DNA from: an uncultured delta proteobacterium
GTDB lineage: Bacteria; Desulfobacterota; Binatia; UBA9968
Assembly: GCA_963737905.1 (NCBI GenBank)
Contig: CAVTUQ010000043.1
Location: 12,555-76,554 of the forward strand
Length of the DNA: 64,000 nucleotides
Direction: 5' to 3'
Below, one piece after another: positions 1 to 64,000 of this stretch. Each line of letters opens with the position of its first letter. Position 1 is the first letter of the stretch. The notes under the pieces are model-generated. The model did no database searches and had not been told where the DNA came from. It was given only the letters and a program-made list of their open reading frames with translations. A program made the position numbers and the translations under genes.

Positions 1-796
1 GTCAATCAAGCGCGTGGCTTCTTTGAGGTGGGAACCCGAGCTAAAATTGACGTTGCTCGTGCCGAGACCAATCTGTACCTTTCGCAAGCAGACCTGATTG
101 CAGCCAAAAACGCAGTGCAACTGGCCTGGGTTATCCTTAAAAATGCACTCGGTGTGAGAAACCTGCCCGACCGACCTTTGCAAGAGGAAGCGATCGTGAC
201 GGACATCCCATATAGCCTCGATCAGGCCAAAGAATTGGCTTACGCTTCCCGGTCCGAATTAAAGAGCTTTAATGCTCAAAGAAAGGCGCAAGATCAGACC
301 ATCGCCGCGGCTAGGCGGGGCCATCTCCCCGATATTATATTCGACGCCAATTACCGGCGCAGCAATACCAGCGTTATCGTCAGCGACAAATCAGAGCACA
401 TTCCCGCTTCCGGCGGGTTGGCAAGTGCAGTTGAGTTTGGTTGTTCCAATCTTTGACGGATTTCGGACCACCAATCGAGTGGAGGAAAGCTTGCGCAACT
501 ATTACGTGATCAAGGACCAAGAAGAATTGCAGCGACAGCAGGTTGCCCTCGACGTGGAGCAGGCCTATCTGCGGTTGGAGGAATTGCGGGACAGGATCAA
601 GGCGAATGAGTCGGCGAAAGACGCGGCCAAGGAAAATCTCGATCTGGCAATTGGACGCTATGAAATAGGGGTAGGGTCAATCATTGAGAGAACGGACGCT
701 GAGACTCTTTACACGGACGCTCAGACAACATATGTTAGATCGCTTTATGATTACAAAATAGCCGAGGCCCAGCTGACGCGGGCTATAGGACAGTAG
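1..796 (+). CDS. TolC-family outer-membrane efflux protein, 5'-truncated by window edge, one frameshift near 370-390
   Basis: ORFs 28..456 and 272..796 join into OEP repeats (DVARAE, VPIFDGF, RYEIGVG, YDYKIAEAQLTRAIG); directly upstream of RND adaptor. Confidence 0.85.
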
Positions 797-872
797 GGCA
801 CATAGTGCTATGATTTGAGCGGCTAACAAGAGGCAACAGGGTTTTAACAACCAGTGGGTTGGGAGAGATAGT

Positions 873-2120
873 ATGCGGCGTTCACTCTGGATTCTCATAC
901 TGCTGCTGGTTCTGGGTGGCTTTGCGGGAATCCAACAGTACACTTCTTGGTCGTTAAGTAAGCCTCAGCCTAAGTCTGAAGGAGCGTCCGCTGGCCGGGC
1001 GCAGCAGGGTCGCCCTGCGGGTGGACGATCGCGCGAAGCCGTACCTGTCCTCGTCGCTACTGCCGAGCGGAAAACGATGCCTCTCCAGGTTCGGGCGGTC
1101 GGCAACGTCGAGGCTTACTCCACCGTTGCCGTCAAAAGTCAGGTTACGGGCGTGCTCACGAAAGCCCACTTCATAGAGGGTCAAAATGTCAAAAAAGGAC
1201 AGCTACTCTTCACCATCGACCCCCGTCCATTTGAAGCGGCTTTGAAACAATCCGAGGCGAACCTGGCGCGGGACGCAGCACAGCTAGAAAACGCGCAAGA
1301 ACAGGCCCGCCGTTACTTGGAGCTGGTCAAGAAACAGTTCGTTTCGAAGGAGCAGTACGATCAGATCCGCACCAACGCTGCTGCCCTGGAAGCGGTGGTG
1401 GAGGCGGACAAAGCCGCGGTGGAAAATGCTAAAGTTCAGTTGAGCTATTGTTATATTTATTCGCCGATAGACGGGCAACTGGGAACCTTGCTGGTGAACG
1501 AAGGTAACTTGGTGCGAGTTAACGATGCCGCTCCTTTGGTGGTGATTAATCAGGTTGCACCTATTTACGTAACTTTTTCGGTGCCGGAGCAAAATTTGCC
1601 CGACATTAGACGCCATATGGCTGCGGGCAGTCTCAAAGTCGAAGCGAGCTTCCAGTCCGACGAGGGGCGCCCGGCAGAGGGAAATCTCGCCTTCATCGAC
1701 AATGCCGTTGACCGTACCACCGGAACGATCAAACTCAAGGCGGAATTTAAGAATGCCGACAAACGCCTATGGCCGGGCCAATTCATCAACGTAGCTTTAA
1801 CCCTGTCTACGCAGTCCGATGCGATCGTCATACCGTCGGAAGCGGTCCAGGTCGGCCAGGAAGGTCAACATGTGTTTGTCGTGAAACCCGACAAGACAGT
1901 CGAGATGAGACCGGTCACTGTGGGGCAAACAAATGAAGGCGAAGCCATCATTGCCAGCGGGCTGGCGGCGGGAGAGAAAATCGTGCGAGAAGGACAATTT
2001 CTGCTCGGACCCGGATCCCGAATAGAGATCAAAGATCCCAGCACAACGGCGGCAAAAGAGGGGAAGAGAGAACGAGCACGTCCAAGTAAAGCCAAGAAAG
2101 GAGAAAGGGGCGAGTCATGA
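873..2120 (+). CDS. RND efflux periplasmic adaptor (MdtA-like membrane fusion protein)
   Basis: N-terminal TM anchor, lipoyl/hairpin motifs (EGQNVKKGQLLFTIDPRPF, IYSPIDG, IDNAVDRTTGT, LWPGQF). Confidence 0.92.
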   Translation: MRRSLWILILLLVLGGFAGIQQYTSWSLSKPQPKSEGASAGRAQQGRPAGGRSREAVPVLVATAERKTMPLQVRAVGNVEAYSTVAVKSQVTGVLTKAHFIEGQNVKKGQLLFTIDPRPFEAALKQSEANLARDAAQLENAQEQARRYLELVKKQFVSKEQYDQIRTNAAALEAVVEADKAAVENAKVQLSYCYIYSPIDGQLGTLLVNEGNLVRVNDAAPLVVINQVAPIYVTFSVPEQNLPDIRRHMAAGSLKVEASFQSDEGRPAEGNLAFIDNAVDRTTGTIKLKAEFKNADKRLWPGQFINVALTLSTQSDAIVIPSEAVQVGQEGQHVFVVKPDKTVEMRPVTVGQTNEGEAIIASGLAAGEKIVREGQFLLGPGSRIEIKDPSTTAAKEGKRERARPSKAKKGERGES

Positions 2121-5100
2121 ATATCTCCGGGCTCTTCATTCGTCGGCCGATCACCACGACCCTGGTAATGGTCGGCATACTCATGTTCGGTCTGATGGGG
2201 TATAAATCCCTTCCGGTAAGCGATTTACCGCCCGTCGACTTCCCCACGATCGTAGTCAGTGCCAATCTGTCCGGCGCTAACCCGGATACGATGGCCGCCA
2301 CGGTGGCGACGCCCTTGGAAAAGCAATTCGCGACGATTGCGGGACTGGATTCCATAAATTCGGTTAGCACGCTCGGTCGCACACAAATCACACTCCAGTT
2401 CAATTTGAGCCGCGATATCGATGCCGCGGCGCAGGACGTGCAGTCGATGATCTCGCGAACACTGCGCGACCTGCCGCCGAGCATGAACTAACCCGCCGTC
2501 GTATCGAAAGGTAAATCCGGCAAACAATTCCATTTTTTTGATGGCGCTAACGTCGGAGTCTCTCCCACTATCAACAGTAGATGAGTACGCGGAGAGCATC
2601 TTGGCCCAGCGCATCTCCATGATCAGCGGGGTTGCCCAGGTAAACATCTTTGGCGAGCAAAAGTACGCCGTGCGCATTCAGCTCGACCCGAATCAGCTGG
2701 CGGCGCGGCAGATCGGCATGGACGATGTTGTCAACGCCATACAACGGGGCAATGTTGACGTGCCGGTGGGAACCTTGGACGCTCCCAACCGGGCTTTCAC
2801 ACTCGTTTCAGAAGGCCAGCTCAAAAATGCGGAGGCTTTTCGCCCCCTCGTGGTTGCCTATCGCAACGGCGCTCCGGTTCGGCTTCAAGATCTCGGGAAA
2901 GTCCTTGACAGCGTAGCGGATACTCGGGTCGCAAGCTGGTTTAAAGATAAACGGGCGATCATTTTAGGCGTGCAACGGCAGGCCGGGGCCAACGTCGTTG
3001 AGGTCGTCGATGCGATTAAAGAAGTTCTGCCGGAGCTTCGGAAGCAGATTCCGCAATCCATCAATCTGGATGTTTTCTTTGACCGCACTCAGGGCATTCG
3101 TGAATCGGCCCATGATGTCCAGCTGACGCTGATAGGCACGATCGTCCTGGTCATCCTGGTGATCTTTCTCTTCCTGCGCAATATTTCGGCGACGATCATA
3201 CCGAGCTTGGCGTTGCCGATGTCGATCGTCGGCACTTTCGCGGTGATGTATCTGCTCGATTATAGTCTGGACAACCTCTCGCTCATGGCTCTCACCCTGG
3301 CCGTAGGATTCGTCGTCGACGACGCCATCGTCGTGCTGGAAAATATCGTGCGCCACATGGAAGAAGGCGAGCCGCCCTACGAAGCGGCGGTGAAGGGCGC
3401 TAAAGAGATCGGATTTACGATCGTTTCTATGACTATTTCTCTGGTGGCTGCATTTATCCCGGTGCTGTTCATGAGCGGCATGATCGGCCGGCTGCTGCGA
3501 GAATTTTCCGTCACGATTTGCGTGGCGATCCTGGTTTCCGGGTTTATCTCCTTAAGCTCTCACTCCCATGCTATGCAGCCGTTATCTCCGGCCGCCCGCC
3601 ACGCAAAAGCACGGCTGGTTGTACAACTTTTTGGGACGTTGTCTGGACTCGATGAATAGAGGCTATGAAATTTCGCTCCGCTGGGTGATGAAGCACCACG
3701 TCGCGACCTTCGTTGCCTCCATCATCGTGTTGTTAGCGACGATTCACATGTTTGGCTTGGTCCCCAAAGGTTTCATTCCGAGCGAAGATACCGGGCAAAT
3801 TCTCATCAATACCGAAGGGGCTGAAGGGGTATCTTTTACCCAGATGACTCAGTACCAGCAGCAATTGGCCAACATCGTTGCCGAGGACCCTAACGTCGAG
3901 TCTTTTTTCTCGAGCATCGGTATCGGTGGAAACAGTGTGACGGGTAATTCCGGCCGTATTTTCATCAAACTCAAGGACCGGTCGGAGCGGCCTTTGACCG
4001 CGGACGAAGTCATCCGGGAGCTACGGCCTAAACTGTCGGGCGTCCCGGGAGTCCGTGTCTCGCTTCAGAATCCCCCGGTGATTCGAATCGGCGGACGGCT
4101 TAGCCGAAGCCTTTACCAATTCACAATGCAGAGCACGGATGCGAAGGAACTCTTTCGTTATGCCTATCAGTTTGAGGAAAAGTTAAAGGCCCTTCCGGAT
4201 TTCAGGGATGTCGCTAGCGATCTACAAATTCGCAATCCGCAGTTGCAAGTGGTGGTTGACCGCGACAAGGCGTCAACCATGGGGATTACCGCCCAGGGGA
4301 TTTCGCAACGCCAAATCGAGGAGGCGTTCTGGAATTCCTATGCGACCCGGAAAGTTTCGACGATCAATACCCCGAATAATCAGTACGACGTCGTTTTGGA
4401 GCTGGATCCAAAGTTTCAGAAAGATCCATCGGCGCTGTCGATGCTTTATATTCGCTCCACGAACACGCAAAACGCGACAGCCCAACCGATGGTACCCCTG
4501 GGCTCCGTGGCGAAAATCATATACAGCGCCGGTCCGCTGTCGGTGAATCACTCGGGACAGCTACCTTCGGTTACGCTTTCATTTAACTTACGGGAGGGAG
4601 TTGCTCTCGGCGACGCGGTCGCAACGATCGACAAGTTGGCCCGCGATATCCTTCCGGGAACCATCACCACGAGTTTTCAGGGGACGGCTCAGGAATTTCA
4701 AAGGTCCATTAGCAGTCTCTGGATGCTTCTTGCATTGGCCGTGTTCGTTGTTTATCTGGTTTTGGGAATTCTTTATGAGAGCTTTATTCACCCGCTGACG
4801 ATTCTTTCGGGTCTGCCGTCAGCCGGCTTGGGCGCGTTGATCGCTCTGTACTACTTCGGCATGGACTTGAGTATCTATGCTTTTGTCGGCTTGATCATGC
4901 TCATCGGCATCGTGAAGAAAAACGCCATCATGATGATCGACTTCGCGCTGGAAGGCCAACGGAACGAGGGCAAGAGTCCCGCCCAGGCGATTTATGAAGG
5001 CGCCCTGGTGCGATTTCGGCCGATTATGATGACGACCATGGCCGCGATCATGGGAGCCGTGCCGATTGCTCTCGGGTGGGGCGCAGGGGCGGAAGCGCGT

Positions 5101-5325
5101 CAACCTCTGGGCGTAGCCGTAGTCGGCGGGCTTCTGATCTCCCAGCTTTTGACCCTGTACATCACGCCGGTGGTTTACCTCTATCTGGAGAAGTTGCAGG
5201 CGATGATGGTCGCATTGCCTGAAAGGCTGCGCGGGCGTTCGGCGCGTCGCCCGGCTCAAGCTGGCGAACCGGTGCTCACCCACAAACTGACGGTGGAGAA
5301 TCAGGGCACGGGGAAATTGCCGTAG
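2117..5325 (+). CDS. RND efflux permease (MdtB/MdtC-like), interrupted by frameshifts near 2489 and 3556
   Basis: ORFs 2117..2491, 2538..3659 and 3568..5325 are contiguous AcrB-family segments (FIRRPITT, PPSYRKVNPA in shifted frame, VVDDAIVVLEN, GIVKKNAIMMIDFA, RFRPIMMTT). Confidence 0.9.
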
Positions 5326-5497
5326 GAGATTATTCGCGCGACGATCAATCGCAGTTCCTATGGGCAGCGGTCAACCCGGACGTCGGAGTTCATCGGGCTG
5401 GTTCGTTTGTCCGTTAAATTTTATTCCTGAGCGCCAGCGAGCAACCACAAGCCAAGTTTACTTACTTTTCCCCAACCCCACTCCTAAATCCGCGCAA

Positions 5498-6412
5498 ATG
5501 AAGCGATACGGTTGGTTGTTAGTCACGCTTGCCGCAGGTGCTCTGATGATCGGCACCACCAAGTTGCCGCCCGCGATAATGAAGAAAGTCGTCGGCTGGT
5601 TTGTCACTGACGGTGCCGGCCCGGTGACAGGGGCGCCGGTCAACAGAGAAATAATGCCGCATGTCGTTCGTGGGCGTGGACAGCTTGAAGCGGTTGGAGT
5701 CGTCGATGTGTTTTCTCCTGTGGCGGGCCAGTTGACCGGCGTCCGATTTAAGGCCGGCGACCGGTTTTCTAAAGGCGAAATTCTAGCTCTTGTCCGTTCC
5801 GATGAATTGCTACAGCGAGAAGAGAAAGTTGCAGCGGCCTTCGATGCAGCCAAGGCGGATCTCCGGCAAAAAGAAAATCAACTTGGGGTGGCGGAGAAGG
5901 CATTGGAAAGAGCCCGTGAGTATCACAACAGAGAGTTGATTTCTAGGCGGGATTTGAATGAAACCGAAGCTGCGACAGAGACTGCCCGCGCTCAGCAAGC
6001 GCTCGCCCGGGCACAAGTGGAACAGCAGCAAGCCGTGCTCGAGCAAACACGCCGTTTGCTGAGTGTTTCTAAGTTGGTCGCGCCGTTGAGTGGCGTGGTG
6101 ATCCGCAGGCTAGCTGAGCCGGGCGCCTTTGTTCAGACTTCAACACCGGTTTTTTCAGTTGGGGCTGTGGAGCCTTTGAGGCTCATAATCGAGATTTCCG
6201 ATAGGGATATCGATTTCGTCCGAGAAGGAGCGGCAGCGGAGATTCGTGCCGATACACTTCCGGATCGTCTCTTCTCAGGTCAAATAATCGCTCTGCAATA
6301 TAAGTTAGAAACAGCTCAAAGCGTCATCGCCGAGATCGAGTTACCCAACCGTGATCGGGTGCTGGCTCCGGGGATGAGGGTGGAGGCGACGCTGGTGCAG
6401 GACGGTCGATAA
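5498..6412 (+). CDS. Second RND/ABC-type membrane fusion (adaptor) protein
   Basis: Likely start MKRYGWLL at 5498; SPVAGQL, KAGDR, APLSGVV and LAPGM motifs with a coiled-coil hairpin. Confidence 0.8.
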   Translation: MKRYGWLLVTLAAGALMIGTTKLPPAIMKKVVGWFVTDGAGPVTGAPVNREIMPHVVRGRGQLEAVGVVDVFSPVAGQLTGVRFKAGDRFSKGEILALVRSDELLQREEKVAAAFDAAKADLRQKENQLGVAEKALERAREYHNRELISRRDLNETEAATETARAQQALARAQVEQQQAVLEQTRRLLSVSKLVAPLSGVVIRRLAEPGAFVQTSTPVFSVGAVEPLRLIIEISDRDIDFVREGAAAEIRADTLPDRLFSGQIIALQYKLETAQSVIAEIELPNRDRVLAPGMRVEATLVQDGR

Positions 6413-6432
6413 AATGATCAGTTGCGGCTCAC

Positions 6433-8355
6433 TTACCAGCGGAAGGGGTTGAGGGCTTTGCTTACGTTTTCCATATCGTTCTTCAACTGGTCAAAAGCCC
6501 CTTTCTGTTCATCTTCCTGTCCCGGGATAGACGGCCTCTGTTCGGCTGCCTTTGCAATCGGTTGCGGCTGAGTCGGCCCTTTGACTAACGTTCGGGGAAA
6601 TTCTCGGTCCCCGGGCACTTGTACTTGCTGTTTCTCGGTGGATTCAGGTTTCTTTTCCGAGCTGGAGACGGCTTGAGCGGACGGCGCTTTTACCTGAGCG
6701 GGAATCTCCGCTGATGGGAGGAATAACGGTCCTTTCTCTACGGCCACCTTGGGTTCCAACTCTACTTTCTTTGGTTGTTCCTGCTGCGGCGTCCCTTTCA
6801 GTTGGTCCGCCGAGGATGGCGCTTCAAACTTCGATGGTTCCAAGCCCTGACTCCTGAGCTTTTGGTCGATGCCGCTCAGCAGGCCGTCGCTGCCCCCGTC
6901 TTGTTGTGGTTCCGCGTTAGTCTTCACCTTTGCGGCTACGGCTTCTGCGACCTTAGGGTCGCTAAAGGCCGCATGCGCTTGGGGTGGCGGCGGCAGCTCT
7001 TCCACACTCTTGCCACTCTTTTTTAGATTCGCGTCAATATCTCCCAAGAGTTTGCCGGTGTCTGTAGTCTGCGGAGGGGGGGGCTCTTCGACTTTGGGAG
7101 TTGCTGCCGGCGGGGGCTTTAGGGATGCAGTTTGGGTTGCGGAATCGATTCCCTTTTGTTTGAGAGAATCATCGATCTGATTAACCAACTGATCATTCTT
7201 GGCTGTCGCTTCCGTCTTCTTGACCTGAGAACTTTGCCCGCCGAAAGGATTGACTCCGTTCCACAGGCTCCCGAGCACACCCGGGGAGCTCTCCTTTTCG
7301 CTAGGGGTCTTTTTCGCCGCGAGTTCGGTTGGGCTTTCCGGTGTCTTCTTCTCGTCGTCAGAGGAAGAAAAAGGATTGAGCTTATCTGCCACCCGACGGA
7401 AGATGCTTTTTTCTTCGCCCGGCTCCTCGTACACGATCTCGGTCTTTGCCGTGAGATTGTTAATGTCCTTTAGTTTCTCGTTATTTGCCGTCTCTTGAGC
7501 CGCTCCACCGGCTGCTACCGCACCAGGTCTCCGGTCACGCATCAGCAGCATCGCCAACGGATCTTGTTTCTCTTTCTCCAGCTGGGCGAGGTAGGTCTTG
7601 GCTTGAGGGGCGAATTTGCTCTCCGGGTAATATTGGAGCAGCGCTTCGTAGGCCAGACTTGCCTTGACGTTATTTTTTTCTTTGCGGTAACTCTCGCCGA
7701 GGAAGAAAAGACTTTTGGCCGCAACGGGAGTGCCTCGATACTTTCGCACGATCTCTTCAAAACGCTCACGAGCGGCCGGATACTTTTCCTGTTGCAGGTA
7801 AAAGGAGGCGACGATGAAGTCATGTTCGGCGAGATATCCGACGCATTTGGCCAATTGTTCTCGCGCCGGGATCGCATACGGCGATTTGGGATAATTTGTA
7901 ATGACGTTTTCGAAGTAGCTTTTTGCGACTTCGGTATTTTTTTGATCCCGCTCGATGGAGGTAAACTGATCTATATGAGCCTGCCCCAAGCGGTAAACGA
8001 CGAAAGCAATATTTTCGTTGGTCGGGTGCATCGACTGAAACTCTTTAAACTCATTGATCGCCTCGGGGTATTGCTGGTTCAAGTAATAGGCATCGGCTAT
8101 TTTGAGTTCCGCGTCAGTCAGTTGCGGGCTAAACGGATACTCGGTCCTGAACTTGGTCAAGACGTCGATGGCACGCGCGTAGCGTTTTTCCGTGAAGTAT
8201 CGCGAGCCCTCTTCATATAAAGCGTCCGCCGTGGGATCAGGTTTCACCGCTGAAGCCGACCGGAAGGACGGCATCGAAGTGGAGGAACAGCCGGCTACCC
8301 AAGTCATCCACAGTAAGGCTATTAGAAGGAGTCCAAATGCTTTCATAGAATACAC
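6433..8355 (-). CDS. bamD: Outer-membrane assembly lipoprotein BamD with ~370-aa low-complexity C-terminal extension
   Basis: Lipobox VAGC; YPFSP, HPTNE, RDQ, YPKSPY and LAEH motifs typical of BamD/YfiO in the first ~265 aa. Confidence 0.85.
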   Translation of the reverse strand: MYSMKAFGLLLIALLWMTWVAGCSSTSMPSFRSASAVKPDPTADALYEEGSRYFTEKRYARAIDVLTKFRTEYPFSPQLTDAELKIADAYYLNQQYPEAINEFKEFQSMHPTNENIAFVVYRLGQAHIDQFTSIERDQKNTEVAKSYFENVITNYPKSPYAIPAREQLAKCVGYLAEHDFIVASFYLQQEKYPAARERFEEIVRKYRGTPVAAKSLFFLGESYRKEKNNVKASLAYEALLQYYPESKFAPQAKTYLAQLEKEKQDPLAMLLMRDRRPGAVAAGGAAQETANNEKLKDINNLTAKTEIVYEEPGEEKSIFRRVADKLNPFSSSDDEKKTPESPTELAAKKTPSEKESSPGVLGSLWNGVNPFGGQSSQVKKTEATAKNDQLVNQIDDSLKQKGIDSATQTASLKPPPAATPKVEEPPPPQTTDTGKLLGDIDANLKKSGKSVEELPPPPQAHAAFSDPKVAEAVAAKVKTNAEPQQDGGSDGLLSGIDQKLRSQGLEPSKFEAPSSADQLKGTPQQEQPKKVELEPKVAVEKGPLFLPSAEIPAQVKAPSAQAVSSSEKKPESTEKQQVQVPGDREFPRTLVKGPTQPQPIAKAAEQRPSIPGQEDEQKGAFDQLKNDMENVSKALNPFRW

Positions 8356-8564
8356 TCTGCCACCCTTCTGCGATCATACACGCCGCGACGATAGAGTCAA
8401 GAATTTTCGCCACTCTTTTTTCATCGTCTTGAGGTTGCATGGTGTTGTTTCTTTGCCCGTCAGTGCTCACGCCTCTACATGGAGGCACGATTCGACGAAA
8501 GCTTTCTAATCATTAAGTGATTCATGATCTCGCGTACGCCCAAAGATCATAAAACGAAGATCTT

Positions 8565-8661
8565 CGTCATGCCGGCACGGATAGCCGGCATCCAGTTCGC
8601 AAGGACGCATCCGGAGACATCCATGTCACCCTAGATTCCAGCACTCCATGCTGGAATGACG
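8565..8661. repeat. REP-like palindromic doublet (CGTCAT...ATGACG)
   Basis: CGTCATGCCGGC-ACGGATA-GCCGGCATCCA followed by the inverted unit AGATTCCAGC-ACTCCAT-GCTGGAATGACG. Confidence 0.65.
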
Positions 8662-8721
8662 CGCTGAGGGGATCCTGGCAGCTTGATGCGTGGTTGGTGG
8701 TTTGCTAGGAGTGCCAGAGTT

Positions 8722-8753
8722 CGTCATTCCCGCATGCTTTTAGCGGGAATCCA
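8722..8753 (+). repeat. Single REP-like palindrome
   Basis: CGTCATTCCCGC-ATGCTTTTA-GCGGGAATCCA, same CGTC-head architecture as 8565. Confidence 0.65.
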
Positions 8754-8816
8754 TTCGCGGTGAAAATTTATCTTTTATTGTTTGGCTGCGGCTCCACTGC
8801 AATGGAATAATGCGGT

Positions 8817-9290
8817 CTAATTTGCCGGCAGCACGCGCAGCGTGACTTCGGTTTTGTTGGAACGAAAAACAAAGGGCCAGACCGGTGGAAAAATGACGTA
8901 GGCTGTGGTTTCCAGCACGGAATAAACGGTGTCGCCGGGGGGGCCTTTGTCATCGTGGATGGTAACTGTATAGTTGCCCGGCGCAAGATCTGGGATCGTA
9001 AACTGGAGTATCTTGTCTTCGATCCAGACGAGTTCTTCTCCGGGAACTTTCCTTCGATCGGGATTGGAAGCGAGGAGTTTGAGTTGGGGCCAGTCCATCA
9101 TTTTTCCACCTAACTCAACTCTTGGCCAGCCCACCAGATACTCCATCGAAAGACTTACTATTGTGCCTGGTGTCCCTTCGACGGGATTGATCCTTACGAC
9201 TCGCGGGGCGCATGCGCAGACGAGCAAGCAGAATAACGCGCCATAAGTGATTTGCAGAATTAAAGATCGCCCTTTTCGGTAAGTCTTCAT
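8817..9290 (-). CDS. Hypothetical lipoprotein with possible IPT/TIG (Ig-like) domain
   Basis: Signal peptide ending LVCAC; INPVEGTPGTIVSL and IPDLAPGNYTVTI resemble IPT/TIG. Confidence 0.6.
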   Translation of the reverse strand: MKTYRKGRSLILQITYGALFCLLVCACAPRVVRINPVEGTPGTIVSLSMEYLVGWPRVELGGKMMDWPQLKLLASNPDRRKVPGEELVWIEDKILQFTIPDLAPGNYTVTIHDDKGPPGDTVYSVLETTAYVIFPPVWPFVFRSNKTEVTLRVLPAN

Positions 9291-9579
9291 TTCGTCCTAG
9301 ATCGCATAAAGCTAAGGAGTTTCCAAGATCTTTCCCACCATAGAGGCGAGTGCGCCGGGGCGGATCGCTGGATTCTCTCGATTCTCGGCTTACGACCGTC
9401 AGAGTTCCTTTTCGCTCTCGAGAATCCGTTAAAGGGGTCTTTTTTAGGTCCTTAGTCCTATAAGAAATTACCAAATTGGCTTGGGATGGAAAAAAATCAT
9501 ACGAACCGCGTATTGCCGGATTAAGGGTATTCGAGTACAAACTTCCCAAGTGGTTGGAGGAAAAAAGCATTTCTCTAAA

Positions 9580-9594
9580 TGGGATGCTTTTTGC
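9580..9594 (+). promoter_or_regulatory. Possible sigma54 (-24/-12) promoter for the porin gene
   Basis: TGGGATGCTTTTTGC has correct GG-N10-GC spacing, 65 bp upstream of the ATG; -24 element deviates from TGGCAC. Confidence 0.4.
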
Positions 9595-9658
9595 GCGACG
9601 GCCAGGCAGAGAATTTGAGTAGCGAAATATCTACTAGGGGAAGAAGGAGGCAAAAAAG

Positions 9659-11185
9659 ATGAAGAAAGGATTCTGGGGGTTTGCAGCGTTGGGCTTCATG
9701 CTGACAGCTTTATTGTCAGTGGCTGTGCCGGCGGGAGCGCAGAATGTGGATGATAAGATCAAGGCGCTGGAGCAGGAACTGTCGTCGCTCAAGTCGCAGC
9801 AGATAGAGCTTAAGAAAGAGGCGACCGCAGCGGCAGCGGCGTTGCCGAATTTTAGCTATCGTCCCGGTAACGGTCTGGACATCACAGCGGCGGACAAGTC
9901 ATGGGGCGTCCGCTTCTCAATGGAGACTAACCTCCGCATGATGTTTGAGAGCGGGCAAGACGCAATCGGCCGGACCAATGGTGAGGTCATGTTGCGCCGT
10001 TGGCGCCCCACGTTCTGGTACTGCATCGACAACTGTCTGTACGAAATCGAGACGAGCATCGATATGGACGGTTTTGGGACGGGCAATGCGAAGAACTCGA
10101 CCAACAGTGGCGGGAGTTCGATCATGCAGCGCGGGGTGGTTCACTTTCACCTCGAGAACTTAAACCCCTTCATGCCGACGGTTGACATCGGCGGCGACAT
10201 CTCCACGAGCTTGAGCACGTCGCGCCAGGGATCCAGCGCCATCGGCGCCCAGCTGGAATACGATCTATTGAGCCGCAACGTCGGTCCCAACACGGGCCGT
10301 GCTGGATGGGGTGTAGTTATGAACTGGGACGACCGGTCTCTTAGCGGCATCGGTATCCCGGGCCGAATCGGTCGCTATCAGTTTGGCGTGGCCAGTGTCA
10401 GCGAAGGCGACGACAACCTGAGTAGCTTCACCGACCGAAAGGATTTCGTTCAGTATATTTCCGTATACCCGTTTTCGGAGCTCAAAAACAAGTGGCTCCA
10501 GGGCTTTATGTTCGAGTTTGGCGCGTGGCTCTGTAACGTCGATCAGCGCCAATCGGCGGACAACGGTTGCGCCCGGGTACGCATCCAAGATAATGGTGAT
10601 GCGGGCCGCCAGACGCTCTTTGACACCGGCGCCAATTCCATCGGCAAGGGGTTGTCTACCTTTTTTATGCCTGGCGTCACCTGGGGTGTGGGTCCATATC
10701 GGCTCCGTGCCGTGCGCGGTTTCGCGGATTCTGAAGATGGGGATTTCACCGGGTGTAGTGGGCTCACGGGGGCGCTGCCGGCCGGCTGTACGCCTAACAA
10801 ACGCGGAAAGAAGACAGGACGTGATTTCCTGATCGGTAACGATCTCTTTCTCTGGAGCCCGAAGGGTTTCTTGACCGGGTCGGCGAATGCCCCGGGATCG
10901 ATCCTGGTGGGAACTAGCTTTCAGCGGACCGACGTCGCTTGCGAGACTCCAAGGTGCCCCGCGATTAACGGCGGTCAGTTCCACCGCGGCACCTACATCA
11001 TTAGAGAGTGGGATCTATGGTATTTCCTTGCGCCGCGTATGAGCGTCGGTGGCGGTGTAATGTGGTACGATGCTTCCAACCTGACCACTACCGTACAGAG
11101 AAACCTTGGGATCAGGCATAACGGCAGCGCCGGGCAAGGTGGGAGCTGGACAGATGGAAATATAAACTTCAGGTATCAGTTCTAG
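9659..11185 (+). CDS. Outer-membrane beta-barrel/porin (OprO/P-like architecture)
   Basis: Signal peptide (PAGA|Q), N-terminal coiled coil, alternating beta strands, C-terminal FRYQF beta signal, strong RBS GAAGGAGG. Confidence 0.75.
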   Translation: MKKGFWGFAALGFMLTALLSVAVPAGAQNVDDKIKALEQELSSLKSQQIELKKEATAAAAALPNFSYRPGNGLDITAADKSWGVRFSMETNLRMMFESGQDAIGRTNGEVMLRRWRPTFWYCIDNCLYEIETSIDMDGFGTGNAKNSTNSGGSSIMQRGVVHFHLENLNPFMPTVDIGGDISTSLSTSRQGSSAIGAQLEYDLLSRNVGPNTGRAGWGVVMNWDDRSLSGIGIPGRIGRYQFGVASVSEGDDNLSSFTDRKDFVQYISVYPFSELKNKWLQGFMFEFGAWLCNVDQRQSADNGCARVRIQDNGDAGRQTLFDTGANSIGKGLSTFFMPGVTWGVGPYRLRAVRGFADSEDGDFTGCSGLTGALPAGCTPNKRGKKTGRDFLIGNDLFLWSPKGFLTGSANAPGSILVGTSFQRTDVACETPRCPAINGGQFHRGTYIIREWDLWYFLAPRMSVGGGVMWYDASNLTTTVQRNLGIRHNGSAGQGGSWTDGNINFRYQF

Positions 11186-11205
11186 CTTCAGCATCATAAG
11201 AGGTT

Positions 11206-11241
11206 AAAAAAGGGGAGTCAGCAATGACTCCCCTTTTTTTT
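11206..11241 (+). terminator. Rho-independent terminator (bidirectional shape)
   Basis: AAAAAAGGGGAGTCA-GCAA-TGACTCCCCTTTTTTTT just after the porin stop. Confidence 0.9.
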
Positions 11242-11368
11242 GGATCTTGCACCGCCCGTTAGGTTCATGGAAAGAATGGGCAACCCAACCTGCTATTGAA
11301 CTTGCAAGGCACCGGATGATAGATATTTGTAAATTCCCGATTATAGTCCAAGGATCTACGAGGAGAAA

Positions 11369-11998
11369 ATGTATCTCGCCATGAAAACGCGATCTTCAGT
11401 TGCGAATTGGGTCTTCGCTGCGTTTGTTTGCTTGGGGGCCGTCTCCTGCTCGAACACACTGCCGAGATTCGGGGTCGGTGGCCAATACGAAGAGGGTAAG
11501 GACCAGTTCTTCAGGGGGCGGGGCGGGGACATGGATAGGGCCGTCACTTCCCTGGAATATGTGGTTAGCCGAGATCCCACCTACAAGAATAGTCTCACTT
11601 ATCTGGGGCGGGCCTATTACCGTAAAGAAAGGTATAAGGATGCTTATGCGATTTTGCAGCGGGCTGTGGCGGTCGACAAAGACGATGAGATCGCCTGGCT
11701 TGCTTTGGGAGTGACCCAATTGCGTTTGGGGCAAAACGAACAGGGCATCGAAACACTCAAAGGCGGGATCACGCTCGCCAGCAAGGTGCTGGTCGAAGGC
11801 TACCACAACTATGAACGCTGGGATATCAAGGGGACTATCCGGGCATCGATCCGGCGCTGTGCCTTCTATTTAACCAAGGGCGTGGAGGAAAAAGAAAATA
11901 TAATTCAGTCTACCGATCGCCTGCTCGCTTTGATCGACGAAGAGGAAAACGTCCAGAAAAACACCCACGTGCAGAACATGAGACCGCTTTACCAATAA
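11369..11998 (+). CDS. TPR-containing lipoprotein
   Basis: Lipobox AVSC; TPR motifs (YLGRAYY, AWLALGVTQL); RBS GAGGAG. Confidence 0.8.
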   Translation: MYLAMKTRSSVANWVFAAFVCLGAVSCSNTLPRFGVGGQYEEGKDQFFRGRGGDMDRAVTSLEYVVSRDPTYKNSLTYLGRAYYRKERYKDAYAILQRAVAVDKDDEIAWLALGVTQLRLGQNEQGIETLKGGITLASKVLVEGYHNYERWDIKGTIRASIRRCAFYLTKGVEEKENIIQSTDRLLALIDEEENVQKNTHVQNMRPLYQ

Positions 11999-12044
11999 CT
12001 AGCCGGCGGCCATCGGTCTCTAGCCTGGATTCACTGGCGAACAA

Positions 12045-12224
12045 CGATCAAGGGGCGAGCCCTCCGGATCGAAGGCAATGGGCCTCTACCTTGAGGCGGC
12101 CCGCAAACCTAAGTTCTGAAGCGGATACCTGGGAAAAAATTCCGAGCGCAAGGTCAAACACCCTAATCGTCATTGGAACTGTTCGCCTCTGTGCCTTCGT
12201 TCCTCCAAACTCGCCCCTTGATCG
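12045..12224. other. 180-nt element bounded by long inverted repeats (structured RNA or MITE-like)
   Basis: Perfect 15-bp IR CGATCAAGGGGCGAG / CTCGCCCCTTGATCG plus adjacent 11/12 IR GGATCGAAGGCA / TGCCTTCGTTCC. Confidence 0.5.
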
Positions 12225-12266
12225 ACACTGTGTCGTGGGTTTTCCTGGGGGCGTGAATAATCCGGG

Positions 12267-12911
12267 CTAGGGCTCTTCCCCCTTGCCGCCGTCATCCCGG
12301 GACCTATCCTGCGCTTCCTGGCGTCGCGCCAGATCGCTTTCCTGCTCCATCCGGATCCCTAACCATTCCGTGTCGGCGGTTAGTCTTTGCCAGTCGAGAT
12401 CTTTCGCGGAGATCATCGCCAGGTTATTTTGAATCGCCCCGCGTATGTCCCGGTCCGGATCCCAGAACTGTCCAATAGAAAATCGCTGGGCTTGGTTAAT
12501 ATAATCCAGCCAATCATTAATACCTCGCATCCCCCCTTCGATTTCTTTTAGGCCGCGCTCACGATCGCCTTCGCGGGCCAAGGTCAGGCCTAGATAGAGC
12601 CTGGCGATATCTTCTTCGCGATTGCTGGAAAGCGCTCGCTCCAGGGTTTGCCGGGCCTGTGGAAGTCTGCCGGTAAGGTACTCTGAGCGTCCGACATAAC
12701 TCCAGACACTTTGCCTCGGGGAGCTTCCAGTCGCATACACATAGTTGGGATCCGTCTGAGCGGCGCTGTAAAAATAGCCGAGGGCGGTTTCACTGTTGCC
12801 CTCCAGTAGAGCCTGCCGTCCATACTGCACTTCGCCACCGGTCCGGAGGCTGGCGCATCCCGCGAGGAAAACCAACCATGAGAGCAATGCCAATGAGATT
12901 TTTGTTTTCAT
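12267..12911 (-). CDS. TPR lipoprotein, tandem paralog 1
   Basis: Start MKTKIS at 12911 after GGAG; lipobox LAGC; TPR helices. Confidence 0.85.
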   Translation of the reverse strand: MKTKISLALLSWLVFLAGCASLRTGGEVQYGRQALLEGNSETALGYFYSAAQTDPNYVYATGSSPRQSVWSYVGRSEYLTGRLPQARQTLERALSSNREEDIARLYLGLTLAREGDRERGLKEIEGGMRGINDWLDYINQAQRFSIGQFWDPDRDIRGAIQNNLAMISAKDLDWQRLTADTEWLGIRMEQESDLARRQEAQDRSRDDGGKGEEP

Positions 12912-13027
12912 AGCGTCTCCGTTTTTCAATCCATCGATGGCATTTGACCGGCAAGGGGAACGCCCAAAAGAACACCCACGGGCAGAACATGAGACCGATT
13001 TACCAAGTAACCGGCGCCCGGCGGTTC

Positions 13028-13669
13028 TTAGGGCTGGCTACCCCTCCCGCTATCCCGCGATCTTTCCTGCGCTTCCTGGCGCCGGGCCAGATCGCTTTCA
13101 TTCTCCATCCGTATCCCCAACCATTCGGTGTCAGCGGTTAGTCTTTGCCAGTCGAGATCTTTGCCGGAGATCATCGCCAGGTTATTTTGAATCGCCCCGC
13201 GTATGTCCCGGTCCGGATCCCAGAACTGTCCAATAGAAAATCGCTGGGCTTGGTTGATGTAATCGAGAAAATCGTTAATACCTCGCATCCCGCTTTCGAT
13301 TTCTTTCAGGCCGCGCTCGCGATCACCTTCGCGGGCCAAGGTCAAACCCAGATAGAGCCTGGCGATATCTTCTTCTCGATTGGCGGAAAGCGCCCGTTCC
13401 AGGGTTTGCCGGGCCTGTGGAAGTCTGCCGGTAAGGTACTCTGAGCGTCCAACATAACTCCAGACGCTTTGCCTCGGGGAGCTTCCAGTCGCATACACAT
13501 AGTTGGGATCCATCTGAGCGGCACTGTAAAAATAGCCGAGGGCGGTTTCACTGTTGCCCTCGAGTAGAGCCTGCCGTCCATACTGCACTTCGCCACCGGT
13601 CCGGAGGCTGGCGCATCCCGCGAGGAAAACCAACAATGAGAACAATGTCAATGAGCTCTTTGTTTTCAT
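13028..13669 (-). CDS. TPR lipoprotein, tandem paralog 2 (near-identical to 12267..12911)
   Basis: Start MKTKSS at 13669 after AGGAGG; the longer ORF to 14137 is an artefact overlapping the TSUP gene. Confidence 0.85.
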   Translation of the reverse strand: MKTKSSLTLFSLLVFLAGCASLRTGGEVQYGRQALLEGNSETALGYFYSAAQMDPNYVYATGSSPRQSVWSYVGRSEYLTGRLPQARQTLERALSANREEDIARLYLGLTLAREGDRERGLKEIESGMRGINDFLDYINQAQRFSIGQFWDPDRDIRGAIQNNLAMISGKDLDWQRLTADTEWLGIRMENESDLARRQEAQERSRDSGRGSQP

Positions 13670-13763
13670 GGCGTCCTCCTGTTTTCGGAAAGAAGCATAG
13701 TCACGGCGATTGAAAAAAGCAACACTGCAATCGTCGCAGTTTCGGACGCTCGGGGAGCGCTTC

Positions 13764-14572
13764 TTATGGTTCAAAATCGAGGATGCTGAGCCAAATTCTA
13801 GCGGCGATAAGCCCGACCATGGTGCCGTACACAGTGCGAAGCACAGGGGTCGGGAACCGGCGGTGGATTCTCTCTCCAAACAGTGCTCCGATGCCTGCTC
13901 CAAAAACCACGCCACCGTTGTTATGAGCCAAGGTATTTGGCCGGTTGCAAGACTATGCCGAGAAATCCAAAGCAGGTATTGATCATCGCGATAAAGAGAC
14001 TGCTGCCGATGGCGATTCGTGTCGGCACTTTGAGGACATAAATCAGCAACGGCACAAAGACGAAATTTCCCGCGCCGAGAAAGCCGATGAGAATCCCGAT
14101 GACAAGCGAGCATAGAGACAAAGGAGCCGGACGCCACTGAAACCTTTTCTAGCGAAGTTATTTCCAGCTCCTTGCTCGGGGCCGGAAGAAAACATCATGG
14201 CGAATACAAGGAGGGTGGCGATGCCGAAAAGCAGCAGTAGAAATCGTTCTGATGTCCATTCTGATGCGACTCCGGCGACAAAGGAGCCGGCGGCGGAAGC
14301 GATCCCCGCAACGAAGGCAATGCGCCCATGCACGCGGCCACTACGCAGGTGGGCCAAGCCGAACCGACGAGGGTCGAAAAAAATACCTGGGTCATAACCG
14401 ACCGCGGCGACGGTCCTGGCTTGGATCTCCTCCAAACCTAAAAGCGGACGGGACGTAATAGAGAAGGGGAAAACATCACTACGCCTCCACCGAAACCCAA
14501 GAGGCGCGAGAAAAAAACCCCCCGATGGCGCCGATAACGGCCAGGCTAGACGATGAGGCGACCGGGACTCAT
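13764..14572 (-). pseudogene. TSUP (TauE/SafE sulfite-exporter family) membrane protein, multiply frameshifted
   Basis: Fragments in different frames: LAVIGAIGGFF..LGFGGG, GILIGFLGAGNFVFVPLLIYVLKVPTRIAIGSSL, GAGIGALFGERIH...IAARIW. Confidence 0.65.
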
Positions 14573-15469
14573 CGTCCGGATCCCGGAACCGGTCATTAGG
14601 AAAAGATCGCCTACCGTGGTCAGCAAGTAACCGATGCTCACATAGGCATTAAAATCAAAGAAGGCGCGATTGATCCGCGAGAGGTCGGTGGGAGTAACTA
14701 GACGGTGCTCCCAGAACAAAATAATTGAAATGATCGCAAAGCCGAGCCAGTAAATGACTCCCATCTGAGCAGAAAGTCCAACCGCGGCGAGAAAAACTAC
14801 GGTACAGGTGTGGAAAAAACCGGAAAACCGCAAAGCGCCGGCAACCCCGAAACGAACCGGAATGGAATAAAGCCCTTCCTTGCGGTCGAACGCGTGGTCT
14901 TGGAGCGAATAAATAACGTCGAAACCCGCCAGCCAGAAAAGCACAGCGAGTCCGAGGAAAAAGGGAGTTGCCAGCTCTTGTACATCGATGGGCGAGCCCG
15001 AAACGGCAAGCCAAGCTCCCATGGGAGCGAGCGAAAGCGCAAACCCGAGAAATAAATGTGACGCCCAGGTAAAGCGCTTGGTCAGGGAATAAAAGAAGAC
15101 AATGGTGAGGGCAACCGGCGATAGGACAAAGCAGACGAAATTCAGTCGATACGCGGCGTAGACGAAAATCAGAGAGCTGGCGACCGTCAGTATGACAGCC
15201 TCCCAGACCCTGACGGTCCCGTGAGGGAGTTCCCATTGACGAGTGCGGGGATTGAGAGCGTCAAATTTTCGATCGACCAGACGGTTGAAAGCCATAGCCG
15301 CGCTCCTCGCGCCGACCATGGCGACTAGAATCCAAAAAAAACTGCGCAGCGTGACCGGATGAGATGGCCAGGCGAGGGCGACGGAAGCGAGCGCAAAAGG
15401 CAAGGCGAAAATCGTGTGAGAGAAGCGAATGAGCCGGCCGTAATTTCGAATTTTTTCGAATAGACTCAT
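14546..15469 (-). CDS. UbiA-family prenyltransferase (MqnP-like, futalosine menaquinone pathway)
   Basis: IRFSHTIFALPFA, AMAFNRLVDRKFDALNPRT, YSLTKRFT and GFDVIYSLQD motifs. Confidence 0.9.
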   Translation of the reverse strand: MSLFEKIRNYGRLIRFSHTIFALPFALASVALAWPSHPVTLRSFFWILVAMVGARSAAMAFNRLVDRKFDALNPRTRQWELPHGTVRVWEAVILTVASSLIFVYAAYRLNFVCFVLSPVALTIVFFYSLTKRFTWASHLFLGFALSLAPMGAWLAVSGSPIDVQELATPFFLGLAVLFWLAGFDVIYSLQDHAFDRKEGLYSIPVRFGVAGALRFSGFFHTCTVVFLAAVGLSAQMGVIYWLGFAIISIILFWEHRLVTPTDLSRINRAFFDFNAYVSIGYLLTTVGDLFLMTGSGIRTMSPGRLIV

Positions 15470-15509
15470 GTCTTCTTACCTTGGATCGGAGAGCGGAATC
15501 GTTGATGCT

Positions 15510-15572
15510 GTTCAATTCGTTCCACCAGTTCAGTCGGTTTGAGCGATTTGAACGTATTGAACGTTTTGAACC
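15510..15572. repeat. Degenerate 9-mer tandem repeats arranged as an inverted pair
   Basis: GTTCAATTC GTTCCACCA GTTCAGTCG then TTTGAGCG, TTTGAACG, ATTGAACG, TTTGAACC. Confidence 0.6.
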
Positions 15573-15581
15573 GAGCCTCGG

Positions 15582-17024
15582 TCATATCCCGAGTTTTTCC
15601 CAGATCGAGTCGATGTATCTCTTGGTTTTGTCGTCCATCACGATGGCATCGGGCCATTCACGTTCGAAGCCCTCGCTGCGCCACTTTCTGGTCGCATCGA
15701 TGCCCATTTTAGAACCGAAGCCCATGACCGGGGCGGCATGGTCTAAGACGTCGACGGGTCCTTCGACAAAGATGACATCCCGCTTGGGATCGATATGGTT
15801 GCCCACTACCCATGTGATCTCGGAAAGATCTTGGACATTGACGTCGTGGTCCACAATCATAAAAATTTTCGTAAACATCATCTGGCCGAGGCCCCACAGT
15901 GCATGCATTACCTTGCGGGCATGACCTGGATACTCTTTCTTAATCGAAATTATCGCCAGATTATGAAAGATGCCGTGCGCCGGCAGATGCATGTCGACGA
16001 TTTCGGGTAAAGTCACGCGCACCAGCGGTAAGAAAAGCCGCTCCGTCGTCTTGCCGAGATAGGCGTCCTCCATCGGCGGCCGGCCCACGATAGTAGTCGG
16101 GTAGATGGGGTTTTTTCGGTGGGTGATGCAGGTTACGTGAAAGACCGGATAGTCGTCCGCCAGTGAATAAAAGCCCGTGTGATCACCGAACGGGCCCTCG
16201 CGGCGCAATGGTTCGGCGGGATCGACGTAGCCTTCGATAACGATATCCGAATTGGCCGGCACCTCGACATCTACCGTGATCCCCTTGACGAGTTCAACTC
16301 CTTTCTTGCGCAAAAAACCGGTAAACAAGATCTCGTCGATCTGATCCGGCAACGGCGCGGTGGCGGCATAGATCATCGCCGGGTCACCGCCCAAGCAGAC
16401 CGCCAGTTCTAGCCTTCCGGCACGCTCCTTTTGGTGGAGAAAGTGGCGCGCGCCGACCTTGTGCAGATGCCAATGCATCCCCGTCGTGCGCGGGTCGAAG
16501 ACCTGCATGCGATAAAGGCCGACGTTGCGCGTACCGGTGCGGGGATCTTTCGTAAAAACCATCGGCAGGGTAATGAACGGGCCGGCGTCCCCCGGCCAGC
16601 TGGTGAGGACCGGTAAGATGCCAAGATCAGGTTCGTGTGAAATCGTTTCCTGGCAGGCGGCATCTTTTACAATCTTGGGTGGTATTCCGGAGAGACGAAT
16701 TAATTCGCCCAACAGCGAGAGTTTATCTTTAAATGATTTTGGCGGCTTGGTGCGGATGAGTTTTTCGATTTCCGCTGCAATCTCCTCAACGTTGTTAACG
16801 CCCAAGGCCAATGCCATCCGCTTCATTGAGCCGAAGGCGTTGATCAAAAGGGAAATCTTTTTGTCGACAACGTTTTCGAAGAGCAGTGCCGGGCCATTGT
16901 TTTTCATGACCCGATCGGCGATCTCGGCGATCTCCAGTTCAGCTTTAACGGGATAGGTGATACGCTTGAGTTCGCCTTGCTGCGCCAAAACTTGAACGAA
17001 ATCTGCCAAGCTGTTATAGGCCAT
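15582..17024 (-). CDS. UbiD-family menaquinone biosynthesis decarboxylase (MqnL-like)
   Basis: RNVGLYRMQ, EGPFGDHTGFY, GRPPMED, GHARKVMHALWGLGQM and GSKMGIDAT motifs. Confidence 0.92.
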   Translation of the reverse strand: MAYNSLADFVQVLAQQGELKRITYPVKAELEIAEIADRVMKNNGPALLFENVVDKKISLLINAFGSMKRMALALGVNNVEEIAAEIEKLIRTKPPKSFKDKLSLLGELIRLSGIPPKIVKDAACQETISHEPDLGILPVLTSWPGDAGPFITLPMVFTKDPRTGTRNVGLYRMQVFDPRTTGMHWHLHKVGARHFLHQKERAGRLELAVCLGGDPAMIYAATAPLPDQIDEILFTGFLRKKGVELVKGITVDVEVPANSDIVIEGYVDPAEPLRREGPFGDHTGFYSLADDYPVFHVTCITHRKNPIYPTTIVGRPPMEDAYLGKTTERLFLPLVRVTLPEIVDMHLPAHGIFHNLAIISIKKEYPGHARKVMHALWGLGQMMFTKIFMIVDHDVNVQDLSEITWVVGNHIDPKRDVIFVEGPVDVLDHAAPVMGFGSKMGIDATRKWRSEGFEREWPDAIVMDDKTKRYIDSIWEKLGI

Positions 17025-17070
17025 GTGTCGAAGGACCTTGCCTTTTCTCCACCGTTAAACTCGAATCAAA

Positions 17071-19183
17071 ATGTCTAATATCACAGCGCCGAATAAGTCA
17101 AGCCGGCAACGAGCTTTTGAACCCCGCGCTGGGTTTCTCCAATGGGGAATACCGATCATCATCGTTGCCCTGACGGCGGCCGCGTTTTATCCGGCGCTGC
17201 AAAACAGCTTTGTCAATTGGGACGACTACAAAAATATCGTAGAAAACCCCCACTATCGCGGCCTCGGCTGGACGAATTTCCGCTGGATGTTTACGACTTT
17301 CCACATGGGCCATTATCAGCCATTGAGTTGGGTGACCTTGGGACTGGATTATGTTTTTTGGGGGATGAACCCTTTCGGATATCATTTAACCAACCTCATT
17401 CTCCACGGCGCCAACGCCCTCGTGTTCTATTATGTTTCCCTTCGACTTTTGTCGTTACTCGATACCACGCCTTCGACCCATAAAACTCATGCGCTACCTA
17501 TAGCAGCGGTTTTGGCTGCGCTGTTTTTTGCCATCCACCCTCTGCGAGTCGAATCCGTTGCCTGGGTTACCGAACGACGGGACGTCCTCTCCGGATTCTT
17601 CTTTCTTTTGACTATACTCTTCTACCTCAAAGCCGTCACTGTCGGAGAAGCCGAGTCGGGCCGTCGGCAATGGAGGGCCCTTTCCTTGATTTCCTATGGA
17701 CTTTCATTGCTGTCTAAAGCCAGCGGAATCACGCTTCCGCTCGTGCTTGTGGTTCTTGACGTCTACCCTTTGCGGCGGCTGGGACAAGATCCGAAGCGAT
17801 GGCTAGCTCTGGAATCGCGCAAGATTTGGCGAGAAAAAATAGCCTTTCTCGTGCTCGCCTTGGGGGCGGGAATCGTGGCTCTAATGGCCCAGCACCAAGC
17901 GAAAGCTATTCGACCCCTGGAGCAATACGATACCGCCTCCCGAATAATGCAATCTCTTTACGGAGTGGGATTCTATTTACGGAAAACAGTCCTGCCCTTT
18001 AGCCTGTCCCCCCTTTACGAGGTTTCCCAAACTCCCGATCCCTGGCGATGGTCCTTCTTGCTCAGCGGGATTGTGGTTGTCGGAATCACGGTAGCCCTCT
18101 TTTTTCAAAGGCGGCGCTGGCCGGCCATTTTTGCGAGTTGGATGGTTTATGTAATTCTCTTGTTCCCGACATCGGGAATTGCTCAGAGCGGTCCCCAGCT
18201 CGTCGCCGATCGCTATAGCTATCTTTCCTGTATGGTCTGGGCGTTGGGCGGCAGCGGAGCGTTTTTTCGACTTTGGCAGCTCTCGTGGAATCGAGATGCT
18301 CCTCGGAAGGCTGTTTGGTTCGGTGGTGATTTTTATCGCGGTGGTTTTGATGGGCCTCGGGGTCCTGACCTGGAAGCAAACACAGGTTTGGCACGATTCG
18401 GAAGAATTGTGGCGCCATGCATTATCGATCGATCGAGAATCTTCTTTCGCCCACAATAATCTCGGTAATGCGCTTGCCGCTCAGGGACGATTTGAAGAAG
18501 CGATTGATCAATTTCAGAGGGCCCTAAGAATCGACTCTAACGACCCAGATGCGACTTATAATCTAGGCAATGCCTTGGCACAACAAGGCAACTTCGAAGC
18601 GGCGGGCAAACAACTGCAGCAGGCCCTGCAAATCAATCCCAACAATGCCATGGCCGCCTACGACCTGGGCAACGTGCGCGCTAGACAGGGACGATTTGAA
18701 GAAGCGATTGATCAATTTCAGACGGCGTTAAAGATCGACCCCGGACTGGCGCGGGCTCACTACAATGCGGGGAGTCTTTTGACCCAGCAGGGTAAGCTAG
18801 ACGAGGCAATCGCTCACTTTCGCCAAGTCATGCTCCTTGCCCCCGAAGACGCGCGGCCTCCCTACCATCTAGGGCAAATATTTTCACGACAGGGAAGGCT
18901 TGACGAAGCGATTCGGAACTATCGTCTTGCCTTGCGCATCGACCCTTCCAATCTGAAGGCGCGTTATTACTTGGCAGTCGCCCTCACCGAACAAGGCGAC
19001 TTCGATAGTGCAGGAAAAGAATTTGCGGAGACGCTTCGCCTTGACCCGAACCTCGGGGAAGCTCACGCCGGCCTGGCGCGCGCGCTGTCAGCACAGGGAA
19101 AGAAAAATGAAGCGGTGCAGCACTATCAGGAAGCTCTGCGACTTTTAAAATCAGAGAGTCAGATTGAAGGGTCAAAGAAGTGA
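17071..19183 (+). CDS. TMTC-like GT-C O-mannosyltransferase homolog with C-terminal TPRs, frameshift near 18300
   Basis: FVNWDD, YQPL, GYHLTN, FAIHPLRVESVAWVTERRDVL, LLSKA, ADRYSYL, then WHDS and a TPR array in ORF 18179..19183. Confidence 0.85.
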
Positions 19184-19237
19184 CCTGGGATAACGAAGCG
19201 GCGGTGAGAGAGAGCCTCGGTTGACCCGGTCCATGGG

Positions 19238-21298
19238 TTGGGGATGACCAGGACCGACAAGCTAGTGTCCTATCTGCTTCCCAGTTCGGTTGCCCTCATG
19301 ACCCTCATCGTTTTTTCACGGGCTTTACGGAACGGCTTCGTTAACTGGGACGATCTGGAGACTCTCGTTGAAAACCAAAACTTCAGAGGTTTTACCTGGT
19401 CCCATCTGCGCTGGATGTTTACGACCTTCCACCAAGGTCACTACCAACCTCTCACCTGGCTTACGTTCAGCCTGGATTATCTGGTGTGGGGTATAGATCC
19501 TTTCGGTTATCACCTGACAAATATTCTCTTTCATTCGGCGAATGCGGTGCTCTTTTATTTCGTTACCCTGCGTCTGCTGGCGATCGCGTCACCGATTTCC
19601 AGCGCCCTTTTGCTAAAGCTGGCTGCGGGATTTTCCGCCCTTGTCTTCGCCCTTCATCCTCTGCGGGTTGAATCCGTTGCGTGGGCCACTGAACGCCGCG
19701 ACGTTCTTTCAGGGTTTTTTCTTCTGCTGACGGTTCTTAGCTACCTGAAGGGCGTTGGTTACGAAACGAATGATAGGAGCGGGCGGCGCTGGATCGCCGT
19801 CTCGGCGCTGCTTTATGTGCTCTCGCTTCTATCGAAAGCGAGCGGCATGACGCTTCCGCTGGTTCTGCTCGTCTTGGACGTCTACCCGCTCCGGCGGCTC
19901 GGAGGCGGCGTCGGTCAATGGTTCAGCGCGGGTTCCCGGCGTGTTTGGCTGGAAAAGCTGCCTTTCGTTGCGGCCGCCGTAGCCGCTGGGGCGGTCGCCT
20001 TAACGGCTCAACAAAAAGCGGGCGCTCTCGTGAGCACGGAAACCCACGATCTGGCGGGAAGAATCGCTCAAGGATTGTACGGCGTAACCTTCTACATAGT
20101 GAAAACTTTGCAGCCTACCGATCTTGCTCCGCTTTACGAAATTCCTCCCGAGCTTCATCTTTTTCACTGGCGTATCATTTTTGCGGCGCTCGTTTTTCTC
20201 GTGTTGAGTCTTGGCTTTTTCGCGGCCAGGCATCGATGGCCCGCCGCCATGGCGGCTTGGATCGTGTATCTCCTGCTGTTGGCGCCGGTCTTGGGCGTCG
20301 CTCAAGCCGGCGTGCAGTTGGTGGCGGATCGCTACAGTTATCTATCATGTATGGTTTGGGCGATACTTTTGGCAACCGTGCTTTCTCGTCTTTGGCGACC
20401 GATGACTCTGGGAGTCGCTCGCCCCATTCTTCTGACGGCGATTCCGCTGTTCGTTCTTTTCGGGTTGGCTCGTTTGACCTGGAGACAGACCGAGATTTGG
20501 CACGATTCGGAGAGACTCTGGAACCATGCGCTTGCCGTGAGCCCTTCGAGTATGGCCCATTTCCACGTCGGCAGGTTCTCGGCACAGCGTGGCGATTTGC
20601 CCGAGGCCGAGAAGCACCTGCGTCGCGCCGTCGAGATCAATCCGACCAACGATGTGATGCAAAGCAATCTTGCTTTGGTTCTCGCAAGACAGGGAAATTT
20701 GGCGGAAGCAACGGCGCATTTTTATCGCGCCTTGGAAATCAATCCGGCCGATCCAGCCACCTTGAACAACATGGGCATCGCCCTTGCTCAACAAGGCAAG
20801 CTGGATGAAGCGATCGAGCACTTTCAGCGTTCTGTGGAGATTAAGCCCAACGACGCCTCAGGTCACTCGAACCTGGCAAATGTGCTGCTGAACCGAGGAG
20901 ATCTGGACGGGGCCATGAAGCACCTGCGCCTCGCCATCGAGATTGAGCCGGGGGATGCCGATAACCAGAACAGTCTCGCCATTGTCTTGGCGAAGCGCGG
21001 AAATTTGGCGGATGCCACCGAGCACCTGCGCCGTGTCGTGGAACTCAAGCCCGGAGACGCTGCGGCCGTGAACAATTTGGCCATTACCCTCGCTCAACAA
21101 GGACAACTCGGGGAAGCGGCCCGACATTTCGAAGCAGCTCTCAGCATCGATCCCAATATCGCCGAAGCTCATGCGGGGCTGGCGCGGGTGCTCGCCATGC
21201 AGAAGAAGCCGGAAGAGGCGACGCGCCATTATCAGGAGGCGCTCAGGATCCTCAAGGCGCAACAGAAGGCTGAAAGCTCCGGAGACAGCAAGCGATGA
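19238..21298 (+). CDS. TMTC-like GT-C O-mannosyltransferase homolog with C-terminal TPRs (paralog 2)
   Basis: Same motif set (FVNWDD, HPLRVESVAWATERRDVL, ADRYSYL, WHDS) plus TPR repeats. Confidence 0.88.
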   Translation: MGMTRTDKLVSYLLPSSVALMTLIVFSRALRNGFVNWDDLETLVENQNFRGFTWSHLRWMFTTFHQGHYQPLTWLTFSLDYLVWGIDPFGYHLTNILFHSANAVLFYFVTLRLLAIASPISSALLLKLAAGFSALVFALHPLRVESVAWATERRDVLSGFFLLLTVLSYLKGVGYETNDRSGRRWIAVSALLYVLSLLSKASGMTLPLVLLVLDVYPLRRLGGGVGQWFSAGSRRVWLEKLPFVAAAVAAGAVALTAQQKAGALVSTETHDLAGRIAQGLYGVTFYIVKTLQPTDLAPLYEIPPELHLFHWRIIFAALVFLVLSLGFFAARHRWPAAMAAWIVYLLLLAPVLGVAQAGVQLVADRYSYLSCMVWAILLATVLSRLWRPMTLGVARPILLTAIPLFVLFGLARLTWRQTEIWHDSERLWNHALAVSPSSMAHFHVGRFSAQRGDLPEAEKHLRRAVEINPTNDVMQSNLALVLARQGNLAEATAHFYRALEINPADPATLNNMGIALAQQGKLDEAIEHFQRSVEIKPNDASGHSNLANVLLNRGDLDGAMKHLRLAIEIEPGDADNQNSLAIVLAKRGNLADATEHLRRVVELKPGDAAAVNNLAITLAQQGQLGEAARHFEAALSIDPNIAEAHAGLARVLAMQKKPEEATRHYQEALRILKAQQKAESSGDSKR

Positions 21299-23357
21299 AC
21301 CGGGCAGCGCCTAGAGCCGAAAGGCGACCGCGAGCTGAGAGGCGGCGCGCAGGAGTCGAGCCGAAGAATAGAAGCAGGCTGCCGACGGATACGGCGTGGT
21401 TTTGGATTATTTTCGGCTGCGCATTTCTCGTCCGTTTACTCTACCTTGTGGAAATTGATTCAATTCCCCTCTTTTATAATCTTGCCGGCGACGGCCGGAC
21501 ATACGACCAGTGGGGGCAGAGAATCGCTGCCGGGGATTGGTTAGGGGAGGGAGTTTTTTATCAGGCACCCCTTTATCCCTACTTCCTTGGATTTCTCCAG
21601 GTAATCCTCGGGCATAATCTTTGGCTTATCCGGCTCATGCAGATCGCGCTTGGAGCGACTTCCTGCGCTTTGATTTTCCAAGCAGGCCGCAATCTATTTT
21701 CGCGCCAAGCTGGAATTGCCGCCGGTCTGATTCTCGCCTGCTATGCCCCAGGGATTTTTTTTGACGGTCTCATCGAGAAGAGCATCCTCGATTTTTTTCT
21801 TCTCGCGCTGCTTTTGTGGCTGTTGAGTCAAGCGGAGAAAGGACGGCAATGGAAGCAGTGGCTGGCCATTGGCGCTGTGCTGGGTCTGTTCGGGCTTTCA
21901 CGGGAGAATGCGCTTATTTTAGTTATGGTGGTGCCGGTTTGGATCGGACTCCATTTTTCTGATTCGCCCGTCTTGACTCGGTTGCAATGGGTGGGGATTT
22001 TCTTCGCCGGTCTGCTATTGGTGCTGGTTCCGGTGGGACTGAGAAATTTGACGGTCGGCGGTGAGTTCAAACTGACGACTTCTCAGTTCGGTCCGAATTT
22101 CTTTATCGGCAACAATTCCGCGGCCGACGGAACCTATGTGTCCGTCCGAAACGTGATTGGCGAGCCACAGCTGGAAGGGAAAGACGCCCAGCGCCTGGCC
22201 GAAAAAGCCTTGAATCGAAGCCTGACTCCCGGAGAAGTGTCCGATTATTGGCTGCAACAATCGTGGGACTATATTCGCTCCCAACCCGTCAGATGGATGG
22301 AGCTCCTCGGCAAGAAATGGTTGTTGGTCTGGAACGCCCATGAAATTGAAGACTCGGATGATTTCTACATCTATCAGCAGTGGTCCTGGTTGCTCAGTTT
22401 TCTCGGAGCAATCAACCATTTCGGAATCCTGGCTCCCCTAGCAGCTCTCGGCTGGTGGTTGACCCGTCATCAGTGGCGGCGCTTGTGGCTGCTCTACGCC
22501 ATGATATTCGCTCTCGCTTCGAGTGTCGCGATTTTTTACGTGTTCGGCCGCTATCGCTTTCCGCTCGTGCCATTGCTCGCGCTTTTTGCAGGCGCGGGGC
22601 TAGTGGGATCCGCGAGCCTGTACAAACAGCACGAATGGGGGTCTTTGCTGGCCGCGTTAAGCGTGTTGGTGTTTGTCGCCGTCGTCGCCAATTGGCCAAT
22701 CTACGGAATTCGCGGTCCGAGCCCCGGCGGTTATAACAACCTATCCAATGCATACTACAAGGAGGGCAGAGTAGACGAAGCCATTAAAACCGCTCTCAAG
22801 GCGCTCGAATTACAGCCCGATTACGGAGTCGCGCGTTACAATCTCGGTAACCTCTACGCTGCTCAGAAAAGATTCGATCTGGCCCAGAATAATTTCCAGG
22901 AAGCGCTGCGGCTCTATCCGAATTACGCGGAAGCCTATAGCAATTTTGGGCAGTTGATTGCGGAAAGGGGCGATATTGAGACGGGCATCCGCTATTTTCG
23001 TAAAGCCATCGAGCTTAACCCGTCGATCAGCAGGGCGCACCTTAACCTCGGCGTGGCGCTCGCCAAGCAGGGGCGAATCGAAGAGGCGGTCGCCCGCTTC
23101 AGGAAGCGGCGCGGTTGGCCCCGGAATCCGCCGAGGCCCGCAATTACCTGGGGAGCCTATACGCCGCTCAAGGCCGATACGATGACGCGGCAGTATTCTT
23201 TCGAGACGCGCTCCGAATCCAGCCGGATTACGCCCAAGCGCATCAGAGTTTGGCTCAACTCCTATTGTTGCAAGGGAAGAAGGAAGAAGCACGGCGGCAC
23301 TATGAAGAAGCACTGCGGCTCGGGAAACTCAGGGGAACCCCGTCAAACGTTCGCTGA
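21295..23357 (+). CDS. GT-C (ArnT/PMT-like) glycosyltransferase with C-terminal TPRs, frameshift near 23093
   Basis: DGRTYD, FYQAPLYPYFLG, NFFIGN, RYRFPLVP, many TM segments; TPR tail continues in ORF 23115..23357. Confidence 0.8.
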
Positions 23358-23452
23358 GCCATGGTCATAGATCTCTCTCGCATTTATCGGCGGTAATGCT
23401 AACGAGGGATAGGTAACCTGATACAAGGCTTTTATTATTATCATTTAAAAAA

Positions 23453-25366
23453 ATGGCCGGTCGTCTGAAAAGGCAAAAACTATCTGATCCCCGAAAATCC
23501 CAAATAGCACGTCGCAGCCGGAGCGACAACGGTATCGTGTCCGCGCCTGCTGAGGGAAGGTGGGAGTGGGCGGGTATCGTGTTCCTGGTGCTGGCGGTTG
23601 TCTGTGCGCTTGTTGTTTCCTGGCGCAAATGGCCAGACCCCTTGGTCGATTTTGGCCGAGAACTTTATCTCCCGTGGCGACTTAGCGAAGGGGACGTTCT
23701 CTATCGCGATATTGATCATCTCTATGGTCCGCTTTCCCACTATTTCAACGCATTGATCTTTCGCATCTTCGGCACAGGGATGATGAAAATCGTGGGGGTC
23801 AATCTGCTGATCTACTGCGCAAGCCTCGCTCTCATCTATTATGAGGTCCGCGTCGGATGGGGCCGGCTTGCCGCGTTCACCGGTTCTCTGCTGTTCATTT
23901 TGCTGTTCTCTTTTTCCCAGTTCGTACAAATCGGCAACTATAATTTTGCCACGCCCTATGCGCACGAGACAACGCACGGCTTTTTTCTCATCCTTGTGCT
24001 CATTCTCATCTGGGCGTCCTGGCTCCGCGAACCCCGCACATGGAAAACACTGGCCGCAGGGATTTGCTGCGGCTTGAGCGTGCTGCTCAAACCGGAGATC
24101 CTTCTCGCCGCCGCAACTGTCACTCTCTGCGCCTTAATGCGCGCGGCGCTTTTGCGACCGGGGTTTCGTTCCCTGAAGACTGTTCTTCGAAGTGGATTGG
24201 TCTTTCTTGCAGGCGGGTTATTGCCCGTTCTGATTGCGACACTCGGCTTTTGGAGTGCCTCTTCCTTTGGCGCGGCGTTATCGTGGTCCAACAACGCGTG
24301 GCTCAACCTGTTCAACTTCGCCCATATTGCCGAGGAGCCTACCCAGCGGATGTTTCTGGGTACGGCTAAGGTTGGTGAAAATCTAAGAGGTATACTCTTG
24401 TTGGGGCCGCTTTCCGTTTTGGCGATTTTTGCGGTGGGCCTCCTTTGCAAACGAATTGATCGCGCCAAAGTCGCCATCGGCGTGAGTGGTGTACTCGTCT
24501 TCGCGGCGGCGCTCCTTTCACTTGTGCTGCCTTGGCTTGAGTTAGGTAAGATTTTCCCCGCGTGGCTTTGCTTCGCGGTTCTGGCAGAGTTTTGGTGGAT
24601 GCCCCTGCTGGCTCCCCGGTCTCCTCTTGATATCACCTCTGCCGACATGCGATGGCTGCTTTTGATTGCGGCTGCGTCCTTTCTCACGCGAATGGCTCTG
24701 AATCCACGTTTTTTCCACTACGGCTACTATCAGGCCGCTCTTGCTGGAGCCGTTACCATGGCGGCCATCTTTCGCTCCATGCCGGATTTGCTGAAAATCC
24801 ACGGAAGCGGCCGCGCGACTTACACAATCGTCGTTGCAATTTGTCTGGCATCCGGGATTTGGCAGCTCGAGGAAATCTCCCTCCTATATCTCAAGCTCAA
24901 AACAACCCCCATCGCCGAAGGCCCCGATCGGTTTTATGGTTTTGAGCCTCGGGTCGAACCAACAGCCAGCCTCGTGGAGGAGGCTCGTCAAACGCTCATC
25001 ACCAGACCGAAGTGTAAAACTTTGGTCGCTCTGCCCGAAGGTGTGATGCTCAACTATCTCTTGCGAAAGCCGAGCACGATTCCTCAATTTATGCTGCATC
25101 CCTGGCTCATTCAGGGCGCCATGGGAGCGCGCTTGCTGGAAGGTCTGAAAACCCGACCGCCGGACTGTGTGGTGCTTATCAGCCGAGACATGCAAGAATT
25201 CGGAGTCTACCGTTTCGGAGACACGCCCGAGCATGGAAGCGAGATCCTTTCCTGGCTGGAAGGAAATTACAAACCCTTCCGGCAAATCGGTGGCGACCCA
25301 CTCGACGTCAACCAGCGAGGGGTGACTCTCTACGAGAGAAAGAAACCATCCGGCGATGCTCCTTGA
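23453..25366 (+). CDS. Polytopic membrane protein, probable GT-C glycosyltransferase
   Basis: DFGRELY, LYRD..YGPL, LKPE motifs; many TM segments and a periplasmic C-terminal domain. Confidence 0.7.
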   Translation: MAGRLKRQKLSDPRKSQIARRSRSDNGIVSAPAEGRWEWAGIVFLVLAVVCALVVSWRKWPDPLVDFGRELYLPWRLSEGDVLYRDIDHLYGPLSHYFNALIFRIFGTGMMKIVGVNLLIYCASLALIYYEVRVGWGRLAAFTGSLLFILLFSFSQFVQIGNYNFATPYAHETTHGFFLILVLILIWASWLREPRTWKTLAAGICCGLSVLLKPEILLAAATVTLCALMRAALLRPGFRSLKTVLRSGLVFLAGGLLPVLIATLGFWSASSFGAALSWSNNAWLNLFNFAHIAEEPTQRMFLGTAKVGENLRGILLLGPLSVLAIFAVGLLCKRIDRAKVAIGVSGVLVFAAALLSLVLPWLELGKIFPAWLCFAVLAEFWWMPLLAPRSPLDITSADMRWLLLIAAASFLTRMALNPRFFHYGYYQAALAGAVTMAAIFRSMPDLLKIHGSGRATYTIVVAICLASGIWQLEEISLLYLKLKTTPIAEGPDRFYGFEPRVEPTASLVEEARQTLITRPKCKTLVALPEGVMLNYLLRKPSTIPQFMLHPWLIQGAMGARLLEGLKTRPPDCVVLISRDMQEFGVYRFGDTPEHGSEILSWLEGNYKPFRQIGGDPLDVNQRGVTLYERKKPSGDAP

Positions 25367-25425
25367 AATTTCACGTTTTTCTTTGACGGACGCGATTATC
25401 AGCTGTGCTCTAAAGCTGCGAGCAG

Positions 25426-26289
25426 TCAGGCTTCAGAGTTTGTGCCCTTCGCCTTTCCCCAGGTCTCCGCGAGCGCAGCTTGCAAGGTCGAAGCCTGTGG
25501 AAGGACCGCCGACAGGTTCGTCGGGTGGTAGGGAGCCAAGTTGGTGATGTACCCTTTCAGATTGTCCACATCGATAGGTGCACGAATGCGGAGATATCGC
25601 AGGACCGAAAGCGGCAAAAGAAGGAAAGCCGCTGGAACTGAAACGAAGAGCACCTTGCGGTTCAGAATTGTTCGGAGCTGGCGCAGGAGCTCACCGAACG
25701 CCGGCATCTCCTCGTAATAGAAGTTGTACTGCTTCGCATCGTGAATTTGGAGGATTGTCTCCAACGCACGGCAGAGGTCATGGACACCAATGACAGTCAT
25801 GCGCGCATGCCCTCCGTCTAGAAGCGGGAGCACAGGAAAGCTCTGCATCACGCCTGCTATCTTCCCGAAGAGGCCTCCCTTTCCCAGGACCGTACCTGGA
25901 CGGACAATTGTATGGTTATTGCGGATGAAGTACTCCTCCTCTGCAAGCTTCGTCCGGCCATACTCGGAGACCGCGTCAGGCCGCGCGGAGATCGAGCTCA
26001 TGAGGATCTGTCGCTGCACCCCGGCGGCCGCGGCGGCCCGCTCCATGGCCAGTGTGCCTTTAATATTGGTGTTCATTGCGCCAGGCGTGAAGTCGTGCGC
26101 GGCGTGTATGATCGCATCGACTCCAGCGAGAGCAGCGCTCTCGATCGGCTCATCCAGGCGCCACGATATCGCGTGGAATCGTTCGCTGCTCGAACGGCTG
26201 GTGCCCGTAACTACGTAGCCGCGCTCCGAGAGCCGCGTGGCAAGATGGTGGGCGATGAAGCCGTTCAGACCTGTGATGAAGACGTTCAT
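25426..26289 (-). CDS. NAD-dependent epimerase/dehydratase (SDR)
   Basis: ITGLNGFIA Rossmann motif, SS, YGRTK catalytic motif, RPG. Confidence 0.85.
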   Translation of the reverse strand: MNVFITGLNGFIAHHLATRLSERGYVVTGTSRSSSERFHAISWRLDEPIESAALAGVDAIIHAAHDFTPGAMNTNIKGTLAMERAAAAAGVQRQILMSSISARPDAVSEYGRTKLAEEEYFIRNNHTIVRPGTVLGKGGLFGKIAGVMQSFPVLPLLDGGHARMTVIGVHDLCRALETILQIHDAKQYNFYYEEMPAFGELLRQLRTILNRKVLFVSVPAAFLLLPLSVLRYLRIRAPIDVDNLKGYITNLAPYHPTNLSAVLPQASTLQAALAETWGKAKGTNSEA

Positions 26290-27888
26290 CTCACCAGGTC
26301 CGCGCGGACTGCCCGCCCGATCCTGAGCGCGTTGGCCATGATCGTGAACGTCAGGTTTTTCGCCGGCAGGCGAGGGAACGCGGCGGCGTCGCCGACGTAT
26401 ACGGCCTTCGTCCCGGTCAGGAGTCCATTGCGGTTGGTCTCGTATCTCCGCTCCGCGCGCTCGCGCATGGGGAGCGGCCCCCCGTAGTGCACGCTAGCGC
26501 CCGGCTTGGGTACGCGGACGAAACGGGCGCTCGACCAGTATCCCATCCGGCGAAGAACCCGAAGGATGTGCCTCTCCACACCACCGGCCGGTAGTGCCTC
26601 GTACCGTAGGAGCAGGTTTCCCTTGGCGTCGATGCCGAGCGTGTTGGAAGGATGCGGCTCACCGGGGTAGTAAAGCTGCAAGAGCGCCACAGCCGGCAGC
26701 AAATATTTTGCGCCCGCAAGGCAGCCTCTCACGGATAAAGGAAAGTTGAATAGAAAGTCGGACCGTAGTAGTCCATCTACCGCGTAAATCATCCCCACAA
26801 GCGGCTCCGGCCACAGCGGCCCCACATAGAAGAGGTTGAGCTGTGAGTAGAACGATCGTTTCTCTAGGGGCATTCCGATCCGTCGCAACGATACGAGCGG
26901 AGCATACCGGTACGGGGTTTCCACCAAAGGAAGCCGGCTGCCGATATCGCCGTTCGCGTGGAGCACGAGACGAGCCGTGTTCAGAGCTCCGAGGCAGAGG
27001 ATCAGTTTGCGGGCTCGGAACACTCGGCGCTCCCCGCCTTCCAGCGGCCGCGCGCAAACCTCGACTGTGTCCTTATTTTCTCGGTACGTCTCTACGAAAT
27101 AGCCGGGACGATACTCGATCTCCCCACGCCGCACGAGATCCTCGAGCGTGAAAGCAGGGGAGAAAATAGCCGGGATCCGCGGCCGAAAAAACTCCAGGTT
27201 GTCATATGTGCATGCTTGGCGTCCGCCGTGATCACGCGTGAGGACTGCCAAGCGCGGATGTCCCAGATAAATGCCCTCACGCTGGAAATCTTCAGAGCGG
27301 CGCGTGTAGCGATCGAGGATCTCTCGACCGATCGCCGAGAGCTCGAGCGGCGGTTGCAGTCCTTGGGCACTGCCGTGAAAACGGGCAAGATCATCTTCCC
27401 TGCCGGATATTCCGATGTGTTGCGTGATTTCGTCGTAGAACGGTTCCAAGTCGGTGGCCCGAAGTGGAAAGCCAGCGGAGATCCGCATCATCGAAGCGAT
27501 AAACCTGAGCCCCCCAGGCATTCGCGAGTCCGCCGCCGGCGTAGCTCAGGAGCGGAACGAAGACGTCGGAGAACACATCAGGCGCGCCGGGCGGCCGTGC
27601 GAAAACCGGGCGCATCAGCGGCGACTTCACCTTGGGACTGAGTTCCGGCCCGTCAATCCAAGCGAGCGACTCGAAGCGGGTGCCTACGGTTTCGGTGAAC
27701 AGGGACTGGCGCTTCCGGAGATCGTAGAGATTGCCGTGGAGCGAGGTTGCTTCACCGAACCGTAATCCGGCGTCGATGACGACCGTCTTCGTTCCACTCA
27801 GGCCCAGGGCGACGAATGTCCCGGCCGCGCCCGAGCCGACGACGATGGCATCGTACACGGACTCTACATCAACGTCCGAAGCAACCAC
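26286..27888 (-). CDS. GMC-family FAD oxidoreductase, frameshift near 27478
   Basis: DAIVVGSGAAG, GGLANAWGA (ORF 27391..27888); LCLGALNTARL, VHYGG, GDAAAFP, NLTFTIMANA (ORF 26286..27521). Confidence 0.82.
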
Positions 27889-28304
27889 CGTCCTTTTAGA
27901 TATTTATGAACTGTGCGAAGACCGTGGAGTGCCAGGCAGTAAAAGCCGCCGGCACGCCGCCGCTCTTCGTTGACGAAATCAGAGTAATATTCCGGAAACG
28001 CCTCGGCAATATAGATGAGCAATTTGAACTTGTGACAGAGCACATGGTCTGGCTGCCGACTCCTGAGGACAACCTCAAGAGCTTCAAGGTCGGCTCCCTC
28101 TTCGAGGGCTCGCTGCATCCACTTCGACTCGGTCATGTCGAACCGCAGCAGAGCGACGCGGTGCGCTTCGGCATATCGCTGGGCAACTTCCTCGGAGACG
28201 TCACGACCGAATACAGCGCGATGGAGCGCAGACGCTTCCCGCCGAAGTTGTGCCGGATCACAGCTCATGCCGAAGAAGAGAGTCACCGGGCCTGCCGGCG
28301 ACAC
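27864..28304 (-). CDS. Hypothetical protein
   Basis: 146-aa ORF tightly packed between the GT2 and GMC genes on the same strand. Confidence 0.6.
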   Translation of the reverse strand: MSPAGPVTLFFGMSCDPAQLRREASALHRAVFGRDVSEEVAQRYAEAHRVALLRFDMTESKWMQRALEEGADLEALEVVLRSRQPDHVLCHKFKLLIYIAEAFPEYYSDFVNEERRRAGGFYCLALHGLRTVHKYLKGRWLLRTLM

Positions 28305-28318
28305 GAGCGTTACGACTC

Positions 28319-29203
28319 TTATCCTTTTCCTGGAAGAGCATGGCGCTCAGCACGTGAAAGCGACCCGCTTGTCCTCACATGACGCCGGCCGACCAACCCG
28401 CAGATGAGATTCAGCACGTAGCGGTGGCTGAACTGCAACACGTCAATTTTTGAAACGCCACCCTTGCGGCGATACTCGTGCGAGGGCAGCTCGATCACGC
28501 GGTAGCCCTGCTTCAGACACTTCATGGCCATCTCTTGCTCGATGGTGGTGATATCGCTGGTCAGGCCGATTGTCCGTCCGACTTCGGTGCGGATCGCTCG
28601 GAAGCCGTTTTGATAGTCAGTTAGCCGCACTCCGTAACGATAGTTGATGGAGAGGGAGATCATGAGACTCCCCATCAAACGAACGACCTCTCGAATCGAG
28701 CCAAACAATTCTTCGCTGCCACCCAGCATCCGAGAAGCCATCACCAGGTCGGCCTCGCCGGCGACGATGGGTGCCACGAGCGCCGGGATATCTTTCGGCT
28801 CGTGGGATCCATCCGCATCGATCAAAACGGTGATCGGATAGCGGGCTCGGGCAAGGCCGACTCGAACCGCATCTCCTTTGCCTCGACCGTTGTCCTGGAC
28901 TACACGGGCACCGCACCGCCGGGCGATTGCGACAGTCTCATCCGATGAGTGTCCATCGACCACGATGAGGTCATCGGTCATGTGACGCACGACCTCGAGC
29001 AGTTCGCCGATGGTCTCTTCCTCATTTCGGGCTGGCACGACGATACTGTAGGAGGATAGCGCTTGATCCTTGATGAGCTCGATGTTGCGAGGTGGAAAAC
29101 TCGATTCGGGATTTTCTTTCACGGGTTTCCCCCTTAAAGCACTTTTGACATGTTCAATCAAGTCCGCCAGAATTGGCAGGGGTCGTCCAACGGGATCCGA
29201 CAT
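28319..29203 (-). CDS. GT2 glycosyltransferase (polyprenyl-phosphate sugar synthase-like)
   Basis: SIVVPARNEE, VVDGHSSDET, GKGDA, IDADGSH motifs; start placed at ATG 29203, uncertain. Confidence 0.85.
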   Translation of the reverse strand: MSDPVGRPLPILADLIEHVKSALRGKPVKENPESSFPPRNIELIKDQALSSYSIVVPARNEEETIGELLEVVRHMTDDLIVVDGHSSDETVAIARRCGARVVQDNGRGKGDAVRVGLARARYPITVLIDADGSHEPKDIPALVAPIVAGEADLVMASRMLGGSEELFGSIREVVRLMGSLMISLSINYRYGVRLTDYQNGFRAIRTEVGRTIGLTSDITTIEQEMAMKCLKQGYRVIELPSHEYRRKGGVSKIDVLQFSHRYVLNLICGLVGRRHVRTSGSLSRAERHALPGKG

Positions 29204-29215
29204 GACAATGACACG

Positions 29216-29361
29216 GCCATTGGACTCAATCCATCCTTGAGTGGAACGTATTTGAATTTGGGAGTCGCGCTGGCGCGGCAAGCTCGGATCGAGAGGCTGT
29301 TGATCTGCAGAGTCTCGCCCAGTTGCTGTCTTTGCAAGGCAAAAAAAAGGAGGCGATGCAG
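29216..29361 (+). pseudogene. Remnant of a TPR-tail coding sequence
   Basis: Translates as AIGLNPSLSGTYLNLGVALARQARIE and QSLAQLLSLQGKKKEA, matching the tail of the 21295..23357 gene. Confidence 0.7.
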
Positions 29362-29435
29362 AGGCCCTTAGGTTCACGAGAAACGGGGCGCCGCGATAAG
29401 TCCTCCGTGAGCATGGCCGGGTCGCAGGAACTCGA

Positions 29436-31428
29436 TCACTGGCTGATGTGCAGGGTCAATGCGGCGGGCGGATCGATAATCTTGATGAAAGGAATGGGGT
29501 CATCATAGATCTTGACTGGGACGATTCTCGCCGGCGGGCTGGCTACGAGGCCTTCGGTCCAATGATACTTTAGGACAATCTCTTTCCCCTTTATCTCGGA
29601 CAGGTCAAGACGGTTGAGGCTCGCCTTGACCCTGCCTTCCCCTTGGAGAAACCAAGTCAATGGCTGATTCACTTTCATGAGGTGAGCCGGGCCCGCGCGT
29701 CGGTCGGAAGTGACCAATCCGGGCACGGACTGGATGCGCTGAACGGAGGCTGGATAAAAGGCCACCACAGCGCCGATGTTGTAAAGACGAAAGTAATTTC
29801 TGATTGCATCGTCGGTGAGGTTCCGGATGTCTTTCTTAAGAAATTTTCCCGAGTGAAACTCGGCGAAGTGGTGGCGGTCATTGTAAAGATTGATCGGCCC
29901 GCCGATCAGCTCGCGACCGGTCCAATGCGGGATAAACGAGGACAGATACATTCCGTCATAAGCAAAGCCGGTTTCATCCCCCGACTCTTCGAACAGCACT
30001 CGGCCATCGGCAGGTGTGTCCTGCTTGATCCATTCCACGATGGCATGCAGTTCCGGGCGAAGCTCAGTGCGAAGCAACATTTTCGCGCGCGTTTCGGTCT
30101 CGATAAGATTGAACAGAAAGGCCAAGAGGCCGCAGGCGGCGACCGCCGGCAGGACGTAAGACCGGGAGGATAGAGATCGCCGGGCTAATCCATGGACTAT
30201 CGATGTAAGAAGCCGCCAAGGTTAAGAAGAGATCAAGGGGAACCTTGAAGCGAAGGGGTTGCCAGCTTTTCACGAAAGGCATTAGAGAACCAAAGTAGGC
30301 AAGGAAGAAGAGAACAAGAGAGGCGCTGGCGAGCATGACGCCGGCAGCCCGGTTTTCATCCCGCAGAAGTCTCCACATCCCCCAGGAGCCGAGGAAAAGT
30401 AACATCAAGCGGAAACCTTTTTCCAAAAAGGACGGGCGAAAGCTCCAGTAACCGCTTGGCCCGAGGTAGTCTTTGATAAAGGTAAACGGATCGATACTAG
30501 TGAATAGCGGCAATTGATCGACGATCGCCGAGGCAACGTCGTCGCTGCGATGATGAAATGCGGGAACCAGCCACGGCAGGTTTACGAGAATCGAAAGAGC
30601 GGCGCCCACAACGGTCCAAATCAATAGATTACGCCGGAAGACATCGCGTTGGACGACGAGGAGAGCAATCATCGGCGGCAGAAATATCACAATGGATTGA
30701 ACGTGAAGGGGTAGAATAACCAGTGCGAGCACAAGCCAGCCAAGATGAGCGGGACTCCACAAAGCGGGCGTTTTGGCGATTCGATACAAAAGGGTAACTC
30801 CCAAGACGCTGGCATAAGAAGCAGGCGCATAACCCACCATGCCGTAGAAAAACATTTCTCTCGGTAAAGAGTTCCACCAGTAGGCCGTTCCCAACAGTGC
30901 CGCCACCAGTGCCGCGCTGTTTTTGATGTCATCTCGATCAAAAAAAAGATTGCGCGCGGCAAAATACATGAGCCAAGGAATGCACGCCATCGAGAGAAAC
31001 GCCAGAATCTTGAACCACTGGATCGGAGCCAGTCCAAGGGTTGAGAGAGCGAGGGCCGCGAATTCGAAAAATTTGATGCTTAAATCCTGAATCGTATTCG
31101 ACGGGTAGCCGGCCATAAAAAGGGGGTTGTAGCCCCAGAAAGCCTGATCCTGGTGCCAAAACGCCTCCATAGACTTGAGATGATGAAAATGAAGGCCCCA
31201 GTCCTGCTCAATAATGGGTTGATTGTTAAAGAGGCCGGACAAGGGAACAAACAGAGAAGCCAAACCCAAACTGTGAAGTAAGAACAAGATTCCGGTCCAC
31301 GTCAAGGAAACTCGCGCGTTGGGCCAGACTGACGGGGTTTTCTGCAGCGATCGAGCTTCCGAGGTGCGTCGCGTCTTGTTCTTCTTACCGGCCTTTTTAG
31401 CTGTCATTTGTCGCTGATTGACCGACAT
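29436..31428 (-). CDS. Polytopic membrane protein, probable GT-C clan, frameshift near 30130-30200
   Basis: ORFs 30064..31428 and 29436..30125; QDWGLH, WGYNPLFMAGYP, QPLRF motifs; soluble C-terminal domain. Confidence 0.6.
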
Positions 31429-31472
31429 TCAATGAGACATCGGCTGTCCTGCAGAGCTGAGCCGCGTCCATG

Positions 31473-33992
31473 CTACCGGTTTCTTATCGAGCCTGCTTTC
31501 TTGGAAGATTTAATTGGTTTGGGCTGGACCAGACTTTTGGGTTGGACCAGACTCTTGGATTGGACCAAAGCTAAGGAGATAGGAATGAGCAGGAAATAGC
31601 ATAGTGCTCCGATAATCAGAGTCGCCGTAATTCCCAGCGCGAGGCTAATTGCAATGGCACTGATGGAGGCGAGCACGCCCGCTGCGCCGTTGATCCCCCA
31701 GAACCAAGGCGTGGGTCTGGAATCGATCGAGGCGATGAGCCGCATGCCTGTAGGGAAACCAAACCCAAGTAAAAGCCCGGCCGGCGTGATGGACAACACG
31801 CATATCACAATCCGGACGGGTAGCGTGGCGTCATTGAAAGCTGCAAATAGGTTACCCAAGGCAAACGGCAAGATCATCAAGTAGCCGCCTGTTAAGATGG
31901 CCCAAGTTGTAATCTTAACCCGGTTATCAAGTGTCAAATTTTCTGAGAGGAAACTGCCCATACCTGTTGTTAGTATTAGGCTGAAGAGAAGAACGGCCAG
32001 GGAATAGATGGGATGGCCAAGGAATACGGTCATGCGTTGGAGTAACCCGATTTCGACCATCATAAAACCGATACCGATCAACGCAAAGTACAGTGTCCCC
32101 CGAGTCGCTACCGCACGGCCAACGTCTTTAAGCGCCGGACGCAGCGGTACAATGATTGCTGCCATGACGAATATCAACGAGATAAAAAACAAAACAAGCA
32201 ATGTGATCGTGGCCACCAAATTTCCTTGCCTTACGCCGCCCCCCTGGGGGCCCCTTGCGAGCATAGTTTTCGCGTGAGCGAGCGCCTGGAACGGGCGGGA
32301 AAGAGGCAATTGATTGAAAAAAAACGGCCGGTCATCTGTGGGGGGCGTCAGGTCAAACTCAAGGCTTGATGTATAACTGTCGAGTGATTTTCGATCAACG
32401 GCGGTTATTATCCGGAGACAACGTGTCGGAACCAGGCACACGGCGAGGACTCAGCAATACGCTATGCTGATATTCCGCCGCTGCTGTCTCCAGGTTTTCG
32501 ACGTCGCTCGCGGAGAAAGGCGATTTAGACAAGACCAGAGTAGCGACCGTACCCTGCGAAGCGAGAAACACATGGCGGCTGGGATCGGCGATCCCCATCT
32601 CCATTAGCGTTGCCACAGCTAAACTGATCAGTCTTCCGGTTTCATCGGGAACTGAAGGGTCGTACCACCGGCTGACGGTCAAAACACCTCTCGGCGTCAA
32701 TCGATTGAGAAAAATCTTCCAGGCTTCGACCGTATAGAGGCCGTTTTCGCTCAGGGTAAAAGCCCCAGCCCCCGTTGCAGCCCAGGTGTCAACCAAGCTC
32801 ATCTGGATGAGGTCGAAAGACTCCTGGCTTCGGGCGAGCCAGCTTCTTCCCTCATCCAGTACAAAGTTAACTCCCGGCAACGCGGCCACGTTGTTGAAAT
32901 CGAGAAAGTCGGGCTCTCGAGTCAAGAGCTGAACGAAAATAGGATTGATCTCCACGCCGGTAATTTTCTTCCGGCCGAAAAGAGCCGCGGATAAAATGTC
33001 TCGCCCGGCACCGACGCCAATCACAAGGACCCGCTCGCGATCGGGGAGAAAATAGGCAAGATTCGTGACGTCATATCTGTAGAAACGCTACCTCATCCAA
33101 ATTGCCGGTAAAGCGATAGGCATAGGTGGCTGCGTCGCCGTCGATGTTTAAGATCGTTTGATAAACAGACCATTTATTGTCAAACATCTTAGGCGATGGA
33201 CCCCACATTTCCGGTATGCCTCGTTTCACCTGCTCCACAACGACCCGCGAGAAGGAGTTCCATTGCTTGAATAGATGCGATCCCGGAAATTCGAATTTAC
33301 CCTTTACGGCTATAGGCTGGAGACCATGGTCTGTGTGGGGATTAATCAGAGCGCATAGGACGAGGACGGAAAGAATCCAGTAATGATGCTGCAGGCACGA
33401 ATGCAGCGGTGGCTTTTGATCCGGTGCTTTACCAATGCCGGAACCAGAAAAAGCCAGCGCCGCTGCCGCCATCAAAGGCTGCGACCCACAAAACGGCCGA
33501 GGGACCATCGGTGAAATTTAGAAGCAATAGCGCCCCTAGGCAACCGATGGCCGCACCTAATAAATCGACTCCGTAAACCCGTGGCCAACCGGAAAAGGAC
33601 TGCGGGTTAGCGCGAGACTCACCACCACGCCGGAGAAGAAAAATGGGATGGACAAACAGATGGCAAGCTCAGTCCATATCCAGAGTGTCGTCATTGCCCC
33701 GCTAATGACGGGCGCTAGTGTCATTTGCACGGCTAGACAAATCGCAGCGGCGAAGGCAAATAGCCCGCTAAAATAGGACAGGTCATAGGATAAAGTCTTT
33801 TCCGTGAATCGGTCACGGCGCAAGTAAACCCAAACGGCCCCGACCGTCAAGCCAAACATAGCTAGGCTAATCACGAAAAATGCCAAGTGATACCAGACCA
33901 CGACGGAAAGAATACGTGTCTGGATGATCTCCAGCATTAAGGTGGAAGAGCTAATAAGGAACACACCGAGATAGAAAAAAAGTGGTCGTCAT
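31473..33992 (-). CDS. Membrane-flanked spermidine-synthase-like SAM-dependent transferase, several frameshifts
   Basis: Fragments 33557..33964 (LEIIQTRILS), 33071..33508 (WNSFSRV, IDGDA), 32395..33024 (IGVGAGRD, GVEINP, DEGRS, ENGLYT), 31473..32441 (TDDRPFF, WFWGING). Confidence 0.75.
31522..31567. repeat. 18-bp coding tandem repeat (x3, degenerate)
   Basis: Encodes LVQSKS-LVQPKS-LVQPKP at the protein C-terminus. Confidence 0.7.
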
Positions 33993-34127
33993 TACGGTTT
34001 CTGGGCTAAACCCGTTGGTGGTTTACCATTGAGGGATACACCCAAACAAACCGATATCAAGATTGCATTTGTTTGGGAAGCAGGATATCGATGAAGCGAA
34101 GACGGAGGAATTCCCGTTAGAGCAAAA

Positions 34128-35843
34128 ATGACCAATCGAGCGACGGTGAGGCGCCGCCAGCGCAAAAGGCAAAACTCTGTAAGAGCAGCCGATGCAGGGC
34201 GAACCGTCATGGGACGCCCTATCGTGCTTATAGTCCTTGGCGGCCTACTGGTGGCGGGGGTCATTACCCGTATCCATTTACTCGATAGAAGCTTGTGGCT
34301 GGACGAAGCCTGGGTGGCCAACTCGATCCGCGCTCCAACCCTACACCAAGCGCTCTATTACGATGATTGGTTGCAGACGACCCCACCACTTTTTATCGCA
34401 CTCAGCCGCCTCATCACGGTTCTTATTGGGACGTCGAATGTCGCTTTTCGAGCGCTCCCCGCGCTGTCCGGAATCGTCTCCGTGCTTGTTTTTTCCTTTA
34501 TTGCTTTAAGACTCTTAAAACCCAGTTTCGCGATGATCGCGATCTTGTTGTTTGTTTTTAGCCCGCGAGTGATCCTCTATAGCCAGTCAGTCAAGCAATA
34601 CAGTACGGATGTGCTTTCCACGACCAGCCTGCTGGTGCTCGGATACCTTTATATCGAGAAGCGCGACGATCGCTCGTTCTACTTGTTATTGGCAACTTTT
34701 GCTGTGCTTAGCTTTCTTTCCTATCCTGCGATGCTGTTTTTACCCTTTCTCCTTTACGCCGCTACGACCGGAGTTGATTTGCAGTCGAGACCTAAGGACA
34801 CCCAAGCGGCAATTCGTCCGAAGTGGCTCCGGGTTTTCGTGGTGGTCGCGCTCGCAGTTCTTGTACCCGTGACCAACTACTTATTTTTTATTGCACCGAA
34901 TAAGACTTCGGCGCTGACTGAGTTTTTTCCGGAGGGTTTTTATCAGGGGCACACTCTAGCTGAGTTTTTGGAGTTCTATGGGACCCGGCTTCTGACCCTG
35001 ACGGGGATGTTTTTCTTCGGGGGTCCGGGCGTTTTACGCTTTGTTACGGTATGCATCACAGTTATCGGGTTCATTCATTTGTGGGTGTCTCAAACAAAGT
35101 GGCCGCACCCCGAAACCTTCCAGACGGCTGTTCTGTTGACGGCGCCGATTGCGGGGGTCGTCGGTCTGAATATGCTCGGATTTTTTCCCTTGCCGGGTTT
35201 CCACCACCGGCTCTTGCTCTTTGTATTTCCGATTACCACCTTGGCGTCTTGCCTCGGATTGCAGTTTCTTGCAAATCTGACTTCGGGCTTCCTAACGTCT
35301 CGATTGGCAAACGTTAAAGCGACATCGGTGGAAAACGTCCTTGGATCTGTTCTCTTTGTCGGGCTGCTTGGTTTAGTATTGCTGTTCTTTAGTACCTTCG
35401 GTATGAAGCCCTTTTTTGCGGAAGAATACGAAGACAGTGAGGAAGCTATTGCTTATCTTGCGCAACGGGTTCAGGCGAACGACGTCCTCTATATTTATGC
35501 GGCTATGCGAGAACAATTCAAGCTATACGGTAGAACACTGCCACCCGCGACAAACATTTTTTATGGAAAGATTGGTACGCCCTGTTGTCCCCGAAAGAAT
35601 TATCGCAGTCCCAAGCAAGAATCCGCAGGCGATGTTATCCGCGAGGTCTCGGCGTTAAGTGACGCGGCAGCGGGGCGATCCCTATGGCTTTTAGTTACAG
35701 ATCGTCCTCTTCACTGGCTTTATCTACAGCGTAACGATATTGAAATACTTGACCGCGGTCTCGCAAATAAAGGTTGCGAAAAGACCGAAGAAGCAAAATT
35801 CGCGGGGGTTTACATCGGTCACTTCAGATGCAAGCCGAAATAG
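34128..35843 (+). CDS. GT-C glycosyltransferase (PMT/GT39-like)
   Basis: RSLWLDEAW, PPLF, YSQSVKQYS motifs; multiple TM segments. Confidence 0.82.
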   Translation: MTNRATVRRRQRKRQNSVRAADAGRTVMGRPIVLIVLGGLLVAGVITRIHLLDRSLWLDEAWVANSIRAPTLHQALYYDDWLQTTPPLFIALSRLITVLIGTSNVAFRALPALSGIVSVLVFSFIALRLLKPSFAMIAILLFVFSPRVILYSQSVKQYSTDVLSTTSLLVLGYLYIEKRDDRSFYLLLATFAVLSFLSYPAMLFLPFLLYAATTGVDLQSRPKDTQAAIRPKWLRVFVVVALAVLVPVTNYLFFIAPNKTSALTEFFPEGFYQGHTLAEFLEFYGTRLLTLTGMFFFGGPGVLRFVTVCITVIGFIHLWVSQTKWPHPETFQTAVLLTAPIAGVVGLNMLGFFPLPGFHHRLLLFVFPITTLASCLGLQFLANLTSGFLTSRLANVKATSVENVLGSVLFVGLLGLVLLFFSTFGMKPFFAEEYEDSEEAIAYLAQRVQANDVLYIYAAMREQFKLYGRTLPPATNIFYGKIGTPCCPRKNYRSPKQESAGDVIREVSALSDAAAGRSLWLLVTDRPLHWLYLQRNDIEILDRGLANKGCEKTEEAKFAGVYIGHFRCKPK

Positions 35844-35899
35844 AGAAGCCCGCGTCACGATGAAGGGCGATCGCTGTTGTTGCTGAAGTTGGCTGGTGG

Positions 35900-36643
35900 G
35901 TGCCACAGGTGGATCTTGACCTCTCTGTTATAATCCCGGCGTATAACGAGGCTGAAAGGATTATTCCGACGCTGCAGCGAATCAACGATTATCTCAGGGG
36001 TAGCTCTTTCAGCTCCGAAATACTGGTTGTTCTGGACGGACCAACGGATAACACGCTTGGCGTATTGCGGGAAGTCTCGGAAAAAGTTCCAAATCTGAGG
36101 ATCTTGGAGCGACATCGAAATCGTGGCAAAGGCTACACGGTTAGAGAAGGGATGTTGAAGGCCTCTGGGCGATTGCGGCTTTTTTGCGATGCGGACAATT
36201 CCACGGATATCGCCCATTTCGACAACATGATACCGCTTTTCGAAGAAGGCTATGAGATCGTCATTGCGTCGCGCCATTCCAAAGACGCTGCCGGAGCACA
36301 ACAGACCATTTCGCAACCGAGATACAAGCGGATCATCGGACAATTGGGCAATATCGTTGTCCAGTCCGTTGCCGTACGTGGAATTTGGGATACACAGTGC
36401 GGCTTTAAAGCTTTTCGCGCGGAAGCGGCGAAGCGGATATTCTCTCAAACTGTGATTGATGGGTGGGGCTTCGATATCGAGGTCTTCGCGCTGGCGCGCG
36501 TCTTAAATTACAAGATTGGTATTATTCCCGCCCATTGGGTAAACGATCCAAGAAGTCATGTTCGATCCATCGACTATTTACGAGTTTTCGGTGATACGCT
36601 TCGCGTGCGGATCCGGCTAATGGCCCGCAAATACAATGTCTAA
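35900..36643 (+). CDS. GT2 dolichyl/polyprenyl-phosphate glucosyltransferase-like (ALG5/DPG synthase type)
   Basis: LSVIIPAYNEAERI, NRGKGYTVREGM, FCDADNST, DTQCGFKAF, GWGFDIE. Confidence 0.88.
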   Translation: MPQVDLDLSVIIPAYNEAERIIPTLQRINDYLRGSSFSSEILVVLDGPTDNTLGVLREVSEKVPNLRILERHRNRGKGYTVREGMLKASGRLRLFCDADNSTDIAHFDNMIPLFEEGYEIVIASRHSKDAAGAQQTISQPRYKRIIGQLGNIVVQSVAVRGIWDTQCGFKAFRAEAAKRIFSQTVIDGWGFDIEVFALARVLNYKIGIIPAHWVNDPRSHVRSIDYLRVFGDTLRVRIRLMARKYNV

Positions 36644-36789
36644 GGAAATCTAAAGGGTCAAGAGTTCAGGCTTTTACATTATGGTTTCAAATGCGCTATG
36701 TTCCGGACTGATCTTTTTCTTTTTGCTGCTTTGTTTTTAAACAATCGGCAGAACTGTGACTTCCACTCATAAGCTTTTTCACTCCTGCA

Positions 36790-38874
36790 ATGGTAAGTAG
36801 GGCCAGGCCGATAAGATTAGTGACAAAGGCCAGGAAAAGCTCGGCGGCAGCGGAGGTGCGAAAACTAGCGGCTCAAAAGTCGCCAAGCAACACAACTATA
36901 TCCCTTCGAGTTCTGGTATCGATTGCACTGGGAATTGGCCTGACTTTTATAGTGGTCGTTCTCGGCACGATTAGGGAGCTGTCGCCCACCTTCGACGAGC
37001 CGGTTCATGTCCTCGCGGGTTACTCCTATCTCAAGTGGAAAGATTACAGGGTTAATCCGGAGCATCCGCCATTGGCAAAGGCTCTGGCGGCGCTACCGTT
37101 GCTTGCCTTGGATATTAAGGACCCGCGCCCCGGGAACTCAGACTGGGACCGCATTCCGAAGCAGCAACCTGGAATTCCAACGGTTAAATTCGCGCGCGAA
37201 CTGCTGTTTGTTCACAACGATGGCGCAAAGCTTTTCCAGTACGCGAAGCTGCCCTTTGTGATTCTTACCGTAGTTCTTGGACTGTTTGTTTTTCTCTGGA
37301 GCTTACAATGGTTTGGCCCAGTCGCAGCGGTCGCCTCCCTCATGCTTTTCGCCACCGATCCCAATATCATCGCTCACAGCACGCTCGTTCACACCGACAT
37401 GCCTTTCACCGCGTTCTTTTTCATCGGCACCTATTTTTTTCAACGCGCGCTTTCTAGGCGGCGTTGGCCGGACGGGCTACTGACGTGTGTTCTTTTTTCC
37501 TTGGCAGCGATCACAAAATTTTCTTCCGCTGGGATTATGGCGAGCTGGAGCCTTGCGGGTTTAGTTTGGCTCCTTCAGCCTGCTTCATCGCACGATTCTC
37601 AGTCAGGCAATGCCGCTACTCGAAGTCGCAAGCTGCTCGTGGTTTCGGGAATACTACTCGGAAGTCTGCTCGGTGCGTATTTATTCACCTGGGCGGCCTA
37701 CGGTTTTCGATTTGCGGCGATACCCGGAACTGAAGCGTCATTTTCCATGGCGCCGGTTATGCCGGAAACCACGCCTTTGCTTGTGCAGAAAGCGGTCTCT
37801 TTTTTAACTCGGTTTCATCTACTGCCCGAGGCGTGGATCTATGGCGAGCTTCATACTCTCACGTTTCTTAGACGCACAGCCTTTCTGTTAGGCGAGTTCT
37901 CCGAAGAAGGTTTTTGGCTTTACTTTCCGGTTGCTTTCCTGGCAAAGACACCGCTTCCTACTCTTATATTGGTCCTTCTCTCTATCGCCGGCTTGCTGAC
38001 TCGCCGGTACGACCACGAGAGACCGATCTTTACTCTTTGGGCTCCGGTGTTGGTTTATTTTTCCATCGCGGTTTGGGCCCGAATGAATATCGGCATACGT
38101 CACATCCTTCCCGTCTATCCGTTCCTATTCGTGTTGGCTGGTGGGAGCGCCGCCGCGCTTTGGAACAGCCGCATCGCATGGAAGCGAGGTTGTCTTGCAT
38201 TAATCGGCGGGTGGGCTCTTTGGGGCTCCCTCGCCACCTATCCCAATTATATCGAGTATTTCAACGAGGCTGCCGGCGGTCCGAAGAACGGCCACAATAT
38301 TTTGTTGGACTCCAACTTGGATTGGGGGCAAAACTTAAAGAGTTTGAAGTCCTGGATGGACGAACACGGCGTGAAGAGTATCTTGCTTCTTTATTTCGGC
38401 CAGGCCGAGCCGGCCTCCTATGGGATCGACGCGATTCACATTCCGGGAAGTCTCGTTCGGCCGAGGACGTCAAAGCGCTCAGATTCGAGCATTCCGTACG
38501 TTCTCGCCGTTAGCGCAAATCACTTCTATGCAGGCCAAGTTTACTCCACGACAGCGGAAGCCGACTTTATCCGATCATTTCGGCTGAAAGAACCGGTGGC
38601 AACCATCGGCCATTCGATCCTGGTCTTCAAGCTCGACCCGTCCGATCCCCAGACTAACTATACACTCGGAACCATTATGGCACTGCGTGGTGAAGTTTCC
38701 CTAGCCGAGGAACTGTTTCGTAAAGTCCTGGTGGTGCTCCCTTCGTCTGCAAGGGTTCACGAAGCGTTGGCCCAGGTCCTTGCCTTGCAGGAAAAACTCA
38801 CCGAAGCCGAGTATCACTACAAGCAGGCAATAGCGATCTATCGTTCCCGGCCCACCCATCCGGATTCACGATAG
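36790..38874 (+). CDS. GT-C (ArnT-like) glycosyltransferase with short C-terminal TPR
   Basis: TFDEPVH, NPEHPPLAK, HTD, GIRHILP, DSNLDWGQ motifs. Confidence 0.82.
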   Translation: MVSRARPIRLVTKARKSSAAAEVRKLAAQKSPSNTTISLRVLVSIALGIGLTFIVVVLGTIRELSPTFDEPVHVLAGYSYLKWKDYRVNPEHPPLAKALAALPLLALDIKDPRPGNSDWDRIPKQQPGIPTVKFARELLFVHNDGAKLFQYAKLPFVILTVVLGLFVFLWSLQWFGPVAAVASLMLFATDPNIIAHSTLVHTDMPFTAFFFIGTYFFQRALSRRRWPDGLLTCVLFSLAAITKFSSAGIMASWSLAGLVWLLQPASSHDSQSGNAATRSRKLLVVSGILLGSLLGAYLFTWAAYGFRFAAIPGTEASFSMAPVMPETTPLLVQKAVSFLTRFHLLPEAWIYGELHTLTFLRRTAFLLGEFSEEGFWLYFPVAFLAKTPLPTLILVLLSIAGLLTRRYDHERPIFTLWAPVLVYFSIAVWARMNIGIRHILPVYPFLFVLAGGSAAALWNSRIAWKRGCLALIGGWALWGSLATYPNYIEYFNEAAGGPKNGHNILLDSNLDWGQNLKSLKSWMDEHGVKSILLLYFGQAEPASYGIDAIHIPGSLVRPRTSKRSDSSIPYVLAVSANHFYAGQVYSTTAEADFIRSFRLKEPVATIGHSILVFKLDPSDPQTNYTLGTIMALRGEVSLAEELFRKVLVVLPSSARVHEALAQVLALQEKLTEAEYHYKQAIAIYRSRPTHPDSR

Positions 38875-38899
38875 ACTTACTTAAACAACAGGAAAGCTC

Positions 38900-39646
38900 T
38901 CAGAGGTAATGGAGCGTGGCTTTTCCAGACGACAGGCTTGTCTCCGCTTCATTGATCCGGCTCGCCGTTCCAACATCTTGCCAGAAACCGTCGAAGCGAA
39001 AGCCGAAGAGCCTTTCTTGCTGCAGCAGCATCCGAGGATAGGTGTCCTTGGTTGTGCTGAACTTTCGAACGCCGTCATCTGACTCCATGTAGTCGAAGAC
39101 CCGCGGCTCCAAGATCTGAACGCCCGTGAACATGAGCTTCGTGGTGGGACCAGAAACTACGGTGGAGATTCGTGCCTGGAGGAATCGATGGATTCTTCCA
39201 TCGCTGTCGATTTCCATCGAGCCGTACTGGTCCGCCAAAGGATCCGGCCGCAGAACCAATGTGGCGGCAGCTCCCTTTTCTTCGTGGAAGGCAATGAGTT
39301 CGCTGAGCGATAGATCGATCAGCACATCGGTATTGATCACGATAAAGGTGCCGTCCTGAAGAAATGGTCTGGCTTTGAGCAGACCTCCGCCCGTATCCAA
39401 TAGCTCGGGTTCTTTAGAATAAGTGATTTGCAATCCCAATTGCTTGCCATCGCCAAGATACTTTTCAATCTGGTCGCCCAGATGATGTAGGTTGATGACA
39501 ATGTCACGAATGCCGTAGCGTTTAAGGAGCAGTAGGGAATAATCAATCATCGGCCTGCCGGCCACCGGCACCAGGGCCTTGGGTGTCCGCTGGGTGAGGG
39601 GATGGAGTCGTGTTCCCTGGCCGGCCGCGAGCACCATCGCCTTCAT
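38900..39646 (-). CDS. Nucleotidyltransferase, MurU-like (MurNAc-alpha-1-P uridylyltransferase)
   Basis: MKAMVLAAGQGTRL, PKALV, LDTGGG, WQDVGT; overlaps stop of the AmgK-like kinase as in amgK-murU operons. Confidence 0.8.
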   Translation of the reverse strand: MKAMVLAAGQGTRLHPLTQRTPKALVPVAGRPMIDYSLLLLKRYGIRDIVINLHHLGDQIEKYLGDGKQLGLQITYSKEPELLDTGGGLLKARPFLQDGTFIVINTDVLIDLSLSELIAFHEEKGAAATLVLRPDPLADQYGSMEIDSDGRIHRFLQARISTVVSGPTTKLMFTGVQILEPRVFDYMESDDGVRKFSTTKDTYPRMLLQQERLFGFRFDGFWQDVGTASRINEAETSLSSGKATLHYL

Positions 39647-40720
39647 CGCATTTCCTCGTAGTGCTCCGCCAGCATCGGAATGAGCCTTTCCGTCTGCGGC
39701 AGGCGGCCGAAATTTTGCTTCAATCGCCGCAGGGTCGGCGGAATGAATCTTTTATAGATAGTTTTCCCTTTGACGACGTCCAGATAGTAAAAGCGCCCCA
39801 CCACCTTCAGGTCCCTTTGAATCGCGGAGAGCAAATACATCTCGGTAAATTCGTCTCGGTTGATGGGTTGCTTTTCCCAATCGGTTCTTCTGTCCACGTA
39901 GTAACCCACCAGTTTTTCTTCAAGGTCCGGCCGAATGATGCTGTCGGTAATGCGATCGTTAAGAAGCGAGGCAAGATCATACTGCGGCGGCGCCAGCAGG
40001 GCATCTTGGAAGTCGATCACGGCCACAGCTTCGTCGTGAATCATGAGGTTCCAGCTGTGATAATCGCGATGGCTCAAACAGGGAGGCAGGCTATCCAGGC
40101 GCCGGGCGATCTCGACGAAAACGCTTCTCAGCTCTTTCTTTGAAGTCTGGTTGATGTTGGGTTCCCGGCTGCTTTTCTAAACCGTACTCCAGGAAATGGT
40201 CAAACTCCCACATGTACAGACGAAAATCGAAGCGCTGTTGAAAGGCTACACAAGAGTCGTCGCGCTCTTTGGTTCCTCGGATTTGTAGTAGCAGCAGCTC
40301 GTCGATCGCTTTTTGGTACCATGACAAGACTTCCGATGGCGGCAGACCTTGCACTCTGTCCCATAGAGCCAGATCGCCCAGGTCTTCCAAGAACAGAAGC
40401 CCTTCGTCCAGCGATGGGTCATAAAGTCTCGGCACGCTGACGCCGATCCGACTCAGAAAGCGGTGTACGCTAAGAAAAGGCAACTCCTTGAGCGGTTCTT
40501 TGAAGACGGCCAACTCTTCGGAAGAAAGAGGTAAGACACTCCCACTGGGTAGTTTCATGATGATGACCGAGGACGGCGTGCCGGGGCCGGTGAGGTGAGC
40601 ACGGTAATAGCGGCGGCTAGAGGCGTCTCCAGCCAGACCGGCAAACGACGCAATGACGGTCTGCTCGTCAAAGAGCGCGCGCAGCTTTTCCGCAATGAGG
40701 TCTTTGAGTTGTTCGCTCAC
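39643..40720 (-). CDS. AmgK-like aminoglycoside-phosphotransferase-family kinase, frameshift near 40160
   Basis: GTG start after AAAGGAGG; GDASSRRYYR, LEDLGD, HRDYHSWN, IDFQDA, YDLASLL. Confidence 0.82.
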
Positions 40721-40781
40721 CGGCGAGCCTCCTTTGGTTGCCGCTCCGTTGACTTGTTTGATAAGCGTAGGGTACCTATTC

Positions 40782-40796
40782 ACCGACCCCGTCGGC
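40782..40796 (-). promoter_or_regulatory. Candidate bacterial SECIS hairpin
   Basis: GCCGAC-GGG-GUCGGU on the minus strand; G-rich apical loop begins 18 nt after the UGA. Confidence 0.6.
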
Positions 40797-40799
40797 GGT

Positions 40800-41030
40800 T
40801 TAAACCTCTCAGCTACCGCCGAACCCGATTGTAACCTTGCCGGCTTCAACAATGACCGGTATCTGCCGGCGGCCGTTCGAATGCTTGAGCATCTGCTGTA
40901 GTTTGTCGTCGTCTTGGAGGACGTTGATGTATTCGAAGGGAATCTTCCGGCGGGAGAAATCCTCACGGGCTCTCGAAGTATAGGGGCAAAGATCATGACC
41001 AAAAATCAGCACTTTCTCGATCGACATCAT
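40800..41030 (-). CDS. Glutaredoxin-like UXX-star-type selenoprotein (TGA at 40809-40811 read as Sec)
   Basis: CPYT, IPVIV, GFGGS then TGA GAG GTT TAA (U-E-V-stop) with a downstream hairpin. Confidence 0.8.
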
Positions 41031-41232
41031 CTGTGGCTCCTGCGGATCAGTGACGGCTCATTGCGATTATCGATTCAAACAGACCTAGCTTAACGGGCGG
41101 GCGGTAAATTGCAAGGAACACCTTGACTGTGCTAGCTTGCCGCGACCCGTCTTCTCGGCTCAGCCAGTGTCACGAGATCGCGCGCATAACCCGCTGAGGT
41201 TATTAACGGGCGGCACTTACCGCTCTCTTTCT

Positions 41233-42069
41233 ATGGCCGGCATTCTTTACATCGTTGCCACTCCCATCGGTAATCTCGAAGACATCACCTTGCGGGCGCT
41301 GCGAGTGCTTAAAGAGGTCGATGTGATCGCCGCCGAGGACACGCGTCACACGCAGATTCTTCTGAGTCATCACGACATTCATACGCCGCTAACCAGCTAT
41401 CATGAGCACAACGAGAAAACCAAAGCCCGGGAGCTGGTTACACGGCTGGCACGGGGTCAGACTATTGCCCTGGTGTCTGATGCGGGTACGCCATCGATCT
41501 CCGACCCGGGCTTTCGATTAGTCGTACAAGCTATCCGTGCCGGGGTGCGGATCATTCCGATACCCGGTGCCTCAGCTCTGACCGCTGTTCTGAGCGCCAG
41601 CGGCTTGCCTACGGATAGATTCATCTTCGAGGGCTTTCTGCCAGCCAAGAAAAAGCAGAGGCGGGAAAGACTCCAGGCCCTGCGCAATGAAACCCGGACG
41701 TTGATCCTTTACGAAGCCCCGCATCGGCTGAAAGACGCTCTCGACGACATTCACGAGTTGCTAGGAAATCGCGATGCGGTGCTGGCTCGAGAAGTGAGCA
41801 AGATCCATGAGGAGTTTCTGCGCGGGCCTATAGGCGAGCTGGTCCGCGCGCTCGGAGCCGGTGAGATTCGCGGAGAAGTGACGCTCATCGTCAGCGGCGG
41901 GGCAAGTGCATCCCGCGTTAACGAGGATCTGTTGAAAGCTGAAATTCGCGAGCTCGAAGGCAAGGGGTTGCGGGTTAAGGAAATCGCTGAGGTCTTGGGG
42001 GAAAAATTCGGTTACCCCAAAAAGGAAATTTATCGCTTAGCACTGCAGCGACAAAAGGTCAGCCCTTAA
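41233..42069 (+). CDS. rsmI: 16S rRNA C1402 2'-O-methyltransferase
   Basis: LYIVATPIGNLEDITLRAL, AAEDTR, LVSDAGTPSISDPG, FEGFLP, YEAPHR. Confidence 0.95.
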   Translation: MAGILYIVATPIGNLEDITLRALRVLKEVDVIAAEDTRHTQILLSHHDIHTPLTSYHEHNEKTKARELVTRLARGQTIALVSDAGTPSISDPGFRLVVQAIRAGVRIIPIPGASALTAVLSASGLPTDRFIFEGFLPAKKKQRRERLQALRNETRTLILYEAPHRLKDALDDIHELLGNRDAVLAREVSKIHEEFLRGPIGELVRALGAGEIRGEVTLIVSGGASASRVNEDLLKAEIRELEGKGLRVKEIAEVLGEKFGYPKKEIYRLALQRQKVSP

Positions 42070-43448
42070 ACTTGTACTCTTCCAGCTTGCGGTACAAGGT
42101 GGTTCGGTCCACACCCAGAGTTTTGGCAGCTTCGGTTTTGTTCCCATGGACGGTTTCCATGACTCGCATGATATATTCTTTTTCCAAATCCCTGAGAGTG
42201 TAGGATTTTGCAAGCGCCTCGGCCACCGGGAGGACGTTGTCGTTGCGTGCGACCAGCGAAGGCGGCAAGGTCTTGCAAACCGATCCGCGGCTCTTTGCCG
42301 AGAAGTACCGCCCTTTCTATGGTGTGTTCCAGCTCTCTGACGTTTCCCGGCCAGTGATAGTTCGTGAGGGCACTAAGGGCTTCCGGCTCGATGCCATCCA
42401 GTTGCCGTTGAATCTGGCCGCTAAATTTTCGCATGAAGTGCTCGATCAGAATTGGAATATCTTCCGCTCTCTCGCGCAGCGGCGGCAGATCAATTCGGAT
42501 TACGTTGAGCCGGTAGTAGAGATCCTGCCGGAAGCGGCCTTCCTGAACCAGACGCTCCGGATCGCGGTTACAAGCCGAAACCAACCGGGCGTCGATCTTC
42601 TCCCCGTGGTTTGCTCCCAAGGGTCTCACTTCTTTATCCTCGATCACCCGCAGCAGTTTGGCCTGTAGATTGAGCGGAATCTCGCTGATTTCGTCGAGAA
42701 ACAGGACGCCACCGTGAGCTGCGCTAAACAACCCGCGTCGATCCTTCCGGGCGTCGGTAAAAGCGCCGCGCACGTAACCGAAAAGTTCGCTCTCCAAAAG
42801 CGTCTCCGGGATCGCAGCGCAGTTGATAGGAATAAACGATTTTGTGGCCCGACCGCTGTGTTGATGAATCGCCCGGGCGATCATTTCCTTGCCGGTTCCG
42901 CTTTCCCCCACGATGAGGACGTTGACAGCAAGATCGCTTACGTGAGCGACGAGCTCAAAGGTTTCCCGCATCCTTGCGCTCTGACCGATGATATTTTCAA
43001 ATCCATAGTGACTGTGGACTTGCTTGCGCAGCCTTTCAACTTCGCTCTGCAGGCTGCGTTGCTCTAGAGCGCGGCTGACCTGAAGCAGGATTTCATCTGT
43101 GTGAAACGGCTTGGTCACATAATGGAACGCGCCTGCGTGCATGGCTTCCACCGCGCTTTCGATACTGCCAAAGGCCGTGATCAAAAGAACCAAGGCATGA
43201 GCATCGATCTCTCTAAGCTGTTTCACCAGTTCCGTTCCCCTCATGCGCGGCATCATAAGGTCGGTAATGGTTAAATCAAAGCTATCCGCTCGGTATCTTT
43301 CCACCGCCGAGGCACCGTCGTGAACCGTTTCGACGACGTAGCCCTCCTCGCCCAATAAATCGGCAAGGAACTGACACATCTCGCGATCGTCATCAACGAC
43401 GAGAATCTTGGCCGGGTTGGTGGTTTCCTGTTTGATTCCGGGAGTCAT
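42059..43448 (-). CDS. Sigma54-dependent response regulator (NtrC/ZraR/AtoC family), frameshift near 42269
   Basis: REC domain (VVDDD, TDLMMP), GESGTGKE, ELFG..GAFTDA, WPGNVREL; Fis-type HTH in ORF 42059..42268. Confidence 0.92.
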
Positions 43449-44982
43449 TGGAGGTCTCGCTGTGGTAGCTCGTTTGCTTCAGTTGTTCTGCAGGAAGGTA
43501 AATTATGAAGCGGGTGAAACGGCCGGGATCGCTTTCAACGTGAATATCACCGCCATGCTCCTGGATGATACCGTAAGTCACGGACAAACCTAGGCCGGTG
43601 CCCTCACCGATGTCCTTGGTGGTGAAAAAGGGATCAAATACACGACCGATATGCTCGGGGTCGATCCCGGTGCCGTTATCTTCGAATGAGATTCGCAGCC
43701 AACGACCGGGCGCAACCGAAGCCTTAGCCAGACCGCGATCGGTGATCTTCACGCCGATCTTGATCAAGCCGCCCGGACCTAACGCCTGGAGCGAGTTCGA
43801 ATAGAGATTGATAAACACTTGCTGGAGCAGATCGGGATCGGCATTGATTTTAGGTAGGTTGTTGAAACCCTCTGTTTCAACTCGGATATCTTTCTCGCGG
43901 AGCTGGTGTGCCAAAAGATATTTCACGTTGTCCAGCAGAGCTTGTAGATCGACAGGCTTAAAAACCGGTTCTCTGCGCCGGGAAAACTCCAGGAGCTGGC
44001 GGACGATAGCTGCGATGCGGTCGCTCTGGGAGCGGATGACAGCCAGATTATCCTTAAGCTCTTCGAGACTCCGGGGTCGACGCAAAAGATATTCGGATCG
44101 TCCGCCGATGATGTTGAGGGGCGTGCCGATTTCGTGCGCCAGACCTGCCGCTAGCCGTCCCACTGAGGCCAGCCGTTCAGTGTGACGGAGCTCCTGCTCG
44201 AGCCTGAGCTTCTCCTGTTGCTCCTCCAAGAGCCGGGCGTCACTCTCTTGTAGCTGACGGCACATGAGGTTAAATTCTCGAGCCAGCGAAGCGACTTCGT
44301 CATGGCCCTTTATTTCGATGCTTTGCTCCCGTTGGCCTTGAGCCATCTCTTTAATGCGGTGAATCAGTTGGTTAATTGGCCGGGTTACGCTGCGGCGCAC
44401 CAAAATCAGGACCAGAAGCGAGAGAAGAGCGACTAACACGGCCGCTGTCGCCAGAATTCGGTTGCGCCGCTGCTCAATGGTGGCGAAGGTTCCGTATCCC
44501 TGGCGAGCGAGCACGAATGCTCCCACAAGGTGATTGCTCGAGTCGACAATCCCTTCTATTCGATAGTAGATCAAATTCCTGTGCTCCTGAATATAACCGT
44601 CGATTCCGTTGCCGCTCTGTAGAACGGGTCGGGGATCTAATTTTGTGATGGGAGTCGGATCCAGCTCTGGAAAATCCGTCCCATACCGCATCGAGGCCGA
44701 ATGGGCCACGGGCTTTCCCGATAGATCGTAGACTATGACTCCGTGGATATTGCCCCTCGGCGCCGCGGTGTCGATGAATTGCTGCACGGTACGGAGGTCC
44801 ACCTTGTCGGCGAGTGTACGGCTCAACCCCGCCTGCAAAACCCGGGAGAAGCCACGCATCCCTATGCTTAGCTCTCGCTTAATACTTTCTTGATCCTGTT
44901 GAATGCTTAGGTAGCCGTGCACCGTCATGATCAGAATGATGACGGCGACCAGAGAAATGATGAGTTTGGTCCCAAGATTCAT
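43393..44982 (-). CDS. Membrane sensor histidine kinase (periplasmic domain, HAMP, HisKA, HATPase)
   Basis: Two TM segments flanking a ~150-aa periplasmic domain; AHEIGTPL, EDNGTGI, FDPFFTTK, GTGLGL. Confidence 0.93.
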   Translation of the reverse strand: MNLGTKLIISLVAVIILIMTVHGYLSIQQDQESIKRELSIGMRGFSRVLQAGLSRTLADKVDLRTVQQFIDTAAPRGNIHGVIVYDLSGKPVAHSASMRYGTDFPELDPTPITKLDPRPVLQSGNGIDGYIQEHRNLIYYRIEGIVDSSNHLVGAFVLARQGYGTFATIEQRRNRILATAAVLVALLSLLVLILVRRSVTRPINQLIHRIKEMAQGQREQSIEIKGHDEVASLAREFNLMCRQLQESDARLLEEQQEKLRLEQELRHTERLASVGRLAAGLAHEIGTPLNIIGGRSEYLLRRPRSLEELKDNLAVIRSQSDRIAAIVRQLLEFSRRREPVFKPVDLQALLDNVKYLLAHQLREKDIRVETEGFNNLPKINADPDLLQQVFINLYSNSLQALGPGGLIKIGVKITDRGLAKASVAPGRWLRISFEDNGTGIDPEHIGRVFDPFFTTKDIGEGTGLGLSVTYGIIQEHGGDIHVESDPGRFTRFIIYLPAEQLKQTSYHSETSNDSRNQTGNHQPGQDSRR

Positions 44983-45102
44983 TTAGATGTTTGGTCCATA
45001 AGCAGCAATCATCATACCGAGAATTGAGCGCAAAAAAACAATGCCAGATCGTTAAGAAATCAGCTCTATCCCAATGGGTATTGACTTAACCGACCGATGA
45101 TT

Positions 45103-45139
45103 TGTTGCAATCTACTGCGCCGCGTGGCGATTTGCAACG
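45103..45139. promoter_or_regulatory. Putative upstream activator sites for the sigma54 promoter
   Basis: TGTTGCAATCTAC and GTGGCGATTTGCAAC (outer inverted GTTGCAA...TTGCAAC), about 150-190 bp upstream of the -24 box. Confidence 0.5.
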
Positions 45140-45290
45140 CGAATAAAAACACGCAAATTTAATAAGTTAGCCTTAACTGAAGGCTTAGGGCTACAAAAGA
45201 TCCGAGTTGCCGTGTGAGGCGCCGAAGGGGAGATCGGTGAGAAGTCTTAGAATTCCCAGATGATTTTAGTTTTGAGCTGGCGATAATTGA

Positions 45291-45305
45291 TGGCACACAG
45301 CTTGC
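45291..45305 (+). promoter_or_regulatory. Sigma54 -24/-12 promoter
   Basis: TGGCAC-ACAGC-TTGC, exact TGGCAC-N5-TTGC consensus. Confidence 0.88.
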
Positions 45306-45357
45306 GGTATAGCCATTCATTAGTTCAATGGAATTCAGTGAAAGGAGGTGAAAAAAA

Positions 45358-45483
45358 ATGAAAAAGTTCGCAATTGCATTGGCCATCGTTTTGGGTCTCG
45401 TTAGCTCAATCGTTAGCCTATCCGCCCCGGTAAGTTATGCGCAGGAGGAGCCGGAGCCGAAGCCAGACAAGCCAGGTGATTAA
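45358..45483 (+). CDS. 41-aa secreted peptide precursor (not in ORF track): MKKFAIALAIVLGLVSSIVSLSAPVSYA|QEEPEPKPDKPGD
   Basis: RBS AAAGGAGGTG, classic Sec signal peptide (KK, hydrophobic core, Pro turn, SYA), stop TAA, own promoter and terminator. Confidence 0.8.
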   Translation: MKKFAIALAIVLGLVSSIVSLSAPVSYAQEEPEPKPDKPGD

Positions 45484-45508
45484 GGATCGACCAGGCGCAC
45501 TATCCCTC

Positions 45509-45547
45509 ATAGATAAGGGGATGATACATCCCCTTATCTATATTTTT
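45509..45547 (+). terminator. Rho-independent terminator of the peptide gene
   Basis: ATAGATAAGGGGATG-ATA-CATCCCCTTATCTAT (15-bp stem) followed by ATTTTT. Confidence 0.85.
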
Positions 45548-45591
45548 GTCCGGAGCATATCGAAACGCACAAAGTAGGTCGATAACCGAGG

Positions 45592-45882
45592 TTAACGCTT
45601 TACAAAAAAAGTTTGAAATTCTCCCCTTGAAGCTTCCCACTCTGTGCTAACGTCTTTGACCTGTGCTCCCGGTGGTCCGCTCCGGCACCAGCGGATCAGC
45701 TTTTCCAGTTCTTCTCTTTCTCCTTCGGCAACGACCTCTACGGAGCTATCGGGACAGTTCATCACCCACCCGGTTACACCCAGCCGTCGGGCTTGCTCCA
45801 CCGTTGATGCGCGGAAGTAGACCCCCTGGACCCTGCCGTTGATCTTTAAATGGACACGCACTGGGTCTTTCATCGCCGCCAT
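45592..45882 (-). CDS. acyP: Acylphosphatase
   Basis: GRVQGVYFR, GWVMN, VEVVAEG, GPPGAQV. Confidence 0.92.
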   Translation of the reverse strand: MAAMKDPVRVHLKINGRVQGVYFRASTVEQARRLGVTGWVMNCPDSSVEVVAEGEREELEKLIRWCRSGPPGAQVKDVSTEWEASRGEFQTFFVKR

Positions 45883-45945
45883 TTTTGCTCGGCTGTTCTC
45901 ATATCTTACCTACCCAACCACCGCAACTGTTCATACCGAATAGAT

Positions 45946-45975
45946 TTGACAACCGGCCCACTCCTTAGATAGTCT
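45946..45975 (+). promoter_or_regulatory. Possible sigma70 promoter for the RRM gene
   Basis: TTGACA-N18-TAGTCT. Confidence 0.4.
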
Positions 45976-46114
45976 TACGCCCATTTGAAAGGGTCATTTT
46001 ACCGAAGAGCATGCCGAGAGATTGGCTCCTGCTGATGAGACCGTTTGCGGCCCTGCCCTTTGGGTAAGCGATCCCGAAAATGTAGCGTTTCTAGGCGCAA
46101 CTAGGAGGGCTAAT

Positions 46115-46423
46115 ATGGGAGCAAAGCTATACGTGGGAAATCTTCCCTACTCGGTGACCGAAGAGCGGCTCCAGCAACACTTCGCTCAGCACGGCTCCGT
46201 GGTGAGCGCTCGGATCATCACTGATAAATTCAGTGGAAGATCCAAGGGGTTCGGTTTCGTGGAAATGAGTTCCGATCAAGAGGCTGAACGGGCGACAGCT
46301 GCCCTCAACGGCACGGATTTTGAGGGGAGAAACATTGTCGTCAGTGAAGCGCGGCCCCAACAACAGCGAGCCCCAGGACCGATGGGTGGAGGAGGCAGGC
46401 CACCGCGCGGTAATCGCTACTAA
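46115..46423 (+). CDS. RRM (RNP-1) RNA-binding protein with Gly/Arg-rich tail
   Basis: LYVGNL (RNP2), KGFGFVEM (RNP1); RBS AGGAGG before ATG 46115. Confidence 0.93.
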   Translation: MGAKLYVGNLPYSVTEERLQQHFAQHGSVVSARIITDKFSGRSKGFGFVEMSSDQEAERATAALNGTDFEGRNIVVSEARPQQQRAPGPMGGGGRPPRGNRY

Positions 46424-46424
46424 G

Positions 46425-48485
<2,061 letters not shown>

Positions 48486-48552
48486 TCACAAAAAACTTAG
48501 CATAAGTCGAACATCGAATGAAGTTCGAGCGAAGCTACATTGACCGTCTCGG

Positions 48553-50322
48553 GTGAGTATGTTAACCCTTTCACTGATGGGTAAACGTTCTAGGTGGAGG
48601 GTTGCTTTACTCCTGATTCTATCAGGTTGTGCCTCCGCTATGCCCGAAGTCAAAACGCCCCCCGAAGCCCCCGTTTGGACCCCCGAGGCGCCATTCGCGA
48701 GTGACGCAAAGATCGAGATTCCCCCCGAAGCAGCCGGCTTGTTTCACTTCCTCAAGGGGCAGTTGTTGCTGGGACAAGGTGAATTCGATGAGGCGTTAAA
48801 GGAATTTGAAGCCGCGGCGCAAGCCAACCCGGGTGACTCCTTTTTGCATTTTCGCTTGGCTACTCTTTACCTCAGAAAAGGAGATCTCAAAAAGGCTGTA
48901 GCGGAAGCGGAAATAGCCGTTCGCACGGATCCCAAAGGTGTCGACAATCATCTCCTTCTTGCCGGCCTGTACTCTTCTCTCGGAGAAAACCAGAAAGGCA
49001 TCATTGAATACACCGAAGTTCTTAAACTGGATCCCAAGAACCAAGAGGCGATGCTCTATCTGGGAGCGCTTTATCTGCAGCTTGAAGACTACGAACGGGC
49101 GAACAAAAATCTTGAAGAACTCCTGAAACTGGAGCCGAATTCCGTCCTTGGACACTATTATCTCGGCCGCGTGCGCGCGAAAAGCAAGCTGTACCTGGCG
49201 GCCGAGCAAAGTTATCGAAAAGCTCTGGAGTTGAACCCGAAGTCTGAAGCGGTGCTGATGGATCTCGCCCTGGTGTACGAACTCGAAGGCAAGACCGAAG
49301 AAGCTATCCAAACCTATCAACGCTTGTTGCAAGTTAATCCAAAAAGCGTCTGGTCGCGGAAACGGTTGGGCGAGCTGTACGTCGGCCAGAATAAGCTAGA
49401 CGAAGCTCTAAGCCAATTTCAAAGGCTCGAGAGTGCCGAAGTAGACCCGCGGGAAACCCGCATCAAGATTGGCCTGATCTACTATGAAAAAGGCGACTTC
49501 GAACGCGCTGCGACGGAATTTAATCTTGTGCTGGCGGGTGACGCGGAGAACGACCGGGCCCACTACTACCTCGGCGCGACCTACGCAGAAATGAAGTCCG
49601 ACGACAAAGCTCTGGAGGAGTTTTTGCGGGTGCCGGAGAAGAGCGAGTTGTTTGTCGATGCGCGCGTCCAGGCGGCTTATCTCTATGACCGGCGGGATCA
49701 AACCCAAAAGGCCATCGAAGCGGTGCAGTCGGCGCTCCAAAAAAAGAATGATCAAAAAGAAATTTTCGGTTTACTCGCCTCGCTCTATCGAAAGCAAAAA
49801 GACTACCCCAAGGCGATCGAAGCCATGGAGCGCGTGATTGTGTTGGATTCCAGGAACGACCAGGCGCACTTCCAGCTTGGCGCTCTCTATGACGAAAATA
49901 AGAACAAAGAGAAATCCATCGCCAACATGAAAAAAGCCATCGAGCTCAATCCCCAGAACGCGGCGGCGTTGAATTATCTCGGCTACACCTGGGCCGAGAT
50001 GGGAATGCATCTCGAAGAAGCAGAAATCTTGATCCAGCGGGCGCTGAAGATCGAGCCCAACGACGGGTTCTATATCGACAGTCTGGGCTGGGTTTATTAC
50101 CAGAAGGGGGATTACAATCAAGCCGTAGAGCTTCTCGAACGGGCCGTGGAGATCACAGTGGACGATCCCACCATCATCGAACATCTCGCCGACGCCTACG
50201 AAAAGGCCGGCAAAACGGACCGGGCGCTCGCCCGTTACCGCGAGGCGCTTAAGAAATCGAAGGAAGACGGGCAAGTCAAGCGCATCCGGGAAAAAATCCA
50301 GCGTGTGGAGAGAAAAATTTGA
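48553..50322 (+). CDS. TPR-repeat lipoprotein
   Basis: Lipobox LSGC; many TPRs; ALNYLGY, DSLGWVYY, EHLAD typical of the TPR gene upstream of lolB; start may be 48577. Confidence 0.88.
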   Translation: MSMLTLSLMGKRSRWRVALLLILSGCASAMPEVKTPPEAPVWTPEAPFASDAKIEIPPEAAGLFHFLKGQLLLGQGEFDEALKEFEAAAQANPGDSFLHFRLATLYLRKGDLKKAVAEAEIAVRTDPKGVDNHLLLAGLYSSLGENQKGIIEYTEVLKLDPKNQEAMLYLGALYLQLEDYERANKNLEELLKLEPNSVLGHYYLGRVRAKSKLYLAAEQSYRKALELNPKSEAVLMDLALVYELEGKTEEAIQTYQRLLQVNPKSVWSRKRLGELYVGQNKLDEALSQFQRLESAEVDPRETRIKIGLIYYEKGDFERAATEFNLVLAGDAENDRAHYYLGATYAEMKSDDKALEEFLRVPEKSELFVDARVQAAYLYDRRDQTQKAIEAVQSALQKKNDQKEIFGLLASLYRKQKDYPKAIEAMERVIVLDSRNDQAHFQLGALYDENKNKEKSIANMKKAIELNPQNAAALNYLGYTWAEMGMHLEEAEILIQRALKIEPNDGFYIDSLGWVYYQKGDYNQAVELLERAVEITVDDPTIIEHLADAYEKAGKTDRALARYREALKKSKEDGQVKRIREKIQRVERKI

Positions 50323-51161
50323 TCCCGCGTCGGTTGGCGACGCAAGGCGCTCTCGGAAAAATAGCGGGACGGGTTCTATTGGCAGTCATCACAGCGGCGA
50401 TGGTTGGCTGCTCCACCGCTACCCGCCAAATCCCGTTACCCACAGAGCTTGATTTGGGACAGCCGCCTATCACCGGCTGGACCGTTGACAAGTTAGCCGC
50501 TATCCTCGTCCACAGAGACCAAACATTTCAGTCGTTGCGCTCCCTCGCATCGGTTCACTATCGCGGGCCTGAGGGAAACCAAGGATTCCGGGAGGCCATC
50601 CTGGTCCAAAGACCCGACAAAGTACGGTTGGAAACGCTGACGCTCCTGGGGGCCATCCTAATCGTGACGGTGAATGTGGATCAGATTGCCGGATTTCATC
50701 CAAGGGAAGGGCTCTATCTTAGGGGCAAGAGCTCCAAGGAGAATCTTTTTCGCTACACCGGTATTCCCTTGGAGCTTCATGAAATGACCCGTCTCTTAAT
50801 CGGGTTGCCGCCGGTAATGAATTCTGCCGATTGGCAGATCAGCGGTAGTGCGCTTTACCGGGAACTCAACGGGCGGGGAAAAGAGATAGTAGTATTTGAT
50901 CTCACTCGTGAAGTCCCGATTCGGTGGTACCGCTTAGGTCCGGACGGAAGCTCCGAGCTAAGCGCAGCCTTTGAGAATTTTTCCTCTACCCCAGCGGGTC
51001 TGTTTCCTTCGAAGATAACCTTAGAAGCAGCGGATCAAAAACGGTTCTTGGAAATTGTCTATCAGGAACCAGAGGTAAACGTCGAAATTGCGCCTTCGCT
51101 CTTTGTTCAAGAAAAGCCGGCCAACGCGAAAGAAGTACCTATCGAGGCGCTGGAGAGATGA
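50319..51161 (+). CDS. LolB/DUF4292-like lipoprotein
   Basis: Lipobox MVGC; RPDKVRLE motif; overlaps the TPR gene stop. Confidence 0.65.
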   Translation: MIPRRLATQGALGKIAGRVLLAVITAAMVGCSTATRQIPLPTELDLGQPPITGWTVDKLAAILVHRDQTFQSLRSLASVHYRGPEGNQGFREAILVQRPDKVRLETLTLLGAILIVTVNVDQIAGFHPREGLYLRGKSSKENLFRYTGIPLELHEMTRLLIGLPPVMNSADWQISGSALYRELNGRGKEIVVFDLTREVPIRWYRLGPDGSSELSAAFENFSSTPAGLFPSKITLEAADQKRFLEIVYQEPEVNVEIAPSLFVQEKPANAKEVPIEALER

Positions 51162-53677
51162 CCAGGAGGGCTCGCATCTCGGTACTGCTCGTGCTGTTGG
51201 TCTTGCTGGGTGGAGGCGCCTATTTCACCTTGAAGTCAGGAGTCCGCTCGGCAAAGCCGGCGATCACGGTGCGCGCGGCTTCCCAATCTCCGCGCCTGGG
51301 CGCGTGGGTTGACGAGGTGGTATTTCGCGAAGAGGCCGACCGGGCCAAGGCCATCAATATGTTCGAGGCCGGCGAGATCGATGTATACGGATTAGGCATA
51401 ACCGACCCTGAACTTTACCGTAGAATACAAGCTTCACGAGTCATCCAGTACGAGATATCCTACGGCTCCAGTTCCGAATTGACGTTCAACCCTGTCGGGC
51501 CCACCTTCCCCAAGACGGGCGAACTGAATCCGTTTCACGTCCCCGCAATTCGTGAGGCGATCAACTGGCTCATTGACCGCGACTACATTGCCGAGGAGAT
51601 TTACGGGGGCCTCGCGGTTCCGAGATACCTGCCGCTGACCACTGCTTTTCCCGACTACGCCCGCTTGGCCGACGTGGCCCGCCGGCTGGAACTCCGTTAC
51701 TCTTTCGATCCGGATAAGGCGAAACCGATCATTGCCAAGGAGATGGCGAAACTCGGCGCGCAGCTGGTCAACGAGAAATGGCATTATCGAGGAAAGCCGG
51801 TACGGCTTAATTTCCTTATCCGTACCGAAGACCAGCGGCGGGAGATAGGAGACTACGTAGCGACGCTCTTAGAGAACGTAGGCTTTGTGGTTGACCGCCA
51901 GTACAAAACGGCCGCCGAGAGTTCTCCGATCTGGATCGGCGGCAACCCGGCGGACGGCCGTTGGCACATCTACACCGGTGGCTGGGTCTCGTTGGCGATC
52001 GATCGCGATCAAGCGGATATGTTTAATGGCTACTATACGCCTCGGGGACGGCCGGACCCGCTTTGGCAAGCATATAAGCCGAGCCCAAGACTCGACAAGG
52101 TCGCTGAGATCCTCGACCGGCGAGATTACAACACGTGGGAAGAGCGCAAAGAGCTAATGACCGAGGCGCTGAAGCTTGCGATGGAAGACTCAGTTCGGGT
52201 CTGGCTGGCGGACGTCGTATACGTATGGCCGCGCCGCAAGGAGGTGGTTTTGGCGGCCGATCTTGCCGGCGGTATATCCGGCTCGGCGCTCTGGCCCTAC
52301 ACGATCCGGTTTGATGAGGGAACCGGCGGCCGGGTGAATTTCGCCAATCCGAGTATGCTGACGGAGCCCTGGAACCCGGTGGCGGGAAGCAACTGGATCT
52401 TCGACAACCTCATCACGCGCGGTACCCAGGACTTACCTGCTTTCCCCGACCCGTTCACGGGGCTGTTTTGGCCGCAGCGAATGAAATCAGCAGAAGTCTA
52501 TGTCGAGAAGGGGCTTCCCGTTACCAAGACCCTTGATTGGCTTACGTTAAACTTCGTTCCATCCATCGATGTCCCACGGGACGCATGGGTCGATTGGGAC
52601 GCTGCTGGCGAACGCTTCATCACCGTGGGAGAGATGCATCCTAAAGGCCTGAGAGCACGAACCAAGACGGTGGTGCGCTACGCCGATGACATCTGGGAGA
52701 GGAGATGGCACGACGGCAGCAAGGTTTCTTTGGCGGATTTTATGTTTTCTTTCATCCTTGGCTTTGACCGGGCCAATCCGAAAAGCCCAATTTTCGACGA
52801 GGCCGCGGTGCCGGCTTTAAGAACGTTTATGAGCCACTTTCGGGGCGCACGCATCCTCGAAAAAAATCCGCTGGTGGTGGAGATCTACAGTGATCAGATC
52901 TTTCCGGATGCGGAGTCGATCGCTGCCACGCGCGCCGCAGACTTTTACACCAATGTTCCCTGGCACGAGCTGGCGCTTGGGGTACTGGCGGAAAGAAATA
53001 GAGAGTTGGCTTTTTCCGCCTCCAAGGCGGACCGTCTTAGAGTTCAGTGGCTGAGCTATATCAGTGGGCCGAGTCTGGCGGTCCTGGACCGCCAGCTCGC
53101 CGCTGCGCTCAAAGAGGGCTTCATACCGTACCGGAACACGCTTGGCGAATACGTGAGCGTGCCGGAAGCGACGGAAAGATATGAAAAGCTGCGCGCCTGG
53201 CGGCAAGCGAGGAAACATTTCTGGGTTAGCAATGGGCCATTCTATCTCTACTCGGTCCATCCGGTGGAGAAGATCGTGGTTATCAGGAGATCCGAATCGT
53301 TCTCCGACCCGGCGGATAAATGGGTGCGTTTTGTAGAGCCACGGATCGCCGACGTCGAAGTCTCGGGTCCAAGAATCGTCAAAGTCGGATCACCCGCAGA
53401 GTTTCAAGTGCAGGTGACCTTTCAAGGGAAAGCCCTATCCGACGAGGGACGTGGAGTTCGTCCGCTTCATGCTGTTCGATTCTCGTGGGGAACTGGTTGA
53501 GTTGGCCAACCCCGAGCCCGCTGGCGATGGCATGTGGCGTATCGTGCTCAACTCGAAACAAACGGCGCGTCTATCACCGGTTCCAGCCGGCTTGAATTGG
53601 CGGTGACCTCCCGAGTGGTGGCTTTGCCTTCGTTCAAGACATTTCGATTCGTGACCGTAGGGCAAGAAGTCGGTTAG
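51158..53677 (+). CDS. Large family-5 (peptide/oligosaccharide) ABC substrate-binding protein, frameshifts near 53430 and 53573
   Basis: N-terminal TM anchor, LNPF..IREAINWLIDRDYI, PWNPVAGSNW; C-terminus reconstructed across frames to TAG 53677. Confidence 0.82.
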
Positions 53678-53708
53678 GCGTAATGGAAAAAGTGAAGACG
53701 ACACACAA

Positions 53709-53793
53709 ATCGAGGATGGAGGATCGATGATCGAGGATGGAAAGATGGACGATCGAAGATCGCGATCCTCTATCCTCAATCTTCGATCCTCGA
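53709..53793. repeat. Heptamer tandem repeats in inverted arrangement
   Basis: ATCGAGG/ATGGAGG-type units followed by ATCCTCG/ATCCTCT-type units. Confidence 0.7.
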
Positions 53794-53822
53794 AAAGTTC
53801 TCTACCTGACGGTTGAACAGCC

Positions 53823-54902
53823 ATGACTTTCGTCCGGCTCTTACGCTATGTGGTGCTGCGTGCCGCATCCTTATTCGTTACGGTGGTTATCGGGGTGTAC
53901 CTTGCCATCCTCATCGCCAATATGGGTGGATATGTAGATGAGATCCGCAAAGCGCAAATTCGCGAACAGATCGGGGCGACCATGTTGGCCGACCAAAAGC
54001 TTCGGACTATGCCACCCAGTGAAGTCCGCCGGGTCATCGACCAGCAGATCGAGCTGGAGGAAAAGCGTCTAGGGTTAGATCGGCCCTTTCTGGTACGCAG
54101 CTTTGCCTACCTGAGGGATGCGCTCACTCTTTCATTAGGAAGAGCGGAGCGGCTCACAAGCGACACGGGATCGAGACAGGTGCGCGATATCATTATCGAG
54201 CGGCTGCCGGCCACCCTGCTGCTTTTCGGCACAGCCGACCTCATCGTTTTTTTCACGGCCATCTTTGCCGCGCTTTTTCTATCCCGCCGCTATGGGAGCT
54301 GGCTGGATAAGGCCGTGGTCGCGCTGGCGCCCACCTCTTCGGCTCCTGCGTGGTTTTACGGGATCTTTTTGATTTTGATCTTTGCCTCGCTTTTGCGCGT
54401 CCTGCCTTTCGGGGGAATGGTCGACGTGCCGCCTCCCGAGTCCGGGCCAGCCTACGCTTTGAGCGTGCTGCAACACTTGATTCTGCCGGTCTCGGCGATC
54501 CTCGTCGGTTCGCTCTTTATCTCGATTTACAACTGGCGAACCTTTTTTCTGATTTACTCCAGCGAAGATTACGTGGAGGTGGCCAAAGCCAAGGGATTGC
54601 CCTCGGGAGCCATTGAGCGGCGCTACATTCTGCGGCCGACTCTTCCGCCCATCATCACGAGCTTTGCCTTCGCTTTGATCTCGCTTTGGAGCGGGGCGAT
54701 CATTCTGGAGACAGTCTTCAGCTGGCCGGGCTTGGGGAGGCTCCTTTTCCAGGCCGTCGGCCAATTCGACACCCCGGTTATTATCGGCTCCGTGGTTATC
54801 TATGCCTACCTGCTGGCGCTGACAGTCTTTCTGTTAGACATTGTTTACGCTCTGGTGGATCCGCGGGTAAAAGTTGGAGGAGAAGCGGGAAGAAGTTTGT
54901 GA
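53823..54902 (+). CDS. ABC transporter permease (OppB/DppB-like)
   Basis: ERLPAT, EDYVEVAKAKGL, ETVFSWPGLG, YALVDPRV. Confidence 0.92.
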   Translation: MTFVRLLRYVVLRAASLFVTVVIGVYLAILIANMGGYVDEIRKAQIREQIGATMLADQKLRTMPPSEVRRVIDQQIELEEKRLGLDRPFLVRSFAYLRDALTLSLGRAERLTSDTGSRQVRDIIIERLPATLLLFGTADLIVFFTAIFAALFLSRRYGSWLDKAVVALAPTSSAPAWFYGIFLILIFASLLRVLPFGGMVDVPPPESGPAYALSVLQHLILPVSAILVGSLFISIYNWRTFFLIYSSEDYVEVAKAKGLPSGAIERRYILRPTLPPIITSFAFALISLWSGAIILETVFSWPGLGRLLFQAVGQFDTPVIIGSVVIYAYLLALTVFLLDIVYALVDPRVKVGGEAGRSL

Positions 54903-56245
54903 ACGCGCTCCGAGAAGCATTCAAGGAGTTTACCCAATATCCGTCTGCGATCATGGGACTGGTGATCATCACGGCGTTGATCGCGCTATCGATCTACACG
55001 GTGATTGCCATTCCGTACAGCGAAGGCATGAGGCTGTGGCGCGGCGGCGAAGACATCTGGATTGAGAGTCCGAGAAATGCCCGGCCAAGGTGGGTGAATT
55101 TTTTCCTAAAAGAGCGCCTCCCTCAGACCATAATCGTGGAGTCACAGCCAGGGGCAGCGAACGTCGGCCAACCGTTATCTGGAGGTATGCGCGCGGTGGA
55201 GATGACGCTCGCTTTCGAGTATCCCTACGACGGCTTCCCCAGCGAGATTAACCTCTTCCTCAGAGCAAAATTTAAGGAGAATAGACCCTACGTCTCGTTT
55301 TTATGGTTGACTCCCGATGGACAGCGCATCCCTTTGGGGGAGCGCAGCGTGAGAGCTTCGGAGCGGTACAGCATTTCCCTCGACCGCCACCTGGCGCAAA
55401 GACTTGGACGCCGTCCTCCGGAGATCGGGTTATTTACCAAACCGAATGCCACCGTCGAGAACGCGGTGCCGCTCCAGGGGCGGTATCAGTTGCAGATTGA
55501 TGGTTTTGTCTTCGAGGAGGGCTCTGACCTCGAAGCGAAGCTCGTGGTCTATGGGCAGGTGTATGGACTCGCGGGCACTGACCATCGTCGTCGCGACCTC
55601 ATGGTGGCGCTGCTTTGGGGCACCCCGGTGGCGCTGGCGTTTGGTTTCCTGGCCGCGGTGGGATCTACCTTAACGACTCTGTTGATCGCAGCCATCGGCG
55701 TATGGTTCGGCAGATGGGTGGACGCTATCATCCAACGGATCACCGAAGTGAACGCGATCCTGCCGGTTCTTCCCATTCTCATTATGATCGGTATCTTCTA
55801 CTCGCGGAGTCTCTGGGTGATGCTGGGGGCAATCATTTTGCTCAGCATTTTTAGCCTGGGGATCAAGACCTATCGCTCGATCCTCTTGCAGGTCAAGGAA
55901 TCGCCCTACATCGAGGCGGCGAGAACCTATGGGACGGGCAATTTTCGAATCATCTTCCGCTACATGATCCCGCGCATCATCCCGGTGCTCATCCCGCAGT
56001 TCGTCACCCTGATCCCTTCGTTTGTCTTTCTCGAGGCCGGATTGGCCGTATTGGGTCTCGGCGATCCGGTGCTGCCGACCTGGGGTAAAGTCGTCAACGA
56101 TGCTTATGCCAACGGAGCTCTTTACAAAGGTTACTACTACTGGGTGCTGGCGCCTTCGGTTCTATTAATGCTGACGGGGGCCGGCTTTGCGCTGGTGGGC
56201 TTTGCTCTCGATCGTGTCTTTAATCCACGGCTAAGAACCCTATGA
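54899..56245 (+). CDS. ABC transporter permease (OppC/DppC-like) with large periplasmic insertion
   Basis: GTG start overlapping previous TGA; GTD..RD, YIEAAR, FLEAGL..LGLG, FNPRLR. Confidence 0.9.
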   Translation: MNALREAFKEFTQYPSAIMGLVIITALIALSIYTVIAIPYSEGMRLWRGGEDIWIESPRNARPRWVNFFLKERLPQTIIVESQPGAANVGQPLSGGMRAVEMTLAFEYPYDGFPSEINLFLRAKFKENRPYVSFLWLTPDGQRIPLGERSVRASERYSISLDRHLAQRLGRRPPEIGLFTKPNATVENAVPLQGRYQLQIDGFVFEEGSDLEAKLVVYGQVYGLAGTDHRRRDLMVALLWGTPVALAFGFLAAVGSTLTTLLIAAIGVWFGRWVDAIIQRITEVNAILPVLPILIMIGIFYSRSLWVMLGAIILLSIFSLGIKTYRSILLQVKESPYIEAARTYGTGNFRIIFRYMIPRIIPVLIPQFVTLIPSFVFLEAGLAVLGLGDPVLPTWGKVVNDAYANGALYKGYYYWVLAPSVLLMLTGAGFALVGFALDRVFNPRLRTL

Positions 56246-56273
56246 ACCTGATCCGAAAAAAGCGGAAGTAGTT

Positions 56274-57320
56274 TTGTCTAATCAAAGTTTGAAAGAATCT
56301 CGGATCGGGGTGAGCACCGGCCCGCTGCTTCGCGTGGAGGATCTCCGCCTTCACTTTGGCACTACCAAAGGAGTGGTGCGAGCTGTGGATGGGGTTAGCT
56401 TTGAGCTGGGTCATAATCAAGCGCTGGTCGTGCTCGGGGAATCGGGATGCGGCAAAAGCTCGCTGGCGCGCGCTCTGCTGCGCCTGTTGCCGCGCAATGT
56501 CCACGCCTATACCGGCCGGGTCTTCGTCGACGACCTAGACATCATGAGCCTGGATGATGAGCGCTTCAGGCGCGAGGTGCGCTGGATGAGTATTTCTCTT
56601 GTACCCCAGGCGGCGATGAACGCGTTGAATCCCGTGGTTAGAATCGGCGACCAAGTGGCGGAGCCATTAATGATTCACGAGGATCTGGAGAAGCAAGCCG
56701 CATGGCAGCGCGCCCAGGAGATGCTGCAGCGGGTCGGGCTGCCGGCCGATTTTCTGCGCCGTTATCCCTTCGAGTTGAGCGGCGGCATGCGGCAGCGCAC
56801 CGCCCTGGCGATGGCGCTGGTAACGAAGCCGAAATTGGTCGTTCTCGATGAGCCTACATCGGCGCTCGATGTTTTGACCCAGGCGAACATCATGAATGTA
56901 TTGAAAGAGATCCGGCGGGAGCTCAAGACCAGCTTCATCTTGATAACCCATGATGTCGCCACCTCGAGCGAGCTGGCGGACCATGTGGCCGTGATGTACG
57001 CCGGGCAGATAGTGGAGTTAAGCGACGCCGCGCGATTTTTCCGAGAACCGCTCCATCCTTACTCCCAGAAACTGATGGCCAGCGTGCCCCGGCTGCGCGA
57101 GGATAGGAAGCTCGAGTTCATTCCGGGGGAACCGCCGAGCTTGATGAGCCCGCCGCGGGGCTGCCGCTTTGCGCCCCGCTGCCCGTTGCGGTTCGAGCGC
57201 TGCGACGAAGAGCCGCCTCTGATCGAAACGAAAGACGGCCGCCAGGTGAAGTGTTGGTTGTACGAAAAGGGAGTTTCGAGTTCCGTGTCCCGGGTTTCGA
57301 GTTTAGGAACCGAAACCTGA
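56274..57320 (+). CDS. ABC transporter ATP-binding protein (OppD-like)
   Basis: GESGCGKS, LSGGMRQR, LDEPT, HPY, GCRFAPRC. Confidence 0.93.
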   Translation: MSNQSLKESRIGVSTGPLLRVEDLRLHFGTTKGVVRAVDGVSFELGHNQALVVLGESGCGKSSLARALLRLLPRNVHAYTGRVFVDDLDIMSLDDERFRREVRWMSISLVPQAAMNALNPVVRIGDQVAEPLMIHEDLEKQAAWQRAQEMLQRVGLPADFLRRYPFELSGGMRQRTALAMALVTKPKLVVLDEPTSALDVLTQANIMNVLKEIRRELKTSFILITHDVATSSELADHVAVMYAGQIVELSDAARFFREPLHPYSQKLMASVPRLREDRKLEFIPGEPPSLMSPPRGCRFAPRCPLRFERCDEEPPLIETKDGRQVKCWLYEKGVSSSVSRVSSLGTET

Positions 57321-57330
57321 AACCCGAAAC
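57272..57330. repeat. Heptamer tandem repeats in inverted arrangement, overlapping the oppD stop
   Basis: AGTTTCG AGTTCCG TGTCCCG GGTTTCG then AACCGA AACCTGA AACCCGA AAC. Confidence 0.7.
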
Positions 57331-57355
57331 AGCCCAGATCAAGAATATCGAAACC

Positions 57356-58348
57356 ATGGCTCAGGACCACACGCTCCTCTCCGTCAGCAACTTGCGCACG
57401 GAGTTTGAGCTCAGGCGTTGGGTGTTCGGGCGCGCTGGGTTCGTGCGCGCTGTGGACGGAGTGAGCTTTGAGCTGAGACGCGGGGAAGCGATCGCGGTCG
57501 TGGGCGAGAGCGGCTGCGGCAAGAGCAGTCTGGCGAAGACCCTCCTCGGTTTGTATCGCCCTGCCCAGGGCGAGGTGATTTTTGAGGGTAAAAATCTGGC
57601 CGGGCTGAATGGCCGGGATCTGCGCTGGTATCGGTCCCAGGTCGGCTACGTGCAACAAGATCCCTATGGAGCGCTGCCGCCGTTTATGACTGTGCGTCGC
57701 ATTTTGGATGAGCCTCTGATCGTCAACGGCGCCGGAAGTAGAACTGAAAGGGAGCGGCGGATCCACGAAGGGTTGGAAGAAGTAAGGCTTACGCCGGTGC
57801 AGGATTTTCTGCCGAAGTTTCCCCATATGCTGAGCGGCGGGCAGCAGCAGCGGGTGGTCATCGCCCGGGCCATGATCTTGCGGCCGAAGCTACTGGTGGC
57901 CGACGAACCGGTATCGATGCTCGACGCCTCGGTGCGAGTGGAGATACTTGAGTTGCTCCATGGCTTGCAGCGGGCCCATGATCTGGGAGTTATTTACATC
58001 ACCCACGACTTGTCCTCGGTCCGGCACTTCTCCGATCGCATCTTCGTTATGTATGCGGCAAAGATCATCGAGAAGGCGGGAGTTCGCGAGCTCATACACA
58101 ATCCGCTTCATCCTTACACGCGGGCGTTGCTCGCGGCGATTCCGGATCCTGATGCCGAAAACGCCTCCACCCTGAAAGCCGTGCCGCCGGGCGAGCCGCC
58201 AAGTCTTGTGCGGCCACCCTCCGGATGCCGGTTTCACCCGCGCTGTCCCGACTTCATGAAGGGATTGTGTGAAGTAAAAGATCCGCCGGAGTTTGAGCCG
58301 CGGCCCAGCCATTTCGTCATGTGCTGGCTCTACGATAAGGCCTCATGA
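57356..58348 (+). CDS. ABC transporter ATP-binding protein (OppF-like)
   Basis: Likely ATG 57356; GESGCGKS, LSGGQQQR, ADEPVSMLD, GCRFHPRC. Confidence 0.93.
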   Translation: MAQDHTLLSVSNLRTEFELRRWVFGRAGFVRAVDGVSFELRRGEAIAVVGESGCGKSSLAKTLLGLYRPAQGEVIFEGKNLAGLNGRDLRWYRSQVGYVQQDPYGALPPFMTVRRILDEPLIVNGAGSRTERERRIHEGLEEVRLTPVQDFLPKFPHMLSGGQQQRVVIARAMILRPKLLVADEPVSMLDASVRVEILELLHGLQRAHDLGVIYITHDLSSVRHFSDRIFVMYAAKIIEKAGVRELIHNPLHPYTRALLAAIPDPDAENASTLKAVPPGEPPSLVRPPSGCRFHPRCPDFMKGLCEVKDPPEFEPRPSHFVMCWLYDKAS

Positions 58349-58545
58349 GTCCCGCGTCATCGCTGGCCGTCGGATTCATACTCATCCTTGCAGGGTTCTT
58401 TCTGCCCTTTCTCATGGTCCTGCAGATTTTTGAATCCGGTCTGGTATTGAGCTTCTCGGCGTACTGCGCATCTCTTGTGGGTTTGGTTTTATCGCTTTAC
58501 GGAGTCTCTCACTACAGCAGCTCACGAAGAAGTAATGACAGGTGA
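58345..58545 (+). CDS. Small two-TM membrane protein closing the ABC operon
   Basis: ATGA overlap with oppF; two hydrophobic segments. Confidence 0.65.
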   Translation: MSPASSLAVGFILILAGFFLPFLMVLQIFESGLVLSFSAYCASLVGLVLSLYGVSHYSSSRRSNDR

Positions 58546-58818
58546 TCGCCTCAGACTTCGATAACTCGACCGTATGTCTTGCCGCTATCCACCTTTTGAT
58601 ATTAGAGAGTCGTGGCGCGATATCTAAATCATCTTTCAATTAGTCGATTGACCGCACAACTCATTTGGTCATCAATCCGTAGAGGTTAGTTGGTTAGGTC
58701 CAACCCCTTTATCCTTCCATTGCCGCCGCAGCATCTTTAGGGCTTGCGCAAGTAAACTGGAATCTGGTAAGCGGGTTCAGGAGCTGGCGAAATCGAAAGG
58801 CTTATTCGGAGAGGTCTC

Positions 58819-59796
58819 ATGAAGAACAAAATCAGTGTCGCCATCTTGCTAGTGGTGTTATCCGTTCCCGTTTCTCTCCAGGCCCAATATACCAGGCCCG
58901 TCTATATCTCACTTCCGGGTCCCGGAAATATCCAGCATCTCGCCTACGTCGTGGGGAAGGAAAAGAAATTCTATGAAGAGATGGGTATTGCCAACGCGCA
59001 AATCGTTGTCTTGCGCGGCAACGCGATCAACGTCCAGGCTCTAGTTTCCGGCACCGTTCATTTTTCCTCGGCGTTTGGTCCAGCCATGCAGACGATGTTT
59101 CGCGGTGAGCAGCTGAGGATTCTGGTTCAGATCTTTAACCAGGTGCCGTTCGGGCTGATCACGCGCCCGGAAATCAAGCGTCTGCAAGATTTAAAAGGAA
59201 CCAAGATAGCCGTTACCTTCGGCGGCTCGACTTACAGCTTGCTGCAGGCGCTCTTTGCCAAACACGGCTTTCCGCAAAACTTTGCCGACTACATCAATAT
59301 CCCGGACAATGCCAGCAAGGTCCTCGCGCTCCAACAAGGGCGCGTGGTCGGCGCTTTTATGGCGCCGCCGACGGATCAGCCGCTTTTGAAAACCGGGTTT
59401 AAGCGATTGGTTTACGGCGGCGACGAGTTCAAAGATGTTCCCTTCAGCGCCGTGTTGGCTACCGCGAAGACGATCAAAGAAGAGCCGGACTTGACGGAGC
59501 GCATGGTGAAAGCGGTCGTCAAGTCGCTGTACTGGATTCGTGCCAACCGTGAGGGCAGCATCGACATCATCATGAAGCATGGCCGGCTGGATCAGCGGGA
59601 GATTGCCGCTTCGCTTTATGACCTCATGCGCGATGCTTTTGTTCCGGCTTTGGATCCCGAGGGAGTGATGAAGCGGGCTGAAATTGAAATTGTTCTCTTA
59701 AAAGAGCGGCCTAACTTCAAGCCTGAGCAATTCATCGACGACCGGTTTTACAAGGCGGCGCTGAAGGCGCTGGCGGGCGAACCGGGCGCAAAATAG
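58819..59796 (+). CDS. NitT/TauT (SsuA/NMT1-like) substrate-binding protein, no cognate permease nearby
   Basis: Signal peptide, DLKGTKIAV, ALQQGRV, FIDDRF. Confidence 0.85.
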   Translation: MKNKISVAILLVVLSVPVSLQAQYTRPVYISLPGPGNIQHLAYVVGKEKKFYEEMGIANAQIVVLRGNAINVQALVSGTVHFSSAFGPAMQTMFRGEQLRILVQIFNQVPFGLITRPEIKRLQDLKGTKIAVTFGGSTYSLLQALFAKHGFPQNFADYINIPDNASKVLALQQGRVVGAFMAPPTDQPLLKTGFKRLVYGGDEFKDVPFSAVLATAKTIKEEPDLTERMVKAVVKSLYWIRANREGSIDIIMKHGRLDQREIAASLYDLMRDAFVPALDPEGVMKRAEIEIVLLKERPNFKPEQFIDDRFYKAALKALAGEPGAK

Positions 59797-59810
59797 ATAA
59801 GGAGAAACTC

Positions 59811-60941
59811 ATGGCAGCCAAAAGCCGTAGCCTCGAGGACATCAAGAACGATATCGCGCGCCGTGCCGGGCGGATCAATCCCTTCGAGCGGATCGATCGG
59901 CAGGAAGTCGAGGGACTGCTCGGGCGCCTGACAAGTCTCGATCCGGATTTGTGGGGAAGCGAGTGGGGCAAACTCGGCGCACGTCACGAAGCCAGTGCCG
60001 AAGAGCTGGAAAAGCTAGGCAAGAAAGAGGCGGGGGAAGCTTACTCCCAGGCCTACGAATATTATCGCATCGGTCGCTATCCCGTCCCCAGCAGCCCGGA
60101 AAAAATGAACTGCTACAAAGGGGCGCTACGAAGTTTTCTCAAAGCCGCGCCCTATCTCGACCCGCCTTTGGAACGGATCGAGATTCCATTCGAGGGCAAA
60201 AAAGTTGTCGGTTATCTGCAGATCCCCCGGGGCGCAAAGCGGCCACCCGTGGTCATGCACTGGGGTGGCGTCGATGGTTGGAAGGAAGATCGTAGATCCA
60301 ATAGTGAGGTGCTTCACAAAGAAGGGTTGGCGACCTTCACCATCGATATGCCCGGGGCTGGCGAGAACCCATGCCTCGGGCAGGAGCCCCGCGCCGAACG
60401 GACCTTCTCGGCGGCCATCGACTATCTCGAAACCCGCAACGATATCGACGGCAAGCGCATCGCCGCTATGGGAGGGAGTTTCGGCGGATACTGGGCGGCG
60501 AAGCTGGCGCACACAGAACCAAAGCGATTGCGTGGTGCTGTGAACTGGGGCGCAGGCGTCCACCGCACGTTCCAAGAAGATTGGCTCCGGCCGGCGCTCA
60601 CTGAGACAGCTTCTCAATACCTGATGGGGCCGGCCAGCCTGCTCGATGCGCGCTCATATATTTTCCGCGTCAAAACCTTGGAAGAGGTTCTCAAGATTGC
60701 CCCCACTCTATCACTGGTGACCCAGGGGATCATTGATCATCCTTCCGCGCCGCTACTCTGCATCAACGGTAAAGAAGACGACCAGCATCCGATCAGCGAT
60801 TTTTACTTACTTGCTGAACATGGCAGCCCGAAGGATATTCGCATCATCGCGGGCGCTGGCCACATGGGACGCAAAGCGGGTCAGCCTAATGACGAAGTTC
60901 AGGAGATCATCACCACCTGGCTCAAACAAAAGCTTTCGTAG
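59811..60941 (+). CDS. Alpha/beta hydrolase (FrsA / 2,6-dihydroxypseudooxynicotine hydrolase-like)
   Basis: GGVDGWKE, IDMPGAGE, GGSFGGY nucleophile elbow, C-terminal GH. Confidence 0.85.
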   Translation: MAAKSRSLEDIKNDIARRAGRINPFERIDRQEVEGLLGRLTSLDPDLWGSEWGKLGARHEASAEELEKLGKKEAGEAYSQAYEYYRIGRYPVPSSPEKMNCYKGALRSFLKAAPYLDPPLERIEIPFEGKKVVGYLQIPRGAKRPPVVMHWGGVDGWKEDRRSNSEVLHKEGLATFTIDMPGAGENPCLGQEPRAERTFSAAIDYLETRNDIDGKRIAAMGGSFGGYWAAKLAHTEPKRLRGAVNWGAGVHRTFQEDWLRPALTETASQYLMGPASLLDARSYIFRVKTLEEVLKIAPTLSLVTQGIIDHPSAPLLCINGKEDDQHPISDFYLLAEHGSPKDIRIIAGAGHMGRKAGQPNDEVQEIITTWLKQKLS

Positions 60942-60953
60942 CAAGGAGAAGAG

Positions 60954-61505
60954 ATGGCAAGAATCGCGACCATTGATAAAAAAGAAGATCTGGCTCCCGA
61001 AAACCAACCGATTTATGATGCCATCGCGCAGAGCCGGGGGGTCGTGGGTGGACCCTGGTTGGCCTTGTTGCATAGTCCGGAGCTCGCGGGACGAACCGCA
61101 CATTTAGGTAGCTACGTGCGCTTCGAATCGAGCTTGGATCATAACTTGGTTGAGTTTACCGCGCTCGTAACGGCGCGGGAGCTTGAATGCAAACATGAAT
61201 GGGCGGCGCATGTCGCTCACGGCCAGAAAGCCGGCATTCCCATCGCAACGATTCGCGCGGTTTATGAGAAGAAAGGCACGGAACATTTCTCTTCGGAAGA
61301 CGCGCAGATCGTCAGCTTCGTACGGGAAATGCTCCATTCCCATCGTGTCGCGGAAACGACGTACCAGGCTGTCTATGCACGTTTGGGAGAGCGCGGAATG
61401 GTCGAGCTCACCGCAACGATCGGCTATTACGCCATGCTCGCCTGCACTTTGAATACCTTTGATGTCGCCACGGCAACTGCGCCGGAGGAGTTCAAGATCA
61501 AATAG
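60954..61505 (+). CDS. Carboxymuconolactone decarboxylase (CMD/AhpD) family protein
   Basis: LLHSPELA, EWAAH, VELTATIGYY. Confidence 0.85.
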   Translation: MARIATIDKKEDLAPENQPIYDAIAQSRGVVGGPWLALLHSPELAGRTAHLGSYVRFESSLDHNLVEFTALVTARELECKHEWAAHVAHGQKAGIPIATIRAVYEKKGTEHFSSEDAQIVSFVREMLHSHRVAETTYQAVYARLGERGMVELTATIGYYAMLACTLNTFDVATATAPEEFKIK

Positions 61506-61619
61506 CGTCGATAACAGTGCTCCTCGGTCTCAGCCACTCGTAGCTTTTTCCTGGATTCCTACGCCCAGCCTGGTGATGACATAGAGAAAACCTCCATTCA
61601 GCAATAAACATCCCCAGCT

Positions 61620-63254
61620 ATGGCTAAAAGACGCCCGGCGCAAAGAAGAAAGAGCGCACCTAAGGTTGCGGTGCATCAAACACAAGAGAGACAGCAGTTG
61701 CTGTTTCGAATATTGGTAACGGCGCTGCTTTTATTGGTCTATGGATTCTATCTTGCTCATCAAGCCAATTTAACGGTCGGTGACCTCGGACGGCATCTGA
61801 AGAATGGCCAATTATTTATCGCAAATGGATTGATACCGAAGATCAATCTTTATTCCTACGCGTATCCCGACTATCCGTTTATCAATCATCACTGGGGCAG
61901 CGGCGTGGTGTTTTACGTGATTGAACGATTGGGCGGTTTCGCAGGATTGTCCGTCGTTTTTATCATAGTCAGTGTGGTCACATTTTGGATTTTCATAAAC
62001 ATGGCCACGAAGTATTCCTCATTCGCCATCGCCGCACCGATAGCTGTCATCGTCCTTCCGATATTGATTACTCGACACGAGGTGAGACCTGAATTATTCA
62101 GCTATTTTTTTAGCGCTCTGTTTCTTCAGGTCTTGTGGGGCTACAAGTATGGTCAGCTCGGCTTCCGCTGGCTCTTTTTGCTGCCAATCCTGGAGTTACT
62201 CTGGGTCAATCTTCACATTTATTTTTTTCTCGGCGTTTTCTTGATAGCTGTCTATCTCTTCGAATCGCTGGTAGTTTCTCTATTTCGCAAGAATCAGCAG
62301 AATGTTCGCGACCAGGTCAAAGGACTGGCGGTTATCTTGCTGCTGACCGTTATTGCCACTGGCCTCAATCCGGCCGGGGTATCGGGTGCGATATACCCTT
62401 TTCTCATACTCAACGAATATGGCGTGCCGGTGATTGAAAACTATTCGGTGGGGGCTGTTTTGCAGGCGGGATATAACTTTCTCCCGCTCATCTACTTTGT
62501 CATTATTTTCGGTTTGCTTAGCCTGAGTTGGGTATATGCGGTTATGAAAGACCGTTCGAGTCTTTCCCTCGGCAACTTTCTATTGAGCGCATTTTTTTTC
62601 GCAATGGCATGGGCGGCGATCCGTAATTTCGCATTCTTTGCCTATTTTGCATTGCCCCTTGCTGCCGTTAACTTGAAAAACCTTTTCGGTGGGCAGGGCA
62701 AAACCAGCTCATTACCCTCCATTCTCAAAGTATCGGCCGCCCTGGCTGGGATTGCTTTTTTATTGATCATCATCAAGCCCGCGTATTTTATCAGTAGTAA
62801 CCGAGGACGCGTGGGAATTGGCTTGGAGGAAGCGAATGGCGCGGCTGCCGAGTTTTTGATCAAAGAAAGAATTCAAGGGCCGATTTTTAATAATTTTGAC
62901 GTGGCGGGCTATCTCGTCTATTACCTTTATCCGGAACATCGAGTTTTTGTTGACAACCGTCCGGAAGCTTATCCTACGACCTTTTTTAATGACGTGTATT
63001 TTCCAATGCAATCCGACGAAGCGAAATGGGCAGCCATCAGTAGCCAATATGGCTTTAATGTTATTGTTTTTAACTATCGGGAGCGATCAGTTCAGGGTGA
63101 GCAATTTGTTATCCGGCGGGTGCTTGATCCTATGTGGGCCCCGGTCTACCTCGACAAAGACATTATTATTCTGGCGAAGAGAGATGGACCGAATCAACCG
63201 GTCGTGACAAGATACGAACTGCCGAAGGAAAGAGTGCTGGCGGGGTCCAACTGA
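61620..63254 (+). CDS. Polytopic membrane protein, probable GT-C clan
   Basis: DLGRHL..G, NHHW, RPELFS, LWVNLH, VFVDNR motifs; many TM segments. Confidence 0.65.
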   Translation: MAKRRPAQRRKSAPKVAVHQTQERQQLLFRILVTALLLLVYGFYLAHQANLTVGDLGRHLKNGQLFIANGLIPKINLYSYAYPDYPFINHHWGSGVVFYVIERLGGFAGLSVVFIIVSVVTFWIFINMATKYSSFAIAAPIAVIVLPILITRHEVRPELFSYFFSALFLQVLWGYKYGQLGFRWLFLLPILELLWVNLHIYFFLGVFLIAVYLFESLVVSLFRKNQQNVRDQVKGLAVILLLTVIATGLNPAGVSGAIYPFLILNEYGVPVIENYSVGAVLQAGYNFLPLIYFVIIFGLLSLSWVYAVMKDRSSLSLGNFLLSAFFFAMAWAAIRNFAFFAYFALPLAAVNLKNLFGGQGKTSSLPSILKVSAALAGIAFLLIIIKPAYFISSNRGRVGIGLEEANGAAAEFLIKERIQGPIFNNFDVAGYLVYYLYPEHRVFVDNRPEAYPTTFFNDVYFPMQSDEAKWAAISSQYGFNVIVFNYRERSVQGEQFVIRRVLDPMWAPVYLDKDIIILAKRDGPNQPVVTRYELPKERVLAGSN

Positions 63255-63361
63255 TCCAGCAGGTTTCATCCAGGACCCGGTGTTTGTCTGGATGTCTTGA
63301 CCTCATCGTTTTCGCCTAATATGTTTTGCTTGGCGAGCCTAGCGATAATGCTGGGTATCTG

Positions 63362-64000
63362 ATGATGAACCCATTACCGTTTCATGACCTCGATGTGGAT
63401 GCCTCTCTTCGCACGATCTTAGAGGGGACAGCGACTGAGACCGGGGAGCGGTTCTTTGCCGCGTTGGTGGAAAACCTCGCCCGAGCATTAAACACCCATG
63501 GCGCTTGGGTCACGGAATATATCGAGGAGCAACGCCGACTCAAGGCCCTGGCTTTTTGGATGGGGGGACAATGGATTCACGGATGGGAGATGGTCATTGA
63601 CGGAACTCCGTGCGAACGAGTCATCAACGAACGTTGCTTAGTTCATATCCCTGATAATCTACTTGATATCTATGGCAACGATCCTGATGTCCGAGCTGTG
63701 GGCGCGGCGAGTTACATGGGTGTGCCGCTGCTCGACCTCGACGGCAAGATTCTTGGCCATCTCGCTGTCCTGGACATGCGGCCGATGCCCAAGGAACCTA
63801 GAGCTGAAGCTTTGTTTCAAATCTTCGCTGCCCGCGCGGCGGCTGAGTTGCGTCGCCTGCGTGCGGAAAAGCAGGTACGCGAGCGCGAAGAAAAGCTCGG
63901 CCGGCTGGTCAATAGCGCCATGGACGCGATCATTGAGCTTAACCGGAATCTCAACGTCACCCGAGTCAATGCCGCGGCAGAAAAAGTGTTCTGCTGCTCC
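63362..64000 (+). CDS. GAF + PAS domain protein, probably an FhlA-like sigma54 regulator, truncated by window end
   Basis: Open frame MMNPLPFHDLDVDASLRTILEGTATETGERFFAALVENL...GTPCE...SYMGVPL...GHLAVLD...SAMDAII. Confidence 0.75.
   Translation, partial: MMNPLPFHDLDVDASLRTILEGTATETGERFFAALVENLARALNTHGAWVTEYIEEQRRLKALAFWMGGQWIHGWEMVIDGTPCERVINERCLVHIPDNLLDIYGNDPDVRAVGAASYMGVPLLDLDGKILGHLAVLDMRPMPKEPRAEALFQIFAARAAAELRRLRAEKQVREREEKLGRLVNSAMDAIIELNRNLNVTRVNAAAEKVFCCS

Follow-up and report, generated by a model that had tools for sequence, protein, structure and literature searches.

A 41-codon gene encoding a tiny exported acidic peptide is conserved in uncultured soil bacteria (Binatia) and, judged from comparison of genomes, is inherited and lost together with an adjacent PDC-sensor kinase and NtrC-type regulator. 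The locus lies in a 64-kb stretch of DNA, the whole of which was analyzed and is called the window here (Table 1). We tentatively favor, at less than even confidence, the reading that the product serves its own two-component system as a minimal accessory or feedback peptide in the periplasm.

Table 1. Features of the micro-gene locus, in window coordinates
Feature	Position	Strand	Remarks
C-terminal Fis-type HTH of regulator, out of frame	42059..42268	-	1-nt insertion near 42266
NtrC-type response regulator / sigma-54 activator	42066..43448	-	receiver, AAA+, lid; wrong-frame tail as deposited
Sensor histidine kinase	43393..44982	-	TM1, periplasmic PDC-like domain, TM2, HAMP, HisKA, HATPase_c (Pfam domains)
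Candidate kinase-facing sigma-54-like box, weaker	45004..45019	-	matches consensus at 8 of 11 positions, including GG and GC
Upstream activator site	45103..45141	.	two imperfect 15-bp dyads in tandem (GTTGCA-N3-TGCAAC type), spacing 21 bp
Sigma-54 promoter (-24 GG / -12 GC) of micro-gene	45291..45306	+	box TGGCACACAGCTTGC
Shine-Dalgarno	45341..45349	+	AAAGGAGGT, 9 nt 5' of the ATG at 45358
Micro-ORF	45358-45483	+	41 codons
Predicted signal peptide, 28 codons	45358..45441	+	MKK n-region, hydrophobic core, SAPVSYA c-region
Predicted mature peptide, 13 residues, and stop codon	45442..45483	+	QEEPEPKPDKPGD; tail after A28
Intrinsic terminator	45509..45548	+	hairpin 45509-45541, 15-bp stem, 3-nt loop, then ATTTTTG

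The transcription unit was found much as the preliminary description had it. The pattern TGGCAC-N5-TTGC has one exact match within the window, the box TGGCACACAGCTTGC at 45291-45305; allowing one mismatch gave 4 matches, with 3.99 expected from shuffles, which leaves weight only on the exactness and position of this box. A strong ribosome-binding site, AAAGGAGGT, is present, and a GGAGG- or GGGGG-type site precedes the homologous ATG at other loci. The 15-pair terminator-like hairpin begins 25 nt past the stop codon, and hairpins of at least 6 pairs were found 2-41 nt past the stop in 24/24 loci, at -19 kcal/mol or stronger in all but one (weakest, -10.1). T-runs follow several of these hairpins. 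On these features, 45291-45548 is a compact, independent unit of predicted sigma-54 dependence. RNA run X19 contains a 175-nt contig that matches 45333-45507 at all but 1 position, together with a 192-nt contig within the kinase gene, and run X20 contains pieces of kinase and regulator; these RNA-library contigs mark presence and are no proof of transcription, DNA carry-over being possible.

Pairwise differences among 24 homologs numbered 3842, 2380 and 6958 at codon positions 1, 2 and 3, the third being the most variable, with 3380 synonymous codon differences, and the start, ribosome-binding site, frame and stop were all kept in 30/30 loci of the proline-rich type, here type A (28 genomes), despite DNA divergence. 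By this pattern, the micro-ORF is a real gene under coding selection. A chance ORF in a sigma-54-dependent small RNA or 5' leader would suit the very short product with its low-complexity mature part, but is extremely improbable, being already contradicted by the codon pattern, with the 30/30 conservation and the finding of no Rfam family at threshold across 44900-45700 also against it. The gene had been described as too short for the ORF track, but it is not invisible to gene callers: a micro-ORF profile matched 258 database proteins, all but one unnamed or 'hypothetical'. One matching protein bears an automatic JGI label, 'YceK'. The possibility that the ORF is a truncated longer protein was answered in the negative, since among 20 'longer' database matches 9 were inspected and 9/9 were N-terminal over-calls with the same C-terminus. 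Pfam gave no match to the product, the TonB model reached 14.3 bits with one homolog (cut-off 265), and AimP_fam reached 14.8 bits (cut-off 35), covering the signal peptide only. Homology of the peptide to ZraP/CpxP, MgrB or AimP was rejected, there being no Pfam match and AimP_fam being below cut-off.

The 41-residue precursor is predicted to comprise a Sec signal peptide (28 of the 41 residues), a conserved signal-peptidase-I site (S-Y-A / Q-E), and a 13-residue tail. Cleavage after SYA, as first proposed, agrees with the -3/-1 rule in a set of 125 distinct homologs, of which 115 have S at position -3, 7 have V and 3 have T, A or G; position +1 is occupied by Q (104 sequences), D (19) or E (2). 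A28 is invariant in 12/12 and 67/67 aligned homologs. The c-region of homologs has a helix-breaking Pro or Gly, a small residue at -3 and Ala at -1, following a hydrophobic core of consensus ALAIVLGLN in which A9 and V11 are at least 90% conserved (67 sequences). In the 125 distinct homologs, tails are 13-25 residues long and rich in Pro (32%), Glu (22%) and Lys (13%); their net charge lies between -1 and -5, none contains Cys and 4 contain an aromatic residue. QE.P forms the N-terminal end motif, and KP[DE] stands near the C-terminus in 123. One genome (G045) has a tail of 55 residues, and the low-complexity tail varies from 13 to 55 residues by gain and loss of X-Pro units. The mature peptide is thus predicted, from composition, to be acidic, proline-rich and disordered.

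A kinase N-terminal profile detected one copy each in 43/90 genomes of the family, and in these 43 genomes an exported-peptide micro-ORF, with its ribosome-binding site, is divergent from the kinase at 39/39 assessable loci, 27 with type A and 12 with a lipoprotein, type B, only. The conserved short ORF that had been anticipated beside orthologous kinases was thus found throughout, with a sigma-54 box ahead of it in 27/27 type-A loci and 11/12 type-B-only loci. Boxes of 9-11 of 11 positions lie 5' of the micro-ORF in 30/30 type-A loci (28 genomes), a set that takes in loci with both types, one locus at a contig end and one that is split. The sole type A outside the kinase-bearing genomes (G098) is at a contig end where a kinase fragment is retained, and type A was found in 0/33 genomes of the order's other two families. 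The adjacent kinase/regulator pair probably controls the micro-gene. Neighbors in conserved synteny encode an acylphosphatase, an RRM protein and LigA.

Type B, whose occurrence in this slot is a new observation here, is a Gly/Ser-rich micro-lipoprotein unrelated to type A, with a mature length of ~19-32 residues and its own sigma-54 promoter. Size, export and net negative charge are all that the two types have in common, their hydrophobic segments showing no similarity, and throughout one kinase clade type B accompanies or replaces the Pro-rich peptide while the sensor domain stays conserved. This replacement argues against a strictly sequence-specific ligand and fits a generic property better, and the specific autoinducer-receptor pair suggested in the preliminary description is weakened accordingly.

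The divergent sensor kinase with a periplasmic domain was borne out by Pfam (HAMP, HisKA, HATPase_c) and by an AlphaFold2 model of residues 1-215 (mean pLDDT 84.1), in which the periplasmic domain lies between two long helices and is predicted to adopt a PDC/extracytoplasmic PAS fold. The best Foldseek matches of the sensor domain were to the WalK/YycG extracellular domain (5is1, E 7.5e-5), with CitA (1p0z, 6.3e-4) and DcuS (3by8, 7.6e-4), and the matches include PDB 9a5d, a modelled WalK-YycH complex with a membrane-anchored accessory protein. The WalK/YycG matches, including that with anchored YycH, would suit an uncleaved micro-protein whose signal anchor keeps the tail on the outer side of the inner membrane and modulates the kinase by helix-helix contacts, MgrB-PhoQ style, as would a hydrophobic core well conserved for a signal peptide and the lipid tether of type B; we consider this unlikely, given that a canonical signal-peptidase-I site, needless for an anchor, is kept in all homologs and that the hydrophobic segments of types A and B are dissimilar.

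The regulator matched Response_reg (2.4e-29), Sigma54_activat (6.6e-69) and AAA_lid_14 (4.8e-26) in Pfam, while its NCBIfam scores for ZraR (348 bits, cut-off 760) and AtoC (429 bits, cut-off 714) are below cut-off, so it corresponds to no named equivalog. Its HTH is out of frame in the window, cut off from the main ORF by the 1-nt insertion near 42266. A same-genus ortholog lacks the extra base, 11/11 regulator orthologs are intact, and contigs from two metagenomic DNA runs of separate studies, X1 and X2, lack 1 nt at 42266; a genuine insertion could leave the module inactive in this strain.

Palindromic activator-like sites, previously placed at 45103-45139, do exist and are better described as two tandem imperfect dyads at 45103-45141. 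A pattern search placed the tandem site 104-121 nt from the kinase start in 10/13 loci and at 35 nt in an eleventh. When the 6.7-Mb genome (13.4 million positions) was scanned with a matrix derived from 11 sites outside the window's own genus, 45103..45141 came first at 32.2 bits, and the next best reached 22.4 bits with no sigma-54 box nearby; no second copy of the tandem enhancer was found in the genome. Single dyads 5' of sigma-54-like boxes gave 10 pairs against ~10 by chance (estimate from counts), and hence no further targets. The tandem site, which is conserved across genera, sits between the micro-gene promoter and the weaker candidate box facing the kinase. This box ends 21 nt ahead of the kinase start, with an implied leader of only ~10 nt, and boxes of at least 8 of 11 at 14-26 nt ahead of the kinase start were found in 19/26 loci vs 8/321 control windows. 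The genome contains rpoN and ~31 full-length sigma-54 activators, another of which could serve the micro-gene promoter.

Since the tandem site has no second copy, the peptide may be the sole output, pointing to an effector over mere feedback. It is possible, though doubtful, that the system senses an envelope or periplasmic condition and answers with small acidic disordered peptides that have no action on the kinase, type A filling the periplasm and type B coating a membrane leaflet, e.g., to buffer cations or to shield surfaces or proteins. The unique enhancer and the chance-level single-dyad search reveal no other output, the two unrelated types replace each other, and the strong ribosome-binding site and promoter suggest high output; against this, a 13-residue peptide without Cys, His or aromatics has no obvious chemistry, the end motifs QE.P and KP[DE] (123/125) suggest partner recognition, and the known divergent partners ZraP and CpxP act in the envelope and also feed back on their kinases.

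The least supported rival to the accessory-peptide reading is a diffusible autoinducer, by which the cleaved peptide would leave the cell, build up with density and be sensed by the PDC domain, with sigma-54 positive feedback. The kinase-facing box makes positive autoregulation plausible, the peptide gene is strictly co-inherited with a receptor-like kinase, and the circuit is apparently without other target, but the unit lacks genes for an exporter, a processing enzyme or an outer-membrane channel. A ~1.4 kDa peptide is above the usual porin limit, tail length varies, non-diffusing type B replaces type A, and the lone family hint, AimP_fam, covers the signal peptide only. We regard this reading as improbable.

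In the preferred reading, that of a periplasmic accessory or feedback peptide, the kinase would phosphorylate the adjacent regulator, which would bind the tandem site and from there fire the micro-gene promoter and the weaker promoter of its own operon, by analogy with ZraR at zraP-zraSR. The precursor would be exported and cleaved, and the peptide, retained in the periplasm as the main product of the system, might act back on the kinase periplasmic domain in a role like that of ZraP, CpxP, MgrB or QseG. Counted for this reading were the coding pattern, linkage, shared control region, rpoN, export features, RNA-library contigs and precedents; counted against it were the low-complexity tail of 13 to 55 residues, type B accompanying or replacing type A, the single-copy enhancer site, the ~31 activators, DNA carry-over in RNA libraries, and the frameshifted regulator in the window.

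Among known systems, the layout matches zraP-zraSR, as had been noted, in that a kinase and NtrC-type sigma-54 activator are divergent from a small exported product (excerpts of PMC4987338) and divergent sigma-54 boxes here flank a shared conserved site. In the same excerpts, ZraR drives the divergent sigma-54 promoters of zraSR and zraP, and a reference cited there also describes ZraP as a ZraSR repressor. The systems differ in that ZraP is a folded zinc-binding periplasmic protein, whereas a 13-residue disordered peptide without Pfam match is predicted here, and in that neither kinase nor regulator is a ZraS/ZraR equivalog. The sensor domain here is PDC-like. ZraP has ~140 residues.

MgrB, a small membrane peptide that belongs to the PhoP regulon and inhibits PhoQ, is likewise a few-dozen-codon product under two-component control with kinase feedback, here proposed (PMC2789325, in part). 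The signal-peptidase site of the micro-gene product is conserved, in contrast to the uncleaved, 47-residue MgrB, and sequence similarity is absent (no Pfam match). MgrB is not encoded beside phoPQ and is sigma-70 dependent. The alternating Glu-Pro and Lys-Pro units recall the TonB X-Pro spacer, a likeness of composition only (14.3 bits vs 265). Like the Gram-positive and phage peptide signals agr AIP, AimP and SHP, the micro-gene product is a short, ribosomally made precursor that bears an N-terminal export signal and is encoded next to a sensor, in what may be a positive feedback loop. It differs in having no dedicated processing/export genes, in its presumably diderm host (judged from the taxon), and in being supplanted by a lipid-anchored counterpart in some genomes. 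The QseG-QseE/QseF (GlrK/GlrR) system encodes the exported accessory lipoprotein QseG alongside its kinase and sigma-54-dependent regulator, within a glmY-qseE-qseG-qseF operon (portions of PMC8745638), and QseG acts on QseE, the kinase of this sigma-54 system, at its periplasmic domain (portions of PMC6075780 and PMC12691602). QseG is a full-size protein, whereas type B has ~19-32 residues and its own sigma-54 promoter, and among the systems compared that of QseG is the closest to the type B micro-lipoproteins in this slot.

Between the start of the kinase gene (44982, minus strand) and 45548, the elements of a self-contained transcription unit were recovered as the preliminary description had listed them, and are collected in the table with the neighbouring genes and related sites. 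The sigma-54 box carries GG at -24 and GC at -12 with the exact 10-nt spacing, and matches the consensus TGGCAC-N5-TTGC. With one mismatch allowed, the 64-kb window holds 4 matches vs a shuffle expectation of 3.99, so the weight of this box lies in its exactness and its position. It was kept in all 30 type A loci examined (28 genomes), type A being the Pro-rich acidic exported peptide encoded here, and the own genome carries one rpoN (7.0e-62) and approximately 31 full-length sigma-54 activators. Rfam searches on 44900-45700 returned only sub-threshold snoRNA-model matches inside the kinase gene (27.2 bits vs 60), which were regarded as chance. By these signals, the micro-gene forms an independent predicted sigma-54 transcription unit. 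Synteny of the acylphosphatase and RRM-domain genes that flank the module is kept in most related loci, in counts that take in duplicate loci from the same genomes.

Coordinates of the micro-gene unit, its partners and related sites (window positions unless a contig or locus is named)
Feature	Position	Strand	Description
Regulator	42066-43448	-	receiver, sigma-54 interaction and lid domains
Fis-type HTH ORF	42059-42268	-	split from regulator
Extra base	42266 (stretch 42255-42270)	-	splits regulator into two ORFs
Kinase	43393-44982	-	HAMP, HisKA, HATPase_c; divergent from micro-gene unit
Kinase/regulator overlap	43393-43448	-	56 nt as called
Weaker sigma-54-like box	45004-45019	-	second box; faces kinase; 8/11 consensus positions
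Tandem site	45103-45141		two imperfect 15-bp dyads, GTTGCA-N3-TGCAAC type, 21 bp apart
Sigma-54 box	45291-45305	+	TGGCACACAGCTTGC; exact consensus match, sole one in 64 kb
Ribosome-binding site	9 nt before ATG at 45358	+	AAAGGAGGT
Micro-ORF	45358-45483	+	41 codons; product MKKFAIALAIVLGLVSSIVSLSAPVSYAQEEPEPKPDKPGD
Hairpin	45509-45541	+	15-bp stem, then T-run; begins 25 nt past stop
Acylphosphatase gene	45592-45882	-	convergent with micro-gene
RRM-domain protein gene	46022-46423	+	flanks module
Strong sigma-54-like box, own genome	C9:131082	-	
Strong sigma-54-like box, own genome	C14:125788	-	
Strong sigma-54-like box, own genome	C26:85149	+	
Strong sigma-54-like box, own genome	C36:57985	+	
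Strong sigma-54-like box, own genome	C36:6755	-	
Type B locus	L008 3377-3511	+	
Type B locus	L057 1236-1358	-	
Type B loci	L068-L082; L115, L117		
Type B sigma-54 box	~80 nt upstream of ORF		TGGCATCGCAATTGC; in 10/11 B-only genomes (scan)
Type B copy beside activator gene, genome G076	L074 (contig C3) 1987-3105	+	type B divergent from receiver + sigma-54 activator gene, no intervening kinase

The suggestion that a similar small ORF would stand beside orthologous kinases was borne out in all 13 ortholog loci first examined, each with a sigma-54 box facing away from the kinase, 213-420 nt off its start, then a ribosome-binding site and an ORF of 41-52 codons whose product has a signal peptide. 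A profile built on 12 of the ortholog ORFs (A1) found a single copy in each of 27 genomes out of the taxonomic family's 90, a lower bound because two divergent copies (G058, G078) were missed, and none of 33 genomes of the order's two other families. Among 15 newly found A1 loci, a kinase ortholog was adjacent and divergent in 13, the other two being a kinase fragment at a contig end (G098) and a contig that is too short; all 15 had the sigma-54 box and 14 had a ribosome-binding site and a micro-ORF passing the filter, the fifteenth (G045) carrying a version of 85 codons. In pairwise comparisons of 24 homologs, the first, second and third codon positions differed 3842, 2380 and 6958 times, and the differing codon pairs comprised 3380 synonymous and 5196 non-synonymous ones. 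A hairpin of at least 6 pairs was present 2-41 nt past the stop in 24/24 loci, with energies between -10 and -38 kcal/mol and a single one weaker than -19 kcal/mol.

Searching a collection of 5.8 billion proteins with the profile gave 258 proteins at E <=1e-3, and no Pfam domain was found among the 120 matches listed. The matches are unnamed or 'hypothetical', except for one automatic JGI label 'YceK', and come from MAGs labelled Candidatus Binatia or 'Deltaproteobacteria bacterium', with one labelled Chloroflexota. A truncated longer protein had been named as one reading that would undo the proposal; a search for longer forms returned 20 proteins, and the nine inspected were all over-calls through promoter and leader with the same C-terminus, so the micro-ORF is not a piece of a longer protein. 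Judged from these comparisons, the micro-gene is coding and its predicted export and cleavage signals are conserved.

The precursor has the features of a Sec/signal peptidase I substrate, namely an MKK start, a core of ~17 residues and the junction SAPVSYA|Q. Aligned sequences have Ala at -1 without exception (12/12 and 67/67); only these alignments count for that position, because the pattern that gathered the 125 distinct homologs had Ala fixed there. Among those 125 homologs, position -3 is S in 115, V in 7 and T/A/G in 3, Y or F predominates at -2, and position +1 is Q in 104, D in 19 and E in 2. This conservation of the cleavage site argues against an uncleaved membrane anchor, an improbable explanation in which the signal peptide would stay attached. 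The mature tails predicted for the 125 homologs measure 13-25 residues (32% Pro, 22% Glu, 13% Lys, 10% Asp), are negatively charged overall (net -1 to -5) and lack Cys, and 123/125 carry KP[DE]. Tail lengths shift by gain and loss of X-Pro units, and the 55-residue tail of G045 retains both end motifs. The precursor would be cleaved and its tail released into the periplasm, and pyroglutamate formation and protease resistance are conceivable.

No Pfam family, including the ZraP/CpxP/Spy LTXXQ type, matched the 41-residue product at E <=0.01, no NCBIfam model matched the micro-proteins above any cut-off, and an ESM Atlas look-alike search gave no usable match. Weak NCBIfam matches to AimP_fam, TonB and LptM were confined to the signal peptide or X-Pro repeats, and a Gram-positive signalling peptide of AimP type was rejected (AimP_fam 14.8 bits vs a cut-off of 35, residues 1-22 only).

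The N-terminal part of the kinase (residues 1-215) was modelled with AlphaFold2 from 24 aligned sequences (mean pLDDT 84.1); in the model, an alpha/beta domain (63-162) is set between long helices at 3-60 and 165-214, and the predicted periplasmic domain covers roughly residues 30-170. Foldseek matched the sensor domain to WalK/YycG (5is1, E 7.5e-5), CitA (1p0z, E 6.3e-4), DcuS (3by8, E 7.6e-4) and, within the same E range of 7.5e-5 to 7.6e-4, 4ywz, and the model thus predicts an extracytoplasmic PDC/PAS-type sensor whose PDC fold is flanked by two transmembrane helices. Pfam gave no domain for this region. Neither kinase nor regulator reached an NCBIfam equivalog cut-off: ZraS gave 189.8 bits vs 479, on the catalytic half only, and ZraR 348 bits vs 760. 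Complex prediction with two kinase N-terminal regions (1-215) and the precursor scored 0.01 vs a mark of 0.32 with controls not run, and is no evidence on binding in either direction. As called, the kinase and regulator genes overlap between the regulator's first ATG and the kinase stop, and regulator translation may in truth begin further downstream.

In the window, the regulator has its receiver, AAA+ and lid domains, and one extra base puts the C-terminal Fis-type HTH out of frame. This base is missing from the same-genus ortholog and, in two DNA runs that belong to separate studies, from the contigs, and the regulator is intact at the protein level in 11/11 orthologs; the insertion is likely an assembly error or a strain-specific lesion (pseudogene), and if it is real, the module may be inactive in this strain. 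Near-identical sequence occurs in soil and freshwater metagenome runs (20 rows, 11 studies), and four runs were compared with the window stretch. In one RNA-library run (X19), a 175-nt contig corresponds to 45333-45507 with 1 mismatch, spanning the whole ORF inside a transcript predicted to run from near 45317 to near 45548, and a 192-nt contig lies in the kinase; a second RNA-library run (X20) has fragments from the kinase and from the kinase-regulator junction. Such contigs give no ends, strand or level and could include DNA carry-over, and stretches of X19 and X20 without cover are no evidence of silence. Micro-gene and kinase/regulator sequence is present in RNA libraries, nothing beyond.

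At some kinase loci, the slot is filled by an unrelated micro-lipoprotein (type B). In G023, the Pro-rich ORF is replaced by one of 45 codons, whose product has a lipobox (LAGC) and a tail rich in Gly, Gln and Ser, and in G045 a similar lipoprotein ORF of 41 codons follows straight after the Pro-rich one. A profile of these two sequences (A4) gave strong matches (E <=1e-8) in 15 genomes of the family, and type B alone is divergent from a kinase ortholog in 11; in the eleventh of these (G066), the box was not flagged because the ORF start was misplaced in the scan. G049 has a more distant lipoprotein micro-ORF with an 11/11 sigma-54 box ahead of it. Type B products have a lipobox signal peptide and a Gly/Ser/Gln-rich acidic tail of ~19-32 residues behind an almost invariant box. 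Both types occur together in five genomes, as A then B (G045), B then A (G071), with an own box for each (G078), as A with a decayed B (G017), or with B on a separate contig beside a regulator without kinase (G076), which keeps the locus of type A, kinase and regulator on another contig. At L014 (G017), L058 (G071), L116 (G058) and L117 (G078), the sigma-54 box lies ~250 nt ahead of the type A ORF, a gap that holds a type B ORF in G071 and a type B remnant with a stop codon in G017.

A kinase N-terminal profile matched 43 of the 90 genomes, one copy each. Every assessable kinase locus had at least one exported micro-ORF (39/39; 27 type A, 12 type B only), with a sigma-54 box ahead of it in 38/39; four loci cut by contig ends or split (G042, G048, G105, G099) were outside the assessment. 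In a kinase N-terminal tree (32 rows), the kinases with type B group in one well-supported clade that sits among those with type A, except for G023 and G045, which lie elsewhere, and the A/B labels require 4 changes vs a shuffled mean of 10.8; the tree gives no direction of change because it is midpoint-rooted. In a phylum sample of 401 genomes, 399 of them outside the family, distant kinase matches (E 1e-17 to 1e-21) were found in 6 of the 399; beside these, no divergent sigma-54 box with an exported micro-ORF was found under the filter, and one sigma-54-like box there stands ahead of a gene for an unrelated membrane protein. Some of the genomes used are flagged as unpublished, namely G012 (type A, L005; in profiles A1 and A2 and the site matrix), G068 (type A, L046), G048 (kinase only, not assessable) and G006 (only among genomes searched for kinase orthologs); dropping them takes type A loci from 27 to 25 and kinase-bearing genomes from 43 to 40, with conclusions unchanged. 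Related genomes are non-independent observations, and most assemblies are fragmented MAGs. Across these genomes, the micro-gene is strictly co-inherited with kinase and regulator, and, as their loci indicate, two peptide types with no relation to each other can stand in for one another at the same slot.

The tandem site lies 150-190 bp upstream of the micro-gene sigma-54 promoter, with the activator gene adjacent, and the adjacent regulator would drive the unit. By pattern search, it was located 104-121 nt from the kinase start in 10/13 loci; in one further locus the distance is 35 nt. A weight matrix was built from 11 sites of other genera, leaving out the own genus, and used to scan the 6.7-Mb, 87%-complete genome; the window's site scored 32.2 bits, the best of 13.4 million positions, and the second-best match scored 22.4 bits without a sigma-54 box nearby. 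The predicted enhancer site, which the micro-gene would share with kinase and regulator, is conserved between genera and, with the own site either in or out of the matrix, unique in the genome. Searching for a regulon by single dyads gave 10 pairs of dyad and sigma-54-like box vs roughly 10 for chance, a figure estimated from printed counts. A kinase-facing box was found 14-26 nt before the kinase start in 19/26 loci vs 8/321 control windows; this second putative promoter is probable, not certain, because the implied leader of ~10 nt is unusually short. Within 200 nt downstream of each of the five further strong boxes in the own genome, there is a ribosome-binding site with one or two small ORFs (27-87 codons) that have a signal-peptide-like or membrane-like start, and small envelope proteins under sigma-54 control may recur in this genome.

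By analogy with ZraP, CpxP, MgrB and QseG, we tentatively favor a role in which the system's main product would also feed back on the kinase, a possibility that we rate at somewhat under even. The main rival, a stand-alone effector that is the output and leaves the kinase alone, is rather unlikely; in its favor, no other target is visible, and the two interchanging peptides share only small size, export and negative charge. If the peptide is the only output, the question becomes what use a 13-residue acidic periplasmic peptide is to the cell. The autoinducer of the preliminary description, as a diffusible signal, is very improbable, since export genes are absent from the conserved housekeeping neighborhood (acylphosphatase, RRM protein, LigA) and a lipid-anchored substitute exists in type B; no processing genes for a signalling peptide were found in that neighborhood. 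It is also quite doubtful that this presumably diderm lineage has a ribosomal peptide-sensing circuit in which the exported 13-25-residue peptide would be the cognate ligand of the kinase PDC domain. In such a circuit, signal peptidase would release the peptide after Sec export, possibly N-terminally cyclised, and the kinase would, through the sigma-54 regulator, amplify both the peptide and itself. Were it true, an agr-like autoinduction loop would arise from the general secretion machinery alone, and lipid-anchored type B would be a cell-bound, contact- or self-sensing version. Should the peptide instead feed back on the kinase, as we favor, no shorter periplasmic accessory factor would be known, and synthetic peptide would make it easy to test.

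No published description of these peptides or of the system in Binatia/Binatota was found in the literature searched, supplements being outside the search. The two micro-protein families are novel, the regulatory design is known, and the host is an uncultured class; 258 or more 'hypothetical' micro-proteins are placed in a genomic setting, with a regulator and a binding site predicted for them and a role that can be tested. By profile comparison, the micro-proteins fall outside the ZraP, MgrB and AimP-type families, and kinase and regulator outside the ZraS/ZraR equivalogs. The likeness to zraP-zraSR that had been proposed holds for the layout, in which the micro-gene is divergent from a kinase and a sigma-54 activator. 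To our knowledge, exported small products that tune sensor kinases (ZraP, CpxP, MgrB, QseG) have come almost only from enterobacteria and were discovered singly. Here the same design would be present at its minimum across a whole family-level clade of uncultured soil and freshwater Binatia, pared down to a signal peptide with 13-25 disordered residues behind a strong sigma-54 promoter. As a tiny product that would tune its kinase, the peptide resembles MgrB (PMC2789325), to which no Pfam family match links it, and QseG (PMC6075780, PMC12691602).
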